From Stegostoma tigrinum (taxonomy: Eukaryota), in assembly GCF_030684315.1 (NCBI RefSeq), contig NC_081393.1, positions 16,425,479 to 16,489,478 on the forward strand: 64,000 nt of DNA. Direction: 5' to 3'. The stretch's first letter is position 1. Every line of letters begins with the position of its first letter. Positions 1 to 64,000 of the stretch are shown here, piece after piece. The notes below the pieces were generated by a model that was not told where the DNA came from, did not search any database, and was given only the letters and a program-made list of their open reading frames with translations. A program made the position numbers and the translations under genes.

Positions 1-174
1 CATTACTATGGCATCTTGACTCAGGAACGGGTCAGCATTTCCTTTGGTGGTTGACTTCACTCTCAACTAGGAGTACACACAAAAGTAGGATAGGAATAAA
101 AGCACTCCACTGAAAAACAACACCCGGAACCTGCAGCTGTCTGTTTCCATCCCATTAAATGATAAGTCACTCGA

Positions 175-731
175 CAGCTGTACAAAACTCTGGTGCGGCC
201 GCAATTGGAGTATTGCATACAGTTCTGGTCACCGCATTATAAGAAGGATGTGGAAGCTTTGGAAAGGGTGCAGAGGAGATTTACTAGGATGTTGCCTGGT
301 ATGGAGGGAAGGTCTTACGAGGAAAGGCTGAGGGACTTGAGGCTGTTTTCATTAGAGAGAAGAAGGTTGAGAGATGACTTAATTGAAACGTATAAAATAA
401 TCAGAGGGTTAGATAGGGTGGATAGGGAGAGCCTTTTTCCTAGGATGGTGACGGCGAGCACGAGGGGGCATAGCTTTAAATTGAGGGGTGAAAGATATAG
501 GACAGATGTCAGAGGTAGTTTCTTTGCTCAGAGAGTAGTAAGGGAATGGAACGCTTTGCCTGCAACGGTAGTAGATTCGTCAACTTTAGGTACATTTAAG
601 TCGTCATTGGATAAGCATATGGACGTACATGGAATAATGTAGGTAAGATGGGCTTGAGATCGGTATGACAGGTCGGCACAACATCGAGGGCCGAAGGGCC
701 TGTATTGTGCTGTAATGTTCTATGTTCTATG
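175..731 (+). mobile_element. CR1-clade LINE, 3' fragment (ORF2 C-terminus plus TTCTATG tail)
   Basis: ORF 193-642 has CR1 ORF2 C-terminal motifs (RPQLEYCIQFWSPHYKKDVEALERVQRRFTRMLPG, LERRRLR); ends in gttctatgttctatg; very similar to the 3' end of the copy at 41851-45737. Confidence 0.93.
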
Positions 732-939
732 ACAAGCATGGTGAAACGAATGTTCATTTCAATTCTTGTTCGCCCTTACTGTGAACATCCATGCTCACAG
801 AGGTGCAGTTCCACAGACAGCAGCCAACGTCCGTCCCCTCGCTAATGGTCACTGAGTGTTAGCCTCAACCAATAATCATGATGCTTGACCTTATATCCAC
901 ACATCATATCAGAAATTCCTGTGGATCTTCAAAAGGGTG

Positions 940-1190
940 GACAACTCTCTCTGCCAGATTACCACCCAGATGTCCACGTCCCTGGATGTCTGTGCATGCC
1001 AGCATATGACAGCAGCTATATGGGAATGTTGCCTATCATCCAAACTTTCGCATAGGTTGCTGTTACATCATCACTGTTGGGTCAAAATCCAGAAGTCTCC
1101 CAGAATCCCAGAACTCTCTTCCTAATAGCACCAACAATACTGTGGGTGCACTGATAGCTCATGGATTGATGTCGTACTAGAAGGCAGCTG
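940..1190 (+). mobile_element. degraded 3' fragment of a second LINE family (same family as 12460-12885 and 52830-53190)
   Basis: Shared blocks (gcagc..atatgggaa, tcactg.tgggtcaaaatcc, aagaaggcagct) with the other two copies. Confidence 0.5.
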
Positions 1191-1254
1191 TCTTTTCCGT
1201 AACGTGAGTGTTAGTTTTTCTTGCAAAGTTCTTACCCGAGTTATCATCAACTAT

Positions 1255-1615
1255 GGATCAGTGGGTAGCATTCTCTGAGTCACATCATTCTGGGTTTGAG
1301 GCCCATTCCAGGACAAAAATCGAGGCTGACACTTCAATGCAGTGCTAAAGTGTGCTATACCGTTGGAAGTGAAGTCTTTTGTATCAGGCATTAAACCAAG
1401 CCCCAGCTGTCTCTCGGTATAATGTCGACAATCTAATGGCACTATTCGAAGAACAGTAGGGGCACTCTCCCCATTGTCCCTCAAGTCAACCACCAAAAAC
1501 AGATTATCTGGCCATTACCACATTGATGGGAAGCTTGCTGTGCATAAATTGACTGTCATGTTTCTCACATTGCAACAGTGACAACGCTTCAAAACTACAT
1601 CATTAGCTGTAAAGC
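1255..1615 (+). mobile_element. tRNA-derived Deu-domain SINE (SacSINE1/AmnSINE1-like)
   Basis: tRNA-like head, ggcactattcgaagaa central block, and 3' block cttgctgtgcataaattg..cattgcaacagtgac..cttcaaaa recalled from DeuSINEs; related copies elsewhere in the window. Confidence 0.7.
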
Positions 1616-2399
1616 TGGTGAAAAGTGGAATGTAAATGCCAGCCAGTCTGTCTTTTCCTTTTCATGCCCAGGACTGAATGTAAAAGAAAAACACATTCTC
1701 TCTGGTGCAGACATGATGGGCTGAATGGTCTCCTTCTGCAACATGATACGCTTGCGATTCTGTGATTCAAGACTTTCATATTGTTGGATGACCCTGAGGA
1801 ACTCAACCCCCATGTGTAATGTCCTTCCTAAGTCCCCATTCATTTTATATATTATGGGCTCAGACAGTGAAATGACCCACAGCATATGTATGCAATGCAT
1901 GCATTTAAACACTGGTTAGTATGTTTGCAGTAAGAGATCTCTGACGTTTACGGGTCATGCCAACTCTGGTCAATACTCTCATGCATTTTTCACAGCACAT
2001 ACAGTCTGTATTGAACCAGACGGGGGTCCGTAAACTGCTTTGAATGGGGTTGGTTGAGTGTTGTATGCTGCAATCACCTCAGTTTTGAGCAGTCCTGCAG
2101 AGACTCGATTCAAAGACATAACAGCAGATAATCAATTGAAATTGGATTATTTTGTAATTCTCATCAAACACTCAGTTATGGAACAAAAACAAGACGTTAA
2201 AAAATGCTTTAGATTAAAGGAAGAAGGTGGATGTGTTACCAAAGGGTTAATAAGTCTGAGTACTGGGAGGATTTACAACTGGTGGCCAAGACATTCATAG
2301 AGCAAGGGAAAACAGAATGAGCATCGACTAGCTAGACATTATACAAAACTGACTGTAAGGGAAGAGATTAGTGATGGATAAAGTCAGGTCTTCTGGGAC

Positions 2400-3080
2400 A
2401 CAAGCAGGAAGAATTATAATAGGGACAAAGAAACAGGAGACATTAAACAAATAATTGGTGTCTGCCTTCAGGAGACACAGAAGAGCATCCTGGACATTGT
2501 GGGGAACCAAGGTTCTAAAAAAATTAATGGGACCAAAAGACAACAAATCTGGATATGACGGCTTGTGTTGTAGTGTTTTAAAAACAAGGCTATGCACATG
2601 GATTCTGGCACATTCACTGTGATTGGGAGGGAGCAAGTGTAACCTGTTTATTCAAGGAAGGAGAGGGAAAGCAAAGGGCAACTAGCCGATAGCAGTGATA
2701 GCACAGATGTTAAAATGTACGAAGGAACAGGATAACAGAGCACTGAGAAAATCTAAGAAAGACTAGGAACAGCAAAGACAGTCCGACAAGAGGGAAATTA
2801 CAATGGACGAATCTATTATAGTTTGAGGTTATAACTAGGGTAATGTAGTTACATTGATTTTGAAGGGACATTCAATAAAGGTGGCACACCAGATGTTATT
2901 TGACAAAATTAGTGCTCAAGGGATTGGGGTTAATGTATCGGCACAGATTGAGGATTGGGTAATGGACATAAGCAGAGAGGTATTTTTTGGACTGGAGTCC
3001 TATGACCAGTGGTGTGCCACAAGGATCAGTGCTGGGTCCACACCCTCTCGTCATTTATATAAATGATTTGGATGTGAACG
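2400..3080 (+). mobile_element. old degraded CR1 LINE ORF2 (RT) fragment
   Basis: ORF 2987-3187 retains [19 protein letters not shown]; many stops and frameshifts. Confidence 0.75.
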
Positions 3081-3305
3081 TAGGAGGTAGAGGCAGGCTT
3101 TATCCAGCTGAGTACCATGGGAATCACTTGTACTGGCCACGCAAGTACGAAGGACTGAGCGCAATGAATCTAAGTTTGCTGGGTTGAAGAAGCGAATCAC
3201 CTGTGCCTGCTGTACTTCTCAGTTCTCAATGGTAGACTTTTCAGCACCCAGCAATTGGAATGAACTCAGTCAACTGGCCACAACTTTCAAACTTTGCATT
3301 CCTAC

Positions 3306-3472
3306 CTTCCATAACATACACCAGTGAGCCCACATCTCCCTCCTCAATAACGTAGCTGTTTTGGCTGTACTCCACCGGGTACATGCAGTCCACAATCTCC
3401 TGAATCTGAGACATCTCCAAGTTCTTCATGAAGTCATTCTCTAAGATGGCATCCTTGATCAGCTCCTTCGAC
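3306..3472 (-). CDS. PRKG1: cGMP-dependent protein kinase I, first common exon (start of cyclic-nucleotide-binding domain A)
   Basis: 167-nt exon bounded by acag|G and G|gtagg; encodes [55 protein letters not shown]; phase-2 entry matches both upstream first exons. Orthologue versus paralogue is unresolved; the gene continues past the window start. Confidence 0.95.
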
Positions 3473-4827
3473 CTGTTACACAGAACCACAGAACAACATT
3501 AGAATGGTCAATGTGGAATTAACAATACATGCATTTTTATCTGCCTTACATCCAGTCACCTGATAGGCTTGGGACATGACTATTGCCAAATTATATCCGT
3601 GATTGCAAATGGTCTGTTTGGAGAGCTCTTGAATGAGGCCTGAAAACTTGCCGCGTGGCATACCTTCTCTCAATTCGTCCTCCTACACTTGCACTATATC
3701 CCATAACAGTATGGAAATCTTAGAGTTAACATCAAGAATTTCTCACCACTTCCTACTCAAGGCCATTTATTCTCTCCCAGGACTTCCAAGACTCAAACAT
3801 GATTTTGTGGTTTCCTCATCCTAAGAACTAAATCCTCTCAAACTCAAAGCTTCATACTGTTGCGTTATATCTCATTGTCAGTATCTCTGTCTAGAAAAAA
3901 CATGCACATGACATCACCACTGTATCATAGCAGATGACCACAGGGTACAAGCATCATATTTGCCATCTTGATGGTGATCACTTGAAGCATGTGGCTCACT
4001 GTAACCGAGATGGGGAAGGTCTGGGGAAGAGTTGCGTACAGGTTAAAATAGCTGAGAGGAAAGGGAAAACTCAACTCAATCTAACTTCAGGTACCAACAG
4101 CAGAAATCGGAAAAGGCTGGTTCAACCCAGATATGTAACAGTTGACCAGACTACATTTGATGTGTAAGCAAAATTGATTAGCATTTCAGGAAATCATGAA
4201 ATTGAAAATCACTGTAACCTCCTCCAGCCCTCGGAAAACTCAGGACCTTCAATTCTTACTTCTTATCAATTCTCACATGTCTCACCTGTGACAGCTGTGC
4301 TGCTGTTGACTTGATCCCAAGCTCTGGAATTACCATGAAATACTTTCTACCATCTCCAACATTCTCCTACTTTAAGAGATTGTTTGAAGTCCACCTCTTC
4401 TTGAGCAATTAGTCATCTGTACTTTTGTATGGGACTGACTACTGTCCGACTACATTCCAGAACAGATGTAAGGTAAGCGGGAGGAGGAAAGGACAAAAGA
4501 TGTGACAAGGTGGAAGCCGAAAGAGATTAACTGCCAAAAGATTGGGGAGACAAAATGGAACCAGGCAGCAAACAAAGATGAGAATGAGACGATTAAAGAT
4601 ACCCCTGATGTTTGTCAGTTCTGAAGAAAGGTCACTGAGCTGTAACACTGACTCTGTTTCACATGTCAGAATCAACCAAACCATTCTCTTGTCCCACCAA
4701 AGATTAGCCCTTCCTGTTCTCTCGCACGAGCTTAAATTGTTGTTCCTTGGATTTATAGAGATTTCAGTTGAAAACTTCCCTTCCCTTTCCCATTGACTCC
4801 CAATTCACTGATAACGTTAAATAATTC

Positions 4828-5143
4828 AGGGCAGCATGGTGGCTCAGCGGTTAGCACTGCAGCCTCACAGCGCCAGGGACCCGGGTTCGATATCAGCCTC
4901 GGGCGACTGTCTGTGTGGAGTTTGCACATTCTCCCCATGTCTGCGTGGGTTTCCTCCGGGTGCTCCGGTTTCCTCCCACAGTCCAAAGATGTGCAGGCTA
5001 GGTGGATCGGCCATGCTAAATTGCCAGTAGTGTTCAGGGGTGTATGGGTTATAGGGGGATGGGTCTGGGTGGGATGTTTCAAGTGGCGGTGTGGACTTGT
5101 TGGGCCAAAGGGCCTGTTTCCACACTGTAGGGAATCTAATCTA
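4828..5143 (+). mobile_element. HE1/V-SINE-type tRNA-derived SINE, full length
   Basis: A box (ggtggctcagcggttagcac) and B box (gggttcgat), V-domain tgtgtggagtttgcacattctcccc..gggtttcctccggg, CR1-like 3' end gggcctgtttcc..ctgta and a tctaa tail. Confidence 0.9.
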
Positions 5144-7329
5144 AAAACAGGCTTTCTTCTTTCCCAAGTAATCCTTTAAGACAGAATTCCAAGTGGATAA
5201 AGCTGTTCCCGAATCGATCACAGCAAAGTGAACTCCGAAGCAGCCCATTTCCATCCAATCCCATCTCCACCACAAGCAAAACATTCAGATATTACTTGAT
5301 GTCAGACGATACCTTTCCACCCAGATCTGGCAAGGTGTGGATAAAACAGGCTAGGTAGAGGCAATACTGAGCGAAAATGGACAACAGTTCATCACTCCAC
5401 AATACAAGTTCCACGTATTGCTTTTCACTCTTTTATATGCTCACTGAGAAGTCTTCCACTGCAGACTACACCGAATGGAACTAAAATCCATTCTTTATAA
5501 ACAGGATTAAGTTTTCACTGCTACAACAACTTTGGGCATTTTACTACCTTACATGTAGTTTATTACATACAGATGTCACTGCTATTAGTATCCTAAATAT
5601 AGAGGACAGACCACTGAAACTTAATTTCTGGAAGCACTGGTGACTTTCAACAATTTATCCTTGAAATAAAATCAGCAAAAGCATTTAAAACGTGTAGCTA
5701 CGATGGAACTCATACAGAATTAGTGACACCTATTATGGCAGAAATGCCTTCTTTATCAGGAAATATTACCTAGTCTATTAAATGGCAATCCGAGGCGTTC
5801 TGGTCCACGGTTGTGTTTCTTTTCTAAAATGACAACACCTTCGAGACAGACGTTGTTAGAATGGGCTTCCTCAGTCTCCAATTTCAATGCAAGAATGGTC
5901 ATTCTAATCAGGACTGTCTTCGACCTAATTTCACGTGGATTTCCTGAACAACTCTGGTCTTGATTAGGGAATCTCTGCAGCATTGCCTCAGATCTCCTGC
6001 TGGGCCGTCAATGTCCTTTGTGAAGCCTGTGGTGGGACCTACAAAATTTCCCTGCACCTGAAAAGGTGCCTCTGTTAAAGAATCCTCATTCTCAATATCT
6101 CCTCTTCTAAGAACTCTCAGGCATTGATCAGCTGCGGAAATTCATTTTCTTCAATCAAATGATCCTGTCTTGTTTTTCTTGCACCTGACATAAACACCTA
6201 TTGGTCACAAATTGAATGGATCTCCAAATCCGAATAATTCTAGTCGAATATCTTTCACCTTGTCTCAGAAACAGCTAAATTTTCAATTTAATTATCACAT
6301 TTTCTCAATGCAGTTATACTTTTCAATCAGTTGCAGATGCAGTGTTTCTGTTACATTTTATGCTCCTTGTAAGTGCCCTACTACTTGTTCTGGCAGTAAC
6401 TGTAATCTTGCAGCAAAACAAAGTTCATTTTGCACAGGATCGGAAACAAACTCTGGCAAATGTATTCACAGTATGCATAATTATCCAACAGAAAAAAAAA
6501 ATCAGAGCTAACAGCTTCTGGGTTTTTCAGGATGGGTACATTGACTGCAGGAGATAGTGCTGCAACTGACGAGTGCAGAATCAAAGCAACTCAAAGACAT
6601 CTGTCTTTCAGTTTTCTTTAAATAAAAATAACCCACTGTGAGGCACTAATGACGACACAAAGGTATGGGCAGCACTGTGATGCTCTCCCTTGTGATGATA
6701 GAGTGGCTGCATGCAGGTTGACGACACCAGAAACGATCAGGCATTGAACAGATGAGTGAAATGAGGCCTGGGAGAATCCTTTATGGGAAAGAAATCGATG
6801 GAATAGCGGTTATCATATGGAACACTATCTGAGAACAAATCAGCAATGCAGGCACGTGTGCATCAATGCTTTTGCTCCAGAAATATCGCAAACCAAAGAG
6901 AGATGAACCTTCGATCGGAATTACAGTGGGCTGCTGCAGGGTCCCTCAGCCTCCGTGCACCTTTTGCAATGGCAAGATCACCAGGATTTGGTACTCTTGC
7001 TGGACTCCTAGTATGATGAGGATAAGTCTGATGTTCTCTGTTCAAGTTCAAGAATGCGCACGTTTTTTTTGGGGGGGTGGGCATCATGGTGATACAAGCT
7101 CCAGCATATCAGGACAGATGGGGGGAGCAAACAGCAAAAACCTGTAACTTATTTCCATATTGGTTGCTTGAAGTTCATTTCTTCAACCTTTTAATTCCAC
7201 ACATTAAAGGCTGCATGACCATGTGTCCAGGGTATGGTGGTTACCCCCTAAATAAAGAGCAAAATGAGAGACACAGGGCAGCTGCTCCCTGGGTGCCAAG
7301 CCCGAACAGCTACTTAACAACCTACTGTA

Positions 7330-8550
7330 CATTAAGTTAGCCCAAGACGCTTGGCAGGAGTGTTACATCCAGCTGCCTGGTCAAAGAAGTTTATTTTAAG
7401 GAATATGTTAATAGACCAAACAGCAAAAAATGGCTCAAGGAGGGATTTCCAGAATTTATGGACTTGACCAGCTGATGATATAGCCTTCAAGGAATGGTCA
7501 AAATGGGATGCTGAAGCTGTTAGAATTGGAGGAACACAGGTCTTGGAAGGCTGGATTTGGTATGAATTAGGACATGGGTAGCAGAATGTTGGATGGTCTA
7601 AAGTTGATAAACAGGTAAAACATGGGATGTCAGCCTAGCCAGGAGTGCATCAAATTCTCATGATTATGGAAGAGGGTTTCAGCTGCAGAGGAGCTGAAGC
7701 AGGGATAGAGGTGACATTTTGGAGATGGACATTGGTTGTTTAAGGGATTTTAGTGAAACGTGTTTGCAAACTCATCTCAGGGCCAACTGTAACACCACAA
7801 CTGAGAAAAGTCTGGTTCAGTCTCAGATGGTTGCCAGGGAAATGGATAGAATCAGTGGCTATGCAATGTAGTTTGTGATGGAATTTGAATGTAATGGAGC
7901 TTTGGTCTTTCCATTATTTAGTGGGAAGAAATATGTGGTACTATGAGACTAATAGGAAGTTAGAAAATATGGAGACAATGGAGGGGTCCAGATTGAAGGT
8001 GCTGAGATAGAAACATCGAAAATAGGAATTGGAGTAATCATTTGACACTTTGAGTCTGTGCTGATATGACCACGGCTAATCATTCAAACTTAGTGCCCTG
8101 TTCTGCTTTCTCCCCTTACACTTTGATCCCCTTAGCCCCAAGAAAGATCTAACTCTTTCCTTAAACCTTTCCATGTTTTGGCTTTAACCACGTTCTGTGA
8201 CAAATAATTCCACAGGCTCATCACTCTCCAATTGAAAACAGGTGCTGTTTTAGCAAATATATGAAGATTGACTCTTTGGTTTAGGATGGCGTCGAACATA
8301 GGCAGCATGCCAATGAGAAATGGGAGGGGTCCAAAGTTTAGATCCTTTGGGGAATTTTGAGGTCATGTTGTGGGAAGGGAAATTGAAATTTTGCAGCTGA
8401 TTTTCTGGCTATGACTGTGTAGATAAGCGCATAACCAAGGAAGTGCAATCCCATCCACCAGAAAATTGCAGAGAGATTTTTTTTAAAGCAGGATGGTATG
8501 GTTAACAGAGTCAAAGGCTATACAGATGTCAAGAAGGATTAGGAGTCTAG
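7330..8550 (-). mobile_element. highly degraded L2-like LINE RT fragment
   Basis: ORF 8483-8683 ends LLILLDICIAFDSVNHTILL, resembling the L2 RT motif LLDLSAAFDTVDH; boundaries approximate. Confidence 0.55.
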
Positions 8551-9362
8551 CTTCATTAATTGTTTTGATGCTGTGTATGCACATATTTCTTTTTGAAAGG
8601 AAGGCACCAACAGAGCATCTCTGCAGCAAATAACACATATGGATGTCCATCAGGTCAACCACCTTTATGAAGAAAATCTCCATTAGTAGGCTGATCTGAT
8701 AAATCCAGATTGATTATACGCACACGAGATAGTCATTTCACTAATGAAGTTCAGCCTCCATGCAAGTATACTCATGTCTGACACGTTATTTTTGGAACAC
8801 TTATGCTGGCTTTTTAAATAAAATTGGGGAATAAAAACAACATATATTGAAGTGGTTTTCATTTTTGAAAAAATATCAGTTAATATCACGTCTTTTCCAC
8901 AGAACATTTTTTTTTTAAAAAAGCTATTTTTCTTGATACTTCTCCAAGGAAGCATTAAAATTCATTTTAAAAGGAAGATGTCCCTTAAAATCAATTGTTG
9001 ATCTCAATCCTTTATCCATGGGTTCATTCAATAGAGTAACTTTACACAAGGGAAATTCTTAATTCTCTGTCCTAAAGTGCTCATGAGATTAAATTAAATG
9101 AATAAAAAGTTAAAAGAAATTAAGATTTTTGTTGGGCAAGGCTTCTTAAGGTTATGGGATCGAGGCACACAGATGAAGGTAAAATTAATCACCAAATGAT
9201 CTCACTGAATGACCAAACTGCTTGAAGTCCCTATTCACATTTTCCTGCAGATCTGTGCAGGTTTTATATTTGCCCCAGATTCAGTGGGCTGAAAGCCTTA
9301 CTTCTGTTCCTATGTCTAATGTTTTCCCTGCACTCCCATGGCTAGATACACAGTAAAGCTCT

Positions 9363-9611
9363 GAGACGGAAGAACAGCTGAACCACAAAGGAGTGGATAA
9401 CAATCTGGCTTGGAGGATGAATAGCTGTTCATGGGGGTTGTTTGTGACTATGTGATAACAAGGCTTGATGTCTGGGGGTTGGGGGTAAGGACATGGGAGA
9501 GCTCAAGAACTGAAGTTGTTGAACTCTATAATAATCCAAAAGGTGCTAGCGTCCCCAAGCAGAAAATGAGGTGCATTCTTCCAGCCTGTGCTGAGCTTTT
9601 GGTTTTTATTT
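9363..9611. mobile_element. insertion (Penelope-like fragment) flanked by an 11-bp direct repeat
   Basis: agtaaagctct at 9352-9362 and 9612-9622; internal gtccccaagcagaa block is shared with ~47720. Confidence 0.5.
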
Positions 9612-10869
9612 AGTAAAGCTCTCTTTACACTATCCACCAAATGTGGAATTTCTTCTCTCAGGGCAAGAGTAAATCTTTGGAATTGTTTACCACAGACTGC
9701 TGTTAAGGCCGGGTCATTAAATTATATTTGAGGCTGAGATAGATTTCTATTCAGTAAGAAAATCAAGGATTATGGGGCAAAAGGCAGGAAAGTGGAGTTC
9801 AGGGTTATCACATCAGCCACGATCTAATTGAATAAATAAGCAGACTTGTTGGGCTGAATGGCTTACGTCTGCACCCCCATCTTATGGTCTCCCCGTCAGC
9901 CCCTTGCCTGCTGTTGTTTCAGTGTTAGATGTGCAACATCTGAATTGGTGGGTGCAAATCAGAAGGTCACCACATTGAGCTGACAGCAGTTCCGAGCAGG
10001 TAAAGTCTGAGTGGCTGCACATTCCTACAGCAACTTATAGAGACGAGTGATCCTCATTTAACTGGACGATGAAATTTCTCAAGTGTTACTGGGTGCTATA
10101 TCTACCTGTTTCACCACATGCCCAGTACTGATCTCAAGGTCTTTTAAAAAAAATAAATGCGAGAAAGGAATATTGAAGAAGCTTTCAGCAGGAGGCAATG
10201 GAAGAATGAAAGAAATGGTATTGTTTGTACCTATCAGCAACTCGCCATGCCTCTTTGGCAGCACCTTCCAAACATACAGCCTCTACCCCTCCGAGGGCAA
10301 CAGATGAAAGGGAACACCACGCCTGCAAATCCCCACCTCTGAACGGACCAGATAACTATCAGCGACAGCAATGTGCCATCTCCATGTAAATGCAAATAAA
10401 TCAAAAACACTGCATGAAACACAGCCTATTTGTGAAAGCCTCTCCAATCCAAAACTGTGACTCCTCTGAATGCCACTAGACAATCAGGATTAGGTAAACT
10501 CAGCTGAGTTATGATGATGGCACATTTTACAACGCTGGTGCAGCATTCAAAACCCACAGGCGACAAAGCTGCCGAGTGCCCAGGTGTCATTGTCGTTTCG
10601 TAGCCAGGCCCCAGTCTAGTGGAAAATGATAGCATCTCATCAGTAGCTGGAAGGGTGGGACCACTTCGCCATGTGACCACTACAGCATGCAGCATTTCCT
10701 CACTCACCCCACAGTGTCCCGGCCAGACAGGGTGGTAATACTTGTTCTGGTACCATTCTTTCCTTAAGTTTGAAGGCAGCTTTAGCCGAGGCTCGGGGTA
10801 TCTTTTTCTTGGTGGTCGGGAGGAGGAAGAGGAGGGGTGGGGGGAGACAGAATGGGCATGGTAACTTAC

Positions 10870-11186
10870 CGTGCACTCTTGGAATAACAAGGTAGGGTGA
10901 CGTGGCTGATGTCCTGGATGTCCAAAGCGGTGGGCTCTGCCGAGATAGCCTGCCTCTTGGTCCTGTGCTGCTCTTGGAGTTGGCTGCTGCTGGACTCGCT
11001 CTGGCTAGGGGGCTGAGCGGCCGGCCGCAGGACCGAGCGGTATTTGTCCAGTTCGGTTTGAAGCTTCTGGATCAGCTCGTCCTTCTGGTCCAGCTCCAGC
11101 TCCAGCTCGTCGATCAGGGCGTCTCTCTGCCTCAGCTCCTCGATCTTCTCCTGGAGGGCGTACTGCAGGTCCCGCAGGGTCCCCAT
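10870..11186 (-). CDS. PRKG1: PKG I-beta-specific first coding exon (leucine zipper plus autoinhibitory site)
   Basis: ATG at 11186; [54 protein letters not shown] is the PKG I-beta N-terminus; 317 nt, ends CG|gtaag (phase 2). Confidence 0.95.
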
Positions 11187-12350
11187 CTCTCCCGGCACGG
11201 GGTGGGTAATTGACAAAATTTCGCACCCCCCGGGACCAAAAGCAACTCTGTTTTCCTACTTCCCACCAGCCAAGCACAGCTGAGGAACCAGATTATTTAA
11301 GCATTCTCGCTCCTCTCTCTCTCTCTCTCTGAGCAGCCCTGGCTGTTCCAGTTGACTGTCTGCACGTAACTACATTCCCGGGGTGCCCTCGCTAACCTGC
11401 CGTGGGGAGCCGACAACTTCCAGTGCGAGCGAAGAAAAATCCTCTGGCGAACCGAGCAACCTTTAGATTCCCCCCACCCTAAAACTAGCTCAAACCCCAG
11501 GGCTGAAAACGCCCGTGCCGAGTCCGGCCAACTCTTGGGCACTTCCCATCAGTTGCTTCACTCCCCTCCCAACGGAGAGCGTCAATCCCCGTACAGACTT
11601 GGGGAAAGACGATTAATCAAAACACCGGAAAACAACGGTTGGTGGGGGGTGGGGGTGATGGTGGGTTACAGGAGGTTGCAGGAGGTTAACGGGAGGCTTC
11701 CAGATGAAGACTGGCACCGCTACGTGTTTGGAGGCGCGCTATCCACAAGGAGCATGGTGTGGCGGGGTGGGTGGGTGGGGAGGGGGGGCGTGGAGAACCG
11801 AAGCTCAGGGCGTTGAAGAGGGGAAGTTGGAGGCGTGTTGTGGCTGCTGCTGAGCGCGCACACACACCGCAGTAGAGACTTCACAAGCTGGGACGGCGGC
11901 GCCGATGTAGGATTCAGCACTGGGTCAGTGGACAGCGCCACTCGGGGCCAGGGCGGCTGCTGACCCGCTCTGCAGACCGTTGCCCTTCTCACATGCCATC
12001 GTCAGCAACAACCATATTTGGCCAGGGAAGAGCACAGGCGCGGTGCCCTCCCTCGCCACTATCCCGGTCAATTTGAGAATCATTTTTGTGAGCGGTCAGA
12101 TTTTGTATCCCCCTGCCCCCCTCTCAGTCTGGATTGTGCGTGCGTCTACAGTTTTATCGTCCTTACTCTTACTTCCCTTCCACAAGTCTCAGGAACACCA
12201 GCGGGGGTCTCACCTCAACGCATTCCAGTCAGCCCCCAGTGCGGGCGTGACCCAGAGACCTCACCGTTTCAAATGCTTCGAGTCTTGACTGAACGCAGCG
12301 CACCAAGGAGTGAGAGATAACTCGCAAGGGGCCACTACGAAAATACAAGC
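11187..12350 (-). promoter_or_regulatory. CpG-rich promoter/5' UTR region of the I-beta isoform
   Basis: Visible CpG/GC enrichment relative to the flanks directly upstream of the beta ATG; (CT)n near 11312; G-rich tracts at 11640-11790. Confidence 0.6.
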
Positions 12351-12459
12351 CTCTACTGAAACAATCCAGGAAGGGCGAACAGCTCAACTCTTTCTAATCT
12401 AGCTAACACTGAAATTTCTGCACAGTCCCAGGCAAACCCTGGGATTCACCAGAAACCGA

Positions 12460-12885
12460 ACTATATAATGCTGCAGCTACAGAAGCACGCCAGAGGCTGG
12501 AAATTCAGGGGCAAGTCGCTCGCTGCATGGCCCTTCAGAGCCTGGTCGCCACCTACAAGGCACAAGTCGGGAGTGTAATGGACCACACCCCTTCTGCTTG
12601 GATGACTTCAGCGTCAATAACATTCAATATCGTTGGCACCATCCAGGACACAGCAGTCCACTTCACTGGCACTAAACCTACAAACATTCACTCTCTCCAC
12701 GACCAACACACACAAAAGCAGTATGTATCCTCTACAAAGTACACTGCAGAAACTCGACGCCACCTCCAGTGTCCATAATCAAGGACAAGGGCAGCACATA
12801 TGTGGAGACACCTTCTGCAAGTTCCCTCCCAAGCCACTCATCATCCTGACTTGGACATCTCGACACTGGGTCAAAATTCCATTTT
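12460..12885 (+). mobile_element. degraded LINE 3' fragment (L2/CR1 group)
   Basis: ORF 12527-12778 contains TYKAQVGSVMDHTPSAW, an ORF2 C-terminal-like motif; repeated at 52830-53190. Confidence 0.6.
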
Positions 12886-13189
12886 AACAACACACTTATA
12901 ACCCACTTCATATTTTAGAAATCTTCAGAAAATTGAATTGCACCTAGAGATCATTGGAATTCCCAATCCAAAATAATGATGGGGTTCAACAAGTTATCCA
13001 CACCTGGCAGCAAATGGCAGACACATTTAGTATTGCCTCACATTGATAGGGCAGGCTGATCAAATGGACATATTATACGCTGGTAAATAGGTAGTTGGGA
13101 GACACATGGTAACTAAGGGATCCACAAGGCACCAAACCAAACAGCTTTATTGATCAGTGAACATCCAAACTCGCTAAAGCTGACTATTG

Positions 13190-13535
13190 GGAAGGTGGTG
13201 GTATACTGGTAATATTAATGGACTAGGAACCCAGAGCCCTTGTCTCATGTTCTCAAGAGATGAGTTTGAATCCAACTAAAGCAGATGGCGCAACTTGAAT
13301 TCAATAAAAATCTTCAAGAAAAAGCTATCCTCATGGTGACCATGAAGATTGTCCTAAAATCCTACCTATTTCAAAGTCCTTGAACGAAGAAATTCTGTCA
13401 TCATTATCTGGTCTGGTCTACACGTAACACCACATTTACAGCAACGTGACTGACTCTTAACTGTCCTCTGCCAATCATTTAGTGCTTAAATGATGTAAGC
13501 ACTGGTGATGCCCACACCCCTTGAATGAATAAATA
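13190..13535 (+). mobile_element. tRNA-derived SINE with a LINE-like tail
   Basis: tRNA-like head (B-box gagtttgaatcc) and 3' end gatgcccacacccc..gaatgaataaataaa similar to the tail at ~53160-53190. Confidence 0.55.
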
Positions 13536-14022
13536 AATGTTTCTCTCTAGCCCAATGTTCAGAATCAATTATCTATTTTTCTATTTGCCATGTTACTCAA
13601 TCAATACATTATTTACTTCCCAAGGAAATGGGCATGGGGATCCAGAGATTCAGGACTTTTAAGAGATTTCAATTTCTGAATCTTTTATCTTCTAATTAGA
13701 AAGCTCACAAATACTGCCAATCAGAAATCTGAAGAAGACATTTTATGACATGCAGTCTTTATAAGCCATAGGTGAGGTCCATGATGCCCTAAAGATCTCA
13801 ATCAAAATATCAGCCTATTTTTTTAAGATACTGACTAACCCAGTGTAGTTCCAGCAGTTTAGCTCATCAGTTAGTCAGACATGTTAATGGAAGGTGTTGG
13901 CAGGAATTAATGCAGATTGATCAGCAAACTGACCATCCTGGAACTAGCATTACAAAACTATGGCCTTCAAGACAAAAACGGATCATCATCCAACTCACAT
14001 AGCATACTTAAATAACAACTGT

Positions 14023-14467
14023 TAATAGCGAGTTTTGAGAAGATTTGTAGCTCAGGTTGAGTTTCTGGATGTGAGTTTGCTCGCTGAGCTGGAAGGTTCA
14101 TTTTCAGACGTTTCGTCACCATTCTAGGTAACATCATTTGTGAGCCTCCGGTGAAGCGCTGGTGTTATGTCCCGCTTTCTATTTATCTGTTTAGGTTTCC
14201 TTGGGTTGGTAATGTCATTTCCTGCATTGGTGATGTCATTTCCTGTTCTTTTTCTGAGCGGGTGGTAGATGGGCTCCAAATCAATGTGTTTGTTGATGGA
14301 GTTCCGGTTGGAATGCTATGCTTCTAGGAATTCTCGTGTGGAAATAAATAGAAAGCGGGACATAACAACAGTGCTTCACCAGAGGCTCACTGATGATGTT
14401 ACCTAGAATGGTGACGCAACGTCTGAAAACGAACCTTCCAGCTCAGTGAGCAAACTCACATCCAGAA
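14023..14467. mobile_element. Penelope-like element remnant with long inverted terminal arms
   Basis: 14061-14186 is approximately the reverse complement of 14343-14467; flanked by aacaactgt at 14014-14022 and 14466-14474; arms resemble the end of the Penelope element at 46690-46860. Confidence 0.8.
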
Positions 14468-14569
14468 CAACTGTAATGTAATAAAACCTCAAGATTCCTC
14501 AGAGAAGCTCTTTAAAGCAACATTTGACCAAAACGAGGTAATAGGTCAGGTTACCAAAAGCTTGGTCAA

Positions 14570-15120
14570 CTGTTCGGCCACATTTAGAGTATAGTGTACA
14601 GTTCTGGTCACCACATTACCAAAAGGATGTGGATGCTTTGGAGAGGGTGCAGAGGAGGTTCACCAGGATGTTGCCTGGTATGGAGGGTGCTAGCTATGAA
14701 GAAAAGTTGAGTAGATCAGGATTATTTACATTAGAAAGACAGAGATTGCGGGGGGGAACCTGATTGAGGTCTACAAAATCATGAGGGGTATAGACAAGGT
14801 GGATAGCAAGAAGCTTTTTGCCCCAGAGTGGGGGACTCAAACACTAGGGGTCATGAGTTCAAAGTGAGTAGAGGAAAGTTTAAGGGAGATATGTGTGGAA
14901 AGTTCTTTATGCAGAGGGTGGTGGGTGCCTGGAATGCATTGCCACCAGAGGTGGTAGACGCAGACACATTAGTGTCTTTTAAGATGTATCTGGACTGGTA
15001 CATGGATGGGCAGGGAGCAAAGAGACCCTTAGAAAATAGATGAAACGCTTAGGCAGAGGATCTCAATCGGCGCAGGCTTGGAGGGCCGAAGGGCCTATTC
15101 CTGTGCTGTAATTTTCTTTG
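14570..15120 (+). mobile_element. CR1 LINE 3' fragment
   Basis: Encodes RPHLEYSVQFWSPH..KDVDALERVQRRFTRMLPG; ORF 14828-15043 has TRGHEFKV..FFMQRVVGAWNALP. Confidence 0.9.
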
Positions 15121-16419
15121 TTGATTTTAAGGTGCACCTTAAAGGTGGAAAGAAACAGTTTAGGGAGGTCGTTCCAAAGCTTAGGAAGATATTGGCATGC
15201 CCACCAAAGATGAAGTGGTTAACATCAAGAATGACCATAGTTACAGGAGTTCAAAGATGTCAGGTGGTTATGAGGCTGGCAGAAACCAGAGGAAAGCTCT
15301 GGAGGGATTTGAAAACAAAACCTGAGAATTGTTAAAAGTGAGGTGCTGCAGAATTGAGATCCAATGAAGTTCATGTATGATGGATGAATTGATGCAGTAC
15401 AAGTAAGGCCACAAGCACTAGAACTTTGGCTGACGTTAAATTCCCAGCATGTACAACCTGTGAATGCTTTGGAGTGGAGCTAGAGGTTAAAAAAGTGGGA
15501 ATGAAGGTTTTAGCAGCAGACTCATTGATAGAGGATGATGTAAAGGAGGTAAAGTTTTCTATTCAATCATGAAGCATGGGCATCGCTGGCCGGCCAACAT
15601 TTATTGCCTGTTTCTAGCTGCTCTTGAGAAGAGTGTGTGTGATTCGTTTTTGCCTCACTTTGGCAGGATTACAGATTCTGGGAGTGGAGTACAAGGTAGG
15701 ACAATGATCAGGGAGTTCAGACTGCCTCAGATTAAAATTTGGTTGATTTACGTCATCAGATCACCAGGATTTGTATTTTGTCTTGTTCCTGTTAGCTGTT
15801 TGCACTCAGTGGTTCTTGCTCCTTTGCTGTCACTCAGTAACGCACACCCTGAACAGGAGGGTGCACTCTCTGGTGTTTGTTACGGAGCGATAGACGGCAG
15901 AGAATTCCAGACTCGCCCTCCACTTTTTTAAAAAAACTTCAAGGAATATAAGACAAGCCTTCGCCACCTCTCTCCAGAGTTTAGGCAATTTTTTGGCTTA
16001 TATTATTCTGGTGAATCTGCACCATTTTTACAGCCCAACCCAGCACAAAATATCCTCCTTGGAAAACTGGGGACAGTGCTTGAAATTTTTATAACAGTAA
16101 TATCACCTCCACTTTTATTTTTGAGTCCTCCAAAATAAAGGTCATTACTTCATTTTTCACACTTGTCCACTCGTTCCTACTGATCTGTACATTTACAGTG
16201 ATTATTAACCACTTATCCATGATGCATAGCGTCCTTAAGTCATGTATCCAGCTTTACTGAGATTGTTACACTCAAACCGCTCCCACATTGGAGAGGAGTA
16301 AATCGATGCACAGCACCAGCTAGAGGCCTATTTAATACCTGCAGGTCACAAGGGCTAGATTCAATGCAGCTGGATGTGGAATAAATCGAGTATCTGCTCA
16401 GATGAATGGAGACAGATTA

Positions 16420-17330
16420 CATCACCTCTGCCTGGTTACCCCGATGTAGAGGGGGTCACAATGGGTACAGTGGATGCAGTATACCACATTAGCAGATGTG
16501 CAGGTGTAAGTCTTCTTGGGGCCTGGGATGGGGGTGAGGGAGGAGGTGTGGGGGCAGGTGTAGCACTTCCTGCAGTTGCAGGGAAAAGTGCCAGGTGTGG
16601 TGGGGCTGGAAGGGAGTGTGGAGCGGACAAGGGAGTCATGGAGAGAGTAGTCTCTCCGGTATCCGTTGTGGCCTCCGCTACATCGGGGAAACCAAGCGGA
16701 GACTTGGGGACCGCTTTGCAGAACAGTCATGCTCGGTTCACACTAAACAACCGCACCTCCCAGTCGCGAACCATTTCAACTCCCGCTCCCATTTCTCAGA
16801 AGACATGTCCATCCTGGGCCTCCTGCAGTGCCACAACGATGCCACCCAAAGGTTGCAGGAACAGCAACTCGTATTCCGCTTGGGAACCCTGCAGCCCAAT
16901 GGTATCATTGTGGATATCACAAACTTCAAAATCTCCCATCCCACTACCGCATCCCAAACCAGTCCAGCTCATCCCCGCCTCCCTAATCTGTTCTTCCTCT
17001 CACCTATCCATTCCTCCCACCTCAAGCCGCAGCCCCATTTCCTACCTACTAATCTCATCCCGCCTCCTTTAGTGGCTCCATATCCGCTTCTTTAAATTGT
17101 CTGTCTCCTCTCCACCTATCTTCTCCTCAATCTATCTTCAATCCGCCTCCGCTTCTCTCCCTATTTATTTCAGAACCCCCTTCCCCTCCCCCATTTCTGA
17201 AGAAGGGTGTAGGTCCAAAGCGTCAGCTTTTGAGCTCCTAAGATGCTGCTTGGCCTGCTGTGTTCATCCAGCTCTACACCTTGTTATCATCTCGGATTCT
17301 CCAGCATCTGCAGTTACTATTATCTCTGAT
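16420..17330 (+). mobile_element. Penelope-like element 3' part (GIY-YIG endonuclease) with an inverted 5' segment
   Basis: Plus-strand ORF 16595-17095 LRYIGETKRRLGDRFAE..PVANHFNS..EQQLVFRLGTLQPNG; minus-strand ORF 16422-16730 CRKCYTC..NVVYCIHCTHCDPLYIGVT. Confidence 0.88.
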
Positions 17331-19319
17331 GCACTTTTATTTTAATAATTTGAGAATTTCAGCAGTGTTGGAGTATATGTGTAATCCAGAATGCAACAAT
17401 TTAGTTTTCAATCCTGCAGTCATGCCATGAGCTCAATTCAGACTCTCAAGATTTGCTGCAATCCCAGCAGTGCATTAGCCTTCATGCAACAGGCTCTGAA
17501 TTCTATCAAGCATCCCAACGTAAATAGAGATACTAACAAAGCATTTATTCGCAAGACAGAAGTGCATACCCTGTCAACCGCCAATCAATGTCCTTTGCTC
17601 ATTAACTGGGCACTGTGCTCAAGGATCATCCACTATCATAATGTTTCCATAGCAATCATTTGTTGCTAAGGCTTATGTAACTTGTCATCATGTGTCAATG
17701 AGCAATTAGCTGAGAAATTGTAGAAAGGAACTGTTATGCAGTAAATGGATTTCAAGGCGTATCTGAAAATTTACAGTTAGCTGAAACTAAATTTCTCATT
17801 GAGAGATAACGATCCGCACAGTTGTTAAAACCATGGACTAACAACATACTGGGTGGTAGATTCAATCATTGGGGTGCATCGGGTTAGTTGATCACAACAG
17901 TCAGAGTTGGCATAATTGGCACCATCCTCTGGAAAGGACTCATCATTATATACTGAAAATGGCGCACAGCAAGAGCAGGCTCAATTGTCAGCAAATGATC
18001 CACCAGTGTCCAGTAGAAAAACTGAATGGTGGAGGTGGGGGCTGCGCATTAGTGGGAACCAGCTGAAAATTTGGGAATCATTGTTACAGCTTGGATACTC
18101 AGTAAAAATCAACCACACAGTATTGTTCAAACTAACAAAATCCACACAATGGTAAACATGGTAACAGAATCACCTCAACATCTCAGCTCCTCACACAAGG
18201 TGTAAACTGTTTTGATGAACGGTCCCAATACAAAAATCAATTTATCTCTTCTCCTTCAGGGAGAAAAAACACCAGTCATCTACTTCCAGGATTTAGACAA
18301 ATTCACTTCATCTTCTCTACTGTTTCCCTCAAAAGCCTACTCTAAATTCTCTGATCATAATTCCAGCTGTGCTCTCCTAACTTTTCTCCAATGGTCTGAC
18401 AAACATTGGAAAAAGTGTCAAGAACCCCCAAATGAATTGAGCCAGGCAAACCGAAAATGCTGCCATAGTTTGAGGTTCACTCCAAGTTGGGATCTTTATT
18501 TGATTGCTATTCCATGGCTCCTGCTGGAAGTTCCACCTCTGAGGACACCAGGGCTGAAATACTGGAGTGTCCCAACTGCTAGAGCACAGGGAGCAATCTC
18601 CACACGTACGCATTTAGCACTGGATGCCATATCAAGCCAAAAAAATGAACGAGCATGTTTTTTGTTTAACCCAACACTAATCCTGGAATTAGGGAAGTGA
18701 GTTCAAAGTTGTGGCTGTGTGCTTCATCGGGTGGCCAGGGCTACGTTCAGGCACTGTCAGCAAACTTCACTTGGTTGTTTTTCCCTTCTTATTATGCCAC
18801 ATCTTTCATGAACTCAGCATACCCCAAAATGCTTAACAGCCAATGAATTGCTTTTGGCACTACAGTCACTGTGCAGAAAGGAAGTAAGTAATTGCAAATA
18901 GTTTTTTACTGGCTCCAGGAACTCTCAATGGCAAGAGCCAAGTACCTCCCCACAGATGCACAGCTTTCTCCTCGAATCTGCGTCTTACCTGTGATAACTG
19001 CTCTTTGGCCTTGTGCAGCAGACTGCCCGAGGACACAGGCTGGCTGTTGATGAGTACAGACCTAGCTTGGAAGAGGTGAAAAGGTGTGAAGATCTCGGGC
19101 ACTTTTACGTGTAGAAAACAGGTTTTTTTTTAGGGGTTATGCCCTGGCTAAGGGAGTGGAGAGGTTGTGCTGCTAGATTTTAAAGCCTGGGAATGCACAG
19201 TCCCAGAAACCTTCTGGCAACTCTCAGGAAGTTGTCTCAAGATTCCACACATATTGTCCTACCATCCAAAGGCAGCCACATGTGTAACGCTACATCTAAA
19301 ATTCCATTAAAATGGTCGT

Positions 19320-20807
19320 TTCAAGCGAGCCAGGGAGGAGATTGCAGAGCCTTTGGCTTGGATCTTTATGTCGTCATTATGTTCAGGAATAGTGCCAGAC
19401 AACTGGAGGATAGCAAATGTTGTCCCCTTGTTCAAGAAGGGGAGGGGGAACAATCCTGGTAATTACAGACCTGTGAGCCTTACTTCAGTTGTGGGTAAAG
19501 TGTTGGAAAGGATTATAACAGATTGGATTTATAATCATCTAGAAAGGAATCATTTAATTAGGGATAGTCAACACAGTTTTGTGAAGGGTAGGTCGTGCCT
19601 TTGAGAAGGTGACCAAACAGGCGGATGAGAGTAAAGCAGCTTATGTGTTGTATATTTATTTTTAGTAAAGCATTTGATAAGGTTCCCCACGGTAGGCAAC
19701 TGCATAAGAAAACGGAGTCATGGGATTGAGGGTGATTTAGTGGTTTGGATCAAAAATTGACTAGTTGGAAGAAGACAGAGGGTGGTGGTTGATGGGAAAT
19801 GTTCATCCTGGAGTTCAGTCACTAGTAGTGTACCACAAGGGTCAGTGTTGGGTCCACTGCTGTTTGTCATTTTTATAAATGACCTGGATGAGGGCAGAGA
19901 AGGACGGGTTGGTAAATTTGCGGATGACACCAAAGTCAGTAGAGTTGTGGATAATGCAGATGGATGTAGCAGGTCACACAGAGACATAAATAAGCTGCAG
20001 AGCTGGGCTGAGAGGTGGCAAATGGAGTTTAATGCAGAAAAGTGAGAGATGATTCACTTTGGAAGGAGTAACAGGAATACAGAGTACTGGGCTAATGGTA
20101 AGATTCTCAGTAGTGTGGAAGAGCATGTCCATGTACATAGATCCCTGAAGGTTGCCACCCAGGTTGGCAGGGTTGTGAAGAAGGCGTTTGGTGTGTTAGG
20201 TTTTATTGGCAGAGGGATTGAGCTTCAGAGCCATGAGGTCATGTTGCAGCTGTACAAAACTCTGGCGCAGCCACACTTGGATTAGTGCGTACATTTCTGG
20301 TCACTGCATTATAGGAAGGATGTGGGAGCATTGGAAAGGTTGCAGAGGAGATTTACTAGGATGTTGCCTGGTATCAAGGGTAGGTCTTACGAGGAAAGGC
20401 CGAGGGACTTGAGGCTGTTTTCATTTGAGAGAAAAAGGTTAAGAGGTGACCTAATAGAGACGTACAAGATGATCAGAGGATTAAATAGGGTTGACAGTGA
20501 GAGCCTTTTTCCTTGGTTGGAAATGGCTGGCATGAGGGGACATAGCTTTAAATTGAGGGGTGATAGATACAGGACAGATGTCAGAGGTAGGTTCTTTACT
20601 CAGAGAGTAGTAAGGGCATGGAATACCCTGCCTGCAACAGTAGTAGACTCACCAAGTTTAAGGGCACTTAAATCGTCACTGGATAAACATATGGATGATA
20701 ATGGAATAGTGTAGGTTAGATGGGCTTCAGTTTGGTTTCATAGGTCAGCACAACATCGAGGGCCGAAGGGCCTGTACTGCGCTGTAGTGTTCTATCTTCT
20801 ATGTTCT
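19320..20807 (+). mobile_element. CR1 LINE, 5'-truncated (RT region to tail)
   Basis: ORFs with [49 protein letters not shown]; ttctatcttctatgttcta tail; disrupted frame. Confidence 0.93.
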
Positions 20808-21733
20808 AAGACTCAACAGAATTTGGCTACAACAATTCAGAATTTGATTTTTTTTCAAAAATTGAGGGAAATTAAAATGCAGTCTCAGTAAAAGTGATTG
20901 TTAAGCTGCCAGACTAAGTAACAATGCTATTGTTTCACCAAGTTCCCACACAGCAGGAGGTCTGCCTAAGAGACCACAGTCAATACACATTGTTAACTCT
21001 TAATTGAAAAATGACCATTCTGTCTAACTGGTGTTCATACAAGTGTCAGAATTTACAGCACAGTAACAGGCCTTCAGCCCAACAATGTGGTGTTTGAGCT
21101 TTCCTTCTATGCTCTCCACCTAACCTCAGTCAACTTTCTATATCTTTATTTTACATGCATTCATGTAGCTTCCCCTTAAATGCATCTCTGCCATTCACTT
21201 TATTTATTCCCTGTAAATTGAGCATTCCACAGTTTCATCTCTTTCAGTAACAATACTTCTCCTGAATTCGCTACTGGATTTTATTTGTAACAATCCGAGA
21301 TTAATAGCTTCTGGTCTTGGTCTCCAATTCGACAGCACAGGAGCCACTCCCTAATGTTCAAAATCTGGTTGAAATCCAGAGAAACTATGAAAGAGAAAGT
21401 CTACCTTGTTCACCTTGTTGTATGGTACAATACTGAGTTAATGAACCAAATGACAGTGGTCACCACTTGACCGGCCATTTTACTGAATTCACACTTCACC
21501 ATCTGCTTTGTTAGGGTTTCGACGTTAGCCAGAGGTTCTGGGTAACCAGTCCAGTGATATTACCATTATGTCACCCCTTCAAATAGTTATTCTGAAAATT
21601 ATTCGAACTTCCTATGCACTTAGGGAGAATATCAGCATCTTAATATTGATCAAAAATTACTGAGTCTCACTCAGCACAACTATTGTTTCCGTTCATATGA
21701 AGCTAGATCATTGAAATTAAAGTGTAATCTTAC

Positions 21734-21996
21734 CGATCTGGTTTCTCATGTGCCTGAAGCTTGAAGTTGTGCCAGTTACAAGAGGTCAAAAAACTCTGGG
21801 GTTCTGCTGAGATGCCCTGAGCCCTCCTGGTCCGAGACGGGAGTTGAGTTTTTGGGAGCACAGAATGGCACTTGTGGAGTTTAATCCTCAGATCCTGGAT
21901 CTCATGTTCTCGTTCGACAAGCTGAAGCTGCAGCTCCTGAATCTTGGCCTCCTTCAGGGCTAACAGTGCCTTGAAACCCTGCACAATCTCACTCAT
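21734..21996 (-). CDS. PRKG1: PKG I-alpha-specific first coding exon (leucine zipper, Cys43, autoinhibitory site)
   Basis: ATG at 21996; MSEIVQGFKALLALKEAKIQEL..KLHKCHSVLP..RTRRAQGISAEPQ matches the PKG I-alpha pattern; 263 nt, ends CG|gtaag (phase 2, same as the beta exon). Confidence 0.9.
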
Positions 21997-23699
21997 TTTC
22001 AACCTGTTCTGAAATGAACGCGTGAAGACTGAAAATCCTCACTGCAGAGCCAAGATCCAGACTGTGAAACGTGGACCAGGGGAGAATGTAATGGTTGGCA
22101 GGAAGAGAGAGGGGAAAGAAAAACTTGTGTAGCAGATAAGAAAGACACTAAGCCCCTATGTCACCTCCAAACCAGTATTCAAAGGCTCCACTCATCTTAT
22201 CCATTCAAGATCACCCCAAGTCATCTCCAAATGCACTGCTTGCCTTGTCGTGCGTGAGGTAGTATCAATGTTCACATCAGCAATGACGACTATTACTTTT
22301 CACAGCAACCTGCAAAACACTCGAGTTCTGTATCAGAGCCTGAATTCATACAGAATTCAAGAGCCCTTGAACTCTCAAGCTTTAAGAAAACAAAATGCAG
22401 GTCTTGGCAGGCACTGCTCCTACTAGGTTCTCGGAGGAGTGGAGAATGGAAAATCTAAGGCAAATAGTTGAGTGCAACTTCAAACAAAATTGGACCCCAT
22501 CAGATAATCTAGTACTCATTAGGCCAGGTGGCCAAAAAATTTACTTAAAAAAAAGACACAAGATTTGACACTCCTTAGGATGGTTCTTCAGTCTTACCTT
22601 TTTGGTTCAACGTTTGGTCACTTTTCCTGATTTCTACTGGCCTCATCTGGTGTCAAAACAATGTTAAAAGATTAAGCAAAGGAGATTCGAAGAGCGATTT
22701 TCTGAAGGTACATGATGTACAGAGAAAACAAAACTGTTGCAATGAGCTGACTACATAAGGACTAGTGGACACAGATGTAAGGCTTTGGGGTAGGGGCATT
22801 GAGAGGAAAAACTGTTTTAGACAGTAAAAGATAATGCCCTGGATCTCGCTGCCATCAAAGGTAATGGAAGCAGTGTCAATCAATGATTTCAAAAGAAAAG
22901 TGAATGTCCATTTGAATTAAAAACAAGGTTGCAGGGCTATTGGCATAAACCTGGAGAAACAGGACAGACTGGACTGGAGAACCAGAAAAGACTTAATGGG
23001 CTGAACAACCTTCTTCTGCATTGTGAATTACTTTATGGCCATGTTTTTATTTAGGCTGCACACCTGTGGGAAGTTTCACAACAATAAATACATCAAGCCA
23101 AATTCTTGTTGATCCCAAACCTGAAAGACAGTGTGGTTTTAGGAAGCTTTGTAGACAGAGCTTAAGCAGCTGGAAGCCAGGCTGAAAGTGCATTGCAAGC
23201 GAGATTGGGACAAGCAGAGAGGTCCAGAGCCACAGGAGGCATGAGGAGGTGACAGAGCTAGTCAAGGGCGATGCCACAGAGGGATTTGAATTTAAGCATG
23301 AGAATTTTAAAAGCAAGGCATTAATGGTAGGAGAAAGCTCACCTAAGGCAGCAAGCATAGGGATAATGGCTTAAATGGGACTTGCTGTGAGTAAGCAAAG
23401 TTTTGAGTTAACTCGAGTTTATGAAGGGTGGAAAATGGAATAACCAAGTTTGGAGAGAGAAACGCACTGGAGTTTCAGCAGGAGGACTGAGGCAGGGTCA
23501 GGAACAGGCCATATTAAAAAACGTGGAAATAGCCCTTCTGGTGCGAGCGCAGGGAAGTGGTTGAAAATTCATCCTGGGAACAAAGATGACATCTAGATTG
23601 GGAAAGGTTTGTTTGAGCTTCCAACAATATCAAGGAAGTTAAAAGCAAGGGAACGGAGCTCACAACAGTGACTGAAGTCGATAGCTTTGGTCTTCATCA

Positions 23700-24045
23700 C
23701 AGAGGGCAGAAACAGATCCTTCAGTCCAAGCCGAACTTAATGCCAAACTAAACTAGTCCCACCTGCCTGTCCCTGGCCCATATCCCTCCAAACCTTTCCT
23801 ATTCATGTACTTATCCAAATGTCTTTTAACACTGCAATTATACCTACGTCCACCATGTCCTCAAAGTTCAGTCTACATGCGAACCACTCTGCGTAAAAAA
23901 ATTGCCCCCATGTCTTTTTAAAATCTCTCTCTTCTCATCTTAAAAATACGCCCCTTGTCTTGAAATTCCCCACTCTAGGGAGAAGACAACTACCCACACC
24001 CTACAGCTCTACCCTGTATCCCTCATTATTTTATAAACTTCTATA
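23700..24045 (-). mobile_element. degraded CR1 3' fragment
   Basis: Reverse complement of CR1 3' region (ggcccatatccctc, cttatccaaatgtctttt). Confidence 0.6.
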
Positions 24046-26689
24046 TTGAATTAATGGATCTTTCTGCTCATCCAGTCCCAGAGGTCAGACAAGCAGAGTG
24101 CCAATCAGGGGTAACAGAGAGGCCACAAGAAGTGATTCTGGGAGAGTGAACACTGTTAGCTTACATGTGGACCATGTATTTTCAGATGATGGCACTGACA
24201 GGCAGCAGATAACAAGAGGAGACACGGGTCAAGGACAGATCCTCAGACAGTTTCCGAGGAAACAGAGCATGAACGGATAAGAAGGCATGATAATTAGTTC
24301 TTTGGAATGAACAACAAATCCACAAAACACTTAAGAGGAAGATCCTTTATTTATGACCGGGACATTTCTTTTCCCATAGCTACAATGCTTGTGCAACCTG
24401 CTGCGCTGATTCATGTGGATACTTGCATTGAATTCTCCAGATCTTAACCCATTGCTGTTATCTCTCCATTTTCTTTCTTCAATGCCCAACTGCAAACTTT
24501 GTTCCGATCTCACCCACCCTGTCACGCCAATTATTGTTGTAATATATTTTCAGTACATTGCCTGCCCAATTTGCTTCCATTCCATTCTCCTGCCCAGCCT
24601 TCAGCTCCCCTTAGAAATCCAATATTCCTGTTGGTGCTGTGTTTCACTTTTCAAAGGATGCACCAAAGAAGTGACTGATACTTCTTTGCCTCATCTGCTC
24701 TCTTGCCAACCTTCCTATCCCAACTATCTGGTGGAATATAATGTCAGCAACTCTCTTGCCAGTCCATTCGCTCTCCCAGTCAGTGTCAATTTTAAAAGTG
24801 GATCAAGAACTGCCTCTCAATGCAATTCCCCCCCAAATGGAGATTCAGGTCCTCTCCTTCCCTGACTTTTTCATGGATAGTTTCACCAACATCCTCACTA
24901 GGACTGTAACACGGTTCACTTGGTTAGTGACACATAGCTCCTTCTTGACGGGCATTTAAATGTTCATCATAGCTCAACTGAATCTTTATGCTTTGAATTT
25001 ACTTACCTCTTTCAACCTCTCTCCTCAAACTCTCCAATCCATATGCACAGGTGACCCATCAAGCTTTGCAATCTCTCATGGCCTATGTCCATTGCCACAA
25101 TCAGTGTCAAGGTAATCTCCAACTACTTCCCTGTATCCTTCACCTGCTCTAGAATTGATCCTTAAAAACATCTTGCACGAACCACAATTTCTATCAATTC
25201 AATATTTGCAAGACCGAAGCCATTGTATTAGGAACGGCCATCCCCTCCAATACCAACTCAATTATTTCCTTTCTGCAGATAGAAAAGCTCATTTTGATTT
25301 TGCTTCTGAGATGCATTGCACCATCTTTCTACATGCAAGGTTGTGAGATAAACAGGAGTTGATACTGTTAACTGCTTTCAAACCAGAGCAAAGGTTTAAA
25401 CTCAAAAACCATAATAATTCATCTTTGCTTTTGATTAAAAAGGAAAATCTTATCCCTTTCTAAAAATTCAATAATTCTTCACTCATACAAATGCCAGGTG
25501 TCACTTCTTCATGAGCCAACAGCATATACAATTTAATAAAGTGTGAAAATTGTCATGTAACTTTGCAGCCAAAAACAGAATTTTAATCAAATCCTGATGG
25601 AACTGACTAACTCAGTCCTTGAAGCACATTCAATCCTTCAGTCAGTAAGTCAAAACAACAAGAAACCCTCAATAAAGCCATTTCTTTAAAAACAGGAGGT
25701 TATTTAGAAATTGAGATTGGAACCAACTTTTGCACACATGGCTTGCGTGAACACAAACTCTAGCTCCCAAGTGGATCAAACTGCTTCACATTCACTTCTG
25801 GCTGCTCTACAAGCCTGCCCAACCTTCATAAGCAAATCGTTATTTAAGAACTACCCAATACTGGGAGAGGCAAGCAAACAGCTCAAAAGGTCCCTCAGGC
25901 GAGTCCAACAGATCTCGCGCATCACGTTTATGCATAATGGTGCTTACCTTCAGTATAATGTGTTCTTTGCTTCAATCCAGATTCAGTCCAGCTCCTTCTC
26001 AAAATGTGTGCACAAGTATCAACAACTTGCCAGACCAGTCAGCAGTACTCACTACTCTCTACTCTTTGGTTTGAACTTGTGACTCCTTCCTATCTGGATT
26101 AATCTATCAACAGAGACACTCATTACTGTATAGCCCTTGATTAGGTCACTCTCAGGTCTGTACCGGTCTGAAGTAAATAGACTAAGCCTTACTAGCCAAG
26201 GGTTTTTCCGGCATTCTCCTGGCTCTGCTCTGGAACTTTTCCAAGGTACAATTTCACAACTCACGTGGGATGACACTGGCTAGTTGCTGAGTTCAATCAT
26301 GTATGACACAGCAGCGACAACAGCAAGGAATCTGTTCTGGTTCGAGATCTCAGCAGAGATGATGACCTGTCACTGAAGCAAAGAAAGATGGCCTGATATA
26401 TAACACAGACGAGCTAGAACACTGCACAAACTTAAAAGGTACCAAGACTGTTGTGCAAATTATGGGAGATACTGCACCAACAAACACTGGACCAACCTAT
26501 GTCAAAGAAGAAAAATGTTGGAATATGAAGTATAATGAGATCGAAGGGGGCTTGAACATCACCAAGTTGCCCCCTCTGAAATAGGCAGATGGTGATGTAC
26601 TCACGAGTAGAAGCAAACAGATATCCTGCTGGGCTCAGCATTCTTATGAGCCATATTCCGACATTATGTCATGGCCATAAGAAACATTA

Positions 26690-27230
26690 GTAAGGGTACA
26701 TTTGGAGCACTGTAGATAATTCTGGTCACCCTGCTGTAGCAAGAGATGTTATTCAATGGGAAAGGTTGCAAAACATATTTACAAGTATGTCACCAACTTT
26801 GGAAGCTTGGAGTTATAAGGAGAAGCTGGGACTTTCTTCCCTGGAGCGCTGAGGCTGACGGGTGACCGTACTGAGATTTGTAAAATCATCAGGGGCACAG
26901 ATAGGGTCAATAGCCAAGGTCTTTGCCCCAGGACAGGGGAGTCAAAATCTAGACCGCATCGGTTTAAGGTGAGATGGGGAAGATTTAAAAGGGACCTGAG
27001 GGGCAACATTTTTCACACAGAGGATGGTGTGTGTATGGAATGAGCTGTCAGAGGAAGTGATAAAGGCAGGTACAATTACAATACTTAAAAGACATTTGGA
27101 CAGGTACATGAAGAACAAGGGTTTAGAGGGATATGGGCCAACGCCAAAATGAGACTAGTTCAGTTTAGGAAACGTGGTAAGTATGGGTCAGTTGGGCTGA
27201 AGGGCCTGTTTCCATGCTGAATGAATCTAT
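26690..27230 (+). mobile_element. CR1 3' fragment
   Basis: ttctggtcaccctg, gaggctgacgggtgacc, ttttcacacagaggatggtg..tggaat, gggctgaagggcctgttt. Confidence 0.75.
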
Positions 27231-27339
27231 CTCTCAGCCTGCATTTCAAGCTCTCCTCAGCTTCCCTGATCTGCAAGAAGTAGACCAAAGAATCCTCACT
27301 ACTTGAGCTCAAAAACTGCTACCAAAACGTTGAAACAAG

Positions 27340-28530
27340 TAAAATGGGGAAGTCTATTTGGTCCTTTGAGTCTGCTCCACCATTCAATATGATCATGGCT
27401 GATTATCCAACTTTCTTCCCACACTCTTTGTTCTCTTTAGCCCCAAGAACTAGCTCTTACTCCTCCTTCAAAACATTAAACGTTTTGGCCTCAAACGCTT
27501 TCTACGACAGAAAATTCCACAGGTTCACGACTTCTAGGTGAAGATGTTTCTTATCTCAGTCCTTGACCCTTGGTTCTGAATTCTCTGGTCATCAGGAACA
27601 TCCATCCCACATTTACCTCGTCTAGAATTTAGAATTTTATAGGTGTCTACGAGATCCCTCCTCATTTTGTAAGACTATAAGATATTGACCCCCCCTTACC
27701 AATTAAAAACATACTTACCTCTGTCGTAAATACTCTCGATGACTTTGCCTCTGTTAGCCCACTGTGGCAATATGTTCCACAAATTAACCACCGCTGGCTG
27801 AAGAAATTCCTCATTTTAGTTCTAACGGATTGTCTCTTTACTCTGAAGCTGTGCCTTCAGGTTCTAGTCTTGCCTGCTGGTGGAAGCATCTTCACATCCA
27901 TTCGATCTAGGTCTTTTAGTACGCTGTAAATTTCAATTAGCTTCTCCCTCATCCTTCCCAATTCCATTGAGCACAGACCTGGAGTCCTCAATCGCTCCTT
28001 ATATTTCATTCCCAGGATCATTCCTGTAAAACTCCTCTTGACCCCCTCCAAATGCTTGCTTCTTTAGACCTGGGGCCCAAAACGGCTCACAATATCCCAA
28101 ATTGTGGTATGACCAGAGCCTTATACAGCCTCAGCAGTATATCTCTGCTCTTGTATTCCAGCCCTGTTGAAATGAATGCTAACATTGCATTTTTCTTCCG
28201 AAGTGCCAAATAAACTTGCACGTTAACCTTAAGAGAATCTCGAACTAGAGCTCAAGTAGATTTATGCATCAGATTCTTTTTAAACTCCAGTGAACATAGG
28301 GCTAACTGATCTGGTCTTTCTTTATACACCAATCCTGCCATCTCAGGAATCTGTCTGGTTGGATTCTGTCCAAAGCCAGAATGTCCTTCCTCAGGTAAGG
28401 AGATCAAAACTACATAGACACTCCTCCACACAACTGTGTGTGCTCTCATCAAGGCCCTGTACAACTGCAGTAAGACATCTCTGATCCTGTACTCAAATTC
28501 TCTCATTTTGAAGGCCTACATACCTTCAAA
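27340..28530 (-). mobile_element. cluster of degraded CR1 fragments
   Basis: Minus-strand ORFs 27857-28051 and 28252-28506 (RDVLLQLYRALMR, YKERLRTPGL) are CR1 ORF2 C-terminal remnants. Confidence 0.75.
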
Positions 28531-29199
28531 CGTATTCAGATAATACCTTCACGGCCCTCTCAAAATCCTCATGGATCTATGCAATTTCCTGTAACCTCGC
28601 AATGTTCCACGATATTCACGGTCCTTCAAATCTAGCCTCCTGCACATGCATGATTCTAAGTGATCCATCACTGGTGGCTTAAGATGCCGTGGTCATAAAC
28701 TATCCTGAATCTCTCCACCTTGCTCTTTCTTTGTTCTTCTAAGACATTACTAAAACCCTAAAATATTTGGCCAACTGTCCTCATTTCTTATTCTTGGGCT
28801 CAATGTCAAAAAAAAATTATGCTTTTATTTGATACTGTGTTGAGCACTTTTGGACATTTTAAAATATAAATTGCTGTTCTATTTTGATTGCAGCCTATTA
28901 CACACATGAAAATGTTCAAATTCCCTTCTTAAGTAAAACAATTGCAAAATCAGTCATTCCTTGCTGATTTCTTTGTATATCAACAGGACAACATGGATTT
29001 ACAAGTTCCCATAGGAAATTAATGTTCTTTGACTGATCCCATGAGGTGTATGAGTCTAAGTAGCACATAGATCATACCAGTTCACTGCAGTTAGGCATTA
29101 TGGCTTGAAAAATAACCATGTTTGGTTAGCAACAGAGTAATATACTCCCTGTAATACTGCATAACATTGCCGTCCTTCAGTTTGCCATAAGCAACACGT

Positions 29200-29405
29200 C
29201 CTGAATAATCAAAAAGCAAAAAACTGCAGATGCTGGAGATGTGAAATAAGAACAGGCAGTGCTGGAAATAGTCAGCAGATCTTGCAGTATCTGCAGAGCA
29301 ATAAACAGAGTCAAAACTTCTCCAGAGGAGTCATGTTGGATCCGAAACCTTAACTCTATTTCTCCCTCTGCAGATGATGAGAATTTCCAGCACACAACTG
29401 TTTTT
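29200..29405. mobile_element. short palindromic Penelope-derived non-autonomous element
   Basis: Arms gtgctggaaat..atctgcagag..agagt / actct..ctctgcagat..atttccagcac are inverted; same family as 41430, 51181 and 59392. Confidence 0.65.
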
Positions 29406-29467
29406 AACACGGATTATCTGTTGCTTTAAAACAGAAATGATGTAAACAACAACAAAACCAAGATCTG

Positions 29468-29473
29468 TTTATT
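29468..29473 (-). terminator. candidate polyadenylation signal for the ATAD1-like gene
   Basis: AATAAA on the minus strand followed by a GT-rich tract (ggttttgttgttgttt); an alternative AATAAA lies at 30698-30703. Confidence 0.3.
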
Positions 29474-30638
29474 TCATAACAATATCTCACAGCATTAATT
29501 TACTGAAAATCCAAGGAAAACTTGGACTGATAAACGATTGCAGTCAATTGAATACTCATAACAGACAACCAAAACAAAGGTTCCTTTCCCACTGTACAAT
29601 GGTCAATGATAGCAAATTATAAACATGTTCAAACAATAAATTAACACTGGAAATAAATAAATATTTCTACTCAACTTCAGCAGCGTTTGCAGATCATTGC
29701 AGCGATGCATGACTTACAGTCCCAAGCAGTGCAATATTGGAGGATCATTCTCATGACCAGGAGCACCTATTTTTCTAGCCTTTTCTCTCCTGAGTTCATC
29801 AAAATCTGCTGGAATCTGCAAAATCTCAAGGCCACCACTCATTCAGGGGGAGGTGAATGAAACAAAACTGATGCACTTAAACCACTCCCACTAAGCTGTT
29901 CTGATAAGGCTGGTTTTTTTAAAATTGTCCAATAGTTCTTTCACAAACGAGCTTCTTTTAAAAAAAAAACAAAAATCTGGTTAGTAATTGATTTTGAAGA
30001 TAATACAGTGAAAATCCTTACCTAAACTAACCTTCAGAGCATAACTTGGGTCTTCAGAGAATTACATGGGCTCTCAGAGAATTTGTTCGGTTAAGGTTTT
30101 GTTAGAAATTTGAAAACCCAATTTACCGCACAGTACAGTAAAAATGTTAACTGTAAAATAACTCAACATAAAACTGGGCAATAAGATGTGACCTTTCTCT
30201 CATATTTGGCCTTGTTCTATCAATCAGACTCACTCCAGGTTTCTAAACTGGTTAACAGCTTCTCTCCCATTTAGTTGGAAGGTGGCACGACTTGCTCATG
30301 CCGCTTGCTACACAGTACATGACTCAAGACCTGCAAAAGCATGGGTTTTGCTGATTACAATGTTTCCTTATAAATATCGCAATGTTTTTGTCATATGTGC
30401 TAAACAAGCATATCTCAGAACATCGTAAGATTCAACAGTCACACTCTGCAGAGGTTTATGGAAGCTATAGTATAGCCCTTTAAATCATATAACTGATCCA
30501 GACAAGGAAGGTCATTTAGTCTGTTATGGTTCATCCATTCATTAGTGCCCCATTGTTAACTCCCACGCCATTCTCACACCCATTCTATGTGCTGGTGACT
30601 ACTTATGCAAAGTGCAGCTGGAGAGCAGTTCTAAATAA

Positions 30639-31361
30639 GTTTTGCCCCAGTTTGAACCCTTACGTGGCTGTTGGAGCTTGAAGAAAAGGAAATGAGGTTT
30701 ATTCATTTGGTGCACAGTTAAGACCACTTAAGAAAAACAAAGATGTGATTAGATGCATGATTATTTATGGTTGTGCTCTAATAAAGATGCTGACACTAGT
30801 TGCATTACTGGTCATTCTCCAGATGCCCATCAAATAAGTCACCTTTTTTTAAATGGGAGCTTACAGAAAGAGACTTGGGCTGATTATGCATTCCGAGAGG
30901 AGAAATCATGAGAAACACACAGTCATTGTGACAGGATACAGGCACAAAGCGATACAGATGCATGGGTTCACACATCATCAAAATTAGAAACACAGGATGA
31001 TGGGTTTAAAAAGTACAGTGCAATTACTTTCAGAGGAATCATATTCAAAAACAGGTTGATTACGATGAACTCATTTAGTATCGTGATTAGATTACACGGC
31101 ATATTGTGTAAGGTTTAGGTGTTCATATTGCAAACAAAACACCAGTGTACTCAACAGCTTTAAAAAAGTTACAGGAATCAAGAGGGCATCCTTCTGTCCA
31201 GAAAAAGAGAAGGTCAAGAGGTGAACTGATGAGATGACCAGTTTTGCCCCAGTTTGAACCCATAGCCCTTATGTAACTGTCAGAGCTTGAAGAAAAGGTA
31301 ATGAGGTTTATCCATTCGGTGGTCAGGTACTTAAGAAAAACAAAGACGTGAATAGATCCAT
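30639..31361. repeat. two diverged copies of a ~120-bp direct repeat (30639-30758, 31241-31361)
   Basis: Both copies read ttttgccccagtttgaaccc..gagcttgaagaaaagg.aatgaggtttat.catt.ggt..acttaagaaaaacaaaga.gtga.tagat.cat. Confidence 0.85.
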
Positions 31362-31624
31362 CTTCAGTCCAACCCAGTACCTGTTCACCTCTACCACAGG
31401 TAGGAGGAGATTAATCATGAAACCATCCCAGAAGAAATGAACCTTGTACCAGTCTGATCCACACCAGCCATCTGACAAACTGAGCCACACATTGTATTAT
31501 ACAAACAGCTATAAAGAAAAGGTGGTGAAGTTGTTAACACAGAAGTAGCTGGGGATTCCTCATGAAGCAACTGAAGAGGAAAATAGTGAATGGAACTGAT
31601 AAATTAGTATCGGTTATTAGAAAC

Positions 31625-32030
31625 AATTTGCACTTCAATCGAACTGTCATCCAAAAGCGCTTTCCAACCAGTGAAATACCTTTGAAGGACAGTCATTGCT
31701 GGAATGCAAGAAATGTAGCAGCTAACTTGCCCAGAGTGTGATTACAAATGGAAAAAGACCGCTTTATCTTAGGTTTGTTGCAAACTAAGTCTTATCCAGG
31801 AGAATAGCTCTCCCTCTCTGTGCTGGGGGATCTACACGCATCTATCCGAAGGGACAGACAGGACCTCGGTTTGAGGAACCTGTGGACAAGACTGCACGCT
31901 CTCAACAGTAGAGCATTCCTTCAGCACTGAGCCGAGGTGCCATCCTGAACTGTGTGCTTGATTCTCTGCAGTGTCAAATACTCAACTTGGAATGCAAAAA
32001 GACAGCACTACCCAATGGGTTAAGCTAACG
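31625..32030 (-). mobile_element. Deu-domain SINE copy, degraded
   Basis: Reverse-complement similarity to 1255-1615. Confidence 0.6.
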
Positions 32031-33004
32031 CTCCACTGAAAGCGAATGCAATCAGTGGCGACTGCAAAACCAGCACTGCAGCCGCTGTTCAGAAAACAGT
32101 CACCCTCGAATAGCAGCAAGGCAAATTATAACTTCTGTGGCATCAGTCAGAAGAGAAATGTCGGCCAGACATTCCTGCTGCGCTTTTAAGATACGCTGAC
32201 TCCTTTCCAACCAACAAGGTCAAACCATCAAAAGAGGGCTGATGGGGCTTAACACGGCAGCTGAAACAGAACACCCATTTCAATATATAAACCACACACC
32301 CCCTCCCTGCCCTGCTCTCCCCCTCTCCAACACTGCCTGCTGATCACTAGATTTAATCCTTCGTCTGCCCCTATAATTTTAATTTCCATGACCACTTGGG
32401 TTGGGGACTAAGGTAGGGAAGAAATCGGGCAAGCTTCCTGTTCCTATTACAGCCTTGGCCATCGGCAGTACCTACCCACCATCAAAAAAGCTTGGTGACA
32501 TGCGCTACCCCAGCTCACCCGCTGAGAAAAGATCACATTTGGTGAGATAGTGGATGGTATTGGTACCCCAGTGACAGCCAGAAATGCAGGAAAGGAGCCA
32601 GGATGGGAAAATACAGCCCAGCCATCCTCACTTTTAGCTACTTAATGGGTCTCCACTGAAATGGAAGGGCGAGACAACAATTGCTAGTCTTTTCCACTAA
32701 TACTACACTCCAAATGAGGTTTTGCACTAAGATGAGTCAGTTTGATGAGCCACTTTACTCTCAGCATACTGCCAGTGTTTTCCACACTTCTTCCCACGAA
32801 GAGCGTTTGATTGTCAGAGAGAAATGAAGGTTGATGCTGTTCAGCGTCTCTTGCAGTCCAATTTCACAAGGGGACAGTAGTTAATTTGTGAAAATTAACT
32901 GGACCACAGCTATGCAAAAGTCAACAGAATTTCCCATAAAACAAAAAAAAAGTGACTTGTATACGTAAGACCTGTTGGTCAACATTGCTCAGTGTGTGCT
33001 CCGT

Positions 33005-33125
33005 TCAGTCCACAGGAGTATCTTGCAGTATCAGAGCATTAGTTCCTGCCTTTGATTCTTTCAACTTCTCCAAGGCCAGGTAGAGGTCTGTCTGAGTGAT
33101 TGCTCGGAGACCCTCATCGGTGGAG
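33005..33125 (-). CDS. ATAD1: ATAD1-like AAA+ ATPase, coding exon 9 (last)
   Basis: tcttttcaaag|C; STDEGLRAITQTDLYLALEKLKESKAGTNALILQDTPVD, then TGA at 33005-33007. Confidence 0.9.
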
Positions 33126-33677
33126 CTTTGAAAAGAAACAAAGCGTGCATCAGATTATCATCCCTTACAAATACAAGGACACAGACTGAAAATTGACAGC
33201 TGCTTCACGTTGCAGCCCAATCACTCAAATTGATTCAAATTTCAATGCTGTCATTTGGAAAAGATCTATTGTACACCACCACCTCCCTGTCTGAAAAATC
33301 TTCTTTCAGTTCCTAAAGCCCCTCAATCATTGGACAATGGCTCCAAAGGTACTGATTAAGTTTTGGCCTTACTCCATTGCAGTCCTCAGAGGCTTGGCTT
33401 AGCAAGAGCCAAGTCACAAGTCTTGACCATGAGGAGAAAGAAAAATCTAACCCTGGCAACAGAGCGGAAAGAAGAAAACATGGATTATCCAAAGACATAA
33501 GGCACAAGTCACCTCTGTTTTCCAATGAAGGGATGTCTTCTCTGTCTTTAATGCATTTTGTCTTCCTTTCAATCATTAACTGTCTCACACTGTGGGATAA
33601 GCTTTGCCCTTAGGAGACACCCCCAAATCAAATGCAAATACTATCAAATGAAACGAAGGCACAGCAATGAGAGGTAC

Positions 33678-33850
33678 CTTTCCTTGTAGTCATCAGCCTG
33701 CAGCTGTCTCTCGATGCACTGCATTTGCTCCTTCCGAACAAAATCACGGAGTCGGTGCAAGGCTGCCTCTCGGCAAAGTTCCCGCAAATCACTGCCCGAG
33801 TAACCGGCTGTTTTCTCTGCTATTTCTTTCAGTCTCACATCACTGTTTAA
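33678..33850 (-). CDS. ATAD1: ATAD1-like, coding exon 8
   Basis: 173 nt, ccag|..AG|gtacc; LNSDVRLKEIAEKTAGYSGSDLRELCREAALHRLRDFVRKEQMQ.. Confidence 0.93.
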
Positions 33851-33971
33851 CTGGTAGGGATATTTTAAACAGAGGGACAAAAAAAACTAATCAATAACCA
33901 CCTCCAAGGTAGAGCAGAAAATGCAGTGGGTGACAGACAAATGTGAGTAAGAGGAGAAGTGAGACACATAC

Positions 33972-34022
33972 ACATTCACTGGAAAGGATCAACTTCAGAA
34001 TCTCGTACCGCTGTCTCTGCCT
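33972..34022 (-). CDS. ATAD1: ATAD1-like, coding exon 7
   Basis: 51 nt, cacag|..|gtatgt; RQRQRYEILKLILSSEC. Confidence 0.9.
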
Positions 34023-34655
34023 CTGTGGGATTACAGAGAAATGGTTATTGAATGTTGCTGAAGAGAGAGAGAGAGAGAGAGAGGTTATCGATGCTTTAGG
34101 TCTCGCATTCACTCGAACAAACACAAGAATGCCAAATTTCAACTGAATTTCACAATGAGGTAGACAACAGATTGTTTGGTAAGTCAACAGGCGTGGGGAC
34201 AGAAAGCATAGGGAAACGATAGCTTTTTGGACACCCCAAAGCTTATTGGAAACAGGGCACAAGGCTTGAACAATTTGTTTTTATTTGGCAGAGAAGATGT
34301 ATGAACGCATGCAACTTCTAGTGAATGTAAATGAGCCATTAGCATGACATTTTAATCTTACATTGGTTGCTAGTCTACCTATTGGCAGTCTCAGCAAATC
34401 ATGGCATCACTTCTAATACCACAAGTTTTGTCTTGGGTTCTGAAAATGTGACCTGGTGTACTACAGTAGTTACACCCCCCATTTCAAAATTTGATAAATG
34501 ATCACAAAGGTGACAGATTTAGGCACTGAAACAACCTTGCATGTCTAATGTCTTGCCCACAGATGCCAGAAAATCAGAGCAAAGCTGAAAATTCTATGCT
34601 TCCTTTTACTTAAAGAATAACCTCTTGGTCTAAGTGTCTTTTTCTCCAGAACATC

Positions 34656-34984
34656 AACCTGCAGAGAAATCTACTTTTCTTTCATTTTCCTGAAAGAACA
34701 AGTGTCCATGTGTGTGCGTGGGTGCCCATGGGTGCTTGTGTACATGTACATGAATTTTGGGGAAGGATTCACATTTGCATTTCTACATTAGTGACTGTGC
34801 TTGTTAACCAATTATGGCATTTTCATCAAATATGTTTTGCTTTGATAATAAACCGATACACCATGTTTATTAAGAAACTGGTAGGTATCAATTTTGCTGT
34901 TTATTATTGGTCAGTGTTTTTTCCAACCTGCAGAGAAATCTTTCATTTTCTTGAAAGAACGAGTGTCTGTGTCTGTGTGTGTGT
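34656..34984. repeat. local intronic duplication of ~60 bp ending in TG-rich runs
   Basis: caacctgcagagaaatct..ttcattttc.tgaaagaac.agtgtc at ~34656 and ~34924. Confidence 0.75.
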
Positions 34985-35136
34985 ATATATTGACACATAT
35001 ATGATATTTAAACTTGGTAACTGGAAAAATAATTATTACTTCCATTGTGACCATAGAAAAATGCTGTACGTCTCCAACTGCGGCCATAACAACGATGACA
35101 CCAAAACAGCTCATGAAAGTACTGCTAAACACTCAC

Positions 35137-35226
35137 AGGCAGACTGACATGGAATGTGCTGGGCATCCTTCTCAAGATGGCTGGATCGACATCCTGAGGT
35201 CTGTTTGTAGCACCCATCACAATCAC
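35137..35226 (-). CDS. ATAD1: ATAD1-like, coding exon 6 (sensor 1 / arginine fingers)
   Basis: 90 nt, tttgtag|..|gtgagt; [30 protein letters not shown]. Confidence 0.95.
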
Positions 35227-35631
35227 CTACAAAAAATGGAACTTAAGGCACAGATCAAGCACAAAGATGGGAAACTTAAGATCGGAAGATTTACTACATT
35301 CTCCTTCTGAGAAACTGGAAAATGTATTTCTTGCTGATTAAGAGAATTTGATGCTAACACTGGCTGTTTATTAATCCTGTTTGCAATACACAAGAAACTG
35401 AATTGATCGTGCAAATTTTTAAAAGAATTAGCTTTTAATCAAACCATTGGGTGGGCTTCCTTTTTCATTCACTTCGCTTATGGAACTGAGGTCCTCTACA
35501 GCTAAAATGCATGGTTTTACTATTGCCCGTGATGAGCAGTACAGATACTCCACACTGCTTTGTGCGTGTCCAAAGTTCTACCTCTTCACCAGTGACCAAA
35601 CTCTGCTGGTTTCAGGCAGAACCCCATCTAC

Positions 35632-35738
35632 CTGGCAATCTGTGTCAGTGCTCAATCCATCCCACAAGCTCATGAACTGCGCTTTCATCATTGCTGTTGC
35701 CTCATGATCATTGCACGAACGGTTCCGTAGAAAGGAAT
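35632..35738 (-). CDS. ATAD1: ATAD1-like, coding exon 5 (pore loop 2)
   Basis: 107 nt, tcag|..|gtagat; [36 protein letters not shown]. Confidence 0.95.
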
Positions 35739-35929
35739 CTGATAGATTGAAAATCAAAAATATACATACTGGCATGAGACAAAGGGCAGGGCACACAGGA
35801 TTAAAGAAGCTCAGATGGTCAAGTTGTTACACATTATTAGCCTCAATAACAACACTTGTAGGGCTACCATTCTGGATCGATCAAATCTGCTCTGAGCCTG
35901 AACTTCTCCAAGGAGACTGTCTGAATTTC

Positions 35930-36480
35930 TCCAACTTTTCAACGGGGATTGAGAACAAAAACAGGGAGGTTTTGCTAAATTATACAAGGCACGAGTCAGA
36001 CCACAGCTGGAATACTGTGAACTGTCTTGGGGATCTACCAACCATGTTGGCAGACCAGAGAAGGTTCATGACGTTGATACCAGGAATGGAGTGATTTTCT
36101 TGACAGGAGATGTTGAATCTGTATTCTTAGCTTTGAAGAATAAGAGGCAACCTTGTTGAAACGTAAGATTCTTAATGGACTTGCCAGTACAGATGCTTCT
36201 GCCTATGGGACAGTCCAGGCCTAGAGGGTATAGTCTCAAAGTAGGGAGTTGCCTACTCAACAGAGATAAGAAGAAATTTATTCTGAAGGTAGTTTGGAAT
36301 GTTTTACCATTGAGTGCTGTCAAGGTTTGGTGGTTAAGTATATTCAAAGTTGAGACAGATAGATTTTTAATTAGAAAAGATAGGAAAGTGGAGTTTAGGA
36401 TCATCCTATCAGCCATGATCACATTGAATGGCACTCAGTGAACCAAACAGCCTACTTCTGCTACTACACCCTATGGTCTT
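35930..36480 (+). mobile_element. degraded CR1 3' fragment
   Basis: IENKNREVLLNY, QRRFMTLIPGME, RGYSLKV, VWNVLP remnants. Confidence 0.7.
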
Positions 36481-36921
36481 CTCTACAAAATGGAAGCTTC
36501 TGGAATCACTATCATGAATCTCTTCAACACCCTCTCCAATGACCCTCATACAGTTCCCAGAAATGAACAAGGCGCTCCAGTTCAGGTCAAAGCACTGTTT
36601 CGCACAGCATTGTAATAAATCCCCTGCTTTTGCACTTCATTCCCTATTATGAAGTCTAGGATCCTGATGCTTCCTTAAGTGCTTTCTCAACCTGCCCTGC
36701 CACCTTCAGTAATTTACGCACTCACAGCACCAAGTTTCTCTGCTTAGGTGCATAACAGCTAACTCTGAATATCAGATACCCAAGAGTGAGTTACAGGCTC
36801 AAATCAATCAAAAAGAGAAAAACATGGTTTATACTTACAGATGGCCCTTTTTTGTCAGACTCTGGCAGAAAAGGTAGTTCTTGATCCATGAATAATCACT
36901 CTCTGGCAAGTCAGCACCTAC

Positions 36922-37122
36922 CTATTTCATCAATGAAGACAATACAAGGCTCAATTTTTGCAGCCAAAGAGAAGACAGCAGCTGTCAGCTTCTGTGACTC
37001 TCCGTACCACTTGTCGGTTAATGCTGAGGCCTGCATGTTGATGAAGTGGCAGCCAGTGACATTTGCGATAGCTTTGGCAATGAGGGTCTTCCCACAACCA
37101 GGAGGGCCATACAGCAACACAC
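36922..37122 (-). CDS. ATAD1: ATAD1-like, coding exon 4 (Walker A, pore loop 1, Walker B)
   Basis: 201 nt, atag|..G|gtaggt; [51 protein letters not shown]. Confidence 0.97.
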
Positions 37123-37444
37123 CTATACATAACCAGAGAAAGAAGAACCCTATTTGAAATCCAACATGAATAGGCAGACAGTCAGGATCTGAATAAGAAA
37201 ATCTAGATAGATTGTCTTCAGGCACAACGATCTGCATCAGAATCAATTGGCTTTTCACTGTTCAGACATTGGTAGGCCTTTTGATTTGGGTTTTACTGAG
37301 ATTTTCCAAACTTATAACTGATAGACAGGAACTAGACTTGCAGTTGAAACACAAGGCTGCGGATGCAAAGACACTCTGATCACTGAAAAACACGTAATGC
37401 TGTCAGAGAAATGTAAGCAGAACTCTGTGCTTGCCTGGACGTGA

Positions 37445-37590
37445 ACTTTAGACAGGGCTTTACTCCATATCTAAAGCGCTACTGTATCTATTGTAGGAAT
37501 GTCTAATGGGGACAGTATAGAGCAAACTTTACTCTGTAACTAATTTTATGCCAACAGTGTTTGATAGCATCTGTGGAGGAGCTTTACTTT
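37445..37590 (+). repeat. degenerate minisatellite (~60-70-bp unit)
   Basis: Recurring ctttact core at ~37458, ~37527 and ~37582 with gggacagt/gtgtttgat motifs. Confidence 0.5.
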
Positions 37591-37607
37591 CAGTTTAAAA
37601 GGATACA

Positions 37608-37760
37608 GGGGTGGCATAGTGGTTAGCACCTGGTGTCTCACAGCATCAGGGACCCACATTCAATAATAGCTTTGGGCGACTGTCTGTGTGGAGTCTGCAC
37701 ACCCTCCCTGCGTCTCCATGGGTTTCTGCTTTGTACTCCGATTTCCGCCCCCAGTCCAGG
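37608..37760 (+). mobile_element. HE1/V-SINE 5' part
   Basis: Similar to 4828-4990 (tggttagcac..ctcacagc..cagggaccc..gggcgactgtctgtgtggagt). Confidence 0.8.
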
Positions 37761-37769
37761 CCTTGTGAT

Positions 37770-38037
37770 CACACACTCTGCTATGACACACAACCCATTG
37801 TTAGCAATTAACAGTCACCATTTACAGCTATTCACTGTCCGAGCCAGATCACGATCCACTCTTGTCTGTCCAACTGTTCTTGTGTCTTTGGGTTCTATCC
37901 CCAATCACCTATCTTTTTCTCCTGACACCCCTCCCACCACCTTACCTTCTGCATAAAAATCAATATTTTCCTAGCTACCATTAGTTCTGAGGAAGTGTCA
38001 CCAGACCCAAAATGTTAACTCTGATTTCTCTTCACAG
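37770..38037 (+). mobile_element. Penelope-derived terminal fragment interrupted by a CR1
   Basis: ttctgaggaag..cacc.gacccaaaatgttaactctg..cacagatg, continuing at 39469 as ttgcgagacctgctgagcttttccagc. Confidence 0.7.
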
Positions 38038-39468
38038 ATGGAGGATTGCAAATGTTGAGCCCTTGTTCAAGAAGGGCAGTAGGGACGACCCAACTAATTA
38101 TAGACCTGTGAGCCTTACATCTGTTGTAGGAAAAGTTTTGGAAAGGATTATAAGAGGTAAAATTTATAATCATCTAACAATCAACAATTTGATTGGAGAT
38201 AATCAGCATGGATTCGTCAAGGGCAGGTCGTGTCTCACAAACCTCATTGAGTTTTTTGAGAAGGTGACCAAGCATGTAGATGACGGAAGGGCAGTTGACG
38301 TGGTGTACATGGACTTCAGTAAAGCCTTTGATAAGGTTCCACATGGTAGGCTATTGGAGAAAATACAGAGGCACGGGATTGAGGGAGATTTAGCAGTTTG
38401 GATTAGAAACTGGCTTTCTGTAAGAAGGCAACAAGTGGTGGTTGATGGAAAATATTCAGCCTGGAGTCAGGTTACTAGTGGTGTGCCTCAAGGATCTGTT
38501 TTAGGACTACTGCTGTTTGTCATTTTTATAAATGACTTGGACGCAGGCATAGGTGGATGGGTTAGTAAGTTTGCAGATGACACACTAAAGTCGCTGGAGT
38601 GGTGGACTGTGTGGAGGAATGTTGCAGGTTGCAGGGAGACTTGGATAAACTGCAGAATTGGGCTGATAGGTGGCAAATGGAGTTTAATACAGAGAAATGT
38701 GAGGTGATTCACTTTGGGAGGAATAATAGGAAGGCAGACTACCGGGTTAATGGAAAGATTCTTGGTAGTGTGGATGTGCAGAGGGATCTTGGTGTCCATG
38801 TACAAAGATTCCTGAAAGTTGCCAACCAGGTTGATAGTGCTGTTAAGAAGGCTTACGGTGTTTTAGGTTTTATTGGTAGAAAGATTGAGTTCCAGAGCCG
38901 TGATGTCATGCTGCAACTGTACAAGATGCTAGTGCGGCCTCACTTGGAATATTGCGTGCAGTTCTGGTCGCCCCATTACAGGAAGGATGTGGAAGCATTG
39001 GAAAAGGTGCAGAGGAGATTTACCAGGATGTTGCCTGGTCTGGAGTGCAGGCCCTAAGAAGAAAGGCTGAGGGACTTGGGTCTGTTCTCATTGGAGAGAA
39101 GGAGGCTAAGAGGGGATTTAATAGAGACATACAAGATGATCAGAGGATTATATAGGGTGGACGGTGAAAGTCTTTTTCCGAGGATTATGACGTCAGCTTG
39201 TACAAGGGGGCATAGCTACAAATTGAGGGGTGACAGATTTAAGACAGATGTCAGAGGCAGGTTCCATACTCAGAGTGGTAAGGACGTGGAACGCCCTGCC
39301 TGCCAATGTAGTTAACTCAGCCACATTACGGGCATTTAAACAGTCCTTGGATAAGCATATGGATGATGACGGGATCGTGTAGGGGGAGGGGCTTAGATTG
39401 GTTCACAGGTTGGCGCAACATTGAGGACCGAAGGGCCTGTTCTGCGCCATACTGTTCTATGTTCTATG
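38038..39468 (+). mobile_element. CR1 LINE, 5'-truncated (RT to tail)
   Basis: ORFs 38012-38707 and 38599-39057 with RT motifs ([22 protein letters not shown]); gttctatgttctatg tail. Confidence 0.95.
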
Positions 39469-39519
39469 TTGCGAGACCTGCTGAGCTTTTCCAGCATTTT
39501 TGCCTTTGTTAAAAGTTAG

Positions 39520-39690
39520 GTGAATAGGCCATGTTTGTTGCTTACAGTGTTCAAGGATATATACATAGGTGGATTAGCCACAGAAAACACAAGATTATGA
39601 GGGTAGGGTGGGTCTGGATGGGATGCTCTTTGGTGGGTCTGTTCACACTCGATGAGCCAAATGGCCTCTATCTGCACTGCAGGGATTCTA
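39520..39690 (+). mobile_element. HE1/V-SINE 3' part, degraded
   Basis: Similar to 5000-5135. Confidence 0.55.
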
Positions 39691-39866
39691 CAAAAAAGTT
39701 TGATTCTGTATCCAACCCCCATGCTGTACCAGACAAGCAAGAACAGAAAATGTTCTGTTGTGTTCGATACCACTCAATCTCATGTTGAGACACAAACATC
39801 ATCACCAAACCCTGCACTGCATATCAGATATTAGCAAGCCCATCTCAAGTACAAATCAAACCTCAC

Positions 39867-39987
39867 CCTTTGGTGGCTGGAAGAGTTTGGACTCACGGAA
39901 TAAGTGTCTCTTCTGGAATGGGAGAATTACTGTTTCCTGCAGTTCAGTGATAACTTCGTCCAGCCCAGCAACATCCCGCCAGGTCAC
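39867..39987 (-). CDS. ATAD1: ATAD1-like, coding exon 3
   Basis: 121 nt, caatag|..G|gtgagg; VTWRDVAGLDEVITELQETVILPFQKRHLFRESKLFQPPK. Confidence 0.95.
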
Positions 39988-41191
39988 CTATTGGAATGTG
40001 TCAAGAAACAAAGACAACAGTATTGACTGGGCTGGACCCAAATGTGACAGCAATCTAAATGGCATTGTAATGAACGAGCAGTTAACCCATCTTACGAGGA
40101 GGCATTAATCAAAACACCATAAATTCCCAGGATATTTTCTGGTCATGCTTTGGGATTTTTAGGCCCCATCTTTCCGCTAATAGAGAGCTCTGTGGGGTGG
40201 GGTGATGGCATTTTGTAGGCTGGGCTACCCAAAGAAATGCATTTCTTGAATACCTTCAGAAATTAACTGGAGGGTTCATTTAACAATAGCTCCTATCTCT
40301 TGACTGATTTGCTTATGAAGCCACTGACCTTGAGCCGAAATTGATGGGTTCAGCTAAAGGACAGAGATTGATTCTGGTGGTGGTGGTGGAGTTCAATTTG
40401 CCCCCACCACGGTAAGTGAGGGAGTAGAGAGATTGAGAGCAATGTTTTGCTGGCTGGCTTATTGCACTTGGAGGAAACACTCATTCCTTTTTCTCTTGGC
40501 CAACAAGATTTGTTACCAAGGCAACTAATCCATAAATTCTGCCCCTCTTCCTTTCATTACATTGTTGCCCTGATATACTACTTCCAATTACTTCAAAGTC
40601 CCTCAGCCTGCTTCCATTCAAACTGAATGGGCATGTTTGATTCTTGTTGAAATCAAAATGTCTGAAACATTTGACAATCTAAAGCTATACGCTTATTGAG
40701 AGTTATGATTCAATGTCTGTTTAAACTACCTAATCAAGCAGATTTTTTAAACATCCGCCCTTAGGTACAGGACTTCTGCCTGTATCCTCTCTCTGTTGTC
40801 TCAGTTTAAATGTTGGGCTCAAACCGAAAATATTTCGATGGAGAGATGGAAGTAATACAGGTTGAATCAAAAAACTCCAATCAAGTACATCTTAATGTCT
40901 CTACCAAAGAACTCTATAGCCAAACACATAGCAAATACTTCATTCTGTGCAATAGCAGATGAACAATAGGGAGTCTTGTATTGAATAAGAGATAACAAAG
41001 TACGGAGCTGGAAGAACACAGCAGGCCAGGCAGCATCAGATGAACAGGAAAGCCGAGGCTATGGGTTGGGACACTTCTATTGAACAGCTCATAGTGCCAT
41101 ACACACCAGCACAGACCAACTTAGATGAGTAGGTGGCCAATGATACGTCACTGACTTAATAAATCAAGAGACACCAAGAGAAAACACTCAC

Positions 41192-41293
41192 CCCCTTTAG
41201 TGTTCTGGGATCCACCAAATGAGTTGCTATCATCAATTCATGCTCTGAGAGCTTGATTCCTTCCACACCAATCTGTTTCATCAGCTGTGCTGC
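41192..41293 (-). CDS. ATAD1: ATAD1-like, coding exon 2
   Basis: 102 nt, ctctag|..|gtgagt; AAQLMKQIGVEGIKLSEHELMIATHLVDPRTLKG. Confidence 0.93.
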
Positions 41294-41429
41294 CTAGAGG
41301 ACAGTTCAACATCATACGTTGGCTGCAGTCAAGCACGACACCAGTGAAGAGTGGACATTATAAACTGTGCTACAGGTGTCTAAACTGATTAAAGTAATGA
41401 GGGACAGGGAGAGGTTGAAATGGCAACAA

Positions 41430-41632
41430 AAAACAACCCAAAGAACTGCAGACACTGGAATCAGAAGCAAGACTAAAAATGACTGGGAAACACACAGTTG
41501 ATCTGGCAGTATCTGTGGACAGAAAGTAGAGTTAACATTTTGGGTAAAGTTCTGAAGGATGGTCACTGGACCCAAGACATTAACTCTGTTTTCTCTCCAT
41601 AGATGCTGCCAGACATACTGTATTTTTCCAGC
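41430..41632. mobile_element. short palindromic Penelope-derived element
   Basis: ctggcagtatctgtgga..agagttaa / ttaactct..tccatagatgctgccag inverted arms. Confidence 0.65.
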
Positions 41633-41850
41633 CATTCCAGTCGAACAGGAAGCCCCACACTTTTTCTTCACTAGACCAACAGGTGCAAACAACAGTCAGT
41701 CCAAGTTAACAATTCAGAAGTCGCAGCTAAGAAGAAAAATTAGAGAGCGAGCATTCTTCTGAAGGGCTCTGTGCTCGTACAAGATGGCAGTTGAAACGAT
41801 TAACCATATTTCTGATGAGAGGACATGATGGGCCGATCTCAAACAATTTT

Positions 41851-44800
41851 ACATAGAACATTACAGCACAGTACAGGCCCTCCATGTTGTGCCGACCTGT
41901 CATACTGATCTCAAGCCCATCTAACCTACACTATTCCGTGTACGTCCATATACTTGTCCAATGACGACTTAAATGTACCTAAAGTTGGCGAATCTACTAC
42001 CGTTGCAGGCAAAGCGTTCCATTCCCTTACTACTCTCTGAGTAAAGAAACTACCTCTGACATCTGTCTTATATCTTTCACCCCTCAACTTAAAGCTATGC
42101 CACCTCGTGCTCGCCGTCACCATCCTAGGAAAAAGGCTCTCCCTACCCACCCTATCTAACCCTCTGATTATTTTATATGTTTCAAATAAGTCACCTCTCA
42201 ACCTTCTTCTCTCTAACGAAAACTGCCTCAAGTCCCTCAGCCTTTCCTCGTAAGACCTTCCCTCCATACCAGGCAACATCCTAGTAAATCTCCTCTGCAC
42301 CCTTTCCAAAGCTTCCACGTCCTTCTTATAATGCGGTGACCAGAACTGTACACAATACTCCAAGTATGGCCGCACCAGAGTTTTGTACAGCTTCACCATA
42401 ACCTCTTGGTTCTGGAACTCGATCCCTCTATTAATAAAAGCTAAAACACTGTATGCCTTCTTAACAGCCCTGTCAACCTGGGTGGCAACTTTCAAGGATC
42501 TGTGTACATGGACACCGAGATCTCTCTGCTCATCTACACTACTAAGAATCTTACCAATTAGCCCAGTACTTTGCCTTCCGGTTACTCCTACCAAAGTGCA
42601 TCACCTCACACTTGTCCGCATTAAACTCCATTTGCCACCTCTCAGCCTAGCTCTGCAGCTTATCTATGTCTCTCTGCAACCTACAGCATCCTTCGTCACT
42701 ATCTACAACTCCACCAACCTTAGTGTCGTCTGCAAATTTACTAACCCATCCTTCTATGCCCTCATCCAGGTCATTTACAAAAATGACAAACAGCAGTGGA
42801 CCCAACACCGACCCTTGCGGTACACCACCAGTAACTGGTCTCCAGGATAAACATTTCCCATCAACTACCACCATCTGTCTTCTTTCAGCAAGCCAATTTC
42901 CGATCCAAATTGCTATATCTCCCACAATTTTATTCCTCCGCATTTTGTACAATAGCCTACTGTGGGGAACCTTATCGAACGCCTTGCTGAAATCCATATA
43001 CACCACATCAACCGGTTTACTCTCATCTACCTGTTTGGTCACCTTCTCAAAGAACTCAATAAGGTTTGTGAGGCACGAACTTCCCTTCACAAAACCGTGC
43101 TGACTATCCCCAATCAATTTATTCTTTTCTGAATGATTATAAATCCTATCCCTTATAACCTTTTCCAACACTTTACCAAAAACTGAGGTAAGGCTCACTG
43201 GTCTATAATTACCAGGGTTGTCTCTACTCCCCTTCTTGAACAGGGGAACCACATTTGCTATCCTCCAGTTATCTGGCACTATTCCTGTAGAGAATGACGA
43301 GTTAAAGATCAATGCCAAAGGCTTGGCAATCTCCTCCCTGGCTTCCCAAAGGATCCGAGGATAAATCCCATCCTGCCCAGGGGACTTATCTGTCTTCACC
43401 CTCTGTAGGATTTCTAACACCTCTTCCGTGTGAACCTCAATCCCACCTAGTCTAGTAGCCTGTATCTCAGTATTCTCCTCGACAACATTGTCATTTTCTA
43501 GAGTGAATACTGTTGAAAAATATTCATTTAGCGCTTCCCCATCTCATCTGACTCCACACACAACTTACCACTACTATCCTTGATTGGGCCTAATCTTACT
43601 TTCGTCATTCTTTTATTCCTTAAATACCAATAGAAAGCCTTAGGGTTTACCCTGATCCTATCCGCCAACAACTTCTCATGTCTCCTCCTGGCTCTTCTGA
43701 GCTCTCTCTTCAGGTCTTTCCTGGCTAGCTCGTAGCCCTCAAGTGCCCTAACTGAGCCTTTACATCTCATCCTAACATAAGCCTTCTTCTTCCTCTTGAC
43801 CAGAGATTCCACCTCCTTCGTAAACCATGGCTCCCGCACTCTACGGCTTCCTCCCTGCCTGACAGGTACATATTTATCTACGACACACAGGAGCTTTTCC
43901 TTGAATAAGCACGACATTTCTAATGTGCCCATCCCCTGCAGTTTCCTTCCCCATTCTATGCTCCCTAAATCTTGCCTAATCTCATTGTAATTGCCTTTCC
44001 CCCAGCTATAACTCTTGCCCAGTGGTATACACCTATCCCTTTCCATCACTAAAGTAAACATAACAGAATTGTGATCGCTATCACCAAAGTGCTCACCTAC
44101 TTCCAAATCTAATACCTGGCCGGGCTCATTACCCAGTACCAAATCTAATGTGGCTTCGCCCCTTGTTGGCCTATCTACATACTGTGTCAGGAGGCCCTCC
44201 TGCACACTCTGGAGAAAAACTGACCCATCTATAGTACTCGAACTATAGTGTTCCCAGTCAATATCTGGAAAGTTGAAGTCCCCCATGACAACTACCTTGT
44301 TTCTCTCACTCCTTTCGAGAATCATCTTTGCTATCCTTTCCTCTACATCTCTGAGGCTATTCGGAGGCCTATAGAAAACTCCCAACAGGGTGACCTCTCC
44401 TTTCCTGTTTCTAACCTCAGCCCATACTACCTCAGTTGACGAGTCCCTAAACATCCTTTCTGCAACTGTAATACTGTCCTTGACCGACAATGCCACACCT
44501 CCGCCCCTTTTACCATCTTCTCTGTTCTTACTGAAACATCTAAATCCCGGAACCTGCAACAACCATTCCTGTCCCTGCTCTATCCATGTCTCTGAAATGG
44601 CCACAACATCGAAGTCCCAGGTACTAACCCATGCTGCAAGTTCACCCACCTTATTCCGGACGCTCCTGGCATTGAAGTCGACACACTTCAAACCAACCTC
44701 TTGCTTGCCGGTGCCATCTTGCTTCCCTGAAACTTTATTTCGGACCACCCCACTCTCAACCTTTTCTACAGTCGAACTACAATTTTGGTGCCCATCCGCC

Positions 44801-45737
44801 TATTGAATTAGTTTAAACCCACCCAAACAGCCTTAGCAAATTTTCCCCCCTGGATATCGGTACCCCTCTGGTTCAGGTGAAGACCATCTTGCTTGTAGAG
44901 GTCCCACCTACCCCAGAAAGAGCCCCAGTTATCCAAGAATCCAAAATCCTCCCTCCTGCACCATCCCTGTAGCCACGTGTTCAACTCCTCTCTCTCCCTA
45001 TTCCTCGCCTCACTAGCACGTGGCACAGGCAGCAAACCAGGGACAACAACTCTGTTCGTCCTAGCTCTAAGCTTCCATCCTAGCTCCCTGAATTTCTGCC
45101 TTAAATCCCCATCTCTCTTCCTACCTATGTCGTTGGTGCCAATGTGGACCATGACTTGGGGCTGCTCCCCCTCCCCATTAAGGATCCCAAAAACACGATC
45201 AGAGACAACACGCACCCTGGCACCTGGGAGGCAACACATCAACCATGAGTCTCTCTCGTCCCCACAGAACCTCCTATCTGTCCCCCTAACTATGGAGTCC
45301 CCAATGACTAATGCTCTGCTCCTCTTCCCCCTTCCCTTCTGAGCAGCAGGGACAGACTCTGTGCCAGAGACCTGCGCCCCACTGCTTTCCCCGGTAAGTC
45401 CCCCCTCCCAACAGTATCCAAAACGGTATACTTATTGTTGAGGGGAATGGCCACAGGGAATCCCTGCACTGCCTGCCGGTTCCCTTTCCGTCCCCTGACC
45501 GTAACCCATCTGCCTTTTTCCTGTACTTGAGGAGTGACTACCTCCCTGTAACTCCTCTCAATAACGCCCTCTGCCTCCCGAGTGATCCGAAGTTCATCCA
45601 GCTCCAGCTCCAGTTCCCTAACGCGGTTTTCAAGGAGCTGGAGTTGGGTGCACTTCCCGCAGATGTAGTCAGCAGGGACACTAGTGGTGACCCTTACCTC
45701 CCACATTCTGCAGGAGGAACATTCAACTGCCCTGACC
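41851..45737 (-). mobile_element. near-full-length CR1 LINE: ORF1 (zinc finger, coiled coil, SGNH esterase-like) plus ORF2 (APE endonuclease, RT); disrupted
   Basis: 45308-45706 (YICGKC, coiled coil), 44808-45242 (HIGTNDIG..DGLHLN), 43528-44748 (NARS, ISETW, MGDFN, LDLVL, SDHN), 42647-43420 (RT, FADD), 41926-42594 (C-terminus); frameshifts/stops between pieces; begins at about the start of ORF1 with no 5' UTR visible. Confidence 0.96.
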
Positions 45738-45846
45738 TTCGTTGAGAGGGGCTTTTGTGATCTCCTAGCCTCACAATCCCAAACACGTTTATGTCAGTAA
45801 GGAGCAGTACCAGCACTTCACAGTGACTCATATTTGACAACCATAC

Positions 45847-46026
45847 CCTTTTCTTGTTCTCCACCTTCTGTCTCCGTGTTGGATCTATGGTATCCACCAT
45901 CCATTTGATACCAAAGTACGCGGCAGCACCAAATACCGTGAGACGGAAGAGCATCCCCAGCACCTCTTTCCGGCTCAGTGGCCGCACCACTGCCTCCTTG
46001 GAAATTTCATTCAGCAGCATGTTCAT
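45847..46026 (-). CDS. ATAD1: ATAD1-like, coding exon 1 (N-terminal membrane anchor)
   Basis: Acceptor ttctcacttcag|G at 46037, ATG at 46026, donor AGG|gtatgg; MNMLLNEISKEAVVRPLSRKEVLGMLFRLTVFGAAAYFGIKWMVDTIDPTRRQKVENKKR; the nine exons sum to 1146 nt with consistent phases. Confidence 0.93.
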
Positions 46027-46689
46027 TTTGTGTTAACCTGAAGTGAGAAAAAAGAAATCAAACCGTAGGTGTCAAAACCTGCCAGTGACTTCCAAACAAT
46101 CAATAAAAAAACGTGACAGCAACTGGCTTTTAGTCTATCTGGTAGTCCCCGAGACCAAAAAGCTGGCTGGAGACAAGGTGGTCACTGCGGGATTTCCAGC
46201 CTCTAACCTGTCCTCATGGCCACAGTATTGAAACGGTTATTCCAGTTCAGTTTCTGGTCCGTAAGAAATTGGAACTGGAGTCGGCTGTTTGCCTCTGCAA
46301 GTCTGCTCCGCCGTTTAATAGCAGCATACTGAGCTAACATTCCTCATGTCCACTTTTCTGCCTTTTCCCTGCTAGCCAGTAATCTAAGTCAGTCTTCAAT
46401 ACATACTCTGCCTCCACAGTGCATTGGCCAGGAGCTCCAAAGACACTTAAACTTCCGAGGTAAGAAATTCCCCCTCATGTTAGTGCTAAATTGACTCTGC
46501 TTTATTCTGAGACAATGTTCTCTGGTCCTAGACTCTCCAATGAGGGGAAATATATTCTCATCATTGGCCCTGTAAAGGCCCTTATGAATTACAGAATCAA
46601 AATTGCTGGGCTGTGGAGAGAAAGCAAACTTAATGCATCCGCTCTCGTGACCCTTCTTTGTAAACTGGTAGTAGCTAGGAAAAGGTGGC

Positions 46690-47630
46690 AATTAAGGTTT
46701 TGGAGTAGATCTGTAGCTTGGGTTGTGGGTGCTCAGGTTGGTTGGCTCGCTAAGATGGTTTGTCATTCTGCAGATGTTTCGGTACCGTGCTTGGTAACAT
46801 CCTCAGTGCAGCCTCTGATGAAGCGTCAGTGTGTTTTCCCGCCTGGTTTTTAAACTCTGGGGTCCATTCCAATGGATTGCCTCACTTCTGGGTTTCCTCC
46901 GTAGTGGAATGTATATGGGGTCGAGTTCAATGTGTTTATTAATAACATGCTTCGTGGAGTGCCGTGCTTGCAGGAATTCTTGTGCTTGTCTCTGCCTAGC
47001 CTGTCCCAGGATCTTGGTGTTGTCCCAGTTGAAGTCATAGGTCTCTTTGTCCACGTGGATTGAGATGAGTGCGTGTGGCCGTGTCTTTTGGTGCCAGTTG
47101 GTGTTCACGTATTCTTATTGTTAGTTTCCTTCTTGTTTGTCCGACGTTTCTCACATTCTCTGCAGGGCATCTTGTAGATGACGTTGGTCCTGTCCATTGG
47201 GGAGTGGGTCTTTAGTTCGGGTGAGCACTTGTCATAGGGTTGATGTGGGCTTGTGTGCCACTCTGATGCCCAGCGGTCATAGGAGTCTTGTGGTGAGTTC
47301 AGAGGCATCCCTGATGTAGGGTAGTGAGATGAGTGTGTTGGGGCGTGTAGAATCTTTCTGATACTGTTCCTGTAGGCATCTCCTGACCCAGTTCTTTGGA
47401 TATCCATTATCCTTGAACACTTGGAAGAGGTATTCTTCTTCCTCTTGGCGTAGTTCCATGCTGCTGCAGTGTGTTGTTGCCCTTTTAAATAGTGTTCGCA
47501 CACAGCTTCATTTGAGAGTGCTGGGATGGTTCGTGTTGGAGTTCAATGCCTGGTCTGTGTGTGTGGGTCTTTGGTGTACTTTCGTTTGCAGTTCCCCATT
47601 TGTCTTGCGCTCTACCATGACACCCAGGAA
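46690..47630 (-). mobile_element. Penelope-like element 3' part (RT C-terminus, GIY-YIG, terminal repeat)
   Basis: ORFs RTLFKRATTHCS..LFQVFKDNGYP..ISLPYI, TNVIYKMPCREC, DFNWDNTKILG..QEFLQA..INKHIELDPIY. Confidence 0.9.
46768..46811 (-). ncRNA. candidate minimal type I hammerhead ribozyme in the Penelope terminus
   Basis: Minus strand CTGCA-CTGAGGA-T-GTTACC-AAGCAC-GGTACC-GAAAC-ATC-TGCAG: core CUGANGA/GAAA/NUH, 5-bp helix I, helix II with one mismatch. Confidence 0.6.
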
Positions 47631-48029
47631 CCAGAAACAAACAACTCCCATTCAGTAAAAAACTTAGAGGGTGGTGTTTAGGCTTTTGAGCTCAACATTC
47701 AGTCCTGAAGGCTGCACAGTCCCCAAGCAGAAGTCTGAGATCTGCGGTTCTTCATGCAATTTCCCTGAAAAATCCCACATCGTTCAAAGAGGTCACCCAT
47801 CGTTCTTGTAAATTCCAATGTGTGGACTGCCAACCCGTTCAACCACTACTCATGGTCAATGGTATTTCTCCTGATGATGTTAGGCAATAGACAACAGGTG
47901 CAGGAGTAGGCCATTCGGCCCCTCGAGACAGCACCACCACTTGACAGTGGGGTGGGAGTTGGGGGTTTACTGATGGGTCCATGAGGTCGTGGAAAGAGTT
48001 CTGACTCTGTCTGCGAGGGGGAGAAAGCA

Positions 48030-48480
48030 ACTACCTTGCGGCCCGTTGCTTTTGTGAACACCCCAAGGCACAGCCAGGGCAATGGGACCCTCTGCCTTCA
48101 CTGGAGCCGGCAGCCGGCATTCGCGCATGCGTAGAATGCACCTTCCTCACCCCACGGCTTCCCTCAAGCCCCCCCCCTAGCGGTTTAACCTGTAACCGCG
48201 AGCACAGCGCTGCCCAAAGGGACAAGACGGCAGCAGAGACCAAAAAAAAGCACAACTAAACAAAATACAGACTTCCCCACCCTCCTTCCCTTTAAAGGGC
48301 GAAACCACCACCTGCCTCCGGCCCCTCGGAGAATGCTTGGGCCATTCGGTCCGGCGGCCGCCCCGCTCCCGTCACCAGCGCGCCGCCATCTTCTGGGCAA
48401 CCGCGAGCATCGTCCGGCCGCCACATTGGATTCGAAATAATGGTTCCCCCCCCCACCGCAACACAAAAGGTACTCCAAGC
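48030..48480 (-). promoter_or_regulatory. CpG-island promoter / non-coding first exon of the ATAD1-like gene
   Basis: Dense CpG; YY1-type AAGATGGCGGC (48382-48392, minus); NRF1-type GCGCATGCG (48123-48131); CCAAT (48425-48429, minus); candidate donors at 48151|gtgagg and 48035|gtagtt. Confidence 0.75.
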
Positions 48481-49084
48481 ACTTTCACCATGTGCACCAC
48501 TCGCTCCTCCTCCCCCTCCATCAGCAACGTTAATGTCATAACTTTCACACATTTTCCGCCCACCCACGCAACTCAGCTCTGAAAAAGTGGCATATCTGAC
48601 TTTAACGTCAACTCTCTCTCTCCCCCCCCCCCCCCACAGATGCTGCTAGACCTGCTGAACATTTTTGGTTTTAACACGTTGTTTTCTCATTGTAATAAAA
48701 GACAACATGACATGTAAGAATTATATCTTGTGTCCTTTCTGACGTTTATAACACCTTCATCCAAATTCCATTTTATGTTTCCGAATCGTACAGTCTTAAT
48801 GATCATATAGGGTTGGCGAAATGCTTTTGAGAGCGGCCCGTGAAGGACAATCTGGGTCTAGGCCTGAAACGTCAGCCTTCCTGCTCCTCTGATGCTGCCT
48901 GGCCTGCTGTGTTCATCCAGTTCTACACCTTGTTAGCTCAGATTCTCCAGCATCTGCAGTTCCTACCATCCCTGTAAGAACCTGCAGTTAGATAGTGACT
49001 AACAATATACAGCATTTGTGACAAATTTCAATGTGATATTGTGCATTTCTAAGGTATTCAGACATGATTCCTAGTTCACAGGAA

Positions 49085-50490
49085 CATAAGAACTAGGAGC
49101 AGGAATAGGCCATCTGGACCCTCGAGCCTGTTGCGCCATTTAATAAGATCATGGCTGATCTTTTTGACACTCTGCTCCACTTAACCCACCCACTCACCGT
49201 AACCCTTAATTCTTTTACTGTTCAAAAATTTATCTAGCCTTGCCTTAAAATCATTCAGTGAGGTAGCTTCAACCGCTTCACTGGGCAGGGAATTCCACAG
49301 ATTCACAACCCTTAGGGTGAAGAAATTCTGCCTGACCTCAGTCCTTCATCTGCTTCCCTTTATTTTGAGGCAATGCCCTCTAGTCCTAGTTTCACCTGCT
49401 AGTGGAAACAACCTCCCTGCCTCCACCTTATCTCTTTCCTTCATAATCTAATATGTTTCTGTAAGATCTCCCCTCATTCTTCTGAATTCCAATGCGTATA
49501 ATCCCAGTCTACTCAGTCTCTCCTCATAATCCAACCCTCTCAACTCTGAATCAACCGAGTGAATCTCCTCTGCACCCCCTCCAGTGCTAGTATATCTCTG
49601 CTCAATTAAGGAGACCAAAACTGCACACAGTACTCCAGGTGTGGCTTCACCAGGACCCTATACAGTTGCAGCACAGCCTCCCTGTTTTTAAACTCAATCC
49701 CTCTAGCAATACCAGACAAAATTCCATTTGCCTTTTTAATTACCTGCTGCACCTGCAATCCTACTTCTGGCGAATCGTGCACAAGGACACCCAAGTCCCT
49801 CTGCACAGCAGTGTGCTGCAATTTTTTACCATTTAAAACATAGTCCATTTTGCTGCTATTCCTACCAAAATGGATGACCTCACTCTTGTCGACATTGCAC
49901 TCCATCTGCCAGACCTTTGCCCACTCACTTAGACTATCTATCTCCCTCTGCAGACTTTCAGTGTCTTCTGCACACTTTGTTCTACATTCACCTTAGTGAC
50001 ATCTGCAAATTTTGATACACCATACTTAGTCCCCAACTTCAAATCATCTGTGTAAATTATAAACAATTGCGGTCCCAACACTGATCCCTGTGTCACACCA
50101 GTAGCCACTGACCACCAACTAGAAAAACACCCATTTAGCCTATTCTTTGCTTTCTACTGGTCAACCAATCCTCTATCCATGCCAACACATTGCCTGTAAT
50201 ACCATGCAACTTTATCTTATGTAGCAACCTTTTGTGTGGCACCTTGTCAAATGCCTTCTAGGAAATCCAGATACACCACATCCACAGGTTCCCCATTGTC
50301 CACCAAGCAAGTAATGTCCTCAAAGAATTCCACCAAATTAATTAAACATGGCCTACTCTTCATGAACCCATGCTGGGTGCTCCCAATGGGACAGTTCATA
50401 GCCAAATGTCTTGCTATTTCTTCCTTAATGACAGATTCTAGCATTTTCTCCACTACCAAAGTTAAGCTAACTGACCTATAGTTCCCACTG
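49085..50490 (-). mobile_element. CR1 LINE fragment, different subfamily
   Basis: ORFs 50247-50591 (NYRSVSLT..QHGFMK..VDVVYLDF) and 49606-49905 (QRDLGVLV..KPHLEYCVQFWSP); ttcttatgttc tail. Confidence 0.92.
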
Positions 50491-51014
50491 CCTTCAAGGT
50501 GGAAGCAGAGATGATCAGTGATTTCAAAGGAAATTGAGATTCTGGAAGGAAGAATAAATCTGCAGGGTGGTGGTGATGATAGAGAAAGCATATGGATCTC
50601 ATTAGGGTGGAATGGACTTGATGGGCTGAACAGCCTCCTGTGTCATAATAACTCAAGGTTCCCCAAGAAATTACATGTTGGAAAGTACAAAAATTATATT
50701 TCAATATTTTCTATTCAGTAACTAAATGTCAACTGAGAATCATGACTCCTAAGTATTTGAATGAAAGCATTGTGTCGCACACCACAACTTGTGCTCTTAG
50801 TGAAACAAACACTGGCAAGAAACGCCAAGTCATAAAATTTTTTAAAAATCAAGAACAAACCACAGCTTTGAGATTTTTTAAGATAGGTTTAAATTACACT
50901 TACTCTTAATATGAAACTATTTGAAAGAATGCTGGAAATCTGATCTTAAAACAGAAAATGTAGAAATACTAGTCAGGTAGCATCTGTGGAAAGTGATAAT
51001 AGGAGGAAAGACTG

Positions 51015-51170
51015 GCATTTCTATAGTGTCTTTCAGTGATTCACGCCATCCCAAAGTACTTTAGTTATAATTTTTGAGGTATAGTCATTGTAGTAATGTA
51101 GAAAACATGGCAACCACTTTGCACACAAAGATCCCACAAACAGTAATGAGATAAATGATCAGATAAACTT
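51015..51170 (-). mobile_element. Deu-domain SINE 3' part
   Basis: Reverse-complement similarity to 1495-1615. Confidence 0.55.
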
Positions 51171-51180
51171 CTTTTTATAA

Positions 51181-51392
51181 TCAGGAACAAAAACAGAAGT
51201 TGTTGGAAAAGCTCAGCAGCTCTGGCAACATCCAGACAAAAAAAAATCAGAGTTAACATTCTGGGTCCAGGGTAAGGGTCACCGGACCCAAAAATTTAAC
51301 TCCGATTTTTATTCTTCACAGATACCAGCAGACCTGCTGAGCTTTTCCAGCAACTTCTGTTTTTGCTCCTGATTTACAGCTTTCACATTTCT
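51181..51392. mobile_element. short palindromic Penelope-derived element
   Basis: tcagga.caaaaacagaagttg.tggaaaagctcagcag / ctgctgagcttttccagcaacttctgtttttgctcctga are near-perfect inverted arms. Confidence 0.8.
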
Positions 51393-51429
51393 TTCGGCTC
51401 TTCTTTTTATGATGTTGATTATCATCCAC

Positions 51430-52240
51430 GCCAACATTTCATACTGAGGAACAGAATCAGACTCTCACATCTGTACAGATGTTAGTTAACCAACAGATAC
51501 AGGAAGACAAGTTTCATAGCCTAGGATGATGCTGTGCCGTCATCGATCAAGGTTGACAATGTGACACTGGAGATTGTTAATAGTCTCACATACCTAGGCT
51601 CCAATGTCACCAGCAATGTGTCACTTAATGCTGAAACCTTCATCACAGTAGCAGCTGTCATGTCCAGACCGAGTAAGAGACAGAATGGAGAAGCAACCTG
51701 ACTGAGAACAACAAACGCTGAATTTTTAAGCATGCGCGCACAAAACACACTTCTGGGGGAAGAAAACACTCAACAGTTTCCACTTTCACTGTTTCAGACA
51801 TGTCCCAAGTATCTCTTGGTAAAGCTGATGCCATCAACACAAAGGTTCTGGACTGTGTTAATACAATTATCTTACACTCATTGCTAAGCCAGTGCTGGCT
51901 TGGCGACATTCATTGAATGGGTGATAACTTCATGTCCAAAAGGTCTCCTGTACAGTGGAACTCACTGGGTCATGACCTCCTGGGTATCCACAACAAGGGA
52001 ACTTGAGTGATGTGAATATGGCAGACATTTTACTGCTAACTGGATGACAGTTGCTGATTGCTGTGACCTCAGAGGCTGACCATTTGAAAGGGCAATGTAA
52101 GCAATAACAAAAAACAAAAATCTCAGTGGGCCAGATGTGGGCCCATGAGACACAGAGCTCAGCAAATCATGCACATTCTCAGCCCATTTAGCAAATGCAG
52201 CACAGACTGCTATCCCTGAGTGGGAGATGAGCTGCGCCAA
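51430..52240 (+). mobile_element. degraded RTE-clade LINE fragment
   Basis: 51551-51604 translates KVDNVTLEIVNSLTYLGS, resembling the RTE 'V..F.YLGS' motif; WLG-like remnant near 51896. Confidence 0.55.
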
Positions 52241-52829
52241 GTGTTGCTAACCCTAAGACCATATGACGCTGGAGCAAAGGAATGGCATTTGGCCCATCAA
52301 GTCTGCTTCAAAGTTGAACGAGATCATGGTTGATCTGGTAATCCTCAGCTTCACTTTTCTGCCCTATCCTGATAAGCTTCAATTCCCTTTCTCAGATGAT
52401 GCCATCTGGTCCTACACTCTTCCACAAGGGGGAGCAATTTTTTTCAGATCTATCTTGTCCCTGTAAGAATATATATTTCAATAAGGTTTCAGTTCAGCCC
52501 AACCAGCTTGACCTCTCCTCATAGGACAGTCCCTCCATATCCTGACCAGGCTAGTGAACCTTCTCTAGACTGCATCCAATATCAGTATATCTTTCTGGAG
52601 TACAGTGAAAAGTTTACAAGCCATCACATCTGGTGCAATCTTAGGTACAAAGATTCCTAGGTACAGACTCTTAAGCACAAAATTTGCAATATAAAGAAAT
52701 ACAAAGTCTAGCATAGGCTTAGGATCATAGGAATAAATTAGAAAAATCTGAAGTTCGGTGTAACAGTCCTTCCAACCCACTTGTTTGGCACTACATTCAC
52801 AAGCACTGACTTCCTCCAACCCCAATGCT

Positions 52830-53190
52830 CAGTAGCAGCAGCATGTACTATCTACAGGATATACTGTAGAAATTCACCAAAAATATATCCCCAGATATCA
52901 CCTTTCAAACCCACAATCACTTGCATCTAAAAGGACAAGGGCAGCAGGCAGGTGGGAATACTAGCACCTGCAAGTAACCCTCAAGTCACTTAGCATCTTA
53001 ACTTTGAAATATAATGCCTACTCCTTCACCATTGCTGGGTCAAAATCCTGGAATTCCCTCCCTTAATGGCAGGTGGACCGCAGCGGTTCAAGAAGGCAGC
53101 TCACCACCACCTTCTCAAGGGCAGCTAGGGACGAGCAATGAATGCTGGCCAGCCAGTGTCAGTCACATGCCACAAATTAATAAATAAAAA
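52830..53190 (+). mobile_element. LINE 3' end (same family as 12460-12885)
   Basis: aaggacaagggcagca..cacctgcaagt..ccctc.aag.cact shared; ends in an A-rich tail. Confidence 0.6.
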
Positions 53191-53642
53191 TATCCCACTC
53201 CACACCAGCACCTAGCTGCCTGTAACTGAAAGACAGACCCCCACTCACACCAACGTAGGAGCTGCCACTGCTTAGGTGCCATCCCTTCACCACTGGGCCC
53301 CACCATGCTAATGCTGCCAAATCCCATGCTGAACCCACACAGACCCCTCAACCGGGAGTCCCCTGCACCATGGCCACCGCCAGTGTCAGAGGTTCTGCTC
53401 ACCCTGACAGCTGGCTCTGAGGAAGCCAGACCTGTGTCAGGTACAATGCATGCATAAACAATGGGTGACTTGGGGATGGGATCCCAGCTTCTGCAGCATT
53501 ATCTCAAGCACTTCTTCAAGTGACCTTTAACAGATTTTGGTTGGTCTCCTGACCCATCCTTTTGTGCAAAAAAACTAAATTGATGTTTCTTCACAAACTT
53601 CACCCAGACGTCATAGAAGTCAACTTGCCTTCTGCTCATCAA

Positions 53643-53772
53643 AGATAACAAGGTTTAGAGCTGGATGAACACAGCAGGCCAAGCAACATCAGAAGGGTCT
53701 AGGCCAGAAACATCAGCTTTCCTGCTGCTCTACACCTTGTTATCTCAGATTCACCAGCATCTGCAGTTCCTC
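53643..53772. mobile_element. short palindromic Penelope-derived element
   Basis: gataacaaggtttagagc / gctctacaccttgttatc inverted; same family as 17200-17325 and 48850-48970. Confidence 0.7.
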
Positions 53773-53799
53773 CTACCTTCTGCTCATCAAAACCAGCTG

Positions 53800-54427
53800 C
53801 GGAAACCGCCCTCGAATGATTGACATGAGATTAAACCAATTGGACACCGCAATCCCTGGCACAAGCCAACCAGAAGAAGGAAGTTGGGGAAGAGGGGAGA
53901 TAACGTGATTGACGGCCATACAGACCAATGGGTTACCGACATGCGGAGGAGTCCGCCCCTTGGAGGCGTGGTTGTGAGTGATTGACAACATGCCAGACCA
54001 ATAGAACAGTGGGTTGGCGTCCTCTGTCCAATGCGGAATGACGCTGCTTGGCCTGCTGTGTTCACCCAGCTCCACATTTTGTTTTCTCGAACTATATTGA
54101 TAGTCACCAGAACCCGATTGTGCGGCAAACAATCCATGATTGACATGAACACGAACCAATGGTAGGATGGGACGTGAAAGGGTGGACCTATTGGCATGAG
54201 CGGTAGTGCTAATTGACGGCTAGTAATCCAATGGGTTGACGAAGTGTGGAAGGCTCCAGCCTATTAGGGCCCTGTTCGCATTGACTGACAGCGCGATGAT
54301 CCAATGAGACGGAGGGTAGCTGTGGGTGCCGGCCTCCTGTGGGCGGGCCCACGACCGGCGGAGCTGTGGACGGCTCGGGTGGAAATTTGAACGGAATCTC
54401 AATGAGTGCTACCGGCGGTTCCGAGAC
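53800..54427 (+). promoter_or_regulatory. WBP1 CpG-island promoter with six TGAYTGAC-like/CCAAT composite sites and GC boxes
   Basis: Composite motifs start at 53817, 53906, 53979, 54137, 54210 and 54282; GC boxes at ~53806, ~53953 and ~54341; CpG-rich. Confidence 0.8.
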
Positions 54428-54511
54428 ATGGAGAAGATGATCGTCGGCTTCCTCCTCTTCATCTCCCCGGCTTTCCCCGTCGGGCCGTCGCGGATGGAGC
54501 TGCAAGCCGAG
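54428..54511 (+). CDS. WBP1: WW domain-binding protein 1, exon 1 (signal-peptide-like)
   Basis: gacATGg start in the CpG island; MEKMIVGFLLFISPAFPVGPSRMELQAE; GAG|gtatgg phase 0 matches the next exon. Confidence 0.7.
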
Positions 54512-54879
54512 GTATGGCCCCGGAGGTGACGCGCCGGCCGGGCATCGCGCTCTAGGAAAGACCGAGGCCTCAGCCATGGTGCTAGGCCGCGGTTGGTGCA
54601 GGAGTGGGATATGGGTACGAGTCCGGGTCCGGGTACGGATTGGGGTAAAAGTAGGGTATGGGGAGGAAGAGTTCAAAGGCTTCAAGATGTCCTTATCGTC
54701 CCCTCTGCCCAAAGTTGCCCCACCCCCGTGTTAAACCCTTAAACTGCAGCAATTTATCTGAAGGTTGATGCTACAAAGTTATTTTTTAAAATGCGACCTG
54801 AAAATTGACACGTTCAAAATCATCACTGCCATTTCCATAGCACCTTTCATCCTACTCAAACATTCTGAAATACACGAGT

Positions 54880-55640
54880 TACTGTGGGATGGATGTGTTC
54901 CCACCTGTGAGGGGGATTTCCATTCAAGTGGCATGGAGTAGGGGGGTCGCTCGAGTAAAACTGAGTTTGAAAGAACATTTTCTTCTGCGCGGGGGTGAAT
55001 CTATGGATTTCTCTACCCCAGAACGTTGTGGAAACTAGATCACTGAAAGTACTTCAGGAAGAGTTGGGTGTGTAGGTAGGTTTTTGAAATATCAAAGAGT
55101 TGAGAGTTCTGAGGAGTTGGCACAAAAGCTGAGGCCTGGGCAGATCAGATAGAGTCATGATCTTATTAGAATGGTGGGGCAGGCTTGAGGGATTGAATAG
55201 CTTTCTCCTGCTGTTTATTACGTTCTCACCCAAGGACTTCACAGGAGTCATAGAGCTGTACAGCAATGGAAACACACCCTTTGGTCCAAATCATCTATGC
55301 CAACAGAATATTCTAAATTAATCTAGTTCCATTTGCCAGCATTTAGCCCATTATCCCGTGAAACCCTTCTCATTCATATACCCAGCAAGATGCTTTTTAA
55401 ATATTGTAATTGTACCAACTTCCAATGCAGCTCACTCTGTACACATGCTGCCTTGTGCACAATAAAGTTGTCCCTTTTAAATTTTTCCTCTCTCACCTTA
55501 TACCCATACCCTCTAGTTTTGGATTACCCATCACTGGGGAAAATACCTTGGTTATTCAGCCTATCCATGCCCCTCATGATTTTAGAAACCTCTACAAGGT
55601 CACCCCCCGCCCCCAACCTCTGACACTCCAGGGAACATTG
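54880..55640. mobile_element. two degraded CR1 3' fragments in opposite orientation
   Basis: 54880-55220 (+) and 55245-55640 (-) carry CR1 3' signatures. Confidence 0.6.
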
Positions 55641-58600
55641 CCCCAGACTATTGGGATGAAACTTTGACACAAAAAACACCACTAAGCGTCAGGGTGACAT
55701 TAGGATAAATGACGCAAGAAGCTGGACTAAAGAGAAAAATTTTAGAGAGTGACTAAAATTAAGAGAACATTGGAGAAATTTAAGAGGGGTGAAAACTTTG
55801 CTAATTGTGGAACAATTAAAGCTGAGGACAGGCAAGAGGCCAGAAAGAGGGGAATGTGGATCACAATCCTTTTAACGTTTGGGGGACTAATTCACAAGCC
55901 TGCAAAGCAAGCATAACAGTTAGTTGTGGCGGGGTACAAAAGCAAGGAAGCTTTTCTTTTGATCAGTGAATCTTACTAAATATCCAAGCCCACGAGACCC
56001 AAGGTGACTGATACTAAAGGACTGATTTACAAAAAATAAAACAGTTTGCAAGAATACGTAAGTTAGAAAGTTGTACTAAACCTTAATGATGTAGTTTTGA
56101 TGTTGGCTGGAAATATAGTGGTTAATTCTTGACACCACACTGGTGCCACATCTTGCAGTTGTGGGGAAACACTAACAGCTAGGATTGTTATCTCTGAGAA
56201 AAGGTTAAAGGGAGGTTTGTGATACTACAGGTTATGTGGGGACTTTAATGAGGATGAATAGCAAGAAACTGTTTCTACTGGCAAGAGGATCAGTACAATC
56301 CAACATGGATTGAAGGTAATTGGTGAAAAGACCAGCTGTGAGATTTGGAGAAACTACTTACAAAGTCATTTTGTGATCTGAAATCCCACTTGCTTCCAAA
56401 GGAGATATAAAGATTATACACTTGAAAAGGAAATAATTGAGCGGTTAACTTATTGAATAGCTATTTCGAGTATAAAGCTGGTAAAGTGGGTTGAAAGGCC
56501 TCCTCTGTGTTGTCATGAATGTCTGCGTTGTGGCTATATTAAATTAGATTTGTCAGACACATCACTTGGTCCTTTTATGTTACTTGTAGTGTGATATGAT
56601 GTTGTCGGTTAAGTGTTACAGGAATAAGTGGGCCATCTATAGGATTACAGTTACGGGGATTGTTGAGCAATTTCTTTATTCACATTTATTTTGAGTGTTT
56701 GTATCTGTATAATGTTTAGGTCTGTGTTATTTTAAAAGAAAGCCATGAAATAATTTATTGTCATACATGTTTGGAAGAAAGTTGAAATTGACTTTTCCCG
56801 GCTTTCAGTTTTTAGTGTAGAAAGCAAATCGCCTGTTCAAAAAGCTCAGTGTCTGCCTCAGTGAGTTTTGAAATTTGACATTTCTTTAACCTTAAGTTGA
56901 AGCACGTCCCAACTGAGAGCTGTTCCTACTCCGTACAGTGTGCATGTACTGGTATAAATGTGCCCTCAGGACAACATAGGTTTTTGACTTCAGCATTTCT
57001 GTAAACTTCCATGGTGTCAGAACAGTTTACAAATGCTTGGCTGGGAGCCAAACCCCTTTGAAGTATATTTCCACTTACTTTTGCGTAATTGAATTGTAGA
57101 GCTTATTAAACTGCTCCAAGTGTCTCTAATTTATGTACATAAGTAATGACTTCAGTGTTATCCACACCCAATGTCCATTTTTATATGCTTGACCTGTGGT
57201 TTGCACTTTCGTCACTGTAAACGTTTCCCATCAATGTGCTGGCTTGAAATGAGTGTTATGGACTATTGCACTTGAATCATATTTATAGAATTCTCTATGA
57301 AAAATAAAAATCTTTACCATTTGAATTGTGTTTTTTTTAATAAATCAGCATTTGTTCTAGAGCAATATAGATTGGTGTTGTGTAGGATTGTATGAGAGCA
57401 TCAAGGTTTTGGTGTTCCCAAGCACATTTTGCGTTTTCCGTTCAGCACAGTGGATGGAGATGGCAGATTGCTGCTGAAGGAGGTTTATCGATTGATGTGG
57501 ACACTGTACACTACCAACCCGGTGTAACTATGGTGGAGAATGTAAATATTTAAGGTGGCAGTTGGAGTGCTTTTCAAGCCAATGGTATTATTTTCAATGA
57601 TGTTCAGCTTTTTGGGTATTGCTGGGGCTTCACTCATCAAGGACAGTGAACAGTATTCCATTAAACTTGTGGAGGTGGATACGCTTTGGGGAGTGAGGAG
57701 TTACTCACCACAAAATCCCCTGCCTCTGATCTGTTCCGGTGAGCACTGTTTATAAGTGCAGAGGCTACAGATTGAGTCTGAATCTGAGATCGCTGATAAG
57801 TCCAATCCATAATCAAAGCAGAATGGAAGCGAGTCATTGTTTGACCCTGAGAGAAAAGGAGGAGAAAAGACTGATATTCTCTGGAATCTAAAAGAATGAG
57901 AGAAGATGGAGTATCATACGTTTCTGTATGAAGGGGACCTTGTTGGCATGATGCTTAGAGCCTGTTCATCTTGGTTGGAAGTATCAAGTTTTTGCACAGC
58001 AGCTGTTTTAGAGTTGGATGAGAATTTCTTCATTTGCACAGTTTGAATTTCTGGAATTCTCTCTGGGTCGCTGTTTAATCAAAGAATATATGCTAGACTG
58101 AGGCAGCTAAATCTTTTGAATGCTAAGGGAAGCAAGGGATCGGAGAACGAAATGGAACAGCAGGCTCAGAGTGTGACCTACTCTTGCTCATATTCCTTAC
58201 ATGATTGAAAACACATGATGGTGGAGGGACTGCAGTTGATCTTGGCACTCCTGGGAGGGCGTGAAGAGCTCTCATTTTAGTTCCTATTGAGCTAGCCATG
58301 CTGGAAGTGCTTTTGCATGGCTTCTGGCCTTGGTCTAAAGTGCCTTTTAGGTGTTAACAATGTCCTGATCAGCTCTGATGCATCCTCTTGTTAAAATATT
58401 GTGTGTCTGCTCCCTTTTGTAAAGTGCCAGATGACCATTTGTGGTTGCAGAGTTATGTGATTTCTACAGGAGAGCATGGTAGCAAATTGCAGAGGAAAAA
58501 AGAAAGAGGAAAGCAAAAGGTCTCACTCCGAAAACAAAATGAGTAAACAGTGGGATGATATTGCAGCAAGTCATCCACCTTCCCAAGATCAGACAAGTTT

Positions 58601-59391
58601 AAAAATAGCATTGGACGGTGGTGACTTAGAAGTAATTCAATCACGGTTCTAATGATTAGTGAACATCAGCAGACCCTAGAGATCAAATTACTGCTATGAA
58701 CTTGCCATGGTTCACTTAAATTTAGTCGAAGTTCTGACTTTGAACACGGCAAACTGCTGAGCCCAACCACAATGGAAGTGTTCCAGGTACAATTAACCAG
58801 ACCTTTTGCTTTCTGACATTTTGACAAGTAGCTGACGTGCTTTTTAATAAAATAAAACGGATGTTTAGATCAGATAGAGAAGAACTGCTGTTTGGATGTG
58901 CAATTGTCAAAATATACGTCTATACAACTTTGTCCAGTGCATTGCATGCTGAAACTTTCGTACACCCTTTTCAAAAAAAAAGCGTCTTTGCCACCTGGAG
59001 AAATGGATATATTCACCTTTTGATCCCTTTTGGGTTCTTGTACAGTCAGGCAAGTTACTAACAAAACATCAGAAATGTTTTGTTTTCAATATAAGCTCCA
59101 AGATCAGAAATGTGAGGCTTTGTCCTTTTATTCTCACATTGATCAAATGTTTAGGAATCGTGACTTCCAAGTAACCTTGAGACGAGTAACTGAATGTAGG
59201 GGGATCCATTTTGTGCTGTACAGTTGTCATGAAACCATTTCTTCCATCATTTCATAGTGTTAGTTAGGTGCTGTTTGAATATTCCAGCTGCCACTCCTCC
59301 TCTAAGTCCTCCGTTTTTTTTTAAATGACAGTTCTGCATAGTCTGAATATTTCCAGGTACACCAGCCGGTTTCTTAGCTTTCAATATAAGT

Positions 59392-59595
59392 TCTGGAACA
59401 GCTCAGCAGGTCTGGCGGCATCTGTGAGGAAAAGATCATAGTTAACGTTTTGGGTCCAGCGACTCTTCCTCGAAACTCAAGGGTCACCTGACCCAAAACA
59501 TTAACTCAGATTTTTGTCTTCCTGGATCTGCCAGACCTGCTGAGCTTTTCCAGCACCTTCTGTTTTTGGTCCTGTTTTGTATTATCCACAGTTCT
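59392..59595. mobile_element. short palindromic Penelope-derived element
   Basis: ctggaacagctcagcaggtctggc..gttaacgttttgggtc / gacccaaaacattaac..gccagacctgctgagcttttccag. Confidence 0.75.
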
Positions 59596-61548
59596 TTGTT
59601 TTTCTGTGCTTTCAACTATGTTTTTCAAGTTGATACAGTTCCTGTTGGTGTACCGGTGTTAAAACCAGTTCAACTTGCCTGCAAGCAACTGTAATTTGCA
59701 GACAGCAAATGGTGATTGATGAATTCTGGAGCCTGCTGCTAGTGTAACATTGCACAGCAGAAAAGGTTCCAGGAACTTTTTATTAATATGACTTGCACTT
59801 AAAATTCCACAAACTTTTGTGCCAGTTACGTCAATTTTGCATATACCAAATTGAAAAATAACAAGGTGACTAAGTGGCGATCTCTTGAAACCTTGAGTTT
59901 TCAAATTAGGCGTTTTTCTTGTTAACAGAACCAAGAGGCTGACTGGCATGCAGCATTTATAACAAACGGCCTTGCATTTAAAGAGCACCTTTTTTGTTTT
60001 TGGCTGGAAAATGTCTCAATCCAAGAAATTAGATGGTGCAAGTAAAGACAAAAGTTGATATCAAAGCATGCAATTATAGAGCCAATGGTGGTTGAATGAA
60101 GGACCTGTGGTTTAAAGTCAAAAGTACTGCAGGTGACAGCAGCATTGATCAACTGATGAGGTGAAGCAAAGCTGTGGAAGGTTGAGGAAGTAGTGGCTTG
60201 CTTTGTGATAGCAAAGATCAGGGTTTTCAACGTCAGTGTGAAATAGAGTGCAGGATAATAAAAGCAAAATATTGTGGACACTGGAAATCTGAAAAAAAGC
60301 TCTCAAATGCTGGGGAAACACAGTAGAGGTTTACTAAAAGAAAGGATAGTTAGAGATGGGGCAATAGTTTACAAAGATAGCGGATCTATGACGTGAAAAT
60401 GAAGAAAAATAAAAAATGGTTTCCTATATCAACTGATGTAGAAGTCAGCAAAAGATATTAGTTGATTTTTGTAGAAGAGAAGAAATGGGTTGTATGGGAA
60501 GCTGAGAGAATGCAAAATGGGAAGAAGAGTAAAAACAGAGCTTGAGATTTTTTTTTGGAGGAAGGGAGGTTTGTGGCAGAGGCAAATGACCACTCTTCAT
60601 CTTTGTGACAAGTCCACAAGCAGCTCACAATTGAAGGTGAGTGCACAGGGAAAGTCAGGTTTATCAAGAGTGAAGCAGTGAGAAATTGGACAGAAGATTG
60701 TGCTTTATCCACTGACACTTGTTTATATGCTGCAGTCTTTGCCCATGGTTATAAATAGAAAGAGGTCACTGGTGGTTCCAGAGAAATTATTTTGCTTTTG
60801 AGGGGTGTGTTACCTGTAGGCCATCAAATACACTGGTGGGGCTTTAGTTAAGTTAATCAACTGAGGTCTAAAGGATACAGAATAGAGTTCAAAAGTGCGT
60901 TAGCGAGTTGCTGAAACCAGGCCAAGTACAGAGTGAAGTACATTTGGAAGAGAAATGAAAGCACTGATGACAGAAGGCAATGGGAAGTGGAGACAAATAA
61001 GAATGGGGGGCAAGGTGGGAGGCAGGCAAGATGACAAGGCTGTGAATCTCTGGAGTGCTTCAAAGGAGGGAGAAGGTAAATGGGAAGTGGTGTGTGCTTG
61101 GTGTGATGGTCTGCAAGAGAAAGGATTGGACATTTAGGATTGCTGTTCATGAGGCAGAATAGAGTACCTTAATGTGCTTGTGAAAATGCTGAAAACAATT
61201 TTTTTTCCCTGCCATTTCACATGAAAGCAACCACGAATGCTGAGGTTACAACGTGCTTGAACGGCTTCTTCCACAGGGATCTGACGCATATTGATGGTAT
61301 ATGGAACTCTTAAAGAAATTCAGTCTGTTTGCAATATGTAACAAGGACAGGCCATTCAAACCATTCCTTTGTTGTACTGAAATTACTGTTTCTTGACGTT
61401 CTGGAATTTTTGCTCTTTCCATTTATTCAAAGGTGTAAGGCATGTTTCACTTGGATTCAATTTTTTTTTAAATTCTGGCCTTTCAAAATCTTTTGAGTAT
61501 TTCCAACTTTAAAAGTTCATATCAAGATTAAAATGAGCCCCGACATAA

Positions 61549-61758
<210 letters not shown>

Positions 61759-62144
61759 TGAATAGGGGCACAGAAATCTGTTTCAGGATTGTGTTTCTCA
61801 AAGTCTTTGGCACAAGTGGAAGTTTCCTTGTGGCCTGGAATAGGACTTGTGAATGATATGGCAGATTCACGCAACTTCCTTTGACACAATTGGCATCAGT
61901 TTGCTTTCTCTCACTCAGTGCTGTTGAAGGACCCAATTATCTTACCTTACAGCTGGTTGTTCTCCATGTTACACACTTTCCTACGTGCAGAAGAGGAGGC
62001 AATAGTGCAGACATTGAAGAGCTGGAGTGTAGTCCACCTGAAACTTGAAAATCTGGTCAGGGTATTGAACTACTTGCTATCCAATACAGGAATCCCTAAG
62101 GACAGTGTGTTAGAACAAGCACCATCTGCATAATCCGGAACTAA

Positions 62145-62440
62145 TTGCAAGTGTTTAAAATTATATCACATTTTCGAGAGAAGTGCCAGGATGTTTTTGT
62201 TTGCAGGGAGACTGCTGGCCAAGGTATCAGGAGCTTTCTGCTGTTCTTTGGACAATGCTATAGAATCTTTGACACCCAACTAAGACAATAGATGAAGCCT
62301 TATTTTCCCACCTCCGACCACCCAATTACACTGAAACCCATTTGGCAACACTGACCTGCCCTCAAAATGCCACTGCTCTCAATTCTGGGTGAGGTGGTCA
62401 AACAGGCTATCTGAAAGGTGATTCTGTATCCTGCAGCCTC
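62145..62440 (-). mobile_element. Deu-domain SINE copy, degraded
   Basis: Reverse-complement similarity to 1255-1615. Confidence 0.45.
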
Positions 62441-62607
62441 TGTACAGATGACAAAAGCATTAATGCATTTATATGCCACCATATGTATGATTTATTTAAT
62501 TGGCTCTAGTTACAAGGTGTGAAATGAAAACTAATAAATTGAGCCTTGTTCATTAAATGACTTGCCAAGATATGTTTTGTCTGTTTTGTATTGGCTCATC
62601 TAAGTAA

Positions 62608-62817
<210 letters not shown>

Positions 62818-63556
62818 TAAGCCGTGTATGTGAGATCTTTGCGAGGGGCATTGCGCAATACCTATTGTTAAATCTCTCATTTTCTGTTTCACAGAATAAA
62901 ATACTGCCACAGCTCTCCTATGGCCTTACCCATTGCACATGGGGCAGTGCATTCAGTCCGTTATACACAGCATTCATTTTCTCCGCTGCTTTTCACTGGT
63001 ATTTTCTGTTTATCTGCTTGAATATTTATTTTGGTCAAATATCTTTTGTGTACTGATTTCTTCCATTCTCTAGCAATCTCCAGCACAACTTCATTTGTCA
63101 TTCTCTCACTAAGGTGTGGAGAACATTCTTCTAAATGTCTACAGTTTATCAATAATCCCTTTGTTTGCTGATCATGTCTGAGTCACGTAAGCCAGATAAT
63201 AAAATGTAGCTGCTCACTCTTCCCTGGAGATTCAGATTTAGTTCCTTCATTCCAGCAAAGCTTGTTATACGACAGGTCCATTTAAAAGTAAAAGCAGACT
63301 CCTCTCCTTTCTCATGTTCCATTTCCAGTTCTGATAAAGTTATGCAGTTGAAAAAGGTGATGTACAGTTCAGGATAGTTGTGGAAATAATTCATGATTGT
63401 GTTCCCTTTTGGCACCTGCTTCATGTTGATGAGGATGATTAGGAGCTCACCCTGTGTGGTACGCAGCACATGCATCTTTTGTTTAACTAGCAAAAAAGTC
63501 CTGTTATACACATTCAATGGGCTAAATGTTTTTGTTTTTTCCACCCCTTCTGACAG

Positions 63557-64000
63557 GATTCTGGACAAACTGTAAGCTCCCAGACTACGAGGAAGTGGCA
63601 GGACACCCTCCAACACCCCCACCTCCTTATACTGAACTACAGCAGCAGAACACACAGACCTCTACCTATGAAAATGTGGTTGTCGAGAGCCAGCCTGCTT
63701 TACAGGAGTCTGTAAACTCACTTGCATTAGAGGCAACACAAGAAGCAGAGGCAACACAAGAAGCAGAGTCTAACTCATCCACTCATGAACAGGAGGATGA
63801 CCAGGTGTCTGATGACCCCACAGAGGTATCACCCACTTATCCAGCTGACAGAGAAAATGGTGACATTATTCAAGAGGAGGAATCTGCTGCACTCTCGGCC
63901 TCCGATTTTAAAATGTTGGATACGGATTCCGACCTATGTGATCAAGGGGAAGGGAAGGAAGAAAGCTCAAGGCATAGGCGGATCACAGGAGACTCTGGCA
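63557..64000 (+). CDS. WBP1: WBP1 exon 4 (PY motifs), runs off the window end
   Basis: tgacag|GA; RFWTNCKLPDYEEVAGHPPTPPPPYTE..RHRRITGDSG, open to 64000 with no stop. Confidence 0.95.

Follow-up and report, generated by a model that had tools for sequence, protein, structure and literature searches.

Gene content of the locus

The window analysed here, a stretch of 64,000 nucleotides of Stegostoma tigrinum DNA, holds two genes in head-to-head arrangement, together with the cluster of composite promoter sites that is the subject of this report (Table 1). The plus-strand gene has four exons, which splice into a WBP1-family protein and are matched in three cases by the Pfam family WBP-1. The 12 top hits of exon 3 are 98–100% identical to it, 10 of them carrying shark, ray or chimaera names, and among the best 120 of 223 hits the named bony-fish proteins are 80–95% identical and mostly called WBP1, with one labelled WBP1L; no mammalian protein occurs among these best 120. 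The gene is therefore called WBP1 here, and its probable orthology to mammalian WBP1 follows the names of the fish hits and not a tree. A metagenome scan for further WBP1 loci using P0012 gave 617 pattern matches, 0 of which were confirmed.

Table 1 Coordinates of the genes, the composite sites and the neighbouring features within the window
Feature	Position	Strand	Remark
AAA-ATPase exons	33647-33886, 36914-37261, 45847-46026	-	head to head with WBP1
Decayed frames, probable retroelement	46690-47660	-	no Pfam hit at 0.001
Putative block A of the duplication (units 1-3)	53790..54025	+	approximate ends
CpG-rich zone	53801..55000	.	o/e 0.60-1.03 vs 0.33 for the window
Unit 1, TGATTGAC-N11-CCAAT	53817..53840	+	DECA-N11-CCAAT; at upstream border of CpG-rich zone
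Unit 2, TGATTGAC-N11-CCAAT	53906..53929	+	register partner is unit 5
GC box, unit 2-3 linker	53953..53959	-	from sequence; altered at 53956 in organism B
Unit 3, TGATTGAC-N11-CCAAT	53979..54002	+	
Extra lone CCAAT	54028..54032	+	30 bp past the unit 3 CCAAT
Short high-copy dispersed repeat fragment	54039..54088	+	between units 3 and 4; probably absent in organism B
Putative block B of the duplication (units 4-6)	54110..54345	+	approximate ends
Unit 4, TGATTGAC-N11-CCAAT	54137..54160	+	
Extra reverse CCAAT	54190..54194	-	in linker; absent from organism B
Unit 5, TAATTGAC-N10-CCAAT	54210..54232	+	imperfect
Unit 6, TGACTGAC-N11-CCAAT	54282..54305	+	full DECA (TGACTGACAG); closest to gene
WBP1 coding exon 1	54428..54511	+	signal-peptide-like; organism C contig diverges at 54512
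WBP1 exon 2	61648..61750	+	Pfam WBP-1 positions 1-22, E 2.9e-5
WBP1 exon 3	62651..62812	+	Pfam WBP-1 E 5.6e-15
WBP1 exon 4	63557..64000	+	PPxY-type motifs; continues past the window

The region upstream of WBP1 contains no TATAWA in 53800–54430. The CpG-rich zone begins at unit 1, since the observed/expected ratio jumps there from 0.09 (53601–53800) to 0.65 (53801–54000). A contig of 2143 nt from organism C (run X15) aligns with 54353–54512 from its letter 29 onwards and then diverges, as a spliced transcript would; contigs of this sort cannot fix a start site. For the database proteins P0003 and P0010, extended N-termini are predicted (starting M-R-R and M-G-R), apparently read from an ATG within the CCAAT of unit 6 (window 54304–54427), and this extension is probably a prediction artefact because stops close that frame in the window.

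The minus-strand gene encodes an AAA-ATPase, which we take to be ATAD1-like. Its CpG island at 48001–48500 has one CCAAT and lacks the composite site, and a PDB search with the first ATPase exon returned 0 hits. A LINE lies inside the gene (41929–45431, minus strand), its frames being those of an esterase (GDSL), an endonuclease and a reverse transcriptase, and a second reverse transcriptase fragment is found at 37991–38704 (plus strand). Elsewhere in the window, two exons for PKcGMP_CC coiled coils (10869–11255 and 21733–22038, minus strand) resemble alternative first exons of a PRKG1-type kinase, and CCAAT is entirely absent from the CpG island at 11001–12500.

Six composite sites upstream of WBP1

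The six composite units announced in the preliminary description were all recovered at their positions, all on the plus strand, within 490 bp and 127–592 bp upstream of the WBP1 ATG, inside the CpG-rich zone. The exact pattern TGAYTGAC-N11-CCAAT accounts for five of them; unit 5 is imperfect and has a spacer of 10. A looser pattern, T[GA]ANTGAC-N9..13-CCAAT, matches six times in the 64 kb window, every time within the array. Such a cluster is not expected by chance: with N10..12, the window yielded on average 0.105 matches, and at most 2, over 200 dinucleotide shuffles, and when the local 720 bp were shuffled 5000 times a single match arose in 2 shuffles and never more than one.

Two further CCAAT boxes and a GC box, presumably of Sp/KLF type, lie between the units. 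The unit 5 half-site (window 54208–54217) includes TAATTG, which we regard as a general homeodomain-type word, and unit 5 is the best-kept unit in the related shark described below despite missing the G of the core.

The array is not a minisatellite or simple tandem repeat, as adjacent linkers are not significantly alike (gapped tests, p 0.16–0.46) and only a three-unit register was detected. On the same ground, an origin from a single 73-bp monomer was rejected.

Correspondence to the DECA-CCAAT element

A promoter element of this composition, DECA-CCAAT, is reportedly also treated in Voelkel 2018 (JBC), as cited by a preprint on the subject. In the portion of that preprint available to us, the element is defined as GAnnGAC-11bp-CCAAT, bound by PBX/PREP and NF-Y with the Sp2 N-terminus bridging them, and its models tolerate spacers of 10–12 bp (bioRxiv 10.64898/2026.02.16.706105). 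The shark array agrees with this in core, orientation, spacer and promoter position: the published core GAnnGAC is present in five of the six units (unit 5 is without the first G), 8–9 of the 10 positions of the full decamer tGAxtGaCag are matched in each of the six, and CCAAT follows downstream on the same strand after 11 bp in five units and 10 bp in one. The array differs in having six units over 490 bp. The assignment to PBX-PKNOX1/PREP1 and NF-Y made in the preliminary description, which called the array a TALE/NF-Y module, agrees with the published element; it overlooked Sp2, which explains the 11-bp rule.

Other reports describe related arrangements, as far as the available parts of these papers go. 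The DECA/NF-Y pairing is found in zebrafish (PMC6023610), the 11-bp spacing bias is also seen in ENCODE (PMC7793273), and about 70% of the top Sp2 sites have at least two CCAAT boxes, the strongest having several pairs (PMC4368557). The shark array shares multiple CCAAT boxes with these tandem-CCAAT Sp2 targets, whose typical spacing is, however, about 35 bp as compared with about 73 bp in the shark, where two linkers have in addition a lone CCAAT at +30 and +34, respectively. The closest comparison is the mouse Sp2 promoter, with three DECA-CCAAT units, of which two have the 11-bp spacer and the third a 10-bp spacer (bioRxiv 10.64898/2026.02.16.706105, same portion). Both promoters combine multiple units and both spacers, but the three Sp2 units lie within 150 bp and are almost invariant in mammals, whereas the six shark units are 72–158 bp apart and show turnover between two sharks. 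The same portion of the preprint reports conservation of the SP-box of Sp2, along with its YA-SLiM, in mammals, amphibians and fishes and leaves sharks unmentioned. No description of the array, or of the element in sharks, was found in the literature searched, among which the array would be the first DECA-CCAAT case in a cartilaginous fish.

Origin of the array

The preliminary description had held the DNA between the units to differ in sequence and the array not to be a simple tandem repeat. This holds for adjacent linkers; however, the linkers following unit 2 and unit 5 share 24 of 44 positions when aligned without gaps (p = 3.8e-5 for the best among 15 pairs; 2 of 2000 shuffles in a gapped test). 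When units 1–3 are paired with units 4–6, the non-motif segments score 58 versus 23 ± 10 (1 of 3000 shuffles), and four off-register pairings used as controls gave p 0.08–0.64. Two segments contribute most of this signal, namely the linker just named (z 4.3) and the flank upstream (z 2.3); the linkers of units 1–2 and units 4–5 are not alike (z -0.2). From the similarity in this register it is likely that a three-unit block was duplicated long ago, and that the motifs stayed while the linkers drifted.

The six sites might instead have been gained singly by point mutation, as in homotypic clustering, the likeness of the linkers then reflecting shared sites for other factors. This would account for three of the seven in-register segments being no better than shuffles and one negative, with just two above z 2. 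We nevertheless judge it improbable, as the unit 2–3 and unit 5–6 linkers are equal in length and match throughout their length, gap-free, the GC box is present in one and absent from the other, and the register extends to the bases adjacent to the cores (AT/AT, GG/GG).

Between partner units of the two blocks, the motif cores agree at 37 of 39 positions, a value inflated because the units were picked by motif; the best linker reaches 24 of 44 (Fisher p 3e-5). The contrast suggests that selection has acted on the motifs since they were duplicated. That event probably long predates the split from the related shark (organism B), as the linker distance of 0.70 is, by rough inference, several times the distance of 0.11 to that shark.

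Turnover in a related shark

For comparison, four of 24 listed runs were used, of which X6 and X9 come from two studies of organism B and X15 from organism C; organisms C and D gave no cover over the units, which is not taken as absence. In organism B the units have a depth of 7–10 (X6) and 3–5 (X9), and the repeat insert at 54039–54088 one of about 590,000 in X6; the difference in X6 marks the units as single-copy and the insert as a high-copy repeat. The insert has four further copies in the window, with identities of 84–87%, all belonging to a very high-copy dispersed repeat of about 125 bp (17205–17328, 40983–41064, 48854–48974, 53643–53775 and 54039–54088). The copy at 53643–53775 has a nested inverted arrangement directly upstream of unit 1.

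We take the insert to resemble Penelope, and the decayed element at 46690–47660 to be Penelope-like. A Penelope-derived fragment between units 3 and 4 had been proposed before; a high-copy repeat fragment is indeed present, whereas its Penelope origin could not be confirmed, as the window has 0 gathering-level Rfam hits, with only chance-level hits near the repeat, and no blastn link joins the insert to the decayed element. With repeat fragments both directly upstream of the array (53643–53775) and within it, one may ask if the array itself belongs to a mobile element or an LTR by which the sites were imported. This is extremely unlikely, since the depth is that of a single copy in both organism B runs at 80% likeness, the window has no second copy of the array, and no such repeat context is needed at the mammalian gene, which has the same factors.

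The array turns over between the two sharks. In organism B the unit 2–3 linker has a 12-nt insertion (listed for X6) and seven listed changes, 69 letters replace 112 (54001–54112), and one extra letter is present at 54178. The aligned piece at unit 3 ends at 54000, within the CCAAT, which may be broken; the CCAAT of unit 4 is broken by C>T at 54156, and the reverse CCAAT at 54190–54194 is lost. Unit 5 has no listed difference over 54209–54271, an unchanged stretch of 63 bp (scan p 0.010), and the change in unit 6 is confined to an 'n' position of the core. In the zone of units 4–6 (54145–54347, taken as fully listed; overall 40 of 108 difference rows are displayed), 2 of 31 motif positions are changed versus 17 of 172 others (p = 0.74), so that motifs are not measurably better kept than their surroundings.

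With the unit 4 CCAAT lost, spacings changed and unit 5 unchanged in organism B, the distal units seem redundant in part, and constraint seems stronger in the proximal part. It is conceivable, though on balance unlikely, that units 5 and 6 alone matter now and that units 1–4 are surplus copies under loss. Apart from the broken unit 4 and the unchanged 63 bp at unit 5, this would explain why organism B has 14 changes in 64 positions over unit 4 and its linker versus 5 in the next 139 (p 9e-5, with the boundary chosen post hoc), as well as the changes and the insertion in the unit 2–3 linker. However, the distal motifs of the present genome are all intact while the linker copies have diverged by some 0.7 changes per site, which requires long-lasting constraint, and CpG retention reaches as far as unit 1.

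Spacing of the units along the DNA helix

Successive CCAAT boxes are 89, 73, 158, 72 and 73 bp apart, which places units 2–6 at 0, 6.99, 22.1, 29.0 and 36.0 turns of 10.45 bp and unit 1 half a turn off. The steps inferred for organism B are 85, 115, 73 and 73; despite net indels of +12 and -43, they stay in phase (R 0.97). Null tests gave p 0.52 for all six units, p 0.07 for the best five and p 0.08 for phase retention in organism B. The phasing of units 2–6 is suggestive and is treated as a lead only.

Were it real, the array could form a higher-order platform in which successive TALE/NF-Y/Sp2 complexes sit on one face of the DNA about 7 turns apart and cooperate. We think this rather improbable: the near-integral turns of units 2–6 and the indels of organism B are what it predicts, but unit 1 is out of phase, the null tests are as given, the equal steps are partly due to the duplication, and the unit 4 CCAAT of organism B is broken anyway. 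The wider form of this proposal is equally doubtful, i.e., a phased polymer of such complexes that adds a second geometric rule of about 7 turns to the 11-bp rule, is kept through whole-turn indels, and acts on an input shared by WBP1 and WBP1L since before the early-vertebrate duplication.

Factors acting on the mammalian genes

The mouse Wbp1 start site has a Flag-Sp2 peak with the full-length protein (row 157 of 761) and with the Sp2 N-terminus alone, i.e., independently of the zinc fingers (row 189 of 717), and peaks of NF-YA (214 of 1204), NF-YB (627 of 4156) and NF-YC (294 of 1790) (PMC4368557 supplement 10). Loss of Sp2 changes NF-YA at Wbp1 from 2.23 to 1.56 and NF-YC from 2.11 to 1.20; NF-YB is not lowered (7.59 to 7.98) (PMC4368557). 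A Prep1 peak lies at -155 with a fold enrichment of 79.6, and in Prep1-null ES cells Wbp1 falls from an RPKM of 26.8 to 14.1, i.e., to 0.53 of wild type (adjusted p 7e-27) (PMC4395233); the available part of that study counts 1271 start-site peaks and 1802 genes with lowered expression. NF-YB siRNA lowers 1602 genes, human WBP1 among them (PMC7793273). In the S7 table of the same paper, INO80B-WBP1 readthrough goes up and WBP1 down after NF-YB knockdown, a pattern compatible with NF-Y sites that would shield the start of WBP1. No wbp1 or atad1a rows were found in seven zebrafish supplement files (PMC6023610), and no Wbp1 row in four supplement files of PMC6624317.

These mammalian promoters are comparable to the shark promoter in gene family, in the occupancy of mouse Wbp1 and Wbp1l by Prep1, NF-Y and Sp2, and in the dependence of WBP1 on Prep1 (mouse) or NF-YB (human), as given by the published factor tables. 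They differ in their neighbours, as human WBP1 adjoins the INO80B readthrough gene and shark WBP1 the head-to-head AAA-ATPase gene. Mouse D19Wsu162e is presumably Wbp1l, with which its position fits. It carries a Prep1 peak (PMC4395233 supplement 4), and Wbp1l has Sp2 and NF-YA/B/C peaks like Wbp1 (PMC4368557 supplement 10). Since either paralogue receives the same factors, the conclusion stands whether WBP1 or WBP1L is the true counterpart of the shark gene, and the peaks shared by the two mouse genes suggest that this input is probably old and may predate the WBP1/WBP1L duplication.

That the module drives WBP1, as first proposed, is consistent with the identity of the gene and with the mammalian gene being bound by, and dependent on, these factors. 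The further proposal of an action on the divergent ATAD1-like promoter is unsupported, as the ATPase gene has its own CpG island and the units face WBP1. The head-to-head layout, with the ATPase exons on the minus strand and the CpG island at 48001–48500, would permit the array to double as an enhancer for that gene 5.4 kb away. We consider such a role very unlikely, given that all units also adjoin the first exon of WBP1, that mouse Atad1, which we take as a probable paralogue of the shark gene, has Sp1 rows and no Prep1 row among the rows listed, and that just 1 of 7 DECA/NF-Y elements drove a reporter in zebrafish (available part of PMC6023610).

Discussion

We put at roughly 80% the probability of the following reading: six DECA-CCAAT-type sites are likely bound by PBX/PREP1 and NF-Y, with Sp2 as the likely bridge, and likely hold the TATA-less, CpG-rich WBP1 promoter open and active; an old tandem duplication of a three-unit block is their likely source. 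Binding by PBX/PREP and NF-Y, as well as function in the shark, are predictions. A single PBX/PREP1 dimer and a single NF-Y trimer, joined through Sp2, would likely occupy each unit. As a whole, the cluster would likely exclude nucleosomes from the DNA upstream of the start, a role that NF-Y plays in mouse ES cells according to the available part of PMC6624317, and would likely give broad WBP1 expression, with the additional units likely contributing strength or buffering.

The array appears as an enlarged but familiar promoter, because the mouse and human tables show the same factors binding or sustaining its likely mammalian counterpart. No new mechanism is revealed by it; the element and its clustering are already known (three units at mouse Sp2).

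What the array adds is that cartilaginous fish probably share the PBX/PREP–NF-Y–Sp2 promoter element already described in mammals and zebrafish. The array also offers a compact natural case of a composite-site cluster that probably grew by block duplication and then eroded, and it could be used for testing how the strength of a promoter depends on the number of units and their spacing. For the WBP1 family, the array suggests that the same input drove these genes across jawed vertebrates while the promoter sequence turned over.
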